Notes: a model not told the origin generated them from the sequence alone. A DNA stretch of 64,000 nt from Octopus sinensis (GCF_006345805.1 NC_043016.1:29574001-29638000); one strand, 5' to 3'. Positions 1 through 64,000 are shown, counted from the first letter of the stretch. A program made the numbers and translations.

Positions 1-278
1 CCTCATTTAACGTCCGCTTTCCATGCTAGCATGGGTTGGACGGTTCAACTGGAGTCTGGGGAGCCCGAAGGCTGCACCAGGCCAGTCAGATCTGGCAGTG
101 TTTCTACAGCTGGATGCCCTTCCTAACGCCAACCACTCCGAGAGTGTAGTGGGTGATTTTATGTGCCACCGACACAGGTGCCAGACGAGGCTGGCGAACG
201 GCCACGCTCGGATGGTGTTTTTTTTTTATGTGCCACCGACACAGGTGCCAGACGAGGCTGGCAGACGGCCACGCTCGG

Positions 279-2537
279 ATGGTGTTTTATGTGCCACCGA
301 CACAAGTGCCAGATGAGGCTGGCGAACGGCCACGATCGGATGGTGTTTGTTACGTGCCCACAACACGGAGGCCAGTCGATGCGGTACTGGCTACGGCCAC
401 GTTCGGATGGTTTTCTTGTGTGCCACGGCACTGGTACCACAAAGATACAAATTCCATTGATGTTCATCTATTTTGATTGGTTTGATTTTCACTTGCCTCA
501 ACAGGTCTTCACAAGTGTCACATACTTGCCTCAACAGGTCTTCACAAGTGTCATAAGAAGGAAGGTATGCACAGGTAGACTGACTACGTCCCAGGTAGGG
601 GCCACGGGTTATGGCCTGACTAGTCCTTGCGGGTCTTTGGATGGTGTTTTTATGTGCCACCAACACAGGTGCCAGATGAGGCTGGCGAACGGCCACAATC
701 GGATGGTGTTTGTTACGTGCCCACAGCACGATGTGGTACTGGCTACCGCCACGTTCGGATGGTTTTCTTGTGTGCCACCGGCATTGGTACCACAAAGATA
801 CAAATTCCATTGATGTTCATCTATTTTGATTTGTTTTGATTGGATTTGATTATGATTATGATTATGATTATTATTATTATTATTATTATCACTTGCCTCA
901 ACAGTCTTCACAAGTGTCATTTGATTTGATTAGATAGCACTTGCCTCAACAGGTCTTCACAAGTGTCATTTGATTTGATTAGCACTTGCCTCAACAGGTC
1001 TTCACAAGTGTCATAAGAAGGAAGGTATGCACAGGTGGACTGACTATGTCCCAGGAAGGGGCCACGGGCTATGGCCTGACTAGTCTTGCCGGGTCTTCGG
1101 ACAGGTGCCAGATGAGGCTGGCGAACGGCCACGATCGGATGGCGTTTGTTATGTGCCCACAGCACGGAGGCCAGTCGATGCGGTACTGGCTACAGCCACG
1201 TTCGAATGGTTTTCTTGTGTGCCACCGGCACTGGTACCACAGAGATACAGATTCCATTGATGTTCATTTGTTTTGATTTTTTGATTTGTTGATTTGTTGA
1301 TTTTCACTTGCCTCAACAGGTCTTCACAAGTGTCACAAGAAGGAAGGTATGCACAGGTGGACTCCCAGGTAGGGGCCACCACGATCGGATGGTGTTTGTT
1401 ATGTGCCCACATCACAGAGGCCAGTCGATGCGGTACTGGCTACGGCCACGTTCGGATGGTTTTCTTGTGTGCCACCGGTACTGGTACCACAAAGATACAA
1501 ATTCCATTGATGTTCATCTATTTTGATTTGGTTTGATTTGATTTTCACTTGCCTCAACAGGTCTTCACAAGTGTCACACACTTGCCTCTGCCTCAACAGG
1601 TCTTCACAAGTGTCACACACTTGCCTCTGCCTCAACAGGTCTTCACAAGTGTCACAAACTTGCCTCAACAAGTGTCACACACTTGCCTCAACAGGTCTTC
1701 ACAAGTGTCATAAGAAGGAAGGTATGCACAGGTGGACTGACTACGTCGCCGGGTCTTCGGATGGTGTTTTTATGTGCCACCGACACAGGTGCCAGATGAG
1801 GCTGGCGAACGGCCACGATCAGATGGTGTTTGTTGTGCCCACAGCACGGAGGCCAGTCGATGCGGTACTGGCTACGGCCACGTTCGGATGGTTTTCTTGT
1901 GTGCCACCGGTACTGGAACCACAAAGATACAAATTCCATTGATGTCATCTATTTTGATTTGGTTTTTTTTTCACTTGCCTCAACAGGTCTTCACAAGTGT
2001 CACACGTGTCACACACTTGCCTCAACAGGTCTCCACAAGTGTCACACACTTGCCTCTGCCTCAACAGGTCTTCACAAGTGTCACACACTTGCCTCTGCCT
2101 CAACAGGTCTTCACAAGTGTCACACACTTGCCTCAACAGGTCTTCACAAGTGTCATAAGAGGGAAGGTATGCACAGGTGGACTGACTACGTCGCCGGGTC
2201 TTCAGATGGTGTTTTTATGTGCCACCGACACAGGTGCCAGATGAGGCTGGCGAACGGCCACGATCGGATGGTGTTTGTTGTGCCCACAGCACGGAGGCCA
2301 GTCGATGCGGTACTGGCTACGGCCACGTTCGGGTGGTTTTCTTGTGTGCCACCGGCACTGGTACCACAAAGAATACAATTCCATTGATGTTCATCTATTT
2401 TGATTTGTTTTGATTTGATTTTCACTTGCCTCAACAGGTCTTCATAAGTGTCACAAGAAGGAAGGTATGCACAGGTGGACTGACTACGTCCCAGGTAGGG
2501 GCCACGGGTTATGGCCTGACTAGTCTTGCTGGGTCTT
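279..2537 (-). repeat. Tandem array of six ~280-460 bp copies of the RTE ORF-end/3' UTR segment
   Basis: Recurrent junctions (GGGTCTT or GGCCAC joined to GGATGGTGTTT or nearby sequence) near 638, 1100, 1380, 1757 and 2202; about 17 copies of the sub-repeat CACTTGCCTCAACAGGTCTTCACAAGTGTCA. Confidence 0.9.
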
Positions 2538-5500
2538 CTCACGCACAGCATACTTCCATAGGTCTCGGTCTCTAGACATTTCCTTAGTGAGACCTAAAGT
2601 TCGAAGGTCGTGCTTCACCACCTTGTCCCAGGTTTTCCTGGGTCTACCTCTTCCACAGGTTCCCTCAACTGCTAGGGTGTAGCACTTTTGCACACAACTA
2701 TCTTCAGCCTTTCTCGTCACATGACCATACCAGCGCAGCTGTCTCTCTTGCACACCACAACTGACGCTTCTTAGGATCAACTTTTCTCTCAAGGAACTTA
2801 CACTCTGACGATTATGAACACTGACATTACACATCCATCGGAGCATACTGGCTTCATTTCTTGTGAGCTTACGCATATCCTCAGCAGTCACGGCCCATGT
2901 TTCACTACCATGTAGCATGGCTGTACGTACACATGCATCATACAGTCTGCCTTTTACTCTGAGCGAGAGGCCTTTTGTCACCAGCAGGGGTAAGAGCTCT
3001 CTAAACTTTGCCCAGGCTATTCTTACTCTAGCAGTTACACTTTCAGCACACCCACCCCCGCTACTGACTTGGTCTCCTAGGTAGCGGAAGCTATCAACTA
3101 CTTCTAGTTTGTCTCCCTGGAACGTGGCAGAAGTTGGTCTCTGCACATTTCCAGTGTTTATTGCTCCTGAGCATTTGCCACAGACAAAAACTATTTTCCT
3201 AGTTAGCCTTCCTTTGACATTGCTGCACCTCTTATGTGTCCATAGCTTACACTTGGTGCATCTTATAGAGTTTCTACCTACACCTTTTTTACAGATCGAG
3301 CAGGGCCATCTACCTGAAGGCGTTTGTGATTGATCTACCTTCCTACTTATTAGGACTTTGGTTTTGGCTAGGTTGATTCTAAGCCCTTCGATTCTAATCC
3401 TTGTTTCCACACCTGAAACTTCTCCTCCAGTTCTGATAGTGACTCAGCAATTAGAGCAAGGTCATCAGCATAGAGGAGCTCCCAGGGGCACCTGTCTTGA
3501 ATTCCTCCGTTATTGCCTGGAGGACTATGATAAATAGGAGGGGACTGAGGACTGAACCTTGGTGGACCCCAACCTCTACCCGGAATTCTTCACTGTACTC
3601 GTTGCTAACCCTCACCTTACTAGCAGCGTCTCTGTACATGGCTTGCACAGCTCTCACCAACCATTCATCTATCCCTAGTTTCCTCATTGACCACAGATAA
3701 GGGATCGGGGGACCCTGTCAAAGGCTTTCTCCAAGTCAACAAAAGCCAGGTACAAGGGCTTATCTTTGGCTAGGTATTTCTCCTGCAGCTGTCTTACCAG
3801 GAATATAGCATCAGTAGTACTTTTCCCTGGCACGAACCCAAACTGCATATCATCTAAGCTAAACTCTCTCTCTAATTAGTTGGGCTATGACCCTCTCCGT
3901 AACCTTCATTACCTGATCCAGCAGCTTGATGCCCCTGTAGTTATTGTCTCTAGGGCGTCGCCTTTACCTTTGTAGCAGTTGACTATTATGCTGCTACACC
4001 AGTCATTGGGTATGCCCTCGTGTATCACCTGGTTAACTATACGGGTGACTAAGCTATAGCCGACACCACCAGATATTTTGAGCATCTCTGCAGTAATTCC
4101 TGATGGGCCTGGGGCTTTCCCTGTTTTCATGCTTCTAATTGCCTTATCTACTAAGGAACTGTTAACTCGGATTGCTGGTCCCTCTGTTGGGTCGACATTC
4201 GGCAGCAGACTCTCTTTATCCATTCATTTTCTTCATTCAGCAACCTATCATAGTGGCGTCTCCAAGCCTCTCTCTTTGCATCCTCATTAAGCGCAAGTGA
4301 ACCGTCATCCTTGCGAACACATTTCTCTCCTACCACGTCACGATTCTCTCTCACACACTGTCTTGCAACACGAAATACCTCAAGTCTTTCATCCTCACGA
4401 CGCAGGACATTGGCAAATTTTTCCTTATCTGCCTCCCCTCTGGCTAGATAGACCTGTCTCCTGGCTTCCCTTCTGGCAGACTGATACACTTCCCTGCTAC
4501 CACCGTTCTTCCAGGCCTTCCAAGCCTGTTTCTTTTGTCTAATAGCCCTGTCAACAATATTGTTCCACCACCACGTTATTTTGGGTCTTAAGGGGACTTT
4601 GCACCAGCCACAGATCTGGTCAGCGGCTTTCAGCAGGTTGTCCCTCAGAAGCGTCCAGTTGTCTTCTACCCCATGCGTAGCTATACTCCCTTCCATTTCG
4701 TCTAAGGCTTCAATAACATATCTCTAAATCTCTGTCCATTCGCAGGGTCTTTAAGCTTCCAGACCCTTTTTCCATGTTGGTCGTCTTCTAGTCGCCCTCT
4801 TAGTCCTGATCCTAAGTCACTAACTACCAGTCTATGTTGTGGGGGCATTCTTCACCTGGGAAGGTTTTGGCATTTATAAGCAGCCATCTTTCCCTTTTTC
4901 TGGCAAGGATGTAGTCGATTTGGCTAGTATGCCGGCCCGATCGGTAGGTGACCAGGTGGCTTGTCGGTTCCTGAAGTTAGTGTTGCAAATCATAAGACTA
5001 TTCACATCACAGAACTCCAGCAGCCTGGTTCCCTCCTCGTTGCGGGAACCATAACCGTAGCCTCCATGCACGCCATGGAAGCCCCCAGCACATCGTCCAA
5101 CATGCCCATTGAAGTCACCAGCCACAAAGAGAAGGTCCCTGTCGTTCGTCAATGATGGTCTGCAGTAGGGTGTCATAGAAACAGTCTTTCTGTCCATCAG
5201 GTAGCCCTGGCTGAGAGGCATAGGCCGATATAATAGTTGCTAAACTATGATGGAGCACTAATCTAATCTTAATTATTCTGTCACTTACTCTGACTACCTC
5301 GATTACCTTATCTACCCATTTTTCGGCGATAAGCATGCACCACCCCCGACTCCGTCAGTATTCCCAGCCCAGAAAATCTTGTACCTCTGTCCTTTGCCTT
5401 GTGAGAACCTAGCAGAACCTCCTCTCCACCTCACTTTGAATGCAGCATATATCAACCCACCTCCGTTCAAGCAATATCAACTATCTCGCCAGATCTGCCT

Positions 5501-5560
5501 TCAGTGTGTGCCAACGTTGAGGGTGCCAACCCTGAGGCTGTGGGGGGGGTGGAAGTGGTA
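2520..5560 (-). pseudogene. Disrupted RTE endonuclease-reverse transcriptase ORF
   Basis: Split over ORF-track pieces 5115-5336, 4874-5221, 4151-4696, 3909-4223, 3451-3687 and 2520-3410 in different frames, which implies several frameshifts. Stop TAG at 2520-2522. Confidence 0.88.
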
Positions 5561-5570
5561 TTGGCCCTAA

Positions 5571-5678
5571 ATAATATATATATATATTATATATATATAT
5601 ATATAATATATATAACATATAATATATATATATATATATATACATACATATATACATACATACATATATATCTCTCTC
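5571..5678. repeat. (TA)n/(TACA)n microsatellite
   Basis: Directly visible. Confidence 0.95.
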
Positions 5679-6070
5679 TCTATATATAAAACTGAGAATG
5701 TTTGTGTGTGTGTGTGTGCGCGTGTGTGTGTGTGTGCGCGTGTGTGTGTGTGTGTGCGCGTGTGTGTGTGTGTGTGTGCGCGTGTGTGTGTGTGTGTGCG
5801 CGTGTGTGTGTGTGTGTGCGCGTGTGTGTGTGTGCGCGTGTGTGTGTGTTTGTCTGTGTGTCTGTATGTGCACATCACTAAAACTCAAGAACTACCCAAC
5901 CGATTTCATTCAAATTTTATGTATGCCTTCCTTATGGTCCATGCAGTGGCATGCCCTAAAAACTTCTTGCCTAATGCGAGCCCGGAGCAATCTCTTATCT
6001 CTTATACTCTTTCAGGATTACATGCCAAAAGTGAAACCATGACATCTCTCGATTGTAATGTGAGATACTT
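5679..6070 (+). mobile_element. 5' part of a non-autonomous Helitron-like element with internal (GT)n/(GC) microsatellite
   Basis: Starts TCTATATATAAAACT like the complete element at 8486. A (GT)n block is followed by AACCGATTTCATTCAAATTTT, a core typical of microsatellite-bearing Helitron/HINE elements. No CTAG 3' end found. Confidence 0.5.
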
Positions 6071-6235
6071 TCAGTTTAATTGTTTCACTACTAATACTGA
6101 ATTTATTCAAGTGAAACTATTATCTCACATATATATATATCACATGTATACATGTATACATGGATATATATATATAATATATATGGTGGTGCCCCAGCAT
6201 GGCCACAGCTCGTGAGCTGAAACTAGATAAAATGA

Positions 6236-6266
<31 letters not shown>

Positions 6267-6271
6267 TATAT

Positions 6272-6680
6272 CATCATCATCATCATCATCATTCATTTAG
6301 CGTCCGCTTTCTATGCTAGCATGGGTTGGACGGTTCAACTGGTGTCTGGCAAGCCCGAAGGCTGCACCAGGCCAGTCAGATCTGGCAGTGTTTCTACAGC
6401 TGGATGCCCTTCCTAACGCCAACCACTCCGAGAGTGTAGTGGGTGATTTTATGTGCCACCGACACAGGTGCCAGACAAGGCTGGCAGACGGCCACGCTCG
6501 GATGGTGTTTTCTTATGTGCCACCGACACAGGTGCCAGTTGAGGCTGGCGAACGGCCACGCTCGGATGGTGTTTGTTACGTGCCAACAACACGGAGGCCA
6601 GTTGATGCGGTCCTGGGGGGTTACTGGCTACGGTCACGTTCGGATGGTTTTCTTATGTGCTACCGGCACTGGTACCACAT
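6272..6680 (-). mobile_element. 5'-truncated RTE 3' end with (GAT)n tail
   Basis: Nearly identical to 1-450; (TCA)n at 6272-6292 is the tail on the minus strand. Confidence 0.92.
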
Positions 6681-6788
6681 ATAAAATATATATATGTATA
6701 TATATATCTTATATATATATATACATGCATACATATATATATATATGTGTGTGGTATATATATATATATATGTATATATATGTGTGTG

Positions 6789-6836
<48 letters not shown>

Positions 6837-6889
6837 GTATGTATGTATGTATGTATATAGTATGTATGTATGTATGTATGTATATAAGG

Positions 6890-7260
6890 GTAGGAGGAAC
6901 TCTTGAGAGTCAACGGCCATCCAATAAATGTCTAAAGGCTGTATCATGCAAGGGGACATAGAAATAATCGGACTGAATACCTGATTGCGCGGGTTAAACC
7001 ATTGGGAGTGAAGGACTCCTAGCCTTTGTTAGGGCATCCTTCTAGGAGAAGGTAACTCAGGTTACTGGGATAATTCCGACATAAAACCTGCGGCTCAGTG
7101 GTTACCGATGATGTTGACTTGTTCTTCTTTTCGTATTATGGCTGCTGTTGCTTAGTGAGTGGGATTGACTCAGTGCACAACCTTTCCTCACTTTAAAAAA
7201 ATCTTGCACAGGCATTGCATGATAACAACATTGATTAAGCTTCATGCAATGGCCATACTC
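6890..7260 (+). mobile_element. Possible LINE (RTE-type) 5' UTR fragment
   Basis: Contains GGGCATCCTTCTAGGAGAAGGTAACTC, resembling the CTAGGAGAAGG.AAACTC motif recalled from RTE/BovB 5' regions; single copy here, unverified. Confidence 0.3.
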
Positions 7261-7284
7261 GATAACGAGGGGCAGCCACCCATG

Positions 7285-7315
<31 letters not shown>

Positions 7316-7389
7316 ATACGTGTTGCATGTTTTGGATCCTTAACATATGTTCCGTCTTGAGCCATGCCAGGCTCATGAGTTCTGGTTTC

Positions 7390-7489
7390 NNNNNNNNNNN
7401 NNNNNNNNNNNNNNNNNNNNNNNNNNNNNNNNNNNNNNNNNNNNNNNNNNNNNNNNNNNNNNNNNNNNNNNNNNNNNNNNNNNNNNNNN
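7390..7489. other. Assembly gap (100 N)
   Basis: Run of exactly 100 N, the usual placeholder for a gap of unknown size. Confidence 1.
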
Positions 7490-8485
7490 AATATTATGAA
7501 TTAAATGGCTCTTTATTTTATCATTACAACGTAGAAGACAACTTCTTGTTGCAGTTGTACACAGGTTATTTGCTATTCTGTTATCTATTCTGTTGCAAGA
7601 AGACTGGAGGAGAAATGAAGGAAAGAGAGAGAGGGTGGAAGAGAGGGAAAGAGAGGGAGAGAGAGAGATTGGGTGGAAGAGAGACGAGTAGAGAGGGTAA
7701 GAGTTGTGTAGTCCCTTGTATAAGGTGCTTACTCCGTCGGTGCAGAAAGAAAGGAACAAACAGAATTTGGTTACCCTATTTATATATGTTGGAAAGCTGG
7801 ATGTAGGCCAGAGAACAAGGGAAAGTAATTGGTTTATCTCTGCCGATCTGTATTTAGCCCAAGGATGTTAACTAGACCTTAAGTGTGACAGTTGACTCTC
7901 ATAGTTTTCTAAGTGCGTAAGTTGAAATCAATGGGAAACACGCCATGACCCAATGGAATCTACTTGGAAAAATCATAGGTAAATTCCAATTGAAGAAATT
8001 CTATGTTGTAGAATTGTATTAAAAAGAAACATAGGAACAGGCAGAGAAAATCTGCCTTTTATCATAAGAGATAAAACTTACTCGGAAAAGGATGCGTGGA
8101 CTTTCGATCATATAATAATATAAATAATATATAAATATATGCATATGTACATACCTACATATATATGTATATATACATGCATATATGGGTAGAGGACATA
8201 AAAAAAAAACCTGAACAGAATGAGAAACGAGAACATAAAAAATAAAAACATAGAAAACGAACTTTTTTTTTCGAGTAACGAAAAAACAAACAGAGAAACG
8301 AGACATGCAACATAAAGAACATTCCCTTCATCAGTTGTCCCCTGTTTTATCTACTCCGCATTCCGAAAGTTAGGGCAAGACGCGACTTCGTTAAAACTCA
8401 CACACATGTAGTATGTATGTATGTATGTATGTATGCATGTAATATAAAAATATATAATCATAATGAAGGATACTTGGATTATATA

Positions 8486-8990
8486 TCTATATATATAAAA
8501 CTCTAGTTGTGTGTGTCTGTCCCCTTCGATTTAGATTCCTAACTCCTCCCACATTTTGCGGTGCAGTTTAACCAAATTCGGGTATCTTATAGTTCGTGAT
8601 TCATATCGAGCCCGTCTGAGTATTAGCGCGCGTCTACGATGAGTCTACGATTTTAAAATAATTTAACATCATTTTTTATTCCATTTTAATGCATAATTTT
8701 TCGTGTGTCGATGGCGGCGGAGTTGGCGTCCACGCTCACAGCTGCACCTGTTTGCTCTCCCCTTCCCTCCCTCGTGAAGCTGTGGGGAAGGAAGTGTAAG
8801 GAAATCAACGTCGTAATGCGTTGTCAAGGAGACCAGCGTTCTTTTAGAACAACGACTCATGGCTTGAAGACACCAAAACAGAAATGGCTAAGAAAGCCCG
8901 AATTGGCATCTATAAGGGAAGTAACTCTCTAAAAATGCTTATATAGTTATTTCCCTTACAAACCCGAGCAACGCCGGGCGATACTGCTAG
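8486..8990 (+). mobile_element. Complete non-autonomous Helitron (~505 bp)
   Basis: 5' TC terminus (TCTATATATATAAAA), GC hairpin CCCGAGC-AAC-GCCGGG at 8963-8978, 3' CTAG at 8987-8990; inserted between A (8485) and T (8991) with no TSD. Confidence 0.82.
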
Positions 8991-9099
8991 TTTTTATATA
9001 TAATTATAAATCTATATCAATTTTTACCTCTATGATTTTTAATTGCTTGCTGGTCTCCGATATTATTTTTGTTTCCGTTTTCGTCAACCAAATCTGCGC

Positions 9100-9215
9100 T
9101 AAGACTTTAGTCGGCTCGAGGCTATACCAGAAAACAATCGCCCAAGGTGCCACGCAGCGGAACTGAACCCGGAAGCATGTGGCCGGAAAGCAAACTTCTT
9201 CCCGCACAGCCACAC
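9100..9215 (-). mobile_element. SINE-A head fragment
   Basis: Reverse complement of the tRNA-like head and CORE-type hairpin seen in full copies (e.g. 43447-43851). Confidence 0.7.
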
Positions 9216-9350
9216 TTATGTTGATTTTGAATTTACTATTCATACCTCCAGTACGGTGATAGTGAACCTGTTTAGCCTGGTGCATTGAAATTTTAATTTC
9301 TTTAATAACAGTGTTAGCGAAGAGTTACTTACAGATATAAATGTATTTAG

Positions 9351-9582
9351 GGCGGCGAGCTGGCAGAAACGTTAGCACGCCAGGAGAAATGCGAAGCGGT
9401 AGTTCGTCCGTCGTTACGTTCTGAGTTCAAATTCCGCCGAAGTCGACTTTACCTTTCATCCTTTCGCGGTCGATAAATTAAGTACCAGTTACGCACTGGG
9501 GTCGATATAATCGACTTAATCCGCCTGTCTGTCCTTGTTTGTCTCCTCTGTGTTTAGCCACTTGTGGGTAGTAAAGAAATAG
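9351..9582 (+). mobile_element. Full-length tRNA-derived SINE (family B)
   Basis: A-box-like GGCGAGCTGGCAGAA, B-box GAGTTCAAATTCC, central (G/A)CCTTTCATCCTTTCG..GTCGATAAATTAAGTACCAG motif; more than 15 related copies in the window. Confidence 0.88.
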
Positions 9583-10199
9583 ATATACACGTATTTTAGA
9601 TTTAAGTAAATGGTTATAGATAAAGAATTTTTATCAGATATTTATTACAGGGAGATTTTATTTTTCAAAATCAATAGCATAATCTCTAAGAATATAAAGG
9701 GGATAAACACCATCACCACCATTAACAAAATAATTTGTGAATTGAAATGATGAATTATCATGTGAACAGTACTACTAAATAAATGGTGGTTTGATAAAGG
9801 TGAACTTTATAAATCTGCAGTTGTGTTTGTCTTCTCTCGTTCTTTTTTGATGATGGGTACTATAATTAAGTTCCTGCTTGCCAGTTGATGATCATCCGAG
9901 ATTTACTTTCTATATTTAGACCAGTTTGTGTTGTGATGTTTTTTAAATGTTAATTATACTAAACTTCTAACGAACACTAATTACGTTCTGATGATGACTC
10001 TTATTTTAAACTATTTTCAGATTTTGGAAATTTTGTTTCATTTTGTTGCAGCTTGCTTCTTTATTTCCTTCTTTGTTTGCTAACTAAAACAGCATGTTTA
10101 AATGTGTTTAAAAAATTTCACCCGCTGCACGAATTAACTTTATGGAGAAGCAAAGATGTTATAATATTTCATATATAATATTTAATATGATAGCGAGTT

Positions 10200-10920
10200 A
10201 GCACAATCGTTAGCACACAGGACAAAATGCTTAGCACTTTTTCGTCCGTCTTTACTTTTGAGTTCAAATTCCGCAAAGTTCGACTTCGCCTTTCATCCTT
10301 TCGGTGTTCATAAAATAAATACCAGTTGAGCACCTTGATTGAGGTAATCAACAAATTCGCTCCCTCAAAATTTGGGGTTGATGTAGTCGGCTTACTCTCT
10401 CCCTTAAAATTGCTGGTTTTGTGTCAAAAATTGAAACTAATACATAAAAAAAAAACAGTGAGTTGGCTCAATCTAAGTAGGACTTATAAAATGCTTGGTG
10501 GCATTTTGTTCATCTCTACGTTCTGAGTTCAAATTCTGTCAAAGTCTACTTAGCCTTTCATCTTTTCGGAGTTGAAAAAATAAGTACCAGTTGAAGTTCG
10601 TTAGCATATTGGACAAAATACTTAGCAGCTTTCATCTATTTGTAGCGTACACTTAGTGAAATTCTCTCTCTCTCTCTCTCTCTCTCTCTGACATAAATAA
10701 CATAAATACGGACGTAACAGATAACAGCTAACCTTCGGCCGCTTGGACCCTGTTGTGTCCACTACTCTGATTGGTTGGTATTGGGGCGTGATACAGCAAG
10801 AGACAAATTGCGCCAATACCAACCAATCAGAGTAGTGGACACAACAGGGTTCAAATCGCCGAATGTTAGCTGTTATCTGCTACGTCCGTATTATGTTATA
10901 TATGTCAAAGAAGAAGAAGA

Positions 10921-10951
<31 letters not shown>

Positions 10952-11024
10952 GGAGTGGAGAGATAGAGAGAGAGAGAGAGAGAGGGGAGAGGGAGAGAGA
11001 GAGAGAGTGAGAGAGAGAGAGTGA

Positions 11025-11058
<34 letters not shown>

Positions 11059-11650
11059 TTTCACTAAGCGTTGCTACATGTCTTTACATTCTGAGTACAA
11101 ATTCCGTCAAAGTCCACTTTGCCTAGCATCCATTTGGAGGTCGATGAAAGAAGCACCAGCTGAGCACCAAGGTCAACGTAATCGACTTACACTTCCATGA
11201 AATTGCTGGCCTTGTGCCAAAATTTGAAATCAATAGGCGAACTAGCAGAATCGTTAGCAAGTCGAACAAAATACTCGGTGGCATTTTTTCTGGCTCTTTA
11301 CGTTCTGATTCAAAATAAAACGTGTTTAACTTTGCATTTCATCTTTTCGGAGTCGAAAAAATTAAGTATGTCAGGTATTGGGGTTGAAGTATTCGATTAA
11401 TCTCCTTCCCTCGAAATTATCTGGCCTTCTATCAAAATTTTAAACAATTATTAAGGTGGCGAGCTGGCAGAACCATTATTGTATCGGATAATGTTCTTGG
11501 CAGTCTTTCTCCTGGCACTTTACGTTTTGTATTCAGATACTGCCGAGATCAACTTTACCTTTTATCATTCAGGTTTAAAAAAATAATAATAAACAGTGCA
11601 GGATCGTGGTCTATGTAATTGACCAACCGTCTTCCACTAAAATTCTTGGG
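10200..11650 (+). mobile_element. Head-to-tail cluster of about 5-6 degraded SINE-B copies
   Basis: Repeated TTAGCA...GAGTTCAAATT...CCTTTCATCCTTT...AGTACCAG units at about 10208, 10460, 10600/11080, 11235 and 11455. Confidence 0.75.
10641..11078. mobile_element. Foldback/MITE-like palindromic element
   Basis: Outer IR GTAGC..ACTTAGTGAAAT / ATTTCACTAAGCGTTGCTAC, then (TC)n versus (GA)n, then ~97-bp inverted arms (10689-10788 / 10811-10907) with a perfect 37-bp inner stem. It interrupts a SINE-B copy. Confidence 0.87.
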
Positions 11651-11829
11651 CCTTGGGTCAAAAGCTTGAAACAATATTTAATATTGCACTCAATCACGAC
11701 CCTAATGCCATTCAGAAAGATATACACAAAACAAAGTGTTGTGATAAAGAAAGTTCTAAATTCATTTTTGATTAGAAAGTGAGCGAAACAGATCTTAGAT
11801 CAAATAAAAATGATTGGTAAGGAAATGCA

Positions 11830-13070
11830 ATGTATTAACGTTTCTTCGAATGATCCTAGATTCACTATCAATAGCATCGTTACGGCTATTTCCATTAGAA
11901 CCTGAAATTTATCAATGAGGAGATTTTTAATCAACATGCCCCGGTTAACAATAATGCCCTGAAACTAAGTGGTTTTAATTATCAAATTTCTTACATATCT
12001 AACACGAAACTTGAAAGAAAATTAGCAAATATATTTCCCAACTTCCCTAAAACTATAAGCGCAAACCCTGTATTGACGTAGATATAAATAAGCCATGTGG
12101 TAACCATATCATACCTAGTGGAATACAACCTAGTAATAAATATAGTAAATATAATAAGTATAAACCTGATTATAAATATAAGTATAAATCTGATAATAAG
12201 TATAATCCTGATTCTGAATCCAATTCTAGAAAACGCGAAGTAATTTGGTTTGCCCCTCCTTTTTCTCTTAGAGTTAAGAAGTTGCCTAAGTTGTTTTTCA
12301 AGATCTTGAAGGCTAATTTTCCAAACACCACAAGTATTACACAATCTGTAATAAAACTTCGATAAAATTTTCCTACTCCGCAAAACCTCATCTAGGATCT
12401 ATTATAGCTTCTATGAATAGAAGTAAAACAAAACATCAATCGAATAAGGACTCCAACACTAATAACGTACCCCTGGTAACAAGAACAAATCTAGAATAAT
12501 AAATTTAAGTAAATCTAAAATTAATAATGTTAATCCAAGTCAACCTTTGGTAGTCACCGATCTTGCCATCCTACCCACCAAAGTTTAAAAAAGCAATAAA
12601 ACAAAAAGACAATAACAGGAATGATAGAACAAATTTAGAAAAAAACTTGTAGCTGTAGAGTGCCTGAATCTTGTCCACTTGCCGGTTCATGTCTTACGAA
12701 AAATGTGGTGTATAAGTGTACAGTAAAAGTAGATAACCAAAAAAACTAAGGTTTGTATAGGAAGCACTGTTGATTTTAAGAGGAGATATAGAACCCATTT
12801 GTATTCCTTTATTAAAGTTAAGTATAAAAACTCAACAACTCTCGCCTCATATATACACCACCTAAGAGATTGCAACACTTATTCTTTATTCTGGTCTATA
12901 ATTGCGAAGGCCCCCTCCTTAAAGTGCTACTTCGAATAGATGCAGGTTATGTATAAGGGGATCGTACATTATCCTTAGATCATATAGTTTAAATACATTA
13001 AATGAATTCTCTGATGCGATTTCCTCATGTAGTCATAAATTCCATTCTACGTTTTTGAAAAATTATAGAA
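11830..13070 (+). mobile_element. Penelope-like element remnant (RT thumb, linker, GIY-YIG endonuclease)
   Basis: Translates to INVSSNDPRFTINSIV, NEEIFNQHAP..NNALKLSGF, RKREVIWFAPPFS, SIKFSYSAKPHLGSII, CSCRVPESCPLAGSCLTKNVVYKCTV, VCIGST..FKRRYRTHLYSF, NSTTLASYI and RCRLCI, all typical PLE motifs; frameshifted. Confidence 0.82.
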
Positions 13071-13299
13071 CCAAGCATATTGGATGATTTGGAAGAGTAC
13101 CTGCAACTTGAAAACTTTTAGCTCTTAGTACAGTGAAAATTTCATTATGCTGTGTTTAGTCAGAATTAAGTCTCAATAGGTTAATGTACTTACCCCCACT
13201 ATTCCATGCTCTCCACTCATTTGCATACGTAAGAAGAAAAATAATATTTTTTTTACATATATTCATCATTCTGTGAGAATCAAAAGTATCAAGAATGTG

Positions 13300-13745
13300 A
13301 TTTTATGACGAAAGCAAGTTCTTTCATCGTAAGTATCACCTGGCCATTGGGTATTCGGTGGCACGAGAGAGTCTCTAAAAAGTGTTTTTTGGTCGAAGTA
13401 TCTGATCGTACTGAACAAACTTTAACTACACTGATACAAAGATGGATTTTACCTGGGACTCACACAGTCAGTGATGGCTGGCGAGTGTATAATAACATCG
13501 GTATCCTGAATGATGGTGTATACACGCACGAGGTGATTATACACCAACAAAATTTTGTTGATCCTCGTGATCAGCACATCCACACACAAAATGTGGAAAA
13601 CGTGGATGCGAGTAAAACGAAAGCTGTGACCACAGTTTGGGACATCGGACAAATTGTTTGTTTCATATTTGCATGAATTTATATGGCGTAATTCCACAGA
13701 TAAAGAGTGTTTATGCTGTGTAAAAAATTGCTTCTTTTACTTCTT
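13300..13745 (+). mobile_element. Merlin (IS1016/ISXO2-like) DDE transposase remnant
   Basis: DESKFFHRKYH, WVFGG, CFLVEVSDRT..TL..LI..WILPGT..VSDGWR.Y, H..NFVDP...IHTQNVE, then WMRVKRKL..QFGTS..LF.SYLHEFIWR after a frameshift. All three catalytic D/D/E positions are visible. Confidence 0.82.
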
Positions 13746-13777
13746 ATCTCCCCTTTAATTTTTATTTACTTTTTTAA

Positions 13778-14168
13778 GGAGGGGCTGTGTGGTAAGTAGC
13801 TTGCTTACCAACCGCATAGTTCTGGGTTCATTCCCACTGCGTGGCACCTTGGGCAAGTGTCTTCTACTATAGCCCCGGGCCGACCAAAGCCTTGTGAGTG
13901 GATTTGGTAGACGGAAACTGAAAGAAGCCCGTCGTATATATGCATATATATGTGTGTGTATGTTTGTGTGTTTGTGTTTGTCCCCACCAACATCGCTTGA
14001 CAACCGATGGTGGTGTGCTTACGTCTCCGTAATTTGGAAGTTCGGCAAAAAAAAAAAACGATAGAATAAGTACTAGGTTTACAAAGAATAAATCCTGGGG
14101 TCGATTTGCTTGACTAAAGGCGGTGCTCCAGCATGGCCGCGGTCAAATGACTAAAACAAGTAAAAGAG
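13778..14168 (+). mobile_element. Full-length tRNA-derived SINE (family A, CORE-like centre)
   Basis: tRNA-like head, GTGGCACCTTGGGCAAGTGTC CORE-type hairpin, internal (TA)n(TG)n spacer, tail CAGCATGGCCGC..CAAATGACT.AAACAAGTAAAAGA. Confidence 0.9.
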
Positions 14169-14477
14169 AAAGAAAAAAAAAATACTGAACCGTTACCCTT
14201 TATTGCATAGCGAGCTTTTGAATTGTCTTCACGTCTCATTTGTATTCTTCAAACTAGTCAGCTGTGACCAGCAGTGTTTAGTGGGATGTGTTCAAAGTGC
14301 TATTACAGCCATCATCTTCAATCTGGAATAAGAAAAGTCGGCAGCTTAGCTTATTAGATGTATTATAACGATATATTACAATTATAATGATATGCTAAAA
14401 TATTATAATGATATACTGAAATATTAGAGGTATTATAATGATATTCTAAAATATTATAATGATATTTCTTTTTTTTC

Positions 14478-14787
14478 TTTTTTTACTTGTTTCAGTCATT
14501 TGACTGCGGCCATGCTGGGGCACCGCTTTCAGTCGAGCAAATCGACCCTGGGACTTATTCTTTGTAAGCCCAGTACTTATTCTATCGGTCCCTTTTGCCG
14601 AACCGCTAAGTGACGGGGACGTAAACACACCAGCATCGGTTGTCAAGCAAAGCTAGGGGGACAAACACAAACACACAAACACATACATATATACATATAT
14701 ACGACGGGCTTCTTTGAGTTTCCGTCTACCAAATCCACTCGCAAGGCCCGGGGCTATAGCAGAAGACACTTGCCCAAGATGCCACAT
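14478..14787 (-). mobile_element. SINE-A, 5'-truncated, inserted in a short TATTATAATGATAT minisatellite
   Basis: Reverse complement of 13850-14168; flanked on both sides by AAATATTATAATGATATACT-type units. Confidence 0.9.
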
Positions 14788-15361
14788 ACTGAAATGTTAG
14801 AGATATTATAATGATATACTAAAATAATCTAGAACGTAATAACTGCAGTCGGATCTTCTAATGAAAGTCTCAAAACTTCTGGAATGCACTTCATAATTCA
14901 TGGTTTATATGAAGTAGGTTCAACGTTGTCTTGTGTATATAAATGGGGATTGATTTACGAGGAGGAAACTGACTATCGATCTATCGGATTCTGAGTCTTC
15001 TCTGTGAGGTGTAATTCTTCTCCCAATATAAGACACCCATGCAATAAGAATAGAACCTGCGCTGGGGTACGGCAAATATATTATTCGATCCACCCCTTCG
15101 TTTCCGACAGACAGACAAAACAATGGCAACACTTCTGGTTGCATAACAATGCATAATAACACGCGCGCGCGCGCACACGCACGCGCGCGCACACGCACAC
15201 ATAGACAAACACACACACACACACACATGCACGCACGCATGCACGCACGCGCACACACTATTTAAATGGTGCAGATGCACTCGCTACGGATTGGTTGGAC
15301 AATACGAAGTGACAAACCTGACCAGACTAACGACAATTAAGTCACTCGACTAACATCTCTC

Positions 15362-15795
15362 CATCATCACTACCACAACCACCACTACCACAACATACCA
15401 CCACTACCACAACACACCACCACAACCAACCCCACCCACCACCACCACCACCACTAACCACCACTTACCACAACCCACCAACCACCCCACCAACACCACC
15501 ACCACCACCACTACCACCACTACCACACACACAACACCACCACCCACCACCACCAACCACCACTACCACAACACACCACCACCACAACCACCACCACCAC
15601 CACCACCACTACCACAACACACCACCACAACTACCACCACCACCACCACCACCACCATTACCACCACTACCACAACACACCACCACAACACACCACCACA
15701 ACCACCACCACCACCACCATTACCACCACCACCACCACCACCACAACCACCACCACCACCACCACCATCATCATCATCGTCATCATCACTATCAC

Positions 15796-15827
<32 letters not shown>

Positions 15828-15850
15828 CCACCACCACCACCACCACCACC

Positions 15851-15884
<34 letters not shown>

Positions 15885-15935
15885 TCATCATCGACAGCAG
15901 CAGCAGCAGTAGCAGTAGCAGCAGCAGCAGCAGCT
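15362..15935. repeat. Compound trinucleotide tract (ACC)n/(ATC)n/(AGC)n
   Basis: Directly visible. Confidence 0.95.
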
Positions 15936-16313
15936 GCAACATCTGAGATAGCACGTGCAACAGTAGCTCCCTAAACTGCAGCCATCGCAACCTCCATTTG
16001 CTGTTGATGCAGGACGTACGATTCCCCCCCCCCACCCACCCCTCCCCCACAACCACCAGTGTCACGAGCCACGAGCCACGAGCGAGCATCATTCCGGTCG
16101 GCCACACCCTGCTTAAAAACAGGCACGAGCCATCGATAATGTCTAGGATGCACACCTCCTGGAAAAGAAACAAAAAGAAAAAAAACTGAAAGAACCAAAA
16201 TAAAACAACACAAAAACAAGCAAAAAAAAAAATTGGGAGCGTCACGGCAGGAACGTCTTTGCATTCTTTGATCATAAGTATGCTCAATGAGTGTCGATCT
16301 TGTGCAAAACTTT

Positions 16314-16335
16314 ACTACTACGACTTCTACTACTA

Positions 16336-16390
<55 letters not shown>

Positions 16391-16621
16391 TGCTGCTATT
16401 ACCACCGTCGCCGCCGCCATCACCACGACTACCACGATCACCACCACCACCATCACCACCACCACCGCCGCCACCACCACCGCCGCCGCCACCACCACCA
16501 CTACTACTACCGTCGCCGCCACCACTGCCAAAACGACGACGACGACAACCACCACCACCACCACCACCACCACCACCACCACCACCACTACTATACTACT
16601 ACTACTACTACTACTACCACT

Positions 16622-16665
<44 letters not shown>

Positions 16666-16675
16666 CACCACCACC

Positions 16676-16712
<37 letters not shown>

Positions 16713-16749
16713 TACTACTACTACTACCACCACCACCACCACCACCACC

Positions 16750-16789
<40 letters not shown>

Positions 16790-16829
16790 TACTACTACTA
16801 CCACCACCACCACCACCACCATCACCACC

Positions 16830-16869
<40 letters not shown>

Positions 16870-16936
16870 TAACTACCACCCCACCACCCACTACTACTAA
16901 ACTACTACTACTACCACCACCACCACCACCACCACC

Positions 16937-17001
<65 letters not shown>

Positions 17002-17003
17002 CA
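16314..17003. repeat. Compound trinucleotide tract (ACT)n/(GCT)n/(ACC)n
   Basis: Directly visible; alternating CAC and TAC blocks with recurring TACTATACT phase slips. Confidence 0.95.
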
Positions 17004-17069
17004 CTGTATGAATGAACCAATAAATTAAATGGAACTTTGAATGAGTAATCGTTGGTTTTGCTGATGAGT

Positions 17070-17415
17070 AATTCAGTTGTTCAATCAACTGGAATGCAGG
17101 GCCCATTCAGCGCTAATGTGTAAGTGGCTGAGTATTTCACAGGCATGTGTAACCCTAATGTAATTGGTTTCAAATAATTCCCAAGCAGAATCATTGTGAT
17201 GCAGAGTGTGACAAGACTTTACCTGTTGAATTGCAGGTGCAAATCCACATGAGGGGGCCTCTGCATAGTTTCCCCTCTACTCAATTTCATTAAGAAGGTA
17301 TGGATTGATACAAGGCTATGATAGAAAACGATGTTTGCTCAAGATGCCATGCTGAGGAATTGAACCTGGTGCCTCATGATTTTGAGCAAAGTTATCTTAA
17401 CCACTCAAACATTTG
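17070..17415 (-). mobile_element. Degraded SINE-C and SINE-A remnants
   Basis: AGTGGCTGAGTATTTCACAG..TGTGACAAG resembles 42630-42715; CAAGATGCCATGC.GAGGAATTGAACC resembles a reversed SINE-A head. Confidence 0.5.
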
Positions 17416-17464
17416 GTTCAACTTTTCAAAGAATAAAGCACACGAGATAAATTACATTAAGAAA

Positions 17465-17598
17465 ACGTACATACATACATATATACATATATACAACATA
17501 CATACATACATGTATACATACATATATCCATGCATACATACATACATACATACATGTATACATACATATATCCATGCATACATACATACATACATACA

Positions 17599-17634
<36 letters not shown>

Positions 17635-18050
17635 TTATAAACACAAACACACACACATATATGTATATTACATACACACATGCATAATGTACTTACAAAC
17701 ATACATATATAAACACACATATACACGTATACATATACATACACAGATACATGCATACATACATTCATACACACATACGTACATACGTACATACATACAT
17801 ATATATATATCATAAACACAAACACAGTCACACATATGTATATTACATACACACATACATAATATACATACAAACATACATATATACACACATACACACA
17901 TATACATATACATACATACATGCATGCATACATACAGATGTACATTCATACATACACACACACACAGGCATGCGTGCGTGCACGCACACACACACACATT
18001 CATGTGTGTGCATGCATAAGCACACACACACACACACATATACACACAAG
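17465..18050. repeat. (CATA)n/(CA)n microsatellite
   Basis: Directly visible. Confidence 0.95.
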
Positions 18051-18154
18051 TGAGTGAATAAAAACATTTGATGATATATGTGTGACTTGACCCTTGAAAC
18101 TTTAAATAATGTGCAAGTCTGCTTGCCTTTCTGCCTATCTGTCTGTCTGTCTGT

Positions 18155-19030
18155 GTGTATATATGTGTGTGTGTGTGCATCTATGTGTGTGTGTGTGTGT
18201 GTGTAAATGTATGTGTGTGTATGTATAGATATGTATGTATGTATGTATGTTTATGGATGGATGGATGTACATATGTGTATGTATGTATGTATGTATATAT
18301 ATTTGCATGTATATGTGTGTATGTATGTATGTATGTATGTATGTATGTATGTATGTATGTATGTATGTATGTATGTATGTATGTATGTATGTATGTATGT
18401 ATATATATTTGCATGTATATGTGTGTATGTATGTATGTATGTATGTATGTATGTATGTATGTATGAATGTATGCACGTATGTATGTACGTATGTATGTAT
18501 GTATGTATGTATGAATGTATGTATGTATGAATGTATGTATGTATGCATGCATGTATGTATGTATGTGTATGTATGTATGTATGTATGTATGTATGTATGT
18601 ATGTATGAAGTATGTATGTATGAATGTATGTATGTATTATGCATGCATGTATGTATGAATGTATGTATGTTGTATGTATGTATGTATGTATGAATGTATG
18701 TATGTATGAATGTATGTATGCATGCATTATGTATTTGTATGTATGTATGTATGTATGTATGTATTATGAATGTATGTATGTATGAATGTATGTATGTATG
18801 CATGCATGTATGTATGTATGTATGTATGTATGTATGTATGTATGTATGTAGAATGTATGTATGTATGAATGTATGTATGTATGCTGCATGTATGTATGTA
18901 TGTATGTATGTATGTATGTATGTATGTATGCATGTATGTATGTATGTATTATGTAGGTATGCATGCATGTATGTATGTATGTATGTATGTATGTGTGTAT
19001 GTATGTATGTATGTATGTATGTATGCACAT
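18155..19030. repeat. (TATG)n/(TG)n microsatellite
   Basis: Directly visible. Confidence 0.95.
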
Positions 19031-19074
19031 GCGTATGTTTAAACCATTGGTCAACCAAGGGGCTGAATCAAGTC

Positions 19075-19450
19075 CATACTTGATGAAACTCATAAATTCA
19101 GCCATCTTTGTTTCCGGTCGACCAGATTAAATATTTATGATCTCTCACTTGCCCACCCCCCTGTTGTCCTTTCCCCCACCTCACCCCACCCCACCCCACT
19201 TCATTACAATTATAATGGACTCTCCTATTGAGAGCCACTTTGTATGCTCTGTTTCCTTTCTCCTCCTTTCCTTCCTCCCTCCCCCTCCCCCTCCCCCTAT
19301 CAAGCGTCTCTTTACACTAAGAGAATAGTGGGGGGGTGGGGGATATTCATCCCTATGTTCCTTACCTCCAACAAATGGAACTGCGTTATGCAGGGGCGGG
19401 GGAAGCTGGCGACCTCTTCTTGTCTAACATCCCACGAAATACCATACTAA
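19075..19450 (-). promoter_or_regulatory. Candidate housekeeping-type promoter / first exon on the minus strand
   Basis: Minus strand reads CCGGAAACAAAGATGGCTG (ETS CCGGAA next to YY1-like AAGATGGC containing the ATG at 19105); GC box GGGGCGGGGG near 19393; two G4-prone C-runs; possible donor CAA|GTATGG at 19080/19079. Confidence 0.38.
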
Positions 19451-19736
19451 GAAATCTGCAGACATGGTGGTCATATATGGACTGGTACTTTTATATGAAT
19501 ATACAGATCGATTAACTGTATTGGCACAAAACTCAGGACCCTTGAATTAGTGAGTCATGAGTATTGGTTTACCAACCTTGTACACTGCTACTCTTTAATA
19601 TGACAAATCTTTGCTCACAATATATTTTTTTTCTTTATCCTTCATTTTTAACTTGTTTCAGTCATTGGACTATGGCCATGCTGGGGCACTGCCTTGAAAG
19701 ATTTTAGTCGAATGAATCAACCCCAGTATTTATATA

Positions 19737-19768
<32 letters not shown>

Positions 19769-19769
19769 A

Positions 19770-19975
19770 CAGGAAGGTTTACGAAAATAAACAAAAGACG
19801 AAGGCAGGTGGAGTACAAACAAACAAATGTATTAGTATGGTGCTCAGGAATAGAAATAGAACAAGTCTTTTACGTTTCGAGCCTACGCTCTTCAACAGAA
19901 AGATACACAGAAAAGAAACAAGGAGAAAAACAAGGAGAGAAAAAAATGCGTGTTGGAGCTAACGGTTTATCATGG
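19770..19975 (-). mobile_element. Penelope pseudo-LTR-like fragment
   Basis: Contains a minimal hammerhead core of the kind known from PLE pLTRs; A-rich flanks. Assignment rests on this motif only. Confidence 0.45.
19866..19903 (-). ncRNA. Minimal type I hammerhead ribozyme motif (A6U variant, probably crippled)
   Basis: Minus strand: TCTTT-CTGTTGA-A-GAGC-gtag-GCTC-GAAAC-GTA-AAAGA. Stem I TCTTT/AAAGA, stem II GAGC/GCTC, palindromic ACGT stem III, GUA cleavage triplet; the core has CUGUUGA instead of CUGANGA. Confidence 0.55.
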
Positions 19976-20007
19976 CGTTCTATGTATATATCTGTAATAT
20001 ATGTGAC

Positions 20008-20153
20008 AATTATTTGGTTGCTATAATAAGACTCCAAGTTTTGGATGTCAGGGCAGAAAACTGCTCTGCCATCTCGTCAGTTATCGAGATGCCAGAGCAG
20101 TTTTCCACCCCAACATCCGAAACTCTGAGTCTTATTATGGTAACTGAATAATT
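20008..20153. repeat. ~146-bp imperfect palindrome (hairpin/MITE-like)
   Basis: Arms 20030-20076 and 20085-20131 match at 39 of 47 positions with an 8-nt loop; the symmetry extends outward through ATAATAAG/CTTATTAT and AATTATT/AATAATT. Confidence 0.87.
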
Positions 20154-20334
20154 ACTATTACTATCAATATATTACCATTACTATTAATATATATATATAT
20201 ATATATATTTATATTTTATATATATATATATATCTTAAGTACTGGTCTCTTTTGCAGGATCGGCATGTTGTGGGGATGTAAACTAACCAACACCGGTTTT
20301 CAAGTGATGGAGAAGAGACAAATGCAGCAAAAAC

Positions 20335-20970
20335 ACAGACACACATGTGGACACACACACACACACACACACACATGCATATACACACACACGTGCATAT
20401 ACACACACACATGCACACATACACAAGCATACACACATATGCACACTCGTGTGCACACACACACACGCACATTATAACAGAGTTTAAGTTCAAATCATTT
20501 GAACACTACTATGTGTTTTCAATGTTGAACATCTCTCAATCTCACCTGTTGACTGTGTACATCCACATATACATACATACATACATGCATACATACATAC
20601 ATACATACATACATGCATACATACATACATGCATACATACATACATACATACATACATACATACATGCATGCATGCATACATCCACACATACATACATAC
20701 ATACATACATACATACATACATTCATACATTCATACGTACATACACATACATACATACATGCATGCATACATCCACACATACATGCATACATACATACAT
20801 GCATACATACATACATACATATATACATACATACATTCATACATACATACATACATACACATACATACATACATATAAATACATACATACATACATACAT
20901 ACATGCATACACATAATACATACATGCAAACATAAATATATACGTATGTACATACACTCACACACATAAT
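20335..20970. repeat. (CA)n/(CATA)n microsatellite
   Basis: Directly visible. Confidence 0.95.
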
Positions 20971-21014
20971 TGGTTTCTTTCAGTTTCTATCTACTATATT
21001 CATTAACAAGGTTT

Positions 21015-21375
21015 TATTTCTTAATTGTCCACAAGGGGCTAAATACAGAGGGGGACAAACAAGGACAGACAAAGGGATTAACCCTTTAGTGTTTAAACCG
21101 GCTGTATCCGGCCCAAATATTCTACACATTTTATGCTCAAGCTGGCCAGAACCAGCATCTCACACCTACCCTGCAATGTCATTCTAAAAATAAGCAATTA
21201 CAATCTTTCCTGTCTTGAAGCTACAAAATAATATCAGATAAAATTTTTTAATGTGAATAAATAAGGATTATTTTTGCCAAATTAATATGAATGCTAAAGG
21301 GTTAAGTTGATTACACCGACCCCAGTGCGTAACTGGTACTTAATTTATCAACCCTGAAAGGGTGAAAGGCAAAGT
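21015..21375 (-). mobile_element. SINE-B split by a MITE insertion
   Basis: Tail at 21015-21081 and body at 21302-21375 rejoin at a duplicated TTAA to give the sequence seen (reversed) at 9470-9580. Confidence 0.82.
21078..21305 (+). mobile_element. piggyBac-like MITE (~228 bp)
   Basis: TTAA-CCCTTTAG....(AATG)CTAAAGGG-TTAA termini; same family at 22189, 42851 and 45755. Confidence 0.82.
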
Positions 21376-21529
21376 CGTACAAAGTCTGAACCAGACTGAG
21401 GATGATGTGTTAGTGGAGTTGTGCTGCAGACAGAAAAGTTAGAAAAGTTTGGTTGATTTGGATGGAAGTGGGCAAACAGAGAGGAATGCCAAGTAGTTAG
21501 AATAGAACCTGTTGTAGACTTAGAGAAAG

Positions 21530-21700
21530 TGCATAGCTTAGTGGTTAGGATATTCGGCTCATGATCGTAAGGTCATGAGTTTGATACCCAGCAGTGTGTT
21601 GTCTCCTTAGGCAAGACACTTTATTTCACATTGCTCCACTCAACTCATTTGGTAAAAATGAGTTGTACATGTAATTCAACTGGAACCCTTCTCGTTGTAA
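21530..21700 (+). mobile_element. SINE-C 5' part
   Basis: tRNA-like head (GCTTAGTGGTTAGG..GAGTTTGATACCC) followed by GTCTCCTTAGGCAAGACAC..TTGCTCCA. Confidence 0.7.
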
Positions 21701-21703
21701 CTG

Positions 21704-22003
21704 ACATCATCATCATCATTGTTTAACGTCCGCTTTCCATGCTAGCATGGGTTAGATGATTTGACTGAGGACTGGCGAACCAGATGGCTGCACCAGGCTC
21801 CAATCTGATCTGGCAGAGTTACTACAGCTGGATGCCCTTCCTTATGCTTACCACTCCGAGAGTGTAGTGGGTGCTTTTACGTGCCACCGGCACGAGGGCC
21901 AGTCAGGCGGTACTGGCAATGGCCATGCTCAAATGGTGCTTTTTATGTGCCACCTGTACGGGAGCCAGTTCAGTGGCACTGGCAATGACTTTGCTCGACA
22001 GTG
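21704..22003 (-). mobile_element. RTE 3' end with (GAT)n tail
   Basis: Same terminus as 1-160 and 6272. Confidence 0.88.
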
Positions 22004-22188
22004 CCAGAAAAAAGATTTAGAGAAGAAATTTCAAATGTGGAAACAAAATGTAGAGTTGAGAAGCCTCAAAGAAAAGTTAGTTAATACTAAAGTTTTAATG
22101 AATAGGAGAGAAAATAGTAACCTGATACTTTCAGGGAAATTGATTTGTAGAAGAAGATTAGAAAGGAATTCTATAGGATGTTGTGAGA

Positions 22189-22415
22189 TTAACCCATTAG
22201 AATTTAATCCAGCCACATCTGGCCCAAATATTCTATCTGTTTTATGTTAAAACTGACCAGATCCAACTTCTCTCACCTACCCTACTTGGTCATTCTCAAA
22301 ATAAACAAACACACTACTAGAATCTTGAAGCTACAAGATAATGCATGATTAATTCCAAACAATGGGAATAAATAAGGATTACATTTGGCAGAGTAATCTG
22401 AATGCTAAAGGCTTA
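22189..22415 (+). mobile_element. piggyBac-like MITE copy
   Basis: TTAACCCATTAG...AATGCTAAAGGCTTA; body similar to 21078-21305. Confidence 0.78.
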
Positions 22416-23080
22416 TGGATATACATATATATATTTATCCCTTTCACACATAAACCAGCCACATCAGCCCAACAACAAGAACAACGACAACTACAACAAC
22501 AACAGCAGCAGCAGCAGCAGCAACAATAACAATGAATAAATAAGCATTACCTTTGATAGAACAATCTAGTTGCTAAATGGTTAAACTACGGTCACATAAA
22601 AAATGCAGTGGGTTCACAGATAGAGTAAGAGAAAAAGTAAACTATGCATTCTGCAAATGGTCAAGAGCAGTAAAGGTAAAAAGAGCAGATGCAAAATAGA
22701 TTCTCTCAAACAAGGTTGATCCCTTCAAAGTACTTGATAGCTGTTGTAAAGTAGATGATTTAATTTGTAGTGGAGGTGAATGTACCCAAAACTTTGTAGG
22801 CTGAGTTAAAATGGGTCAGAAGAGTTCTGGGAATTATTTCCTGAAAGTGAAAAACAGAAACAATATGATGTTTGTGTATAAATTTCAGTTCTGCAAATTG
22901 AGAGATACAAAGTGTTTAATGTAGAGAATTTGTTGTGAAAATTAGAAAACAAAACAGAAGGAAAAAAACACAATCATGCTTCATTGGACATCTAACTTTG
23001 GTGTCATGAACAATAGGGCACAAATGAGCTGATAGACGAAAAGAAAAAAAAAAAACTGAATGAAAGATGAATTAGATGTA

Positions 23081-23200
23081 CAGTAATCCCTCGACTATCA
23101 TGGGTGTTATGTTCCAAAACCTTCCACAGAAATAATTAAAATCTAAAAAAATATAAGTATCTATCAGCTGCAGAAAGCCAGATATACTGAGGAGCCCATG
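23081..23200 (+). mobile_element. Possible Tigger/pogo-type MITE end
   Basis: TA|CAGTAATCCCTCGACTATCATGGGTGTTATGTTCC resembles pogo/Tigger TIRs; no matching right end found. Confidence 0.4.
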
Positions 23201-24205
23201 ATATAAATTTATGTATATTAGCCAGAAAATTCCCCGATGTACTGACTGAGTGATAGGTAAACTGTGATGTACTCAGTACGTGATAGGTGAAGCCCGATAT
23301 GGTGAGAGATTACTGTAATGTGTATACCATAGCAAGACTGCAGTGGTATAGGCATGTGAAGTGAATGGAAGATGACAGTTATAAACAGAAGTGTAGCATA
23401 CTCATATTGGATGCAGTGTGGGAGAGAGAGAAAGAGTGAGTGAGAGGGAGGGGTGCAAGCAAGTGAGAAAAGGAGAAAGGGAGAGAGAGAGAGAGAGTGA
23501 AAGATAGAAGGAGAAAGAGAGAAAGCTAAGAAGACATGGCATGGAGTGTTGAAAACTGACTTTAAGGTGCTGAACATCAGGAAGGAGATGAGAAAGATCC
23601 TTCACAATTGATGATGTGCGATGCTGGGGAACATTTGCCCACCTATGTAGGTACATTGGAATGAAACATTAAAATGGTGGTAGTGATGGATGCCAGGTGA
23701 CCTACATTAGGGTTGTCGTTCACACAATGTATCCTTGTTAAGTCTCTATCTGCTGCTCTTTGAAACCCTTTTAACTCTTTATCATTCATATCACTATCAC
23801 TCACTCAATCTCTTTCTCTCTCCCTTTCTCCATCACTCACCTTTCTCTTCCCTCTCCCTCTCCATTCACTCTTTCTTCTATTCACTGTACCATGTCACTA
23901 ATTTTATAAAATGGGTGACTAGCTAGAGAAAATAATGTAGTGTTGAATGGACCCTTTAGCCTGATCAAGAGCATGACAACCTCTCTAATGTTGGTGCCAC
24001 AATGAACTACACCTGGTAGGAAGGGCATCCAGTTCTAGAGATCAACCCCCAAATTCTCTCTACCGGTATAACACCCACTGACAAGCACACACAAAATTCC
24101 ATCCCACTGGTCAAAATCAACACAGCGAATAGAGCGATGCATGTGCAGTAAGCAAGCTACTTACCACATAGTCACTCCTGTGCCTATATATATATGTATG
24201 TGTTA

Positions 24206-24277
<72 letters not shown>

Positions 24278-24325
24278 TATATTCTTACATGCCACTTATT
24301 TTGGACTTACAAACAATTGACCAAG

Positions 24326-24357
<32 letters not shown>

Positions 24358-24524
24358 CATACATACACACACACATATACATACATACACACACACACAC
24401 ACAATTTCACAGAATTAACTTTTGCTTTTTGGGGAAGTGAGATAAAATAAAGTACCAGTCATTTACTGTAAATTGTGAGTTGTTGGTTTGTGTCTAATTA
24501 AAAAATTCTTCTTCTTCTTCTACT

Positions 24525-25151
24525 AATTAGCAAGCTGGGCAAAATGCTTAGCAGCATTTCATCCATCCTTATGTTCTGAGTCCAAATTCTGCCAAGATTA
24601 ACTTTGCCTTTCATCCTTTTGCAGTTGAGGAAATAAGTACCAGTCATGCACTGAGGTCAATGTAATCGACTTATCTCTGCGCCAAAATTTCAGGCCTTGT
24701 CCTTATAATAGAAAGGATTATTACTATTATTATTATTATTATCATTATTATTATTTTTAAGGTGGCAAGCTGGCAGAATCATTAGCGTGCCGGGTGAAAT
24801 GCTTAGCGGTATTTCATCTGCTGTTACGTTCCGAGTTCAAATTCCGTCGAGGTCGACTTTACCTTTCATCCTTTCGGTGTCGATAAATTAAGTACCAGTT
24901 GTATATTTGGGTCGATCTATTCGACTGGCACTCCCCCTACAAATTTCAGGCTTTGTGCCTACAGTAGAAAGAATTATTATTATTATTATTTGTATCAAGG
25001 ATTATTATCATTCAGTAAAGTACTGAGGTCAATGTAGTAGACTGCACCCCTCTCCACAGTCCCTCTCTCCCCCATTCTCTCTCTCCCCCATTCCCCTCTC
25101 CCCATTACCCCCTTCGAAAAAATTTCAGGCCTTGTACCTAAAGCAGAAAGA

Positions 25152-25211
<60 letters not shown>

Positions 25212-25251
25212 CATCATCATCATCATTATTATTATTTTTTTATTATTATTA

Positions 25252-25300
<49 letters not shown>

Positions 25301-25358
25301 CAGCATTATTATTATTTTATTATTATTATATTATTATTTTATTATTATTTTATTATTA

Positions 25359-25397
<39 letters not shown>

Positions 25398-25550
25398 CGC
25401 CGAAGTCGACTTTGCCTTTCATTTTTTCGGGGTTCGATAAATTAAATACCAGTGAAATACTGAGGTCGATAAAATCTTCTAGCCACCCCCCTCCCTCCCT
25501 CAAAATTTCAGGCCTTGTGCCTATTGTAGAAAGGATTATTATTATTATTA
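24525..25550 (+). mobile_element. Tandem SINE-B cluster with (TAT)n tails directly upstream of SPAST
   Basis: Four units (about 24525-24755, 24760-24990, 25015-25395, 25396-25550), each ending TTTCAGGC(C/T)TTG..CCTA..GTAGAAAG.ATTATTATT or a close variant; a further partial copy near 24415-24500. Confidence 0.85.
25160..25395. repeat. Expanded (TAT)n SINE tail
   Basis: Directly visible. Confidence 0.95.
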
Positions 25551-25605
25551 AAAGTTTTTTTCAGTTTCTTGAAGCGACCGTGCTCGAGTTGTCTCCCTTC
25601 AAAGA

Positions 25606-25749
25606 ATGGCGGACACCATAAAATGCAACGCCGTGGTAGTGGAAGGATTTTTGGCCGGAAAAGACACGAGAATCATTCAAAGAATCAGCCTAAAAGTGAA
25701 CGTTCATTCCATAGACAGAATGTACGACTGTTTGCAACACCAATATTAA
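25606..25749 (+). CDS. Out-of-frame upstream ORF overlapping the SPAST start (47 aa, [14 protein letters not shown]...LQHQY)
   Basis: ATG at 25606 in a strong context (agaATGG), 17 nt before the SPAST ATG, stop TAA at 25747-25749. Translation is unproven. Confidence 0.45.
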
Positions 25750-26028
25750 TTCTATTCGCCATAATACGGTCCGTTGCTGCCCAGTTATGGCTCGTTTTAG
25801 TCGTGCTTGTGTGCAAAAGTCGTAAATCCATTTCGTACAAATGTGAGAAAGCTTCAAAGAAAAAATGTTTAGATGAAGAAAAGGCTTTCATGATGTCGTA
25901 TTCTGAATCAGGGAAGATAAGAACTACTCTGGGGCCTGGTGAACCTTCATTGTCGAAGCAGAAACACCACCATAGAAAAGCTTTTGAATATATTTCCAAA
26001 GCTTTGAAAATTGATGAAGAAGATGCAG
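25623..26028 (+). CDS. SPAST: Spastin, coding exon 1 (N-terminal hydrophobic hairpin and first MIT helix)
   Basis: [31 protein letters not shown] matches spastin HKRNLYYFSYPL...LLR.VAFHLGLLF, and [21 protein letters not shown] matches the MIT start (Drosophila [18 protein letters not shown]). Donor CAG|GTATGT is phase 1, as for human exon 1. Confidence 0.93.
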
Positions 26029-27087
26029 GTATGTAAAGCATTAATTTCTATGTATACAAACACACACCCACACTCAACATGTTCTGCAAACATGAAGGAA
26101 GCCTGTACGTAATCACTCCTCCTGCTAGAAACAGCAGCGAATTTTCCTTCATATTACACCTCCTCCTTTTGAATGAAAAAGAGGGACACTTTTGATGATG
26201 TGCTCCTAGATATATTATGTATGAAAAAGCGAAATAGTTATGGCTATAGTCAGTGCCTTTTAATTATTATGTCTACAATAACTGAACCGATCTGAGTCTA
26301 TACAACTTTTGTTTAAAAACGTAATATTGATACATAAAACTCTTGAATATCCACGTCTATACTTGCATAAAAATTCACACTTGATGCATACTCTGTTTCT
26401 ACCTGTAGATAATTTAAAATTAAATCGATAACACTACGCGCTAAAATTCATTCAGCTTTCATACTGTTTACCAGTATTAATCATAATAACTGATTTCTTT
26501 TATTGGCATCTTAAGTTCAAGAATTTGATGAAAAGGAATACATAGGAAAAAAATATTATAACAAAATGCAAGAAATATTGTGGGAATTTAGTTCGGTTTA
26601 GTTAGGACGAAACAATAACAGTAAAAAAAATACGTTAATTAAAAGAAAGCAGAAATAATAATGACAATATATATTTGTTTTATTTCTAATATTTATTCTA
26701 ATTATAATTCATCCCAAAAAGGAATAACTTAAATTCAGTTTAGACATGCATAACAAAGAAATCCCCGCAAACGTCATTTGAATTGTTGCGTCTTTTAAAA
26801 AAAGCACCTGTTAAGAAAAGGCGCGCTTGACAATTGTCAACATCGCTAATAACTATTTTCGTTATTATTTTCAGTTTTATTTATTTATTTATATATGTTA
26901 TAAGCTAGTACATGAACAGACTTTTATCGTTTTCATGACATTTAAACATTTCTTTGTTATTCATCTATATAATATTATGTAGCCATGACAGCAGAATCAT
27001 TTGTTACGCTTCACTAAACATCAATGTAATTCTCTCTGAATATATGTGATATATATTATATACATTATATATCTATAGCAATTTATA

Positions 27088-27143
<56 letters not shown>

Positions 27144-27509
27144 GGTTTACAAAAAATGTAATGTTTTGATAATGTATGTTTGCTTTATAGTTTGTGAAGT
27201 AACCGCAATAACTGGATTGTTTTCTTTAATTCCATTCTATCATTCTTTATAAAATAGCTTCATGTTTTAATACACCTTAATACATGTTAATAGACTAGTT
27301 AACCAACGGCATTGCGGCTACTGAAGGCATTCCTTTTGTGTGTGTTAAACATAATTTAGAACCATCAATGACTTCACTAGCACATAGTCGGACCTAATTT
27401 GTCATTCTGTTGGGGGAGCTGGGCTTCCTCTTGGGAGGCTGCAAGCTACTGTTGCACAACATTTGTGCAACAAATACATCACACCAATAGTGCCTCTGTG
27501 AGTGTGTGT

Positions 27510-27513
27510 GTAA

Positions 27514-27572
<59 letters not shown>

Positions 27573-27671
27573 CATCTATCCATCTATTTATCTATCTATC
27601 CATCTATTTATCTATCTATCTATCCATCTATTTATCTATCCATCTATTTATCTATCTATCTATCCATCTAT

Positions 27672-27716
<45 letters not shown>

Positions 27717-27838
27717 CATCTATCCATCTATTTATCTATCTATCTATCCATCTATTTATCTATCTATCTATCTATCCATCCATCTATCCATCTATTTATC
27801 TATCTATCTTTCTATCTATCCATCTATCTATCTATCCA
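27510..27838. repeat. (TCTA)n/(TCCA)n microsatellite
   Basis: Directly visible. Confidence 0.95.
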
Positions 27839-29489
27839 CCCTTCCCTCCGTTGTCAGACAGTCAGTTTATTGTAATCATTTTATATCATCATCATCATCG
27901 TGACCACGATTTTTACGGACGCTACTACAATGCCACCACCACCACCATCATCAGCATCGTTACTTCATCATCTTCCTTCCATCACAAACACCGTCATCAC
28001 TTTTATCGCCAACATTTTTAATTATAAAAGGAACAGCTCATTTCATTTGAAAATCATTTCACATTCTGTAATTTTACAAAATAGGGAATGCCTTATTTTT
28101 GTTTTTCCTTCATTGGTGGTATTGTCCAGTGTTACTGCAAAACTCGTGAGGTGTGCTCGTGTTTTTGGAGATAACTCACATTCCCACAGACACAAACACG
28201 CAACACATGCAAGTTGCCAGACTTGCCTGCCTAATCTATGATCCACATGCACAAACATCCAATTTGCAGAAAAAATAAAAGAAAAAAGAAATTGAGACAT
28301 CAAAAGCTTCAGTTAATTATTGTCTTTACAACAACCATACACAATCGTCGTCATTTCTATCATGCTCTGTTGTTAAAACCTACAGACCTTAAATTATATA
28401 AATAAATATGCATAATAATGAAATACACGTATTTAATAATATTTATGTAATTCTTTTTTCTTATATACACTTTTGGCATCAAATTTGGTGCCAAGATGAA
28501 GTAATCAATTTATTATTATTATCAACAAACTACATGTTAAAGATCTGATGAGCAACATGTAGGTAAAAGGGTGCAGACGGATCATGGTGTCTCTCTGTCA
28601 GTCTATCACAAGATGGGTTTAATTATTTGGAAACCCACCTTCCATTACATAAATATGCGGTCAGCACTCCCTTTAAAATTATCAGTCGGTTGGATGCAAT
28701 GATGAGTCAAAGTTGTATGTGTTTAGTCAGTTGCCATCGCTGATTCATTCAGATAATTTTGTGAAATCAAACAGAATTTATCCAAATATGTTGTTTTGGT
28801 GGTTCAAAGCAAGGACTGTTATAGAAAATTAATTTACAGATACTTTATTCTGACTATTAGACTACCTAATTATGAAGAGTATTCCCGTTGAAAGAATGTT
28901 TTGTAATTCACTTTTCTGTCCAGGAGAGTTAGTAAAGTAATGTTGTGCATCATAAGCTAAAGGGGTATTTCCAAGTGAACAATCAACTGGTTAGAAATAA
29001 TAACTATGTTCCTCAGTTTCTCCCAAACTGCCTATGTGAAGAAAAGGAAGGGCACATTGAATAATATAGTCTTGGATGCCATTATCTGCAAATGCAATTG
29101 GATAGTCATAGCTGAATTACTGTGATCATAATAGGGGTGATTGGGGCTGACCTGGGTCTAAAGAACATATTTGCTTATCTAAATGAACTTGTTTTCATGA
29201 AAAAATAAAGTTGTTTTAAATTATAAAATAATGTAATAGTCAGTTACTTTTTGCTATTGTTTAACCCCTGGTCATTTCTGAACCAGTAGATCAAAGGACC
29301 ATATTCTAGCTATGATCATCCTGCCTTTTATTTGATATATTATTTGTCAAGGGCTATATTATCTAATGTGTTCTTTTCATTTTGGGACACCATGATGTAA
29401 TTTGAGAGTAATTTGACTGCTGTTTCTAGCAAGTCTAGTAAGTCTAATTGTTGGTTTGTTTTTATTTTTATGTAAATTAGTCAAACTTT

Positions 29490-29650
29490 ATTGGCAGCAA
29501 ACTGGCAGAATTGTTAGCATGCTGGGAAAAATGCTTAATGGTATTTTGTCTGCCTTTGAGTTCAAATTCTGCTGAGGTTCACTTAGCCTTTCATCCTTTC
29601 AGGATCAACAAAATAAGTACCAGTTGTGCTCTGGGGTCAATGTAATTGAC
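29490..29650 (+). mobile_element. SINE-B copy
   Basis: GGCAGCAAACTGGCAGAA..GAGTTCAAATTC..GCCTTTCATCCTTTC..AAGTACCAG. Confidence 0.8.
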
Positions 29651-30240
29651 ATCTAGTGTGAAAAACTGCACTCCTCTACCAAGCCATGTCGAGCCAGTGT
29701 AGCAGAGTAGACTCATCAAACTAGTATGATCTCAAGCTCAAATGTGTGGCCTCCACATTGAACTATGATTGGGCAGAGAGAACATGCTGAAGCCTTCATC
29801 CTGCATTGGACTGAACAAAGGCAATTTTTTTCAATTCAATCCAGTCAAACTTTATTACTCATTATAGATATATTTTGATGTTGCTGCTGTTGATAATGAT
29901 GGTTTGATAGATTTTTTTTTTTTTGACTGCTAGTTTTTAGTGTAATATGTTGGGACATAGATTTTGCCGATTAGAAAATATAAAGTTTAACACGTACTTA
30001 ACATTGGCTCAGAGGATGATATGTTGAAGGCTTGCTCAACTTGCAAGTTCAAATCCACTGCTGGTATTTTGTCTTTCTAAGCAGTTCACTTGGCTCTCAG
30101 ATATCTTTTCTAATATAGGAACAAGGTCTGAAATTTTTGAGGGAAGGACTTGTTGATTACATCAACCCCAGTGTACAACTAGGGGCTTATTTTATTGACT
30201 TCCAATAGAATGAGGAGCAGAATTAACCTTAGTAGTATTG

Positions 30241-30490
30241 CATTATTTACATTTGAAGGATATTTGTTCTCATCTTGTTTGTTGTTAACACAAGATTTCA
30301 GCTGATATACCCGCCAGCCTTCATCAGGTGTCTTGGGGGAAATTTCAAACCTGGGTTCTCATTCCTTAGGTATTTTTTGATGTTGTTGTTGTTGTTGTTA
30401 TTATTATTATTATTATTCAGGTCACTGCCTGGAATCGAACTCGGAATCTTGGGGTTAGTAGCCCGTGCTCATAACCACTACGCCATATGC
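30241..30490 (-). mobile_element. tRNA-headed SINE-like element with (AAT/AAC)n linker and a hammerhead-core-like tail
   Basis: Minus strand: A box TGGCGTAGTGG, B box GAGTTCGATTCC, (AAT)n(AAC)n, then CTGATGA-A-GGCTG-gcgggtatat-CAGCT-GAAA at 30327-30296. Confidence 0.65.
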
Positions 30491-30735
30491 ATATTATCAC
30501 TGAGAACATAAGACTGGAAGAAATACCACTATGCATTTTGTCTGACATGCAAATGGTTTTGCCAGCTTACTGCCTTACTCGGCCGTTAGATATCAAATTA
30601 TGTCAAGTGAATGTTACCTACATTATGTTATTTGATCTAAATTTAATCTTCCATATATAAAAATGAAGCTGAACAGAGGCCTTTTAGATAGACAAAATCT
30701 CAGAGTTTAAGCAGTGATAGGTAGTTCTACATATA

Positions 30736-30779
30736 TGGCTTTCACCCAGGTGGCCTGGGTTCGATTCCCGGCATGGGAA
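30736..30779 (+). pseudogene. 3' two-thirds of tRNA-Glu(TTC): anticodon arm, T arm, 3' acceptor strand
   Basis: TGGCTTTCACCCAGGTGGCCTGGGTTCGATTCCCGGCATGGGAA matches metazoan tRNA-Glu(TTC); D arm and 5' acceptor strand are absent; T5 at 30785-30789. Confidence 0.8.
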
Positions 30780-30884
30780 CTTGATTTTTCAGCGGTGGTG
30801 CCCCAGCATGGCCGCAGCCTTCAGGCTAAAACATTTTTAAGGATTTAAGGAACCCTAAAGGAATGATGGAGCCTCAATGTGATT

Positions 30885-31190
30885 GTTTTAATGTTGGAAA
30901 TAGCAGCCAGATGTACCTCAGATTGTATACAACCATTATAAAAATTGAAGGACATGTTGGATATTGTAGTTCTTGGTATACTATATCTGAATAAAAGCTG
31001 CGATGGTCATGGCTGGAACATGGTTATAGGTCTACAGGATCAGGATTGATCTGGGGCTAAGGAACAATGGACATATTAGGTAATGTAGTTTTAGATACAC
31101 TATGTCTGAATAACAGGTGGGGTAGTTATAACTGGAACACCTTAGGTCATAGGTCAACTGGATCAGTGTTGACCATGGACTAAACAACAG
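30885..31190 (+). repeat. Old unclassified interspersed repeat (two partial tandem copies); relatives near 26110, 28960, 29265, 31660, 36080, 42440 and 43140
   Basis: Shared motifs AAATAGCAGCCA, GGACA..TTGGAT..TGTAGT, GGTCATGGCTGGAA, GATC.GGGCTGACC.GGGGCTAA. Confidence 0.6.
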
Positions 31191-31532
31191 TTCTAGGGAG
31201 ATCAAAGTCAATGTAAACCTTCATTTCAGGAACTGAAGTGAGAAAGAATAGATATACATCATCAGCAGTATCGTTGACAATGACGACAGCAGCAGCAGCC
31301 GCAGTGGCAGCATGAATGAATGAATGAATGACTGTTTTCATGGTCTGTGAATATCTGTTGAAGAGAAGAGTAGCGATTGCTTAGGAGTAGCAGTAGGAGG
31401 AGGAGGAGGAGGAGTTACAAGTAAGTGTAGAGCAGTTAATGTCAGGTGTTGTAAGCTCTGTTGAGATGATTAAAGTGCACAGCTACTACTAGCATGGCTA
31501 TGAGTTCAAATGCTGATACCACCACCACCACC

Positions 31533-31577
<45 letters not shown>

Positions 31578-31584
31578 GCTGCTG

Positions 31585-31616
<32 letters not shown>

Positions 31617-32509
31617 GTGTTCTTCCCTTGGGCTATGAGTTTTCTCTCCTCTCAACCTACTTGAAATAGCACCTAAATTTACCTCAAATCAAACTCTATC
31701 TTTACTATCACTATAAAAGAAATGGGGCGCGTTTGGGGGTGGGGTGGGAGGGCAAGGACCTGTTAGCTAATGTAGTTATAATTTTATTCATGACCATCTT
31801 TAAGTAAATAACATAGCCATTGATAGAATGATGTCTCTATCAGAGCTGACTTGGGACTAAAGAATTTTGCATTAGTCTACCTGAGTTACAAAAATATATA
31901 CAAAATAAATATATAAATAAAAAATTTAACAAAAGCCCTACTAGTTACTGTTTAACTAGATGGCAATGAAAGCATTATAATAGAATATATAAAATGAACA
32001 ATCAGACAATTGTCTAAGATTAATATCATCCATTTTAAGAATAAGGTAACGTAGATAAAAAATAAACAAACAAACAAAAAAACCTTAATTTATCTGCTTC
32101 TACCTCCATTCTGTTCAGTTGTGCAAAGAACTGATTGAGTTATTTCCCTTGTAAAATTTCCTAATTATTTCCAAAACCACATTTTCTGAAGTAAATTCCT
32201 ACTCAACTTTTGATCCCTAACATTTAGACTCTACAATACCTGTGATATACTGATGTCCTATTTAGGGTATGCATCCTCACATCTATTTCACTCCAGGAAA
32301 CTGAATTTCAAGCAATGTAAAGCTATTAATTGTATTTTAATCCAAGCTACCATTAAAAAAGAAAACTCCCACAAAACATAAAAAGTTTACCTCCTAGTAT
32401 GACTGACCAGTCATCTTTTATGAATAAAGACCGTGACTTTTGGCATATTTGTATTTCCCTGATATTCCCAAGCTTTTTTTACAGTTGTATTCAAATGGTA
32501 CCCAAATAT

Positions 32510-33075
32510 GTTAGTTAGTTAGTTAATTTGGCTCAAAAGCAAATAGCAAGGCCATGTAGGGGGACATGGAGTTAAGTACAGGGTGGTGTTCATGTAAAGA
32601 GTTCAGGCCACTTGAGGTCAAGGGAGGCTTTGAACAAAGCGGTCGTCGGCATCTTCACCATCTCGTCTGGATCCGCAACCCGGACGGCGAAAGCTCCTCT
32701 CCTTCGATTGAGATGAAATCGTCGCAGGTAGAGCTTTTCGGAATGACCCCGCAGCCGACGCTCTGGAGCAGGAGTGAAGAACAGCTCTTTTGAGAGGTTA
32801 CACTTTCCGCTTATGATGTTGTGGGCGAGAATGAGATCACCACGGCGGTGGCATTTTTCAAGAGAATAAAGGTCGAGCGTCCTCAGCCTTTCTTCATAGG
32901 ACAAGTTTTTGAGACCATGAACCATGCAGGTAGCCAGCTTCTGGACTCTTTCGAGATGCTGTATGTCTTTGAGGAGATAAAAATATGTACCCGATACCCA
33001 AAATACAGTGGGCCAAATTTCACATACAAAATAAATTCAATATGGTCCAGAGTTGTCAAAGACATGCTTCATTTT
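32510..33075 (-). mobile_element. CR1-clade LINE 3' fragment with (TAAC)n tail
   Basis: GLKNLSYEERLRTLDLYSLE..RRGDLI....I and LRGHSEKL are CR1-type RT C-terminal motifs; tail (TTAG)n on + at 32510-32526. Confidence 0.88.
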
Positions 33076-33848
33076 TTTCTAAAATTGAATAAAATAAACT
33101 AAATAACAATGAATAAACACATACTTGTACACGATGAGCAAAATAAATAATAATAATACCAACACCACCACCACCACCACCACCACTGAAATATAAATGA
33201 AATGTCAACTGTTTTGGCCCATCCTGTATAATGTTGTTCTCGAAAAAATGTATTGCAGTGTCTTCTGTAATTATTGACATTCCTCGATATTCTGTGATCA
33301 GATTTGGTAACAATGATGGGGGACATAATCAGTTCCCTCAACCATTCAATTTCAACAACAGTCTTAGATCAACGTAAAAAGTGGTTGTTGTTGCCTTTCC
33401 ATTTCTTTTGTTACCTGCATTCTTTAATGTTAGAAAAGCCATTATTTAAGGTGCTGTGCTGGTGGAATCATTAACATGCCTGGTTAAGTGTGACATTTCA
33501 TCTGGGTTTTTTTTTTTGTTTTGAGTTTATATTCCACCAATGTCAGCTTTGCTTTCATCCTTTCGGATTTGATAAAAATAAAGTACCAGTTGAACACTAC
33601 TAGAGTCAGTGGTAGCAACTGCCCCCTCCCCCCCACTACATTTCCATCTATCAAATTCACTCACAAGACAGTGGTTAGCTCAGGGCTACAGCAGAAGACA
33701 TTTGACTAAGTTGTTACACAGTGTGATTGACCCTGAGAGCGCATAATCGCAAAGGTATTCTTGATCATAGAGTAATGACTGTACCTAATATTAGGTTATT
33801 TCAGTGGAAACAAGTAGGAACAAATCACTATTATCTCTGGACTTATAT

Positions 33849-33911
<63 letters not shown>

Positions 33912-34964
33912 ACCCACCCAGGCCTGTTCCCCATTTTTTTTTTAGGCGGGGGTAGTCACAACAAGACAGCTACATCAGGCATTCTATTCATTTCCCAGCT
34001 CAAAGAGGCATAGAACGCAACCCCCAATATCAGCAGTGGGGCCAGACAGCATATGCTGGTTTGCCCCCGCTGCATCATGCTGATTCCGTACCCCTTTGAG
34101 CAACATCAAAATTCACTCATCCATTCACAAACACTCTCCAAGTTTTCCTATCATTTATAAACTCTCTTGCCTTTCTTGCTCCAACACTTCTAACCACCAA
34201 AGCTTTCTTCACTCCATCCATCCATCCACACAAACTGAGGTCTGCCTCTGTTTCTGCTGCCTACCACTTCAGCCTTCATCACGAAGGTTAGTGGATGTTA
34301 GAAATATTACAGTATCAAATTAAACACTTGTTTTTATTTAGTTTGCTTCCTTGTCACAGAATTTAAACCTTGTTGGAGTTGGCTTCATCTTTCATGTTCT
34401 TGAATAACCGAGATATGTATTTAGTTAATTACTGTGGATAAAGTATGACTTAAAGATTTTGGTTCATTTCACACTCAGTTTCATGTTGTGAAACAGTTGT
34501 CCCATGAACAGAAGACATCAATAGATATTCTGCTACTTATTTCTGATAATTAGGTGAACTGAAGTGATAAAGAATCCTGCTTGAAAACATCTGCAATAAA
34601 ACATCTGCCGGGGATTTGATCTCACAGAGTAGGATTACCAGTCAGCTGTTTTACCTCTGTAGTTTTTGGGTAGAGAGTTCATATCTGGCCAAAAAGCAAG
34701 TGTGTCTGTGTAATATGTAGGAATTTGAATGCTAAAAGATAATTAGTGAAATTTATCTCTCAGAAAGCAGTATTGAATATGAAAATGGAAGCAGTGAGGT
34801 TAATAGCATTAGAGCTACAAATTGTTTTGGTAGTAGATTTTTCGTCTTGGAAATCATTAGCTTTATCAGTTCAGTAATTCACTTTATGAGATTAGAGATT
34901 CTTCTGTTTAAAACATTCTGTTTATACCCAATAACTCTGATCCCATTGTTATCAGTAATAATAA

Positions 34965-35465
34965 TAATAATAATAATAATAAATGTGATCTTAACAGAGT
35001 GGAAATGCTATCATGTACATGTTTTGTCTTGGTATAAAAAAACAGATGGGCTACAGCAAATATTCTGCTCAATACTGTAGATTTGCTTGTCAGTTGCTTA
35101 ACCGTAACCAGTTGAGCATGTCCCTTAGTGGCTGATGATATATGCATCTCTGATCACGAGCAGAAGTAGTGGGGATGCATAATAACCATGTATTGAGAGG
35201 AATTCTCTGGAAACATGGGTGTTTCATTCAACATCCTTAAACAATCCTTCTTTAGGGACCTTTTGAGTGGGATGAGCTACTTGAAGAAAATTCTAACTAG
35301 GCCCCACTTGCAAGGTCATGCGCTGTTTGTCTTGATATAAGGTCACCATGTCGTGCACATATGGTTGTGATGCATGTGCCTGGTGTACCCTTATCAGATG
35401 GATAGTCATGATGGGTATATTAGGCTTCATATACTTGTACCCCAGTGTCACTTTGTCCTCTCACT
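34965..35465 (-). repeat. Unclassified interspersed repeat, probably a non-LTR 3' region
   Basis: Ends in a (TTA)n tail on the minus strand; recalled as a common octopus repeat but single-copy in this window. Confidence 0.35.
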
Positions 35466-36721
35466 CAGTAATAATAATTTTTTTGCATGGACACAAGGAC
35501 ACAAATTTTATTTGGAGTCGGGGGTTTAGTTTATTAAATTGATCTCTAGTTTTTGATTGAGACTTTATTTTATCAACCCTGGAAAGATAAAAGGCAAAGT
35601 TTACCATGGCAAGATTTGAACTTGGAATGTAAAGAGATTCCATTAATGTCTGGTGCTGTACTGATTCTATCAAATTCTCTTACTTTAGGGATGATATTGC
35701 CAATGCCATCCAATGCTTAACCTTTTGTTTTAAGTCTTCTGTATTGGAATTTTGTCTGAACAACTCTCTTTCTCTCCCACCCATTATTTGCTGATCTGTT
35801 TGTTTTAGAAAATCACATTGATTCTATTGTCTTGTCAGGAGATTAAGGTTAATCAACAACATATTTAATCTTCCTGCTAAGCAATTAATTAGGATATTAA
35901 ATGCAGTTGTTACTTTAAATCATCACTGTCCCAAACTTTGTATTAATTGTTCTATAATGAAACATTTAGTATGTTAATGAATTACTGAATAGCAAGACAA
36001 ATTGTCTCATGGAGATGAGGACTACTTTATGAAAGGTTAAAGGTTAAAATTCTGTTATGGTTCATGTTATTGATGTTGAGTAGTCCATATCAAACTAGAT
36101 TAAAGTATGACCGTCCCATCTTTACAGGTGTATCCAGGAATATATTAACATTGTTTTCCTTTTTTCATAAAGACAGTATTTGCTGAGGGATGTTTTGGTT
36201 GCTTTTTCTAGTGGGTGAAGAAACCATATAAAGGTTGCCTTCTTGGCTTGTGGCTGTCATGTTATTTATTTGAATAAAGTAGATTATTACCCTCGTTGAC
36301 TCAGTTTGTGTATTAGGGTAAACACTCCACCCTTGTTAGTTTTAAAATAAATACCCTACTCCTATTGTGAAATTACATTCTCCAGGAATTATTTAAATCT
36401 CTTTGGTGTCTTGAACAAATGTCTTCCACTGTAGACTGGGTCAGTCAATGCCTTATAAGTGAATTTCTTGGAAATTGTGAAGAGGCCATCCATATATTTA
36501 TTCAAGTGTGTATGTGTTTATGTGTTTGCTTTTCCCCCCCTTGACAACTGGTGTTGATTAGCTTATGTCTCCCTGACTTAGCAGTTTGGTAAACAGAGGC
36601 TGATAGAATAAGAACCATAATTGAAAATAAGTACTAGGGTAATTTTTGGTTGACTTAAACTTTTCTGGCTGCAGTCTGATGACACAAACGAGTAAAAAGG
36701 AAAAAATGTTTTACAATTATA

Positions 36722-37135
36722 GGCACAGGCATGGCTATGTGGTAAGAAGTTTCCTTTCCTACTACATGGTTCTGGGTTCAGTCCCACTGCATAGCACCTT
36801 GGACAAGTGTCTTTTTACTGTAGTCTTGGGCTGATTATAAAGCCTTGTGAATGGATTTGGTAGATGGAAACTGATAGAAGCACTTTGTTTATATATATAT
36901 ACACACACACATGTGTGTGTGTGTGTCTTTGTGTCTGTGTTTGTCCTCCACCACCTCTTGACAACTGGTGTTGGTGTGTTTATATCCCCTTAACTTAGTG
37001 GTTTGGCAAAAAAGACTGACTGAATAAGTACCTTGCTTTAAAAAAAGTGAAGTACTGTGGTCAATTCCTTTGACTAAAATTCTTCAATTCTGTGAACCCC
37101 ACCACAAGACTTGCACTCTAATGACTGAAACACAG
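36722..37135 (+). mobile_element. Older full-length SINE-A
   Basis: Collinear with 47779-48179 but more diverged. Confidence 0.8.
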
Positions 37136-37896
37136 AAACCACAAAAGACAATAGTTCCATCCATTCTGGCACACAGATACATAAGTATTATTATAAAGCA
37201 TTAATTATGTGAAGTTAATCCACTAACAGACCTCAAAAACCCACTGAACCTGTAGTAAACTCCTTCACTCTCTGTAACATTCAAGCAAATGAAAGAGACA
37301 TGGGTAACATTTCCCCAGAGGACGATCTGGTACATGTTGTAAGAAAGAGCCGGGTGACCTGCAACCCTGTGGAATTAAGTGTATTTGGTCAGAGAGCACC
37401 GGGTTATTAATTGCATAGTCACCACACAGCACTATCAGTGGTTTCCAAATTAAGTGGCTGGTGGTCATGGCCTGTTAAGTCACTTAATACTGTGTATCAC
37501 ATTAGTTTGGTAGTATTTTAATTACTGGTTTAATCGGTGGAAGAGAACAATGAAACTACTGTTTAACTCATTTAGTGAACTGTTGAAACAGTGGAGAAAG
37601 AAGGACAGGCGATGAAATAAGCAAATAAGAATGAAAATAAGAATGCACTGTCAGTGTTTTTCTGAAGGAGTTACAAGGTCTTTTATTAATCAACAACCTT
37701 GTTAACCATATTCTCTGTATAGTTGTAGAATAATAGATGTACATACATGCGTGCACACATTTATATGCATACACACACACACACATATATGCATGTATGT
37801 GTATTTATGTATATATTTTAATATTTATATGTGTATTTATATGAATATATTTGTGTATGTGTGTATATATATATATAATATATATATATGTAGATA

Positions 37897-37958
<62 letters not shown>

Positions 37959-38350
37959 TCTACATATAATATATATATATATACAACATACACAAATATA
38001 TTCATATAAATACACATATAAATATTAAAATATATATATATATATATATATATATTTGTGTATATATATGTGTATATATGTATATATATATGTGCATGTA
38101 CGTATGTGTATTTGTGTATATATATATATATATATATATTAATCAATATAGGGTGGCAAAAAATTTCGTAGAATTTATTTGCCACCAGCGGCCTAGTGGA
38201 AAAAATTAAATAGTCATAGACCATTTATAAGTTCAACATCACAATCAAGGAATGGCCATAATAGGCCATTTACCCACTAGAAATAACAGCCAAAGCTTCA
38301 ACCGCAAAATAACATTAATTCCGCAAAACCAGGAGAAAATTAAAAAAATG

Positions 38351-38382
<32 letters not shown>

Positions 38383-41300
38383 TTATGTGTATTTATGTAT
38401 GTATGTGTAGACAACTTCATTGGTCATCAAAATCAGCTGAAATATTAATGTTGTTTCACTCCAAGCCTGCTTTCATTGATGTAGACACACTGGCCACAAA
38501 CATTCTGATTTTTGTCCAAGCAACATATTATCTGAATGAATAGTACAGCTGTGTGGTTAAGAAGTTCAAATTCGAAAGTCTATCATTTTGCTTCATTCAC
38601 TCCCACTACATAACATCATGGCCTCTTGCCTTCAACCATTGACCTATTATTGACCCTTCAACCATTGAATGAATCTGTTGATGGAAACAAACTGTTGAAA
38701 GCCTGTGGTATATATATGTGTGTGTGTGGTGTGCATATTTTTTAATGATGATATCCCATTGTTTCACTGTAGCAAAAAATAAAATAAAATGTTTAGATTA
38801 TGACTGGTTGCTTACAAAGACTTGTGGAATTAGAACTCCCTTATTTGAAAAATTGGTAAGGATTAGCAATAGGAAAAGTATTCTACTCATTAAATCTTAC
38901 CTCAAATACATCTTTGTCCAACCCATACTATCACACAAAAACACAGGTCTTAAGCAAAGAGTTGAAATGCACACCTATTTTTCCTTTCATCTTTTTAGGG
39001 TTGATACAAAAAAAAAAAAATTTGTACCATTTCAGTGTTTTGGATTGGCAGAGATGTAAGAATGTGGAACCACATGCCTTGTGTTATATGTTCCAACCTT
39101 TTGCTCTTTGAGTTCAAATCCTGCATGGGTCTACTTGCATAGAAATCTTAACCTGTCACCTGTTTACTCAGTGCCTTAAGTACTTTTAGTAGTCTTCAAT
39201 GCATGTATTTATGTCAGATCTCTGGTTTGAAGATACTGTCCTCTCCTTTCCACTAATCTCAGAGACCCTGTAAAAGTTCAAGGACACGGTCCTTCCCACC
39301 TGACTAAAAGATTTTCTAAAAAATGAAGTAAAATTTTCAATGTTAGCTTTCTTCATAATCTGACAAATTTTTTAAAAAAATTTAAAAAGAAATTTCTTTT
39401 CACCTCTGTGGTAAGAATTTTACTTCTCTACCTCATGGGCCTATGTTTAGTCCCACTGCATGACACCTTAGACAAGTGTCTTCTACTAACGCTCTTGTTT
39501 GACCAAAGCCTAGTGAGTGGATTTGGTAAATAAAAACTAAAACAAGCTTGTATATATATGTGTGTGTGTTTGTCTGTAACTTAGCAGATTGATAGAGTAT
39601 GTAGCAGGCTTTAAAAAAATGTACTGTGGTTGATGTGTTTCACTGAACCCTTCAAGGTGGTGCTTCGGCATGGCTGCTATCCAATGACTGAAACAAGTAA
39701 ATGGTAACTTCAACTGCAATTAAAGAAGGCTTGAATAGAATTTGCTGCTTTTATTTGCTAGTTAATAATGACATCAGTTTGTCTGAAGATCAAATCTTCA
39801 GTAATGTTATATTTCTTATAGCATGATATCTGACTGTAGAGTCAATGCCCTGGAGCTTATCCAAACTTGCAAGATGTTTAGGTTAAGTTAGAGTACAAGA
39901 GTACTTTCTGAACTGTCTGTCTGTAGGATTTATTGCCCCTCCTCCCCAGCTGTTGCTGGTACTTATTTTCAGCTGAGTGGACAGAAGCATTTTGTTATGT
40001 AGTTCTTTGTTCAGTTTGGGAATGAAACCCAAGGCCTCAAGTTCATGATCCCAACACTCTAGCCATAATGTCATGCACCTTCATATAATAATATGATAAA
40101 GTAATTAGTAAAATACCTTAACAAAAGAGGATCATTACTGTTTCTTTTGTTTCATTAACATTAATTTTTTTTAATTGGAAATATAAAAACGCTCATGTAT
40201 TGCATTGAAATTAGTTTGTTATGTTGACATATTAATTATTAATTCTTGCTATAATTCACACTCTAATTAAATTTGGTTTCAGTAGTATTTTTCTGTAGTC
40301 AATAGAATGAAAATGTTAAACGAAATATGATAATAATAATGATAATAATAATAATAATAATAATAATAATGTTTTGCAATGTTTTTCTTTAAATAAATAT
40401 TTAAATTTTGTTAAAAATAGCATGATGTAATAACTGTATTAGATATAACAGTATATTTTGAGATTACTCATAATTATGGTATACTGGAATTATTGCTGTA
40501 ATCATTATCAGTCTGGTTATAGTGTGTGGTAAAAAAAAAAAAAAGTCTGGCATGTGATCTGTAGTTGATTTTGTATATTTTTTTTGCTTTTTTTGTTTTG
40601 TTTTGCTAAGTGCTGAGTGTTGAGCAGTTTTTAGTGTTTGTTCATATTTTCTTAGTTTATTTTTGTTGTTAGTATTTTCTTTTTAAAGTTGTTTCTCTAA
40701 TTTCATGATTCTAGTTTCATACAAAAATAAAACGAAGAAAAGAAAGAGACTAAAAAAAAAAAAATTATTAGAAAAATTAAAGGGGTTCTTGTTGCATTGG
40801 AAGCGTGGCAGTAAAAGCAGGGTTAGATGCGAGGAGGAATGGAATGGGGGTAGGGTGGGATGAGTCATCAGGAAATGAACTGTCAAATAACGTGTGTGTG
40901 TGTGTGTGTGTGTGAAGGAAATATTTCTATTGAACTTCACTGAATGTTGGTGCTGGCATCCAGTGAATCCACCCTCTCACCTCTTCTCTTCGATATTTAC
41001 ACTGGCGTAATATCTCTACGCTAGGATGCGTGTGTAGACACACTGCTGTGCACATGACAAAATAGAATCAGCGTGTTGCAGTCGAAACCTTATCTTAACG
41101 TTGTTACTTCTGTTGCTGCACACATACAGTTAAGCATTTATTAATTTATTTCTTTGCTAGAGAAACCTGTCACCATCCGCGGTGAAGAAGGAGGAGGGTT
41201 TTCGGGAAGAATGTTTAAAGTGATGATGATATACAGTGGTAAATAATTAAATTTATAAAAAAAAAAAAGAAAAAAAAAGGAAAAAAGATAGTGATTTCCT

Positions 41301-41649
41301 CTTTCGCGGGTTTTGTTGACATATTTGCTATGTTGTACAGGAAGTGATTATGTACCGAACGAAAATACTGAGATTGTTCATCTTACTGTTTGTTGACACC
41401 TCCTGAGGTTGAATGTCAGGGAAAAAAAAATCATTAGCGTAAAAAGAAGAAAAAAATTGAAGAAAAATTGTTTTTCAATAAGTGTATCGATGAGAGAGAA
41501 CTATTAATAAATGTAACCAATTTTCTTTAATTTAGGCAGGTGTAACATTGGTATCAAGTTGCAACTGGTGCAAGTGACACAGTGGTTGTTGGTTGGAAAG
41601 GGTGTGTGGGGGTGTGTGTGTGTGTGGGGAGCACAGTCTCTTGTCCTCA

Positions 41650-42380
41650 GTGCCGCACTGTGATGTCACTGTTGTGGAGTGTGATGTCACTGACTGCTCA
41701 GTAAATATACTGTGATAACACTTCACCGTGTCGCATATGGCTCACATGGTTAGAGCATTGGCTTACAGTCTTGAGGTTGTGAGTTCTGTTCCCAGACCCG
41801 GCTGTGTGCTGTGTTCTTGAGCAAGACACATTATTTCACCTTGCTCTAGTTCACTCAGCTGTAGAAATGAGTTGTGACCGTCACTGGTGTCAAACTGTAA
41901 TTGGTCTTTGCCTTTCCCTTGGATAAAATCAGTGGCGAGGAGAGGGAAGGCTAGTATGCATGGGTGACTGCTGGTCTTCCATAAACAACCTTGCCTGGAC
42001 TTGAGCCCCCGGAGAAGAAACTTTCTTCTAGGTGTAATACCATTGTCATTTGTGACCAAAGAGGGTCTTTACTCTTAGATCACTCATGATGCCACTGCAT
42101 CATAGATTACTTGTGATGTTACAGAGCACTCAGTTATATACTGTGTTATCACTGTGACGTTTATGATGTTACAGCCCATTCTCCAGCAATTTGTGATGTT
42201 ACTGTCGTAGATCACTTGTGATGTCATAGCTTATTCAATAACAACTTCTGATGTTACTGACACATTTGTGATGTCACAACTTGTTCAATAATATATTGTT
42301 ATGTTACTGTCACAGACCATTTGTGATGTCGCTCTCATGGATCACCTATGATAACAACCTACTTAGTCATAACCTATGAT
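41650..42380. repeat. Degenerate minisatellite with TGTGATGT(C/T)A core, split by a SINE
   Basis: About 12-14 core copies at 41659, 41680, 41711, 42086, 42112, 42163, 42192, 42217, 42248, 42267, 42297 and 42322. Confidence 0.7.
41733..42074 (+). mobile_element. SINE-C, full length
   Basis: tRNA-like head, GTGTTCTTGAGCAAGACAC hairpin, TTCACTCAGCTGTAGAAATGAG. Confidence 0.78.
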
Positions 42381-42572
42381 ACTGATATTGACTTACAGAA
42401 AACAACTTATGACACAAGAAAACCAATAAAGGCATCTTTATGTGGTCACTTGACAGGGTAGAAATAACAGCTAAATCAACAACAGTTTACATCTTATTGT
42501 CCAAGTAAAAAGGGAGGATATACTGGACAGTGTCCTTCCTGATATACTATACTGGCACTACATTGGTTACAA

Positions 42573-43094
42573 CAATGCAGGTTCCAGTTGATCCAAACAA
42601 CGGAACAACCTACTCTTGGAATTAACATGTAACTGGCTGAGTACACCACAGTCATATGCACCCTTGGTGTAGTTCTCAGGGAGATTCAGTATGACACAGA
42701 ATGTGACAAGGCTGGCCCTTTGAAATACAGGTAGTACTTGTTTTTGCCAGCTGAGTGGACAGGAGCAACCTAAAATAAAATGTCTTTTTCAAGGGCACAA
42801 TGCATCACTGGGAATTGAACTCACAACCTTACAATCATGAGCCAAAAACCTTAACCCTTTAGTATTTAAACTGACCATATCCAGCTCAGATTTTCTACCT
42901 GTTTTATGTTTAAACTGGCCAGATGTGACCTCTCACACCTACCCTACAATGTCACTCTAAAATTTAACAGTTACCTCATCAAAATCTCAATACTACATGA
43001 TAATGTAAGATTAATTAAAAACATGTGAATAGATAAACATTACGTTCGATAGAATAATGTAAATGCTAAAGGATTAACCATTAAGCCACGTGCC
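42573..43094 (-). mobile_element. SINE-C variant split in its tRNA head by a MITE
   Basis: Head GGCACGTGGCTTAATGG-TTAA-GGTTTTTGG is interrupted at TTAA. Confidence 0.75.
42851..43077 (+). mobile_element. piggyBac-like MITE copy
   Basis: TTAACCCTTTAG...AATGCTAAAGGATTAA. Confidence 0.82.
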
Positions 43095-43446
43095 TTCATC
43101 ATCCCTGATGTAATAATAATAAAAAAAAAAGACAACAATCACAGGTGTCTATCTAAATATAAGGAATGCTTTGATCACAGATCAACTCAATCAAGACTGA
43201 CCCAGAGCTGAAAAATAACAGCAAGATAAACAAACAACTTTTTCATTCAGAATTATGTTTAGTTTCTTTATCTCAGAATTTTTTTACTTTTAGTTCTTTC
43301 TTTAATTATATTTTGGTCACTTGTTTCCTTGTATTTTGGTATTGGTCAGTTATACACCTGAGAATTAGTATTATAATAAAACATGGATGTTTGAATTGAA
43401 AATCTTTTCAATTACTGTCCTTTTTAATTTTATATACTCTCTCTCT

Positions 43447-43851
43447 ACTCTTTTACTTGTTTCAGTCATTTGACTGCGGCCATGCTGGAGCACCGCCTCT
43501 AGTCGAGAAACTCGACCCCGGGACTTATTCTTTTTGTAAGCCCAGTACTTATTCTATCGATCTCTTTTTGCCGAACCGCTAAGTGACGGGGACGTAAACA
43601 CACCAGCATCGGTTGTCAAGCAATGCCAGGTGGACAAACACAGACACACAAACACACACACACATACATATATATATATACATATATACGACAGGCTTCT
43701 TTCAGTTTCCGTCTACCAGATCCACTCACAAGGCATTGGTCGGCCCGGGGCTATAGCAGAAGACACTTGCCCAAGATACCACGCAGTGGGACTGAACCCG
43801 GAACCATGTGGTTGGTTAGCAAGCTACTTACCACACAACCACTCCTGCGCC
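43447..43851 (-). mobile_element. Young full-length SINE-A
   Basis: Complete head GGCGCAGGAGTGGTTGTGTGG through tail AAACAAGTAAAAGAGTA on the minus strand. Confidence 0.92.
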
Positions 43852-45754
43852 TATATTGATTTTTATTTTAAAGATAAATTAAATTGTCAAATTTCAATTT
43901 TAATATCTTAATATCATCTCCACTCTGCAACTCAGATCTGAATTTCATTACCCGTACCACTCCACATTTTTCAATATCGATACCCTTCCATATTTAGATT
44001 TTGGGTTTATAAAAAAATACATTTAATTTTCACTAATTTGAAATTTGAAACTAGACATAGCTATGTGATTAAGAAGTTCATTCCAAAATCATGGGCAAGT
44101 GTGTCATCTATCATATTTTTGGTTCAACTGAAAGGTTGAATATTACATTTGGTTTGACAGAAACTATGCAGAACCTACTTGAATTTACTGAACCTGTATT
44201 TGATTGGCATATTTAATCCATCATCAGGTTTAGTGTCATCATCTGACATTTGCATCCCTTTTAACATAGTCCAATATATTGCAAGCATTTGAACCAGTTT
44301 GAATTGATAAAATTACACTGTATCGTATGTGATCTGTTCTTTTCCCCCACCTCACAGATCTCAGAAATCCTGCAATGGCCATGGACACCGGTCCTTCCTC
44401 TTCTAACTATACAGTAAAATGTCACAAGTTGTTTTTAGTTTGGTATCTTAGCAACAGTCTCCACAAAACAAAGGTATCAAGAATAAATAACTTGGATTTA
44501 ACTGAGTTGATTTGATGTGAATAATCATTTTGATCTTGCATTTATGTTTTGTAAAACACCTTGTTAAAGTGGTTGAGAGTGTAAGACAAAGGAGAAGCTT
44601 TTGCAAGCAATCTGACAAAGGTTTCTAGACATAAGTGGATTTTTTTTGTGTATAAGTGCTTTTAGTATTTATTCACTGTTAGCTTCTAGTATTGACTGAA
44701 GTCAATGTTAAGGGTGGAAGTTAGGCTTTACAGAGACTATCAGGTGATGTAGTAAGGTCGGGTGGTTACATGTAGTTACTTTATGGATGATGAAGGTGGT
44801 GAAAACATGTCAGCAGCTGCTGTTTATCTGTTGCCCAAAATGAAGGAAAAAAAATTGTTTAATGGAATATACTTGAAATCCTTGATTTGCCAGTCTAGAA
44901 AAGTAGAGAGGTTACTGTGAATTTTCAGCTTAATTTGGTCATTAAGGGTTCAGTAGATCCTATTTGAAGCCTGTGAAGTATGAGGGTGGAGGGTCATATG
45001 ACTTGAGTTCATTTAAATTCTTTGGCTCGGTAGTCAATGTAGGATACCAACATCAACGTTCACAGTAACCAGGCAGGGAAAAGGATGAAATTAACCTACA
45101 TATCAAAAACACTTGTCTTGAATTCTTTGGTTGAGACTGGAAACCAGAATTCACATGAAAGTGCATATTTTTCAAGACCATCCTTATCTATGGGTGCAAA
45201 TCCTAGCCATTGAGAGCCAAAAATCTCTGAAAACTTAAAGTCTTTGATCACTACTGACTATGTTGAATTCTGTGTGTTTGTTCATTGGACTTCATTTCTA
45301 ACCCCAAATTATGACAATGCTGTTATATCAACTCTCTGCAACAAGTTCTACTCACAAAATGTCTAAAGTAGCTTGGCCAAACTCTCTATGGGTGTCCAAG
45401 GGAATTTATTTGTAAGGTGGTCAACCCAGCTCTCCTCTCAGGCTGGTCCAAACAAGCTGGAGAACAACTGAAGACATGGCTGGTGACAATAAAGGTGAAT
45501 GTGGAAACGCAATTGGGTCCCTGTATCTATGATCTTCAGCTGTGGAACCATTAGTGGGTATCCATTACAGTCTTGACTGTGGCTGACCATTGGATGTGGT
45601 GTGCATTTGTGAAGGACACGGCAAACTCTTTGGTCGGAGTTGGTTCAACCCGTCTGGGTGAATACCACCGCGAGTGCAAGTAGTATGACATCAACATCAC
45701 TGCTGAAAAGATTAAGGAGTAACATAATGGGATATTGGTAAAATGGGCATATTG

Positions 45755-45982
45755 TTAACCCTTTAGCATCTAAACTGGTTATATCCGGCCTAAATATTCT
45801 ACCTGCTTAATGTGCAAACTGACCAGATCTGGCCTCTCACACCTACCCAACAATGTCTTTTTAAAGTAAACAATCACATCTTTGAAATCTCAAAGCTGCA
45901 AAACAGTGTATAATTAATTCAAAACAATGTAAATAAATAATCAATGCATTTTGACAGAGTAATCTGAATGCTAAAGGGTTAA
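45755..45982 (+). mobile_element. piggyBac-like MITE copy
   Basis: TTAA-CCCTTTAGCAT...ATGCTAAAGGG-TTAA, perfect 11-bp TIR plus TTAA TSD. Confidence 0.87.
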
Positions 45983-46779
45983 ACATGAAATTAATTTCAG
46001 GTGGTAGAACAGTGGGGTGGCACTGGGTGGTGTGGTCTATAGCAGTGTAGTGTTTGGGTGGTGTGATGCTTTAATTTTTGGGGATGAGAAACTCATTTAG
46101 ATTGGTTCTCCAAAACCTTGATTTTCAGGAAAAGAACCAGGTTTTGGCTGCTCGTCTTGAACTTTCAACTTCAGTTGCAGAATGTCATTTATGCTGCTAT
46201 TCCTCAAGTGTGATCCTTTTTTTTCCACCCATTCATTAACTATTTTCTTTCTTTTTCTTCATTCTTTGTTTTGTTTTTATTTTTTAGTTATATTCTGCTA
46301 TTTATGCCTTAGTTACAACTGAAAAGGAGGAATGTAATAAATAAATAAATAAAGACTGAAATTTGAATAGATTAACATTTTAATTTTAAATTGACTTTTA
46401 ATTTTCAATATCAGTGTTATTGCATGTATTCAAATTTAGATGGATGAATCAGAGATTTTTTTTTTTTTAATCTGAAATTTAACTCTACCACCAACACAAA
46501 AAAAAATTTTTTTTAAATATTAAGCTGAAGTTTTTGTTATTTAAATTATAGTCTTTAGAGAAATGGTAGTGCCAGTAGCCTTCATGGTTGACCCAAGCAG
46601 GAGAAATTGTTGTTGTTGACATTTTCTGCATATGGTGTTTGTGAAACAAAAATAATGGCATAGTTTCAGAATGTTTCAGCTCTAGGATTAAAGTTTATTT
46701 TGGGTACACTGTTGTTTAATCCTTGATCAGTCTTATTCCAGAAGACTGATCTAGGTGATTCTTCTTTTGCTTACTTCAT

Positions 46780-47640
46780 GTCTTTATAGTCTTCACAAGT
46801 CTTCAGCATTCAAGGCCCATGTCTCGCTACCATGTAGTACTGCAGTTCTAACAAAAGCAATGTAATAGTGAGAATTTTGTTGCCAGCAGCTTTCTAAACT
46901 TTTTCCAATTTATTCTCACCTTGGCAATAGAATCTATCGACTACTAATGAACTAGCTGGGTTTTTATGAAAGTCTTTTATTTCGGCATGATTTCTACAGC
47001 TTAATGCCCTTCCTATTGCCAACCATTTTACATGGTGTGTTGGATGCATTTTAGAGTCCTCAGCCCTAGAAATATTGTCTTGTGTAGGAGGATCAAGAAG
47101 TCCTCTCTATCCTGTTTCCGTTCTTATATAGAGTAAAAGCCCTCTTCCATGAATAAATTGCTTTTGTCTGATATGGTCCTTTGTCTCACTACACTACCCA
47201 CAATAAACACTAAAAGCATACTGGAAACAGATTTCATAAATATCCATCTAGTTCATTAGAAGTAGTTGATAGATCCTGTTACCTAGGTGGTATAATTTGC
47301 AGAGGCGGTGGTTTTTCAGATAGTAGCCAAGGTAAGAATAGATTGGAAAATGTTAGAGAAAGTGCTGGCAACAAAAATCTCACTCAGAGTGATAGGCAGA
47401 CTGTATGATGCTTGTATTAGAACTGTGATACTGCATGATTGTGAGACATGGGCCTTGAATGTTGAAGACTTTTCAAGACTAGAAAAAAAAATGAAGCAAG
47501 CATGTTCTGTTGGATGTGTAATGTTAGTGTACTTGAACACCAAGGTACAAATGAGCTGAGAGAGAAATTGTGTATAAGAAAGGAGTCTATGTTAATATGG
47601 GCATGTGATGTGTATGGAAGATGATTGCAGATGAGGGAGG
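46780..47640. mobile_element. Two old RTE RT fragments in opposite orientation (46780-46950 minus; 47250-47640 plus)
   Basis: Both encode the (A)KVRI.WK...RT.VL/IL H..ETWALN.ED segment. Confidence 0.7.
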
Positions 47641-47778
47641 TCAATGAAGAATTTACATTATTTTATTAAGGTTATTTCTACTAGTACTGATTTTTGCTGT
47701 TTTGTATCGTGATGTCAGATGTCTTGATATGAAATGTTGTAGCAAGAAATCAGTGCTGACTGTGATTTCTATAGAATA

Positions 47779-48179
47779 GGCGTTGGAGTGGCTGTGTGGT
47801 AAGTAGCTTTCTTATGAACCACATGGTTCCAGGTTCAGTCCCACTGCGTGGCACCTTGGGCAAGTGTCTTCTACTATAGCCTCAGGCCAATCAAAACCTT
47901 GTGAGTGGATTTGGTAGACGGAAACTGAAAGAAGCTCATCGTATATATGTATATATATATATATATGTGTGTGTGTGTCTGTGTTTGTTCACCCAACATC
48001 GCTTGACAACCGATGCTGGTGTGTTTACGTCCCTGTAACTTAGCGGTTCGGCAAAAGAGACCTATAGAATAAGTACTAGGCTTACAAAGAATAAGTCCTG
48101 GGGTTGATTTGCTCGGCTAAAGGCGGTGCTCCAGCATGGCTACAGTGAAATGACTGAAACAAGTAAAAGAGTAAAAGAA
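47779..48179 (+). mobile_element. Young full-length SINE-A
   Basis: Complete head to tail AAACAAGTAAAAGAGTAAAAGA. Confidence 0.92.
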
Positions 48180-48505
48180 TATCTGTAGAGATAACTTCAA
48201 CAAAATAATGGGATGAAGTTGTCTTATGGAGACTGTACTGCTTAGTGGTATGCTATGCTACTGAAGACATGACCACCCCACTGTCACAACCATTGGGCTT
48301 AAAGGCTGAGATATTGTTTACCTTACCATGCTTACATTTGTTGCCCCTACAGATTGTATTCTTGCTCCCACCCCATGCCATTTACCTGTTACTCCCTCAC
48401 TGTTCATGTGTCTTCTTTTCACTCACATCTCACTGCCTCATGTCCTCACCTTCTGCTGACTTCACCATCCTCATCACTCTGACCTCCTCTCCCTTCACTA
48501 GCCGG

Positions 48506-48559
<54 letters not shown>

Positions 48560-48789
48560 TTTTATTTTATTTGTTTTAGCCATTTGACTACGTCTATGCT
48601 AGAACATCACCTTAAAGTTTTACTCTAACAAATCGACCCCAGGACTTCTTTATTTTTTTTCTAAGCCTAGTACTTATTCTATTGGTTTCTTTTGCCAAAC
48701 CACTAAGTTATGGGGATGTAAACACACCAACACTGGTTGTCAAGTGGTGATGAGGAGACAAATACAGGCACAAAGATACACATATGTAC

Positions 48790-49012
48790 ATCTAGCTGTA
48801 GAAACCATGCCAAAATTGACCTTGTCTGTGCTTGTGCCGTGTAATAAGCACTCAATTCACTCTGCTGGGTATTGGTGTTAGGAAGGGCATCCAGCCATAA
48901 AATCCAGCCATTACAGACATAAAAGTTTGGTGCCAGCTCCTGCCTGGCTGGCTCCAATCAAACCGTCCAGTCCATGCCTGCATGGAAGGCAGACATTAAA
49001 CGATGATGATAT
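48790..49012 (+). mobile_element. RTE-type 3' end with (GAT)n tail, lying between two halves of a minus-strand SINE-A (48570-48780 and 49084-49235)
   Basis: GGAAGGGCATCCAGCC..AACCGTCCAGTCCATGCCTGCATGGAAGGCAGACATTAAACGATGATGAT. Confidence 0.8.
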
Positions 49013-49016
49013 ATTA

Positions 49017-49085
<69 letters not shown>

Positions 49086-49510
49086 GTTTCTTTCCATCTA
49101 CCAAATTCACTCACAAAGCTTTGGTCGGTCTGAAGCTATTGTAGAAGGCACTTGCCCAATGTGCCATACAGTGGGACTGAGCCCAGAGCCATGAGTTTGG
49201 GAGGCAAGCTTCTTATCACACAGCCACGCCCACACCTATGTATATTTATATATATAAGAGTTTGCATTGGACCACCCTAACCTCCTTACTCAATGCATTC
49301 AAACTTTACTCTTCCGTACGGCTGGCTCGCATTCTCTCTTCTGGGCCACCTCTGTTGTTGCCCATCGCCAATCTTCTTTCTGTCTCATCACCAGCCATTA
49401 TCTTTGTCCACCTCTGCTATTTACCAGTCACTCTCCTGCCACCCGCATCCTCAAGTATTTCAGATTTTCCCATCATACACATACTTGCTCCTTCCACCTA
49501 CTTTCTCATT

Positions 49511-50015
49511 CTAATTCTTTTTATGTCATTCCACCATTCCTCCTCCTCCTCTTATTCTCCTCCTTGGTCTTCTTGCTTAAAATTATTGAATGCTTTCTAC
49601 ATTTACTGTGTACAAAACACCCAAGGCAGTAGGAAGACCATATAGTTGTTGGAACCAAGCTAAATGACATTGATGAGCATCACGGTATGGGAGCAGTGGC
49701 TCCTGATAAGAAATGTCTTGGGAGTCCTTGGGTTCTGTAGGTTTGTGAGCTGTATGGTGTCTTCAATAATGCCGGTAGCAGAGGAAGAGCATTTGAGCAT
49801 AGAAACATAACAAAGCAGAGAGTGGAGCGCGATCTATTCTTTGGACCCAGAGCCAGTCCCAGGAACTTTTTAAAGGGAGGGTACAAGGTCAGAAAGGAAT
49901 ACAATTCCAGGAAAAAAGTGCCTAGTACCCTTATTTAGAAGGCTGCACTTTTCTTGAGGAGGGCACATGCCCCTCAAGCACCCACCCCCGTGGCCCCATT
50001 GGATCTTTGTCAAAG
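49511..50015 (+). repeat. 505-bp direct repeat, copy A (donor)
   Basis: About 96-97% identical by eye to 51241-51745. Confidence 0.95.
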
Positions 50016-50714
50016 AATAGAATGTGGACATTAAATGATGTATATGCATATGTGCATTCATACATGCACTCGTGCACATGCATATATGCACCTACACGGG
50101 GCATGTAATGCTGAAAGAGACAGCCTAGACAAAAGACATGAAATTTTATGTATTTCTGCTTTTGTTTCTTTTAAAAACTTTTTTGGTACATGGAGAAGTT
50201 GAATGGTGGAAAAAGCCTAGAATACATGGTTTCAAGATATGATCTCTTAAATATCATATCTTGATAAAAGATGAAGTGAAGGGTTTATCATTTTACTAAA
50301 AATTCTGAAAAAAAACGTTCTTTTTTTTTCTTTTAATTTACTTATCCATTTTTGGGATACCTTTCTTTATTGAAACATTTTTGATTTATATTATCTATTT
50401 CTTACCATTTTTTAATAAAATATCAAACTTATAAACATACACGCATGCACACGCACACACACACACACACACATTGACCTGCCTCTTTTCCATGCTTGCA
50501 TGGGTCAGATGGAATTTGTTGAGGCAGATTTCCTATGGTCAGATGACGTTCCTGTCACCAGCCTCCACCTGTTTCCAAGTAAAATAATATTTTTCCACAG
50601 CTAGACATGATTTTCATGGAAACAAACAACCCCCTTTGTATGACAATGACACTTATTTAGGACCATCATGTCATGTGTAAACAAGGGTATGCACATACAC
50701 ACACGTGCATGTGT

Positions 50715-52069
50715 AAGTTCCTGGATTAGTTACGTATAATAAAAAATAACTTATTTAACTAAGTCTTAACATCATCTCCTTCAAAATACACCAGTTCCAG
50801 CATTCTTGCCACTTTTGGAATCTGGCTTGGAAGTTGTTTTCCATAAGCGAGTTGATGACCTTCTTGTGATTCGCTCCTTATCTTGACAGTGGTGTTAAAA
50901 TGGTGGCCTTTGAGCTGCATTTCCATTTTGGGGAAGAGATGGAAGCATGCAGGTGCTTAATTTGGCAAATAGAGTTGGTGTGGAAGCGATACCGTGTTGT
51001 TTTTGGCAAGAAACTCACAAATGAGGAGAGCTCAATGATGGTGCATTGTCATCATGAAGAATCCAATACTTTGTGCTCCACAGATCTGGTTGTTTTCACC
51101 AAATTCCCCCCCCTCAAATGCTTCAAAACATCATCGTACAACTCTCAATTGATCGTCTGACTCTAGGGAATGAATTCTTGAAGCATGTCTGAAAAAAAAA
51201 AAGAAGCAAACAATCAGCATTCTCTTGATTGTGCTGGAATCTAATTCTTTTTATGTCATCCCACCATTCCTCCTCTCCCATCATTCTCCTCCTTGGTCTT
51301 CTTGCTTAAAATTATTGAATGCTTTCTACTTTTACTGTGTACAAAACACCCAAGGCAGTAGGAAGAGCATATAGTTGTTGGAACCAAGCTAAATGACGTT
51401 GATGAGCATCAAGGTATGGGAGCAGTGGCTCCTGATGAGAAATGTCTTGGGAGTCCTTGGGTTCTGTAGGTTTGTGAGCTGTATGGTGTCTTCAATAATG
51501 CCGGTAGCAGAGAAAGAGCATTCGAGCATAGAAAACATAACAAAGCAGAGAGTGGAGCGTGATCTATTCTTTGGACCCAGAGCCAGTCCCAGGAACTTTT
51601 TAAAGGGAGGGTACAAGGTCAGAAAGGAATACAATTCCAGGAAAAAAGTGCCTAGTACCCTTATTTAGAAGGATGCACTTTTCTTGAGGAGGGCACATGC
51701 CCCTCGGGCACCCACCCCCGTAGCCCCATTGGATCTTTGTCAAAGCTTCACTTGAAACATTACGTATGACCCATTGCCGCGTCGCCGTGATCTTGCCAAC
51801 GCATGCTCAATGTCTGTAGCAGACCTACCAAGTTTAATGCAGAATTTCACGGCGGCTCTTTTTTTCTTCCTGTCTACAAAAAAAACAAAAAAAAACACAG
51901 ACTACAGCATACACGTGATCACAAAAACACAAATTTCACAACTTGCAAAGTAAACACAGCAATCTCACTTGGTATACTGCCCCTGAAAGGTCACTGCTAG
52001 GTCTCATTGCACATGCAAATGTGTTGGCACACAACAGAACTAGTCTGGGATCTTTTTGATACTACCTCA
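50715..52069 (-). mobile_element. Mariner transposon with internal deletion and a 505-bp filler
   Basis: Minus strand: N-terminus RAAVKFCIKLGRSAT..GDAAMG (51860-51750); C-terminal half IKRMLIV..EFIP..QTIN..WILHDDNAP..FLAKNNT..LPH..AP..FHLFPKM...LKG (51240-50790). Right end TA|TGAGGTAGTATCAAAAAGATCCCAGACTAGT; partial left TIR AAGTTCCTGGATTAGT. Confidence 0.87.
51241..51745 (+). repeat. 505-bp direct repeat, copy B (inside the mariner)
   Basis: Both ends abut mariner transposase sequence. Confidence 0.95.
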
Positions 52070-52157
52070 TATATGTATGCATTTATGTATATATGTATGC
52101 ATGTATGCATATTCCTGTATGTAGGTGTATATGCATGTGTATGCATGTGCGTGTGTG

Positions 52158-52200
<43 letters not shown>

Positions 52201-52344
52201 GTATGTGTGGATATAGGTATATCTATCACCAAATCTACTCACAATGCTTTGGTTGACTCGAGGCAGTGTGACTGAACCCAAGACCACATGGTTGGGATGC
52301 AGGTTTCTTAACCACATAACCACACTTGTATATATTTATCTTAA

Positions 52345-52670
52345 CTTTTACTTGTTTCAGTCACTAAATTGTGGCCATGCTGGAGCACTGCCTTGAAGAA
52401 TTTTTAGTTGAATGAATCGACACCAGTACATATTTTAAGCTTGGCATTTATTCTATCAGTCACTTTTGCCAGACTGCTAAGTTACAGGAATATATACGCA
52501 CCAACACTGGTTTGTTAAGCGATGGTGGAGGACAAATACAGACACACACACACACAGAGGCTTTGATTAGCCCAAGGCTATAATAAAAGACACTTACCCA
52601 AGATGCTATGCTATAGGACTGAACCTGGATCCATGTGGTTAGGATGCAAGCTTCTTACCACACAGCCATG
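52345..52670 (-). mobile_element. Older SINE-A (plus a separate head fragment at 52200-52330)
   Basis: TTTACTTGTTTCAGTCA..GGCCATGCTGGAGCAC..CCACACAGCCA. Confidence 0.78.
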
Positions 52671-52844
52671 TCTAATTGATTGTTTTTCTTGCTTTTTATC
52701 TACAAATATAGTATTGCTTTCTTTTTGAGACTATATCAATTGAATATTAGAGTTATTGATTTTTATCAATACTGGGATGTAGTGGAAAACTGGATTTGTT
52801 TTTAGAACAGAGAGAGTGAAAGAGAAATACTGATATGAACATAT

Positions 52845-53636
52845 CTGTCAGAAACTGATGCAGGAGGAAGTGCATGCTTCAGTTGAGGAAAAACAAGTGG
52901 AGCAGTAGTAATATGGAAATGACTCTTGAACGAAGTGGGAACCACTGATTGTGCCGAATGTCACTTACCAGGACATCTGGAAGTGGAACCCACAAAGGAT
53001 CAAGTTCTTAATACAAGATGGGAGTCGGGGAGGAGTCTATGAGGTTGTCTCCAGCCTTTCTAATATTTTTAGATGGGACATAGTATAAATAACGACATAC
53101 CTCCTCATATTCTAAGATAGGGACCCTCTAACACAATATGAGAGTTCTGGTCCGGGCATTAAATGAGGGGCAATGCTATCTCTGCTGGCATGACCAGAGT
53201 CTCAAGACATTTGCAGGCACAGTCAGCAAGGAAATTAGTGACTGCTAAAATAATTTTCTTCCCAATCAGAAAGACTGCCTTTGTTCAGTAGGGAGGAGAG
53301 TGACTAAGTAAAAAACACAAGAACTGCTTTGATGTTTGGTTTGCTTTGTATGTCATGTGACTAGGGGATGATGAGGACTGAGCTGAATTGGAGAGGCCAA
53401 TGAAATTTTCATTGTATATTGTCTGGTTCTCGTTAAAATCAGATATCTTGGTTTCTGATACTCTGAGAGAAAAGGATGGAAGCGGTGCAAGAGTAGCAGA
53501 GGATGAAGTACTAGGAGTACTGCTGGAAGAGATGAAGGTGGGTAGTCCAGAGTTCACAGGTTGTTCATTTAGCAAGGTCTATGGAATCCTGAACATTACA
53601 AGAGTGATTAGAAGAGCCACCAAGAACATTGTTGTC
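52845..53636 (+). mobile_element. Decayed HERO-like (R2-group, restriction-like endonuclease) non-LTR retrotransposon C-terminus
   Basis: QEEVHASVEE, VTYQDIWKWNPQRIKFLIQ, VYEVVSSLSN, LNEG..Y..WHDQ.LK, LERPMKF...SLKSDILV (RPD-like) and KVGSPEFTGCSFSKVYGILNI parallel recalled HERO motifs (ITWxDLW..EPxRIKFLI, RYRWRHDQVL, LKFP..TTLRPDIV, EVGCRGF). Confidence 0.68.
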
Positions 53637-53778
53637 TCTAAGGCCCTTCGATTCTAATCCTTGTTTCCACACCTGAAACCTCTCCTGAAGTTCTGATAGT
53701 GACTCAGTAATTAGAACAAGGTCGTCAGCATAGAGGAGCTCCCAGGGGCATTCTGTCTTGAATTCCTGTTATTGCCTG
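53637..53778 (-). mobile_element. RTE RT fragment (YADD region)
   Basis: Close match to 3377-3520; translates [37 protein letters not shown]. Confidence 0.9.
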
Positions 53779-53921
53779 TGTATATATATGTTATATATGT
53801 ATGTGTGTGTGTGTATATATAATATATATATTGTGTTATATATGTATGTGTGTGTATATTATATATATATGTTATGTATGGGGTGTATATATATATATTA
53901 TATATGTTATGTATGTATGTG

Positions 53922-53952
<31 letters not shown>

Positions 53953-53997
53953 ATATATTATGTATGTATATATATTATGTATGTATATATATATATG

Positions 53998-54028
<31 letters not shown>

Positions 54029-54101
54029 TATGGTATATATATATGTATGTATGTATGTATGTAGATATATATATATATATGTATGTATGTATGTATATAT
54101 A

Positions 54102-54140
<39 letters not shown>

Positions 54141-57100
54141 TATATATATATGTATGTATGTTATATATATATGTTGTATGTATGTATGTATGTATGTATA
54201 TATATATATATGTATGTATGTATGTATGTATATATATATGTATGTATATATAATATGTTATGTATGTATGTATGTATATATATATGTATGTATATATATA
54301 TATATGTTATGTATGTATGTTGTATATATATATGTATGTATATATATATAATGTTATGTATGTATGTAATATATATATATATATATGTTATGTATGTATA
54401 TATATATATATATATGTTATGTATGTATGTATATATATATATATATATGTTATGTATGTATATATATATATATATGTTATGTATTATATAGAATATATAT
54501 ATTATGTATGTATGTATATATATATATATATGTTATGTATGTATATATATATATATGTTTATGTATGTATGTATATATATATATATATATGTTATGTATG
54601 TATGTATATATATAATATATGTTATGTAATGTAGTGTAAATATATATATATATGTTTATGTATGTATATATATATATATGTTATGTATGTATGTATATAT
54701 ATATATGTTATGTATGTATATATATATATATATGTTTATGTATGATATATAATATATATATGTTATGTATGTATATATATATATGGTATGTATGTATGTA
54801 TATATATATATATATGGTATGTATGTATGTATGTATATATATATATATGGTATGTATTATGTATATATATATATGGTATGTATGTATATATATATATATA
54901 TTGTTATGTATGTATGTATATATATATATATATGTTATGTATGTATGTATATATATATATATATATGGTATGTATGTATATATATATATATGTTATGTAT
55001 GTATGTATATATATATATATATGGTATGTATGTATATATATATATATGTTATGTATGTATGTATATATATATATATAATGTTATGTATGTATGTATATAT
55101 ATATAATATATAGATTTTATGTATGTATGTATATATATATATATATGTTATGTGTATGTATATATATATATGTTATGTATGTATGTATATATATATATGT
55201 TTATGTATGTATGTATATATATATATATGTTATGTATGTATGTATATATATATATATGTTATGTAGTATGTATATATATATATATATATGTTATGTATGT
55301 ATGTATATATATATATTTAATATATGTTATGTATGTATGTAATATATATATATATATGTTATGTATGTATGTATATATATATATATGTTATGTATGTATA
55401 TATATATATATATGTTATGTATGTATTATATATATATATATATGTTATGTATGTATGTATATATATATAATATGTATGTTATGTATGTTATATAATATAT
55501 ATATGTAGGTATGTAGTATATATATATATATATGTTATGTATGTATGTATATATATTCTATATGTTATGTATGTATGTATATATCTATATGTTATGTATG
55601 TATGTATATATATATATGTTATGTATGTATGTATGTATATATATATATGTTATTATGTATGTATATATATATATCTATGTTATGTATGTATATATATATA
55701 TATATATGTTATGTATGTATATATATATATATATATGTTATGTATGTATATATATATATATATATGTTATGTATGTATGTATATATATATATATATATGT
55801 TATGTATGTATGTATATATATATATATATGTTATGTATGTATATATATATATATATATGTTATGTATGTATGTATATATATATATGTTATGTATGTATAT
55901 ATATATATATATATGTTATGTATGTATGTATATATATAAATATTTATGTATGTATGTTATATTATATATATGTTATGTATGTATGTATATATATATTATA
56001 TGTTATGTATGTATGTATTATATAATATATATATGTTATGTATGTATGTATGTATATATTATATATATGTTATGTATGTATGTATATATATATATATATG
56101 TTATGTATGTATGTATATATATATATATGTTATGTATGTATGTATATATATATATATGTTATGTATGTATGTATATATATATATATGTTATGTATGTATG
56201 TATATATATATATATGTTATGTATGTATGTATATATGGTCTCACTGAGGAAATGACTAGAGACCGAGACCTCTGAAGTGTGCTGTGCGCGAGAAGACCCG
56301 GCAGGACAAGTGAGTCCATAACCCGAGGCCTTCTACATGGGATGGAGCCAGCCTACGTATGCATACCTTCCCTTCTTGGGACACAAACCTCTACTTGTGA
56401 AGACGTGATGAGGCAAGTGAGGATCAGAATCGAAATCGATCAATGGAAATTGCGGATGTGCTACCATTGCCGGTGGCATGTCAAAACTCTGCTTGTGAAC
56501 CCGTTGAGGCAAGTGACGATCAGAATCGAAATCGATCAATGGAAATTGCAGATGTGTTACCATTGTGCCGGGGGATGTAAGAGAACTTTCCGTTTCGCGC
56601 GACCGTTGCCAGCACCGCCGTTTCGTGTCCGTTGCCATCCTCGCCTGGCCCTCATGTGCCGGTGGCACATAAAAAGCACCATCCGTTCGTGGCCGTTTGC
56701 CAGCTCTGTCTGGCAACCAGTGCGGGTGGCACGTAAAAGCACCCATACACTCACGGAGTGGTTGGCGTTAGGAAGGGCATCCAGCCGTAGAAACACTGCC
56801 AGATTTGACTGGGCCTGATGAAGCCTTCTGGCTTCACAGACCCCAGAACCGTCCAACCCATGCTAGCATGGAAAACGGACGCTAAACGATGATGATGATG
56901 ATGATGATGTTATGTATGTATGTATATATATATATATATATATATGTTATGTATGTATGTATGTATGTATATTATATATATATAATATGTTATGTATGTA
57001 TGTATATATATATATAATATATATATGTTATGTATGTATGTTAATATATATATATATATAATGTTATGTATGTATGTATATATATATTATATATATATGT

Positions 57101-57554
57101 TATTATGTATGTATATATATATATATGTTATGTATGTATGTATATTATATATATATATATATGTTATGTATGTATGTATATATAATGTATATATATATAT
57201 ATGTTATGTATGTATATATATATATATGTTATGTATGTATATATATATATATATGTTATGTATGTATGTATATATATATATATATATATATATGTTATGA
57301 TGTATATATATATATATATGTTATGTATGTATATATATATATATGTTATGTATGTATATTATATATATGTTATGTATGTATGTATAATATATATAATATA
57401 TATATATGTTATGTATGTATATATATATATATTATATATATATATGTTATGTATTATATATATATATATATGTTATGTATGTATATATATATTATATATA
57501 TAATATGTTATGTATGTATGTAGATATATATATATATATAGGTTGGTATGTATG

Positions 57555-57593
<39 letters not shown>

Positions 57594-57685
57594 ATGTATG
57601 TATGTATATATATATATTATTATATGTTATGTATGTATGTATATATATATATTATATATATATATATATATATTATGTTATGTAC

Positions 57686-57726
<41 letters not shown>

Positions 57727-57735
57727 GTATGTATG

Positions 57736-57772
<37 letters not shown>

Positions 57773-60700
57773 GTATGTATGTATATATTATATAATATAT
57801 ATATATATATCTATATATTATGTATGTATGTAATATATATATATATATAATTATGTATGTATATATATATATATATTATGTATGTAGTATATATATATAT
57901 ATATATTATGTATGTATATTATATAATATTATGTATGTATGTATATATATATATATATATTATGTATGTATGTATATATATATATATGTTATGTATGTAT
58001 ATATATATATATATGTTATGTATGTTATAATATATATATATATGTTATGTATGTATATATATATATATATATGTTATGTATGTAATATATATTATATATA
58101 TGTTATGTATGTATGTATATATATATGTTATGTATGATATATATATATATATATATATGTTAGTATGTATATATATATATATATATGTTATGTATGTATG
58201 TATATATATATGTTATGTATGTATGTATATATATATATATATGTTATGTATTGTATGTATATATATATATGTTATGTATTTATGTATGTATATATATATT
58301 TGTTGTATGTATGTTATATATAATATGTTATGTATGTATAATATATATGTTATGTATGTATATATATATATATGTTATGTATGTATGTATATATATATAT
58401 ATTGTATGTATGTATATATATATATATATGTTATATATATGTTATGTATGTATATATATATATATGTGATATATATGTTATGTATGTATATATATATATG
58501 TGATATATATATGTTACGTATGTATATATATATATATGTGATATATATATGTTATGTATGTATATATATATATGTGATATATATATGTTACGTATGTATA
58601 TATATATATGTGATATATATATGTTATGTATGTATATATATATATGTTATATATATGTTATGTATGTATATATATATATATGTGATATATATGTTATGTA
58701 TGTATATATATATGTTATATATATGTTATGTATGTATATATATATATGTTATATATATGTTATGTATGTATATATACATATATGTTATATATATGTTATG
58801 TATGTATATATATATATGTTATGTATGTATATATGTTATGTATGTATATATATATATATGTTATGTATGTATATATATGTTATGTGTGTATGTATATATA
58901 TATATGTTATGTATGTATGTATATATATATATATATATATATATGTCATGTATGTATATATATATGTTATGTATGTATATATATATGTTATGTATGTATA
59001 TAAATATGTTATGTATGTATGTATATAAATATGTTATGTATGTATGTATATAAATATGTTATGTATGTATGTATGTATATATATGTTATGTATGTATGTA
59101 TATATATATATGTTATGTATGTATGTACATATATGTTATGTATGTATGTATATATATATATGTTATGTATGTATGTATATATATATATGTTATGTATGTA
59201 TATGTATATATATATGTTATGTATGTATATGTATATATATGTTATGTATGTATGTATATATATATATGTTATGTATGTATATATATGTTATGTATGTATA
59301 TATATTTATGTATGTATATATATGTTATGTATGTATATATATGTTATGTATGTATATATATGTTATATGTATATATATGTTATATTATATATATGTTATG
59401 TATGTATATATATATATATGTTATGTATGTATATGTTATGTATGTATATATATGTTATGTATGTATATATATGTTATGTATGTATATATATGTTATATGT
59501 ATATATATGTTATGTATGTATATCTATATATATATGTTATGTATGTATATATGTTATGTATGTATATATGTTATGTATGTATATATGTTATGTATGTATG
59601 TATATATATGTTATGTATGTATGTATATATATATGTTATGTATGTATATATATATGTTATGTTTGTATGTATGTATATATATATGTTATGTTTGTATGTA
59701 TATATATATATATGTTATGTATGTATGTATATATATATGTTATGTATGTATATATATATGTTATGTATGTATGTATATATATATATATGTTATGTATGTA
59801 TGTATATATATATATATGTTATGTATGTATGTATATATATATATGTTATGTATGTATGTATATATATATATGTTATGTATGTATGTATATATATATATGT
59901 TATGTATGTATGTATATATATGTTATGTATGTATATATATATATATGTTATGTATGTATGTATGTATGTATATATATATGTTATGTATATATATATATGT
60001 TATGTATGTATGTATATATATATATGTTATGTATGTATGTATATATATGTTATGTATGTATGTATATATATGTTATGTATGTATATATATAGCTATGTTA
60101 TGTATGTATATATATATATATGTTATGTATGTATATATATATGTTATGTATGTATATATATATGTTATGTATGTATATATAATATATATGTTATGTATGT
60201 ATATATATATATATATATTGTTATGTATGTATATATATATATATGTTATGTATGTAGATATATATATATATATGTTATGTATGTATATATATATATATTA
60301 TGTTATGTATGTATATATATAATATATAAGTTTGTATGTATATATATATATATATGTTATGTATGTATATATATATGTTATGTATGTATATATATATGTT
60401 ATGTATGTATATATATGTTATGTATGTATATATATATATGTTATGTATGTATATATATATATATATGTTATGTATGTATATATATATATTATATGTTTAT
60501 GTATGTATATATATATATATATGTTGTATGTATATATTATATATATATAATATATATGTTATGTATGTATATATATATATATATATAAGTTATGTATGTA
60601 TATATATATATTATATATGTTATGTATGTATATATATATATATATATATGTTATGTATGTATATATATATATATATATGTTATATATGTATATATATATA

Positions 60701-61026
60701 TATATATAGTTATGTATGTATATATATATATATATAATATGTTATGTATGTATATATATATATATAATAAGTTACGTATGTATATATATATATATACGTT
60801 ACGTATGTATATATATATATATATATAGTTACATATGTATATATATATATATGTTATGTATGTATATATAATATGTTATGTATGTAAGTATATATAGTTA
60901 TGTATGTAAGTATATATATATGTTATGTATGTAAGTATATATATATGTTATGTATGTAAGTATATATATATGTTATGTATGTATATATATATGTTATGTA
61001 TGTATGTATATATAATATATATATAT

Positions 61027-61061
<35 letters not shown>

Positions 61062-61180
61062 TTATGTATGTATATATATATTCTGTATGTATGTATATTA
61101 TATATTATGTATGTATATATATATATTATGTATGTATGTATATATATATGTTATGTATGTATATATATATGTGTTATGTA

Positions 61181-61231
<51 letters not shown>

Positions 61232-61250
61232 TATCTGTATATATTATATA
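53779..61250. repeat. ~7.5-kb AT-rich satellite, unit about (AT)n-GT-TATG-(TATG)m, roughly 15-27 bp
   Basis: Directly visible; interrupted only by the RTE at 56237-56908. Confidence 0.95.
56237..56908 (+). mobile_element. 5'-truncated RTE (ORF end, 3' UTR, (GAT)n tail) inserted in the satellite
   Basis: Homologous to the reverse complement of 2600-1 but from a divergent subfamily; tail GATGATGAT at 56888-56908. Confidence 0.92.
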
Positions 61251-61464
61251 ATTACTGTGTGATTGACCGTTTTAAGACAAAAGAGCTATTTGAATGACCG
61301 GGAGGAGGGAGTAAAGTCAAGGGGGTTAAATGTTCATAGTATTTTCGTATGCGCACATGTCCATACATGCGCATATGTGCCTGCACACCCATGTACATGT
61401 GCCTATAAGTATACACTCATCCACCTTCACTTAAAACACACACATACTCACCCACGCCATTCAT

Positions 61465-61495
<31 letters not shown>

Positions 61496-61647
61496 CATGA
61501 CCGCATACACACTCGCAAACACACATACACGCGTGCACCAAAAAGGTTCATACAAACGTCTGTATACACACATGCACAAGAAAAACAGGGCTAAAGGCAA
61601 CAATACCGAAAAAAATGTACAATACAGAAGTGTACAATACTTTGGAA

Positions 61648-61940
61648 GCCTACTACTTATTCTATCAGTCTCTTGTGCTGAACCGCTAAGTGATGGGGAT
61701 GTAAACACACCAGCATCGTTTGTCAAGCGATGTTGGGAGGACAGACACACACACACACATATATATATACATATATATGACAGGCATCTTTTAGTGTCCG
61801 TCTACCAAATCCACTCACAAGGCTCTGGTCGACCCGAGGCTATAGTAGAAAACACTTGCCTAAGGTGCCACACAGTGAGAATGAACCCGGAACCATATGG
61901 TTGGTAAGCAAGCTACTTACCACACAACCACTCCTGTGCC
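61648..61940 (-). mobile_element. SINE-A lacking its 3' tail
   Basis: Matches 43540-43851. Confidence 0.87.
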
Positions 61941-62397
61941 TATATGTTATATATGTATATGTTGTATATGTTATATATGTGTATGTATATATATATATAT
62001 ATGTTATATAAGTATATATACACTACTGTCAGAAATTAATTAGCATCCTTGATTTGCTCTTCACTCAAGGTATTTGCTGTCACCTAGTGGCCATATCTCG
62101 AACTATTGCTTTGTTGCGAGTTCACTGTTGCGCAGAACGATGACGTAACTTTGTTTGCAGAGCGGTTTGAGTGTCTACAGCCTAATGATGTTGACATAGC
62201 AGTGCAACAACAACTTGGAGTGTGGATGCAGACAAATCTTCCTTTGTTTAATAGATATAGGTAGCGCCTCGCAAGGACCGAAATCACACCATACTAAGTT
62301 TTCTCATCGCGTAAGACGTTTTGAACAGCTCGTAGGTTAATTGATTTGTGTATTTGCAAGATTTTTTTCCCTCACAAATTCTCCTACACTCTGCTTT

Positions 62398-62413
62398 GTG
62401 ACGTCACTTCCGG
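62398..62413. promoter_or_regulatory. Overlapping ETS-CRE composite motif in the Tc1 5' region
   Basis: GTGACGTCACTTCCGG, i.e. CCGGAAGTGACGTCAC on the minus strand. Confidence 0.6.
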
Positions 62414-62578
62414 TCCACAAAACTTTCTGTTATACATCAAATAAGGTGAGAAATTCTGCTTTCTCTTTCTTTTTTTTTTGTTTAATGAATATAACTCATA
62501 GTAGTTTTGTTTATAGCATAACATTATTCAAATGAATAGTTTTAATGAAAATAACTGGTTTTTATCGTTCATTCCTAG

Positions 62579-63556
62579 ATGGGCCCAAGACCTCGCATGA
62601 CCTTGGAGAGACGGTACGAGGCTCTCTCGTGGCGTGGGAAGCTGTCGGAGGTTGCAATAGCCAGAAAACTTGGTGTAGCCAGGCGCACAATTCAGTGCTT
62701 ATTTAAGAAATACGAGGAAACCGGATCAGCAGCTGACAAAAAGGGTAGGGGACGGAAGAGGCTGACGACCCAGCGGGAGACCGGATCATGATCCGAATGT
62801 CACTGTACAACCGAAGGGCAACGACCCGGCAACTGGCGGAGGAGAGTGCAAAAGATGACAGGGAAGCAGTTGTCTACAACCACCGTCAAGACCAGATTAC
62901 TGGAAGCTGGTCTAAAATCCTGTAGGCCGCCCCCAAAACCGGAAGAGGCGGCTGCTCTGGGCCCGTGCCCACAAGACATGGACCGTGCAGCAGTGGCGGA
63001 CAGATGTTTCACTGACGAGTCGCGATTCAGTCTCGTCAGTGACAAGCCTGTCCATGAGCGACGCCGCAGGGGTGAGCGCTTCAACAAAGACTGCATTGCT
63101 CCCACCATGAAGCATGGTGGGGGTGGTCTGATGGTGTGAGGGGCGTTCAGCTACAGTGGTGTTGGGCGGCTCTATGCCGTCGAAGGCAACATCAACGCAG
63201 CAAAGTACGTTGAGATAGTACGGGATACCTCTTTGGTGGCGAGGAGTACGTGCTCCAGCAGGACAACGCGCCTTCCCACACAGCCAAGCTCACCCGGTTC
63301 TTCAAGGAACCATGGGGTGACGGTCATGGACTGGCCTGGCCAGTCACCTGACCTGAACCCTATTGAGAACCTCTGGAGTCGATTGGGTAGGGATTTGAAT
63401 GTGCAGCAATACAGGAACCGACACGAGCTGTTTGGGGCACTTCTTGTTGCATGGGGGGGGCCATCCCCTTCACAGTACCTGCAGGCACTCATAGACAGCA
63501 TGCCGACCCGCGTAGCAGCTGTCATTGCTGCCAAAGGAGGAGCAACAAGATATTGA
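62579..63556 (+). pseudogene. Tc1 (DD34E-type) transposase, frameshifted
   Basis: HTH and GRGRKRLTT, FTDESRF, KHGGG.LMV*G, QQDNAPSH, DWPGQSPDLNPIENLW, SMPTRVAAVIAAKGGATRY; several frameshifts and one TGG>TGA. Confidence 0.92.
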
Positions 63557-64000
63557 CTAAATTCACGATAATAACAATTATGTGGTGTGCTGGGATATGT
63601 TTTAATAAATTTTTGATTAAAAACGAGTTCGTTTCTGATAATAAGTTAATTAAATTAAGAAAATGTAGAAATTTGAGAAGTGCTAATTAATTTCCGATGC
63701 AAGTGTATGTTATATAAGTGTGTATATATATATATATGTGTGTGTGTGTGCGTGTGTCTTATATGTATATATATATATGGTATATCTTTGTTAAATTTAT
63801 GTTATATATGTATGTGTTAAATATATATATATATATATTATATGCATTATGTGTATATATATATACATATATGTTGTGTGTGTGTGTATATATATGTATG
63901 TATATATGGTATGTATGTATATGTTATATATCTATATATATGTGTGTTATATATGTATGTGCATATATATGTATGTATGTGTATGTGTGTGTATATAAAT

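What the first reader, a model, noticed from the sequence alone, without database searches (positions are those of the whole stretch)
25606..25895. Octopus SPAST appears to reproduce the human uORF / M1 / M87 translational switch
Seen: a strong-context out-of-frame ATG 17 nt upstream of M1 opens a 47-codon ORF overlapping M1; the next in-frame methionines are M90/M91 (25890, 25893), just after the hydrophobic hairpin (about aa 36-64) and before the MIT domain. Established: human SPAST makes membrane-anchored M1 and soluble M87 isoforms, with an overlapping uORF and weak Kozak context limiting M1. Inference: the same control is deeply conserved or convergent in a large-brained invertebrate. Caveat: several other out-of-frame ATGs (25715, 25787, 25841, 25864, 25872) lie before M90.
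Basis: partly seen in the sequence, partly recalled or inferred. Interest (0 to 1): 0.72.

Follow-up and report, generated by a model that had tools for sequence, protein, structure and literature searches.

The report
Conserved upstream start codon in octopus spastin
The first exon of the octopus spastin gene has the same layout as the human gene: a decoy start codon just before the real one, a membrane anchor, then a second in-frame start. This layout turns out to be shared by molluscs, other invertebrates and fish, so it is an old feature of the gene rather than an octopus speciality, and whether octopus really makes two protein forms is still untested.

Summary
Window 25606 is an out-of-frame ATG in strong context (caaagaATGg), 17 nt before M1 (25623). 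It opens a 47-codon ORF ending at 25749. The next in-frame Mets are M90/M91 (25890/25893), after the hydrophobic hairpin and before the MIT helix.

The exon-1 peptide is 100% identical to the start of the annotated Octopus sinensis and O. vulgaris spastin.

The upstream ATG sits in a block, AAAGAATGGCGGAC, that is identical in cuttlefish. Its core ATGGCGG recurs 13-20 nt before M1, always out of frame, in a second decapodiform, a chiton, a limpet, bivalve-like loci and other unnamed protostome loci; an oyster-like locus has ATGGCTG. A fish has the human-type GTTATGG / TGAATGA pair. Cuttlefish and the other decapodiform's mRNA contigs include the upstream ATG.

An internal Met lies 17-28 residues before HHRKAF in 52 of 54 non-redundant invertebrate spastins.

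Points against a simple copy of the human switch:
- Octopus M1 has A at -3, so it is not weak.
- Out-of-frame ATGs before M90 are not depleted (5 seen, 4.9 expected).
- The conserved core resembles a YY1/TISU promoter element.
- No octopus transcript or protein data were reachable.

Verdict: the architecture is real, conserved and ancestral; the two-isoform switch in octopus is plausible but unproven.

The parts
25601..25614 (+). Conserved block AAAGAATGGCGGAC containing the upstream ATG. Core ATGGCGG is YY1/TISU-like.
   Evidence: 14/14 identical to Acanthosepion pharaonis genomic DNA and cuttlefish mRNA contigs. The core is identical in the second decapodiform's mRNA contigs, chiton and Patella, and also in L024-L026, L035 and L044. 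ATGGC is invariant in a 10-locus alignment.
25606..25749 (+). Upstream ORF: 47 codons, frame +1, overlapping M1, stop TAA at 25747-25749.
   Evidence: The same start offset (-17) and stop position (+126) occur in cuttlefish; the other decapodiform has 53 codons.
25623..26028 (+). SPAST exon 1 coding part (M1 to splice donor; 135 codons plus 1 nt).
   Evidence: The peptide is 100% identical to the N-terminus of O. sinensis XP_029648681.2 and O. vulgaris CAI9734503.1. The donor is GCAG|GTATGT. The cuttlefish mRNA splices at the homologous point.
25728..25814 (+). Hydrophobic hairpin (aa 36-64) with central Arg49.
   Evidence: Read directly from the sequence. Pro40 and Arg49 are invariant in alignment A2.
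25720..25893 (+). Five out-of-frame ATGs (25720, 25787, 25841, 25865, 25873) opening ORFs of 9, 12, 1, 3 and 6 codons. All end at or before 25893.
   Evidence: The count equals the synonymous-permutation expectation, and the early stops occur in 100% of permutations.
25890..25895 (+). In-frame Met90 (gctttcATGa, weak context) and Met91 (ttcatgATGt, A at -3). Candidate start of a hairpin-less isoform.
   Evidence: They lie 26 and 25 residues before HHRKAF, inside the 17-28-residue zone that holds a Met in 52 of 54 non-redundant invertebrate spastins. Fish M72 is at distance 25.
25968..26021 (+). Start of the MIT-type helix ([18 protein letters not shown], aa 116-133).
   Evidence: Nearly invariant across all homologues. 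Pfam MIT at 119-178 in P0218, below the curated cut-off.
25434..25550 (+). Last of four SINE-like repeat copies with (ATT)n tails. It ends about 55 nt before the upstream ATG and limits the unique proximal promoter.
   Evidence: families D2, D4 and D5.

Best explanation
This is the 5' end of the octopus spastin gene, and it carries an ancient control layout.

An out-of-frame AUG in strong context, embedded in a conserved ATGGCGG core, lies 17 nt before the main start M1 and opens a uORF that overlaps M1. Where that AUG is present in the mRNA, most scanning ribosomes should start there. They would then pass M1 while translating the uORF, which limits synthesis of the hairpin-containing, membrane-bound spastin.

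Ribosomes finishing the uORF at 25749 are then 141 nt before Met90/Met91. A hairpin-less, soluble spastin would be made from Met90/91, either by reinitiation or from transcripts that begin inside exon 1. Simple leaky scanning is not a likely route.

Shown here: the sequence layout, its conservation across molluscs and other animals, and the presence of the uAUG in decapodiform cephalopod mRNAs. Inferred: that octopus mRNAs contain the uAUG, that it lowers M1 output, and that Met90/91 is used.
For: Layout.

The uAUG block is identical in cuttlefish at the same 17-nt spacing. It is present in 3 of 4 cuttlefish mRNA contigs (5'UTRs of 627, 417 and 82 nt) and in 9 of 9 full-length mRNA contigs of the second decapodiform.

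A strong-context, out-of-frame uAUG overlapping M1 is also found in:
- chiton (-13), Patella (-19) and an oyster-like locus (-13);
- venerid-like bivalve loci (-20) and L026 (-20);
- a teleost, with the human-type contexts GTTATGG and TGAATGA (PMC2474578).
L035 and L034 carry the same overlapping uAUG at -14, with G at +4 but a pyrimidine at -3.

None of the roughly 12 offsets seen is a multiple of 3.

The internal Met is concentrated 17-28 residues before HHRKAF in 52 of 54 non-redundant sequences, inside an otherwise variable linker. It has a purine at -3 in 11 of the 13 loci listed. RefSeq and other models in beetles, Mactra and Lottia start exactly at it.

The vertebrate precedent is experimental: human M1/M87 (PMC2474578) and zebrafish M1/M61 (PMC6141775).
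Against: - No octopus transcript, TSS, ribosome-profiling or protein data could be reached. The look-up of the window's own exon-1 ORF found nothing, and no octopus RNA-derived proteins appeared.
- Octopus M1 has A at -3, so it is not a weak start as in vertebrates.
- Five out-of-frame ATGs, one in strong context, lie between M1 and M90 and show no depletion. Delivery of ribosomes to M90/91 from the full-length mRNA would therefore be inefficient.
- M90 itself has T at -3.
- Conservation extends beyond ATGG to ATGGCGG(A/C), which a pure uORF start does not need.
- One cuttlefish contig begins just after the uAUG.
- A group of loci with the N-terminus MGRIVGRKR shows no uAUG within 60 nt and has a strong M1. 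A 5'UTR intron there could hide a uAUG.
Confidence: 0.55

Rival explanations
1. The conserved ATGGCGG(A/C) block is mainly a DNA element, a YY1-type (TISU-like) core promoter motif close to the transcription start. On this reading its ATG is conserved because the factor needs it. Effects on translation would be incidental, and the ratio of long to short spastin, if both exist, would be set by where transcription starts relative to the element or by an internal promoter.
For: - The core matches positions 5-11 of TISU SAASATGGCGGC (PMC3177215). Those positions are needed for YY1 binding, and TSSs lie on both sides of the element in PSMD8 and WBP11 (PMC2518114).
- Conservation covers ATGGCGG, not only ATGG.
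- CCAAT boxes lie about 95-100 nt before the motif in chiton, Patella and the oyster-like locus. This would put the TSS only tens of nt upstream; that step is inference.
- One cuttlefish contig starts at GGCGGAC.
- In Lepidoptera and orthopteroid insects the same signature (xNGG / xDGG peptides) sits inside or next to annotated coding sequence.
Against: - The four bases before the ATG fit TISU poorly in cephalopods (aaga against SAAS).
- The fish and human uAUG (GTTATGGAG) keeps the strong context but lacks the GCCAT core. What is shared across phyla is therefore the uAUG, not the YY1 site.
- The offset to M1 varies from 11 to 47 nt yet is never in frame. This suggests that ribosomes see the uAUG.
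- The second decapodiform's mRNA contigs extend 10-71 nt, and cuttlefish contigs 65-610 nt, upstream of the motif. That is mostly longer than typical TISU leaders.
- YY1 binding was not testable here.
Confidence: 0.3
2. The internal Met is conserved for a protein-level reason, as part of a short linear motif before GPGEP. Octopus then makes only full-length spastin, and the uORF merely tunes overall spastin level.
For: - The Met is often flanked by acidic residues and followed about 10 residues later by the conserved GPG(E/D)P motif.
- No invertebrate short isoform is reported in the searched literature.
- Drosophila work treats spastin as a single 758-aa protein (PMC4395272).
Against: - Apart from the Met, the linker varies in length and sequence.
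- The Met sits at the same distance from the MIT helix as the experimentally used fish and human second start (PMC6141775).
- Gene models starting exactly at it exist in several invertebrates.
Confidence: 0.1
3. Chance: the upstream ATG and the M90/M91 pair are neutral features of an AT-rich exon.
For: Upstream ATGs are common in animal 5' leaders. The other ATGs in the exon occur at the expected rate.
Against: Identical block and spacing in three cephalopod lineages, the ATGGCGG core in at least eight further protostome loci, and the internal Met in 52 of 54 non-redundant sequences.
Confidence: 0.03

Closest known systems
Vertebrate SPAST (SPG4) dual-start architecture: overlapping uORF, M1 and M87 (human), M1/M61 (zebrafish)
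   Same: - An out-of-frame uAUG with purine at -3 and G at +4, a few nt before M1, overlapping it.
- The uORF ends between the two starts.
- M1 precedes a hydrophobic hairpin with a central Arg.
- The second in-frame Met lies after the hairpin and about 25-32 residues before the MIT helix.
(PMC2474578, PMC6141775.)
   Different: - Octopus M1 has A at -3 (adequate), against TGAaugA (weak).
- Five out-of-frame ATGs lie between the starts in octopus, against none in the GC-rich fish exon.
- The octopus uAUG is in an ATGGCGG core, against ATGGAGG in fish.
- A cryptic exon-1 promoter and two proteins are shown in human. Two proteins from the two start codons are shown in zebrafish. Neither is shown in octopus.
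[quoted passage not shown]
   Same: Core ATGGCGG is identical. It has one orientation and sits next to the start of the gene. It has G at +4 and A at -3. Such elements act in both transcription and translation (PMC2518114, PMC3177215).
   Different: - Here the element's AUG does not open the main ORF; it opens an out-of-frame uORF.
- The upstream SAAS positions fit poorly in cephalopods.
- The last position is A, not C.
- Distance from the TSS is unknown in octopus and mostly more than 30 nt in decapodiform mRNA contigs.
Overlapping-uORF control with reinitiation (general eukaryotic scanning rules, Kozak 2002 as cited in PMC2474578)
   Same: An upstream AUG in strong context diverts ribosomes from the next AUG. 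Termination downstream of the main AUG allows reinitiation only further 3'.
   Different: A 47-codon uORF is long for efficient reinitiation, and several mini-ORFs intervene before M90/91.

Membership tests
SPAST (spastin) gene, exon 1 | N-terminal hairpin, then MIT helix [18 protein letters not shown], then an AAA ATPase in the full protein | tested here: met
   The exon-1 peptide is 100% identical to the start of annotated O. sinensis and O. vulgaris spastin. Pfam finds AAA, AAA_lid_3 and Vps4_C, with MIT sub-threshold, in O. bimaculoides P0218. Only exon 1 lies in the window.
Vertebrate-type SPAST uORF/M1/M87 architecture | Out-of-frame uAUG in good context overlapping M1 | tested here: met
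   25606 caaagaATGg, frame +1, 47 codons, stop 126 nt into the main ORF.
Vertebrate-type SPAST uORF/M1/M87 architecture | M1 in a poor Kozak context (TGAaugA) | tested here: not met
   Octopus has cataaaATGc, with A at -3. A is at -3 in all six mollusc lineages examined. The fish has aggtgaATGa as in human.
Vertebrate-type SPAST uORF/M1/M87 architecture | Second in-frame AUG after the hairpin and before MIT, at a homologous position | tested here: met
   M90/M91 lie 26 and 25 residues before HHRKAF, and fish M72 lies 25 before it. By my own count on a sequence recalled from memory, human M87 is about 32 before the equivalent position. 52 of 54 non-redundant invertebrate sequences have a Met in the 17-28 zone.
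Vertebrate-type SPAST uORF/M1/M87 architecture | Second AUG in a better context than M1 (G at +4 in human) | tested here: inconclusive
   M90 is gctttcATGa (weak). M91 is ttcatgATGt (A at -3, T at +4), no better than M1. The second decapodiform (tttaacATGg) and the fish (gagtcATGg) are strong.
Vertebrate-type SPAST uORF/M1/M87 architecture | The path from M1 to the second AUG is free of other AUGs, so leaky scanning is possible | tested here: not met
   Five out-of-frame ATGs in octopus, against 4.9 expected. Pooled over 9 lineages, 26 against 22.6 expected.
Vertebrate-type SPAST uORF/M1/M87 architecture | The uAUG is contained in the mRNA (TSS upstream of it) | not testable with these tools
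   No octopus transcript was reachable. The feature is met in relatives: 3 of 4 cuttlefish mRNA contigs and 9 of 9 full-length contigs of the second decapodiform.
Vertebrate-type SPAST uORF/M1/M87 architecture | Two protein isoforms are actually produced; an internal promoter lies in exon 1 | not testable with these tools
   This needs western blotting, N-terminomics, ribosome profiling or CAGE. The 469-aa Logan proteins starting at the internal Met are only 5'-truncated contigs with variable ends.
TISU / YY1 core element | Sequence SAASATGGCGGC, with positions 5-12 essential | tested here: inconclusive
   Octopus has aagaATGGCGGA: positions 5-11 match 7/7, position 12 is A, and positions 1-4 match 1/4. 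Chiton aaacATGGCGGA and L024 agaaATGGCGGC fit better (PMC3177215).
TISU / YY1 core element | Located between the TSS and +30; bound by YY1 | not testable with these tools
   There is no TSS map or binding data. A CCAAT box about 95-100 nt upstream in three molluscs is only indirect. Octopus has SINE copies there instead.

The most novel reading that the evidence does not exclude
The spastin 5' module is ancestral to bilaterians. It consists of an out-of-frame AUG inside a YY1/TISU-like ATGGCGG element a few nt before M1, the hairpin, and a fixed post-hairpin Met. On this reading one 8-nt element acts at both levels. Transcripts starting upstream of it carry the decoy AUG and yield mostly soluble spastin. 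Transcripts starting just downstream of it yield membrane-bound M1. Start-site choice around the element would then set the isoform ratio. It would follow that Drosophila and other invertebrate models make an overlooked short spastin.
Probability: 0.3. Interest if true: 0.7.

Novelty: new member of a known kind. Interest (0 to 1): 0.5.

Why it matters
Human disease work on SPAST (hereditary spastic paraplegia) turns on the balance between scarce, membrane-bound, potentially toxic M1 and abundant soluble M87. Why cells hold M1 down remains unexplained (PMC2474578).

The decoy AUG and the second start are both kept across molluscs, other protostome lineages and fish. That argues the restriction of M1 is an old and selected property of the gene, not a vertebrate quirk. 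It also predicts that invertebrate models may already express two isoforms.

The ATGGCGG core adds a testable link between start-site choice in transcription and start-codon choice in translation.

For octopus biology itself the finding is ordinary. It says nothing specific about large brains.

Tried and rejected
1. Octopus transcripts.
   - Looking up the window's own exon-1 ORF found nothing.
   - The octopus proteins in the database are genome annotations only.
   - The O. bimaculoides gene is too long (137 kb) for its DNA to be returned.
   - The octopus TSS therefore stays unknown.

2. Short transcripts as evidence of an internal promoter. The 469-aa proteins that start exactly at the internal Met of the second decapodiform come from contigs with scattered 5' ends. 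These are assembly truncations, not a TSS.

3. Selection for leaky scanning. Synonymous-codon permutation shows no depletion of out-of-frame ATGs between M1 and the internal Met, in octopus or pooled over 9 lineages.

4. 'All mini-ORFs stop before M91' as a designed reinitiation track. This also happens in 100% of permutations, so it is uninformative.

5. CpG content as a TSS marker. Enrichment over exon 1 is only modest (o/e 1.0-1.24 against 0.50) and not decisive.

6. Look-ups for Pecten and Owenia genomic DNA failed.

7. Literature. No paper in the library covers spastin in octopus or a second start in invertebrates.

8. The cuttlefish annotated 'SPAST' protein P0035 looked like support for translation of the uORF. 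It is a chimeric gene model that joins the uORF frame to the post-hairpin region.

Full report
**What is in the window**

- ATG 25606 (caaagaATGgc; A at -3, G at +4) is in frame +1 relative to M1. It opens 47 codons and ends at TAA 25747-25749.
- M1 is at 25623 (cataaaATGca).
- The main frame runs 135 codons plus one base to a canonical donor, GCAG|GTATGT, so exon 1 ends at 26028.
- The next in-frame Mets are codons 90 and 91 (25890, 25893).
- Between M1 and M90 there are five out-of-frame ATGs, at 25720, 25787, 25841, 25865 and 25873. They open ORFs of 9, 12, 1, 3 and 6 codons.
- Only exon 1 of the gene is in the window. The O. bimaculoides gene spans 137 kb.

**Identity**

The 136-aa exon-1 peptide is 100% identical to the N-terminus of spastin annotated in Octopus sinensis (XP_029648681.2) and O. 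vulgaris (CAI9734503.1). It differs by one residue from O. bimaculoides. Pfam on the O. bimaculoides protein gives MIT (119-178, below cut-off), AAA, AAA_lid_3 and Vps4_C. The gene call and the M1 assignment are therefore sound. The N-terminal peptide M-x-R-[RK]-G...GRKR is itself conserved across molluscs and other phyla, so M1 is a real start.

**Conservation of the upstream ATG in cephalopods**

- In genomic DNA of the cuttlefish Acanthosepion pharaonis (L001), the block AAAGAATGGCGGAC is identical. The ATG is again 17 nt before M1, and the uORF again has 47 codons and stops at +126. The bases on either side of the block differ.
- Four RNA-derived Logan contigs encode the full 620-aa cuttlefish spastin. 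Their 5' leaders of 627, 417, 82 and 15 nt are colinear with the genome. Three contain the uAUG; the fourth begins at GGCGGAC.
- Nine full-length mRNA contigs of a second decapodiform lineage (species not identified) all contain aagagaATGGCGGAC at -17, with 10-71 nt of leader before the motif.
- So in decapodiforms the uAUG is in the mRNA.
- For octopus no transcript could be reached.
- The octopus uAUG would be excluded only if transcription started within the 16 nt between it and M1, or further 3'. Upstream of about 25,550 the sequence is four SINE-like copies with (ATT)n tails.

**Conservation beyond cephalopods**

An out-of-frame uAUG overlapping M1 is present in the loci below. Context is strong (purine at -3, G at +4) except where noted.

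| Locus | Sequence | Offset from M1 |
|---|---|---|
| Chiton Liolophura | caaaacATGGCGGAt | -13 |
| Limpet Patella vulgata | catataATGGCGGAa | -19 |
| Oyster-like contig | taaactATGGCTGCt | -13 |
| Two venerid-like bivalve contigs | agaaATGGCGGCt | -20 |
| L026 | gtaATGGCGGAt | -20 |
| L035 (T at -3) | tcaATGGCGGAa | -14 |
| L034, arthropod-like (C at -3) | caaATGGCGACa | -14 |
| L044 (uORF does not overlap M1) | gtgATGGCGGAc | -47 |

- A 10-locus alignment has ATGGC invariant and the next GG nearly so.
- Gene models that happen to read through the leader in frame carry the peptide signatures of the same DNA. These are x-W-R in caenogastropods, heterobranch-like sequences and the annelid Owenia, and x-[ND]-G-G in Schistocerca, Gryllus and Bacillus. 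They occur in 11 of 15 informative cases.
- Every offset seen (11, 13, 14, 17, 19, 20, 22, 25, 47) is not a multiple of three.
- A group of closely related metagenome loci with the N-terminus MGRIVGRKR has no uAUG within 60 nt and a strong M1. A 'cag' just before M1 there may mark a 5'UTR intron, so this absence is inconclusive.
- The teleost Paramormyrops has cgtGTTATGGagg at -25 (40 codons, stop +97) and aggTGAATGAat at M1. These are exactly the contexts reported for human, GTTaugG and TGAaugA (PMC2474578).

**The internal Met**

- Among 54 exon-1 peptides made non-redundant at about 70% similarity, 52 have a Met 17-28 residues before the HHRKAF motif, with the mode at 20-24.
- Elsewhere in the 60-residue linker Met is almost absent: 10 Mets in about 2,600 positions, against 55 in about 650 inside the zone.
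- Octopus M90/M91 are at 26 and 25, and the fish second start is at 25.
- The linker around the Met varies in length and sequence.
- The base at -3 is a purine at the aligned internal Met in 11 of the 13 loci listed. The exceptions are octopus M90 and cuttlefish M93; octopus M91 has A.
- Several gene models start exactly at this Met: Euwallacea X4, Sitophilus X3, Mactra and Lottia.
- In vertebrates this Met is an experimentally used start (human M87, PMC2474578; zebrafish M61, PMC6141775).

**What does not fit a plain copy of the human switch**

1. M1 has A at -3 in all molluscs examined, so it is not weak.
2. Synonymous-codon permutation shows that out-of-frame ATGs between M1 and the internal Met are at expectation. 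Octopus has 5 against 4.9. Nine lineages pooled have 26 against 22.6, with P(null<=obs) = 0.95. All the mini-ORFs stop before M91, but this happens in every permutation. Leaky scanning to M90/91 is therefore unlikely. Reinitiation after the uORF, whose stop is 141 nt before M90, or a shorter transcript would be required. Neither could be tested. Contigs that seemed to encode only the short form are assembly truncations.
3. Conservation extends past ATGG to ATGGCGG(A/C). This matches positions 5-11 of the TISU/YY1 element SAASATGGCGGC (PMC3177215). In that element these positions are needed for both YY1 binding and cap-proximal initiation, and TSSs occur on both sides of it (PMC2518114). In chiton, limpet and the oyster-like locus a CCAAT box lies about 95-100 nt upstream of the motif. 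That would place the TSS only tens of nt before the uAUG; this step is inference.

**Weighing**

Any AUG with A at -3 and G at +4 that lies in the mRNA 17 nt before, and out of frame with, the main start must divert ribosomes. This follows from the established scanning rules cited in PMC2474578. Three observations argue that ribosomes see the uAUG and that its decoy role is the common denominator:
- it is in relatives' mRNAs;
- its offset changes between lineages yet is never in frame;
- vertebrates keep the strong uAUG without the GCCAT core.

The extended motif argues for an added transcriptional or cap-proximal role in protostomes.

I put 0.55 on the translational-control reading, with the route to M90/91 left open. 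I put 0.30 on a mainly promoter-element reading and 0.10 on a protein-level role for the internal Met with only one isoform. The remaining 0.03 goes to chance.

**Comparison and novelty**

The layout is a member of the known SPAST uORF/M1/second-start architecture. Differences are a non-weak M1, intervening AUGs and a TISU-like uAUG.

[quoted passage not shown] I found no paper in the searchable library that extends this to invertebrates or mentions octopus.

The finding is therefore a new member of a known kind. The wider pattern, protostome-wide with an ATGGCGG core, is the more interesting by-product. It is not specific to octopus or to large brains.

Noticed in passing
window 24526-25550: Four copies of a roughly 250-nt SINE-like element, each ending in AAATTTCAGGCCTTGT..TAGAAAGGATTATTATT, plus a roughly 250-nt (ATT)n microsatellite. 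They fill the kilobase directly upstream of SPAST exon 1, and the last copy ends about 55 nt before the upstream ATG. The CCAAT box seen at the equivalent place in chiton, limpet and the oyster-like locus is absent.
   Followed up: partly
L001 5001-11435 (Acanthosepion pharaonis, protein P0035): The deposited cuttlefish 'SPAST' protein model is chimeric. It starts 28 codons upstream in the uORF frame, reads the uORF (MADDIQCNVAAVEG...), then jumps to the post-hairpin region, skipping M1 and the hairpin. RNA-derived contigs give the normal 620-aa protein.
   Followed up: yes
P0098 (O. sinensis XP_029648681.2) against P0218 (O. bimaculoides): The O. sinensis model (545 aa) leaves the AAA domain after ...LIEFDG and ends in unrelated sequence. 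The O. vulgaris models (545 and 558 aa) lack the variable exon block after the MIT domain. The O. bimaculoides model has 630 aa. The annotated octopus isoforms differ mostly through model errors or exon skipping.
   Followed up: no
L029-L043 (JGI metagenome contigs; N-terminus MGRIVGRKR): A cluster of related invertebrate spastin exon-1 loci has no upstream ATG within 60 nt, M1 in a strong context (agagATGGgt), and a much longer Ser/Thr/Gly-rich linker. They still carry a Met before a PGPGSP motif. A 'cag' just before M1 suggests a 5'UTR intron.
   Followed up: partly
P0139-P0162 and P0149/P0151/P0161 (Lepidoptera; orthopteroid insects): In Lepidoptera the residue equivalent to M1 is Leu (…SNGGRLSRK…) and the annotated start lies 10 codons upstream (MVSGDDSNGGR). 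The ATGGCGG signature (N-G-G) would then sit inside the coding sequence. In Schistocerca, isoform X1 starts upstream of the signature (MSFSDGGRMQRK) and X2 starts at M1.
   Followed up: no
window 2520-3410 and 4151-4696, minus strand: Two long non-repetitive ORFs (296 and 181 aa). The first has a weak PHD/C1-type zinc-finger match, below the Pfam cut-off. They may be remains of a retroelement.
   Followed up: partly
window about 7400-7500: A run of N (translated as X in ORF 7159-7806), that is, an assembly gap. Much of 5.4-6.2 kb, 15.6-20.9 kb, 27.4-28.0 kb and 53.8-60.7 kb is simple or low-complexity repeat.
   Followed up: no
L011 1-23: One Logan mRNA contig of the second decapodiform begins with Illumina adapter sequence (…GTGTGCTCTTCCGATCT) directly joined to the 5'UTR at -66 from M1. 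This is an assembly artefact, not a TSS.
   Followed up: no
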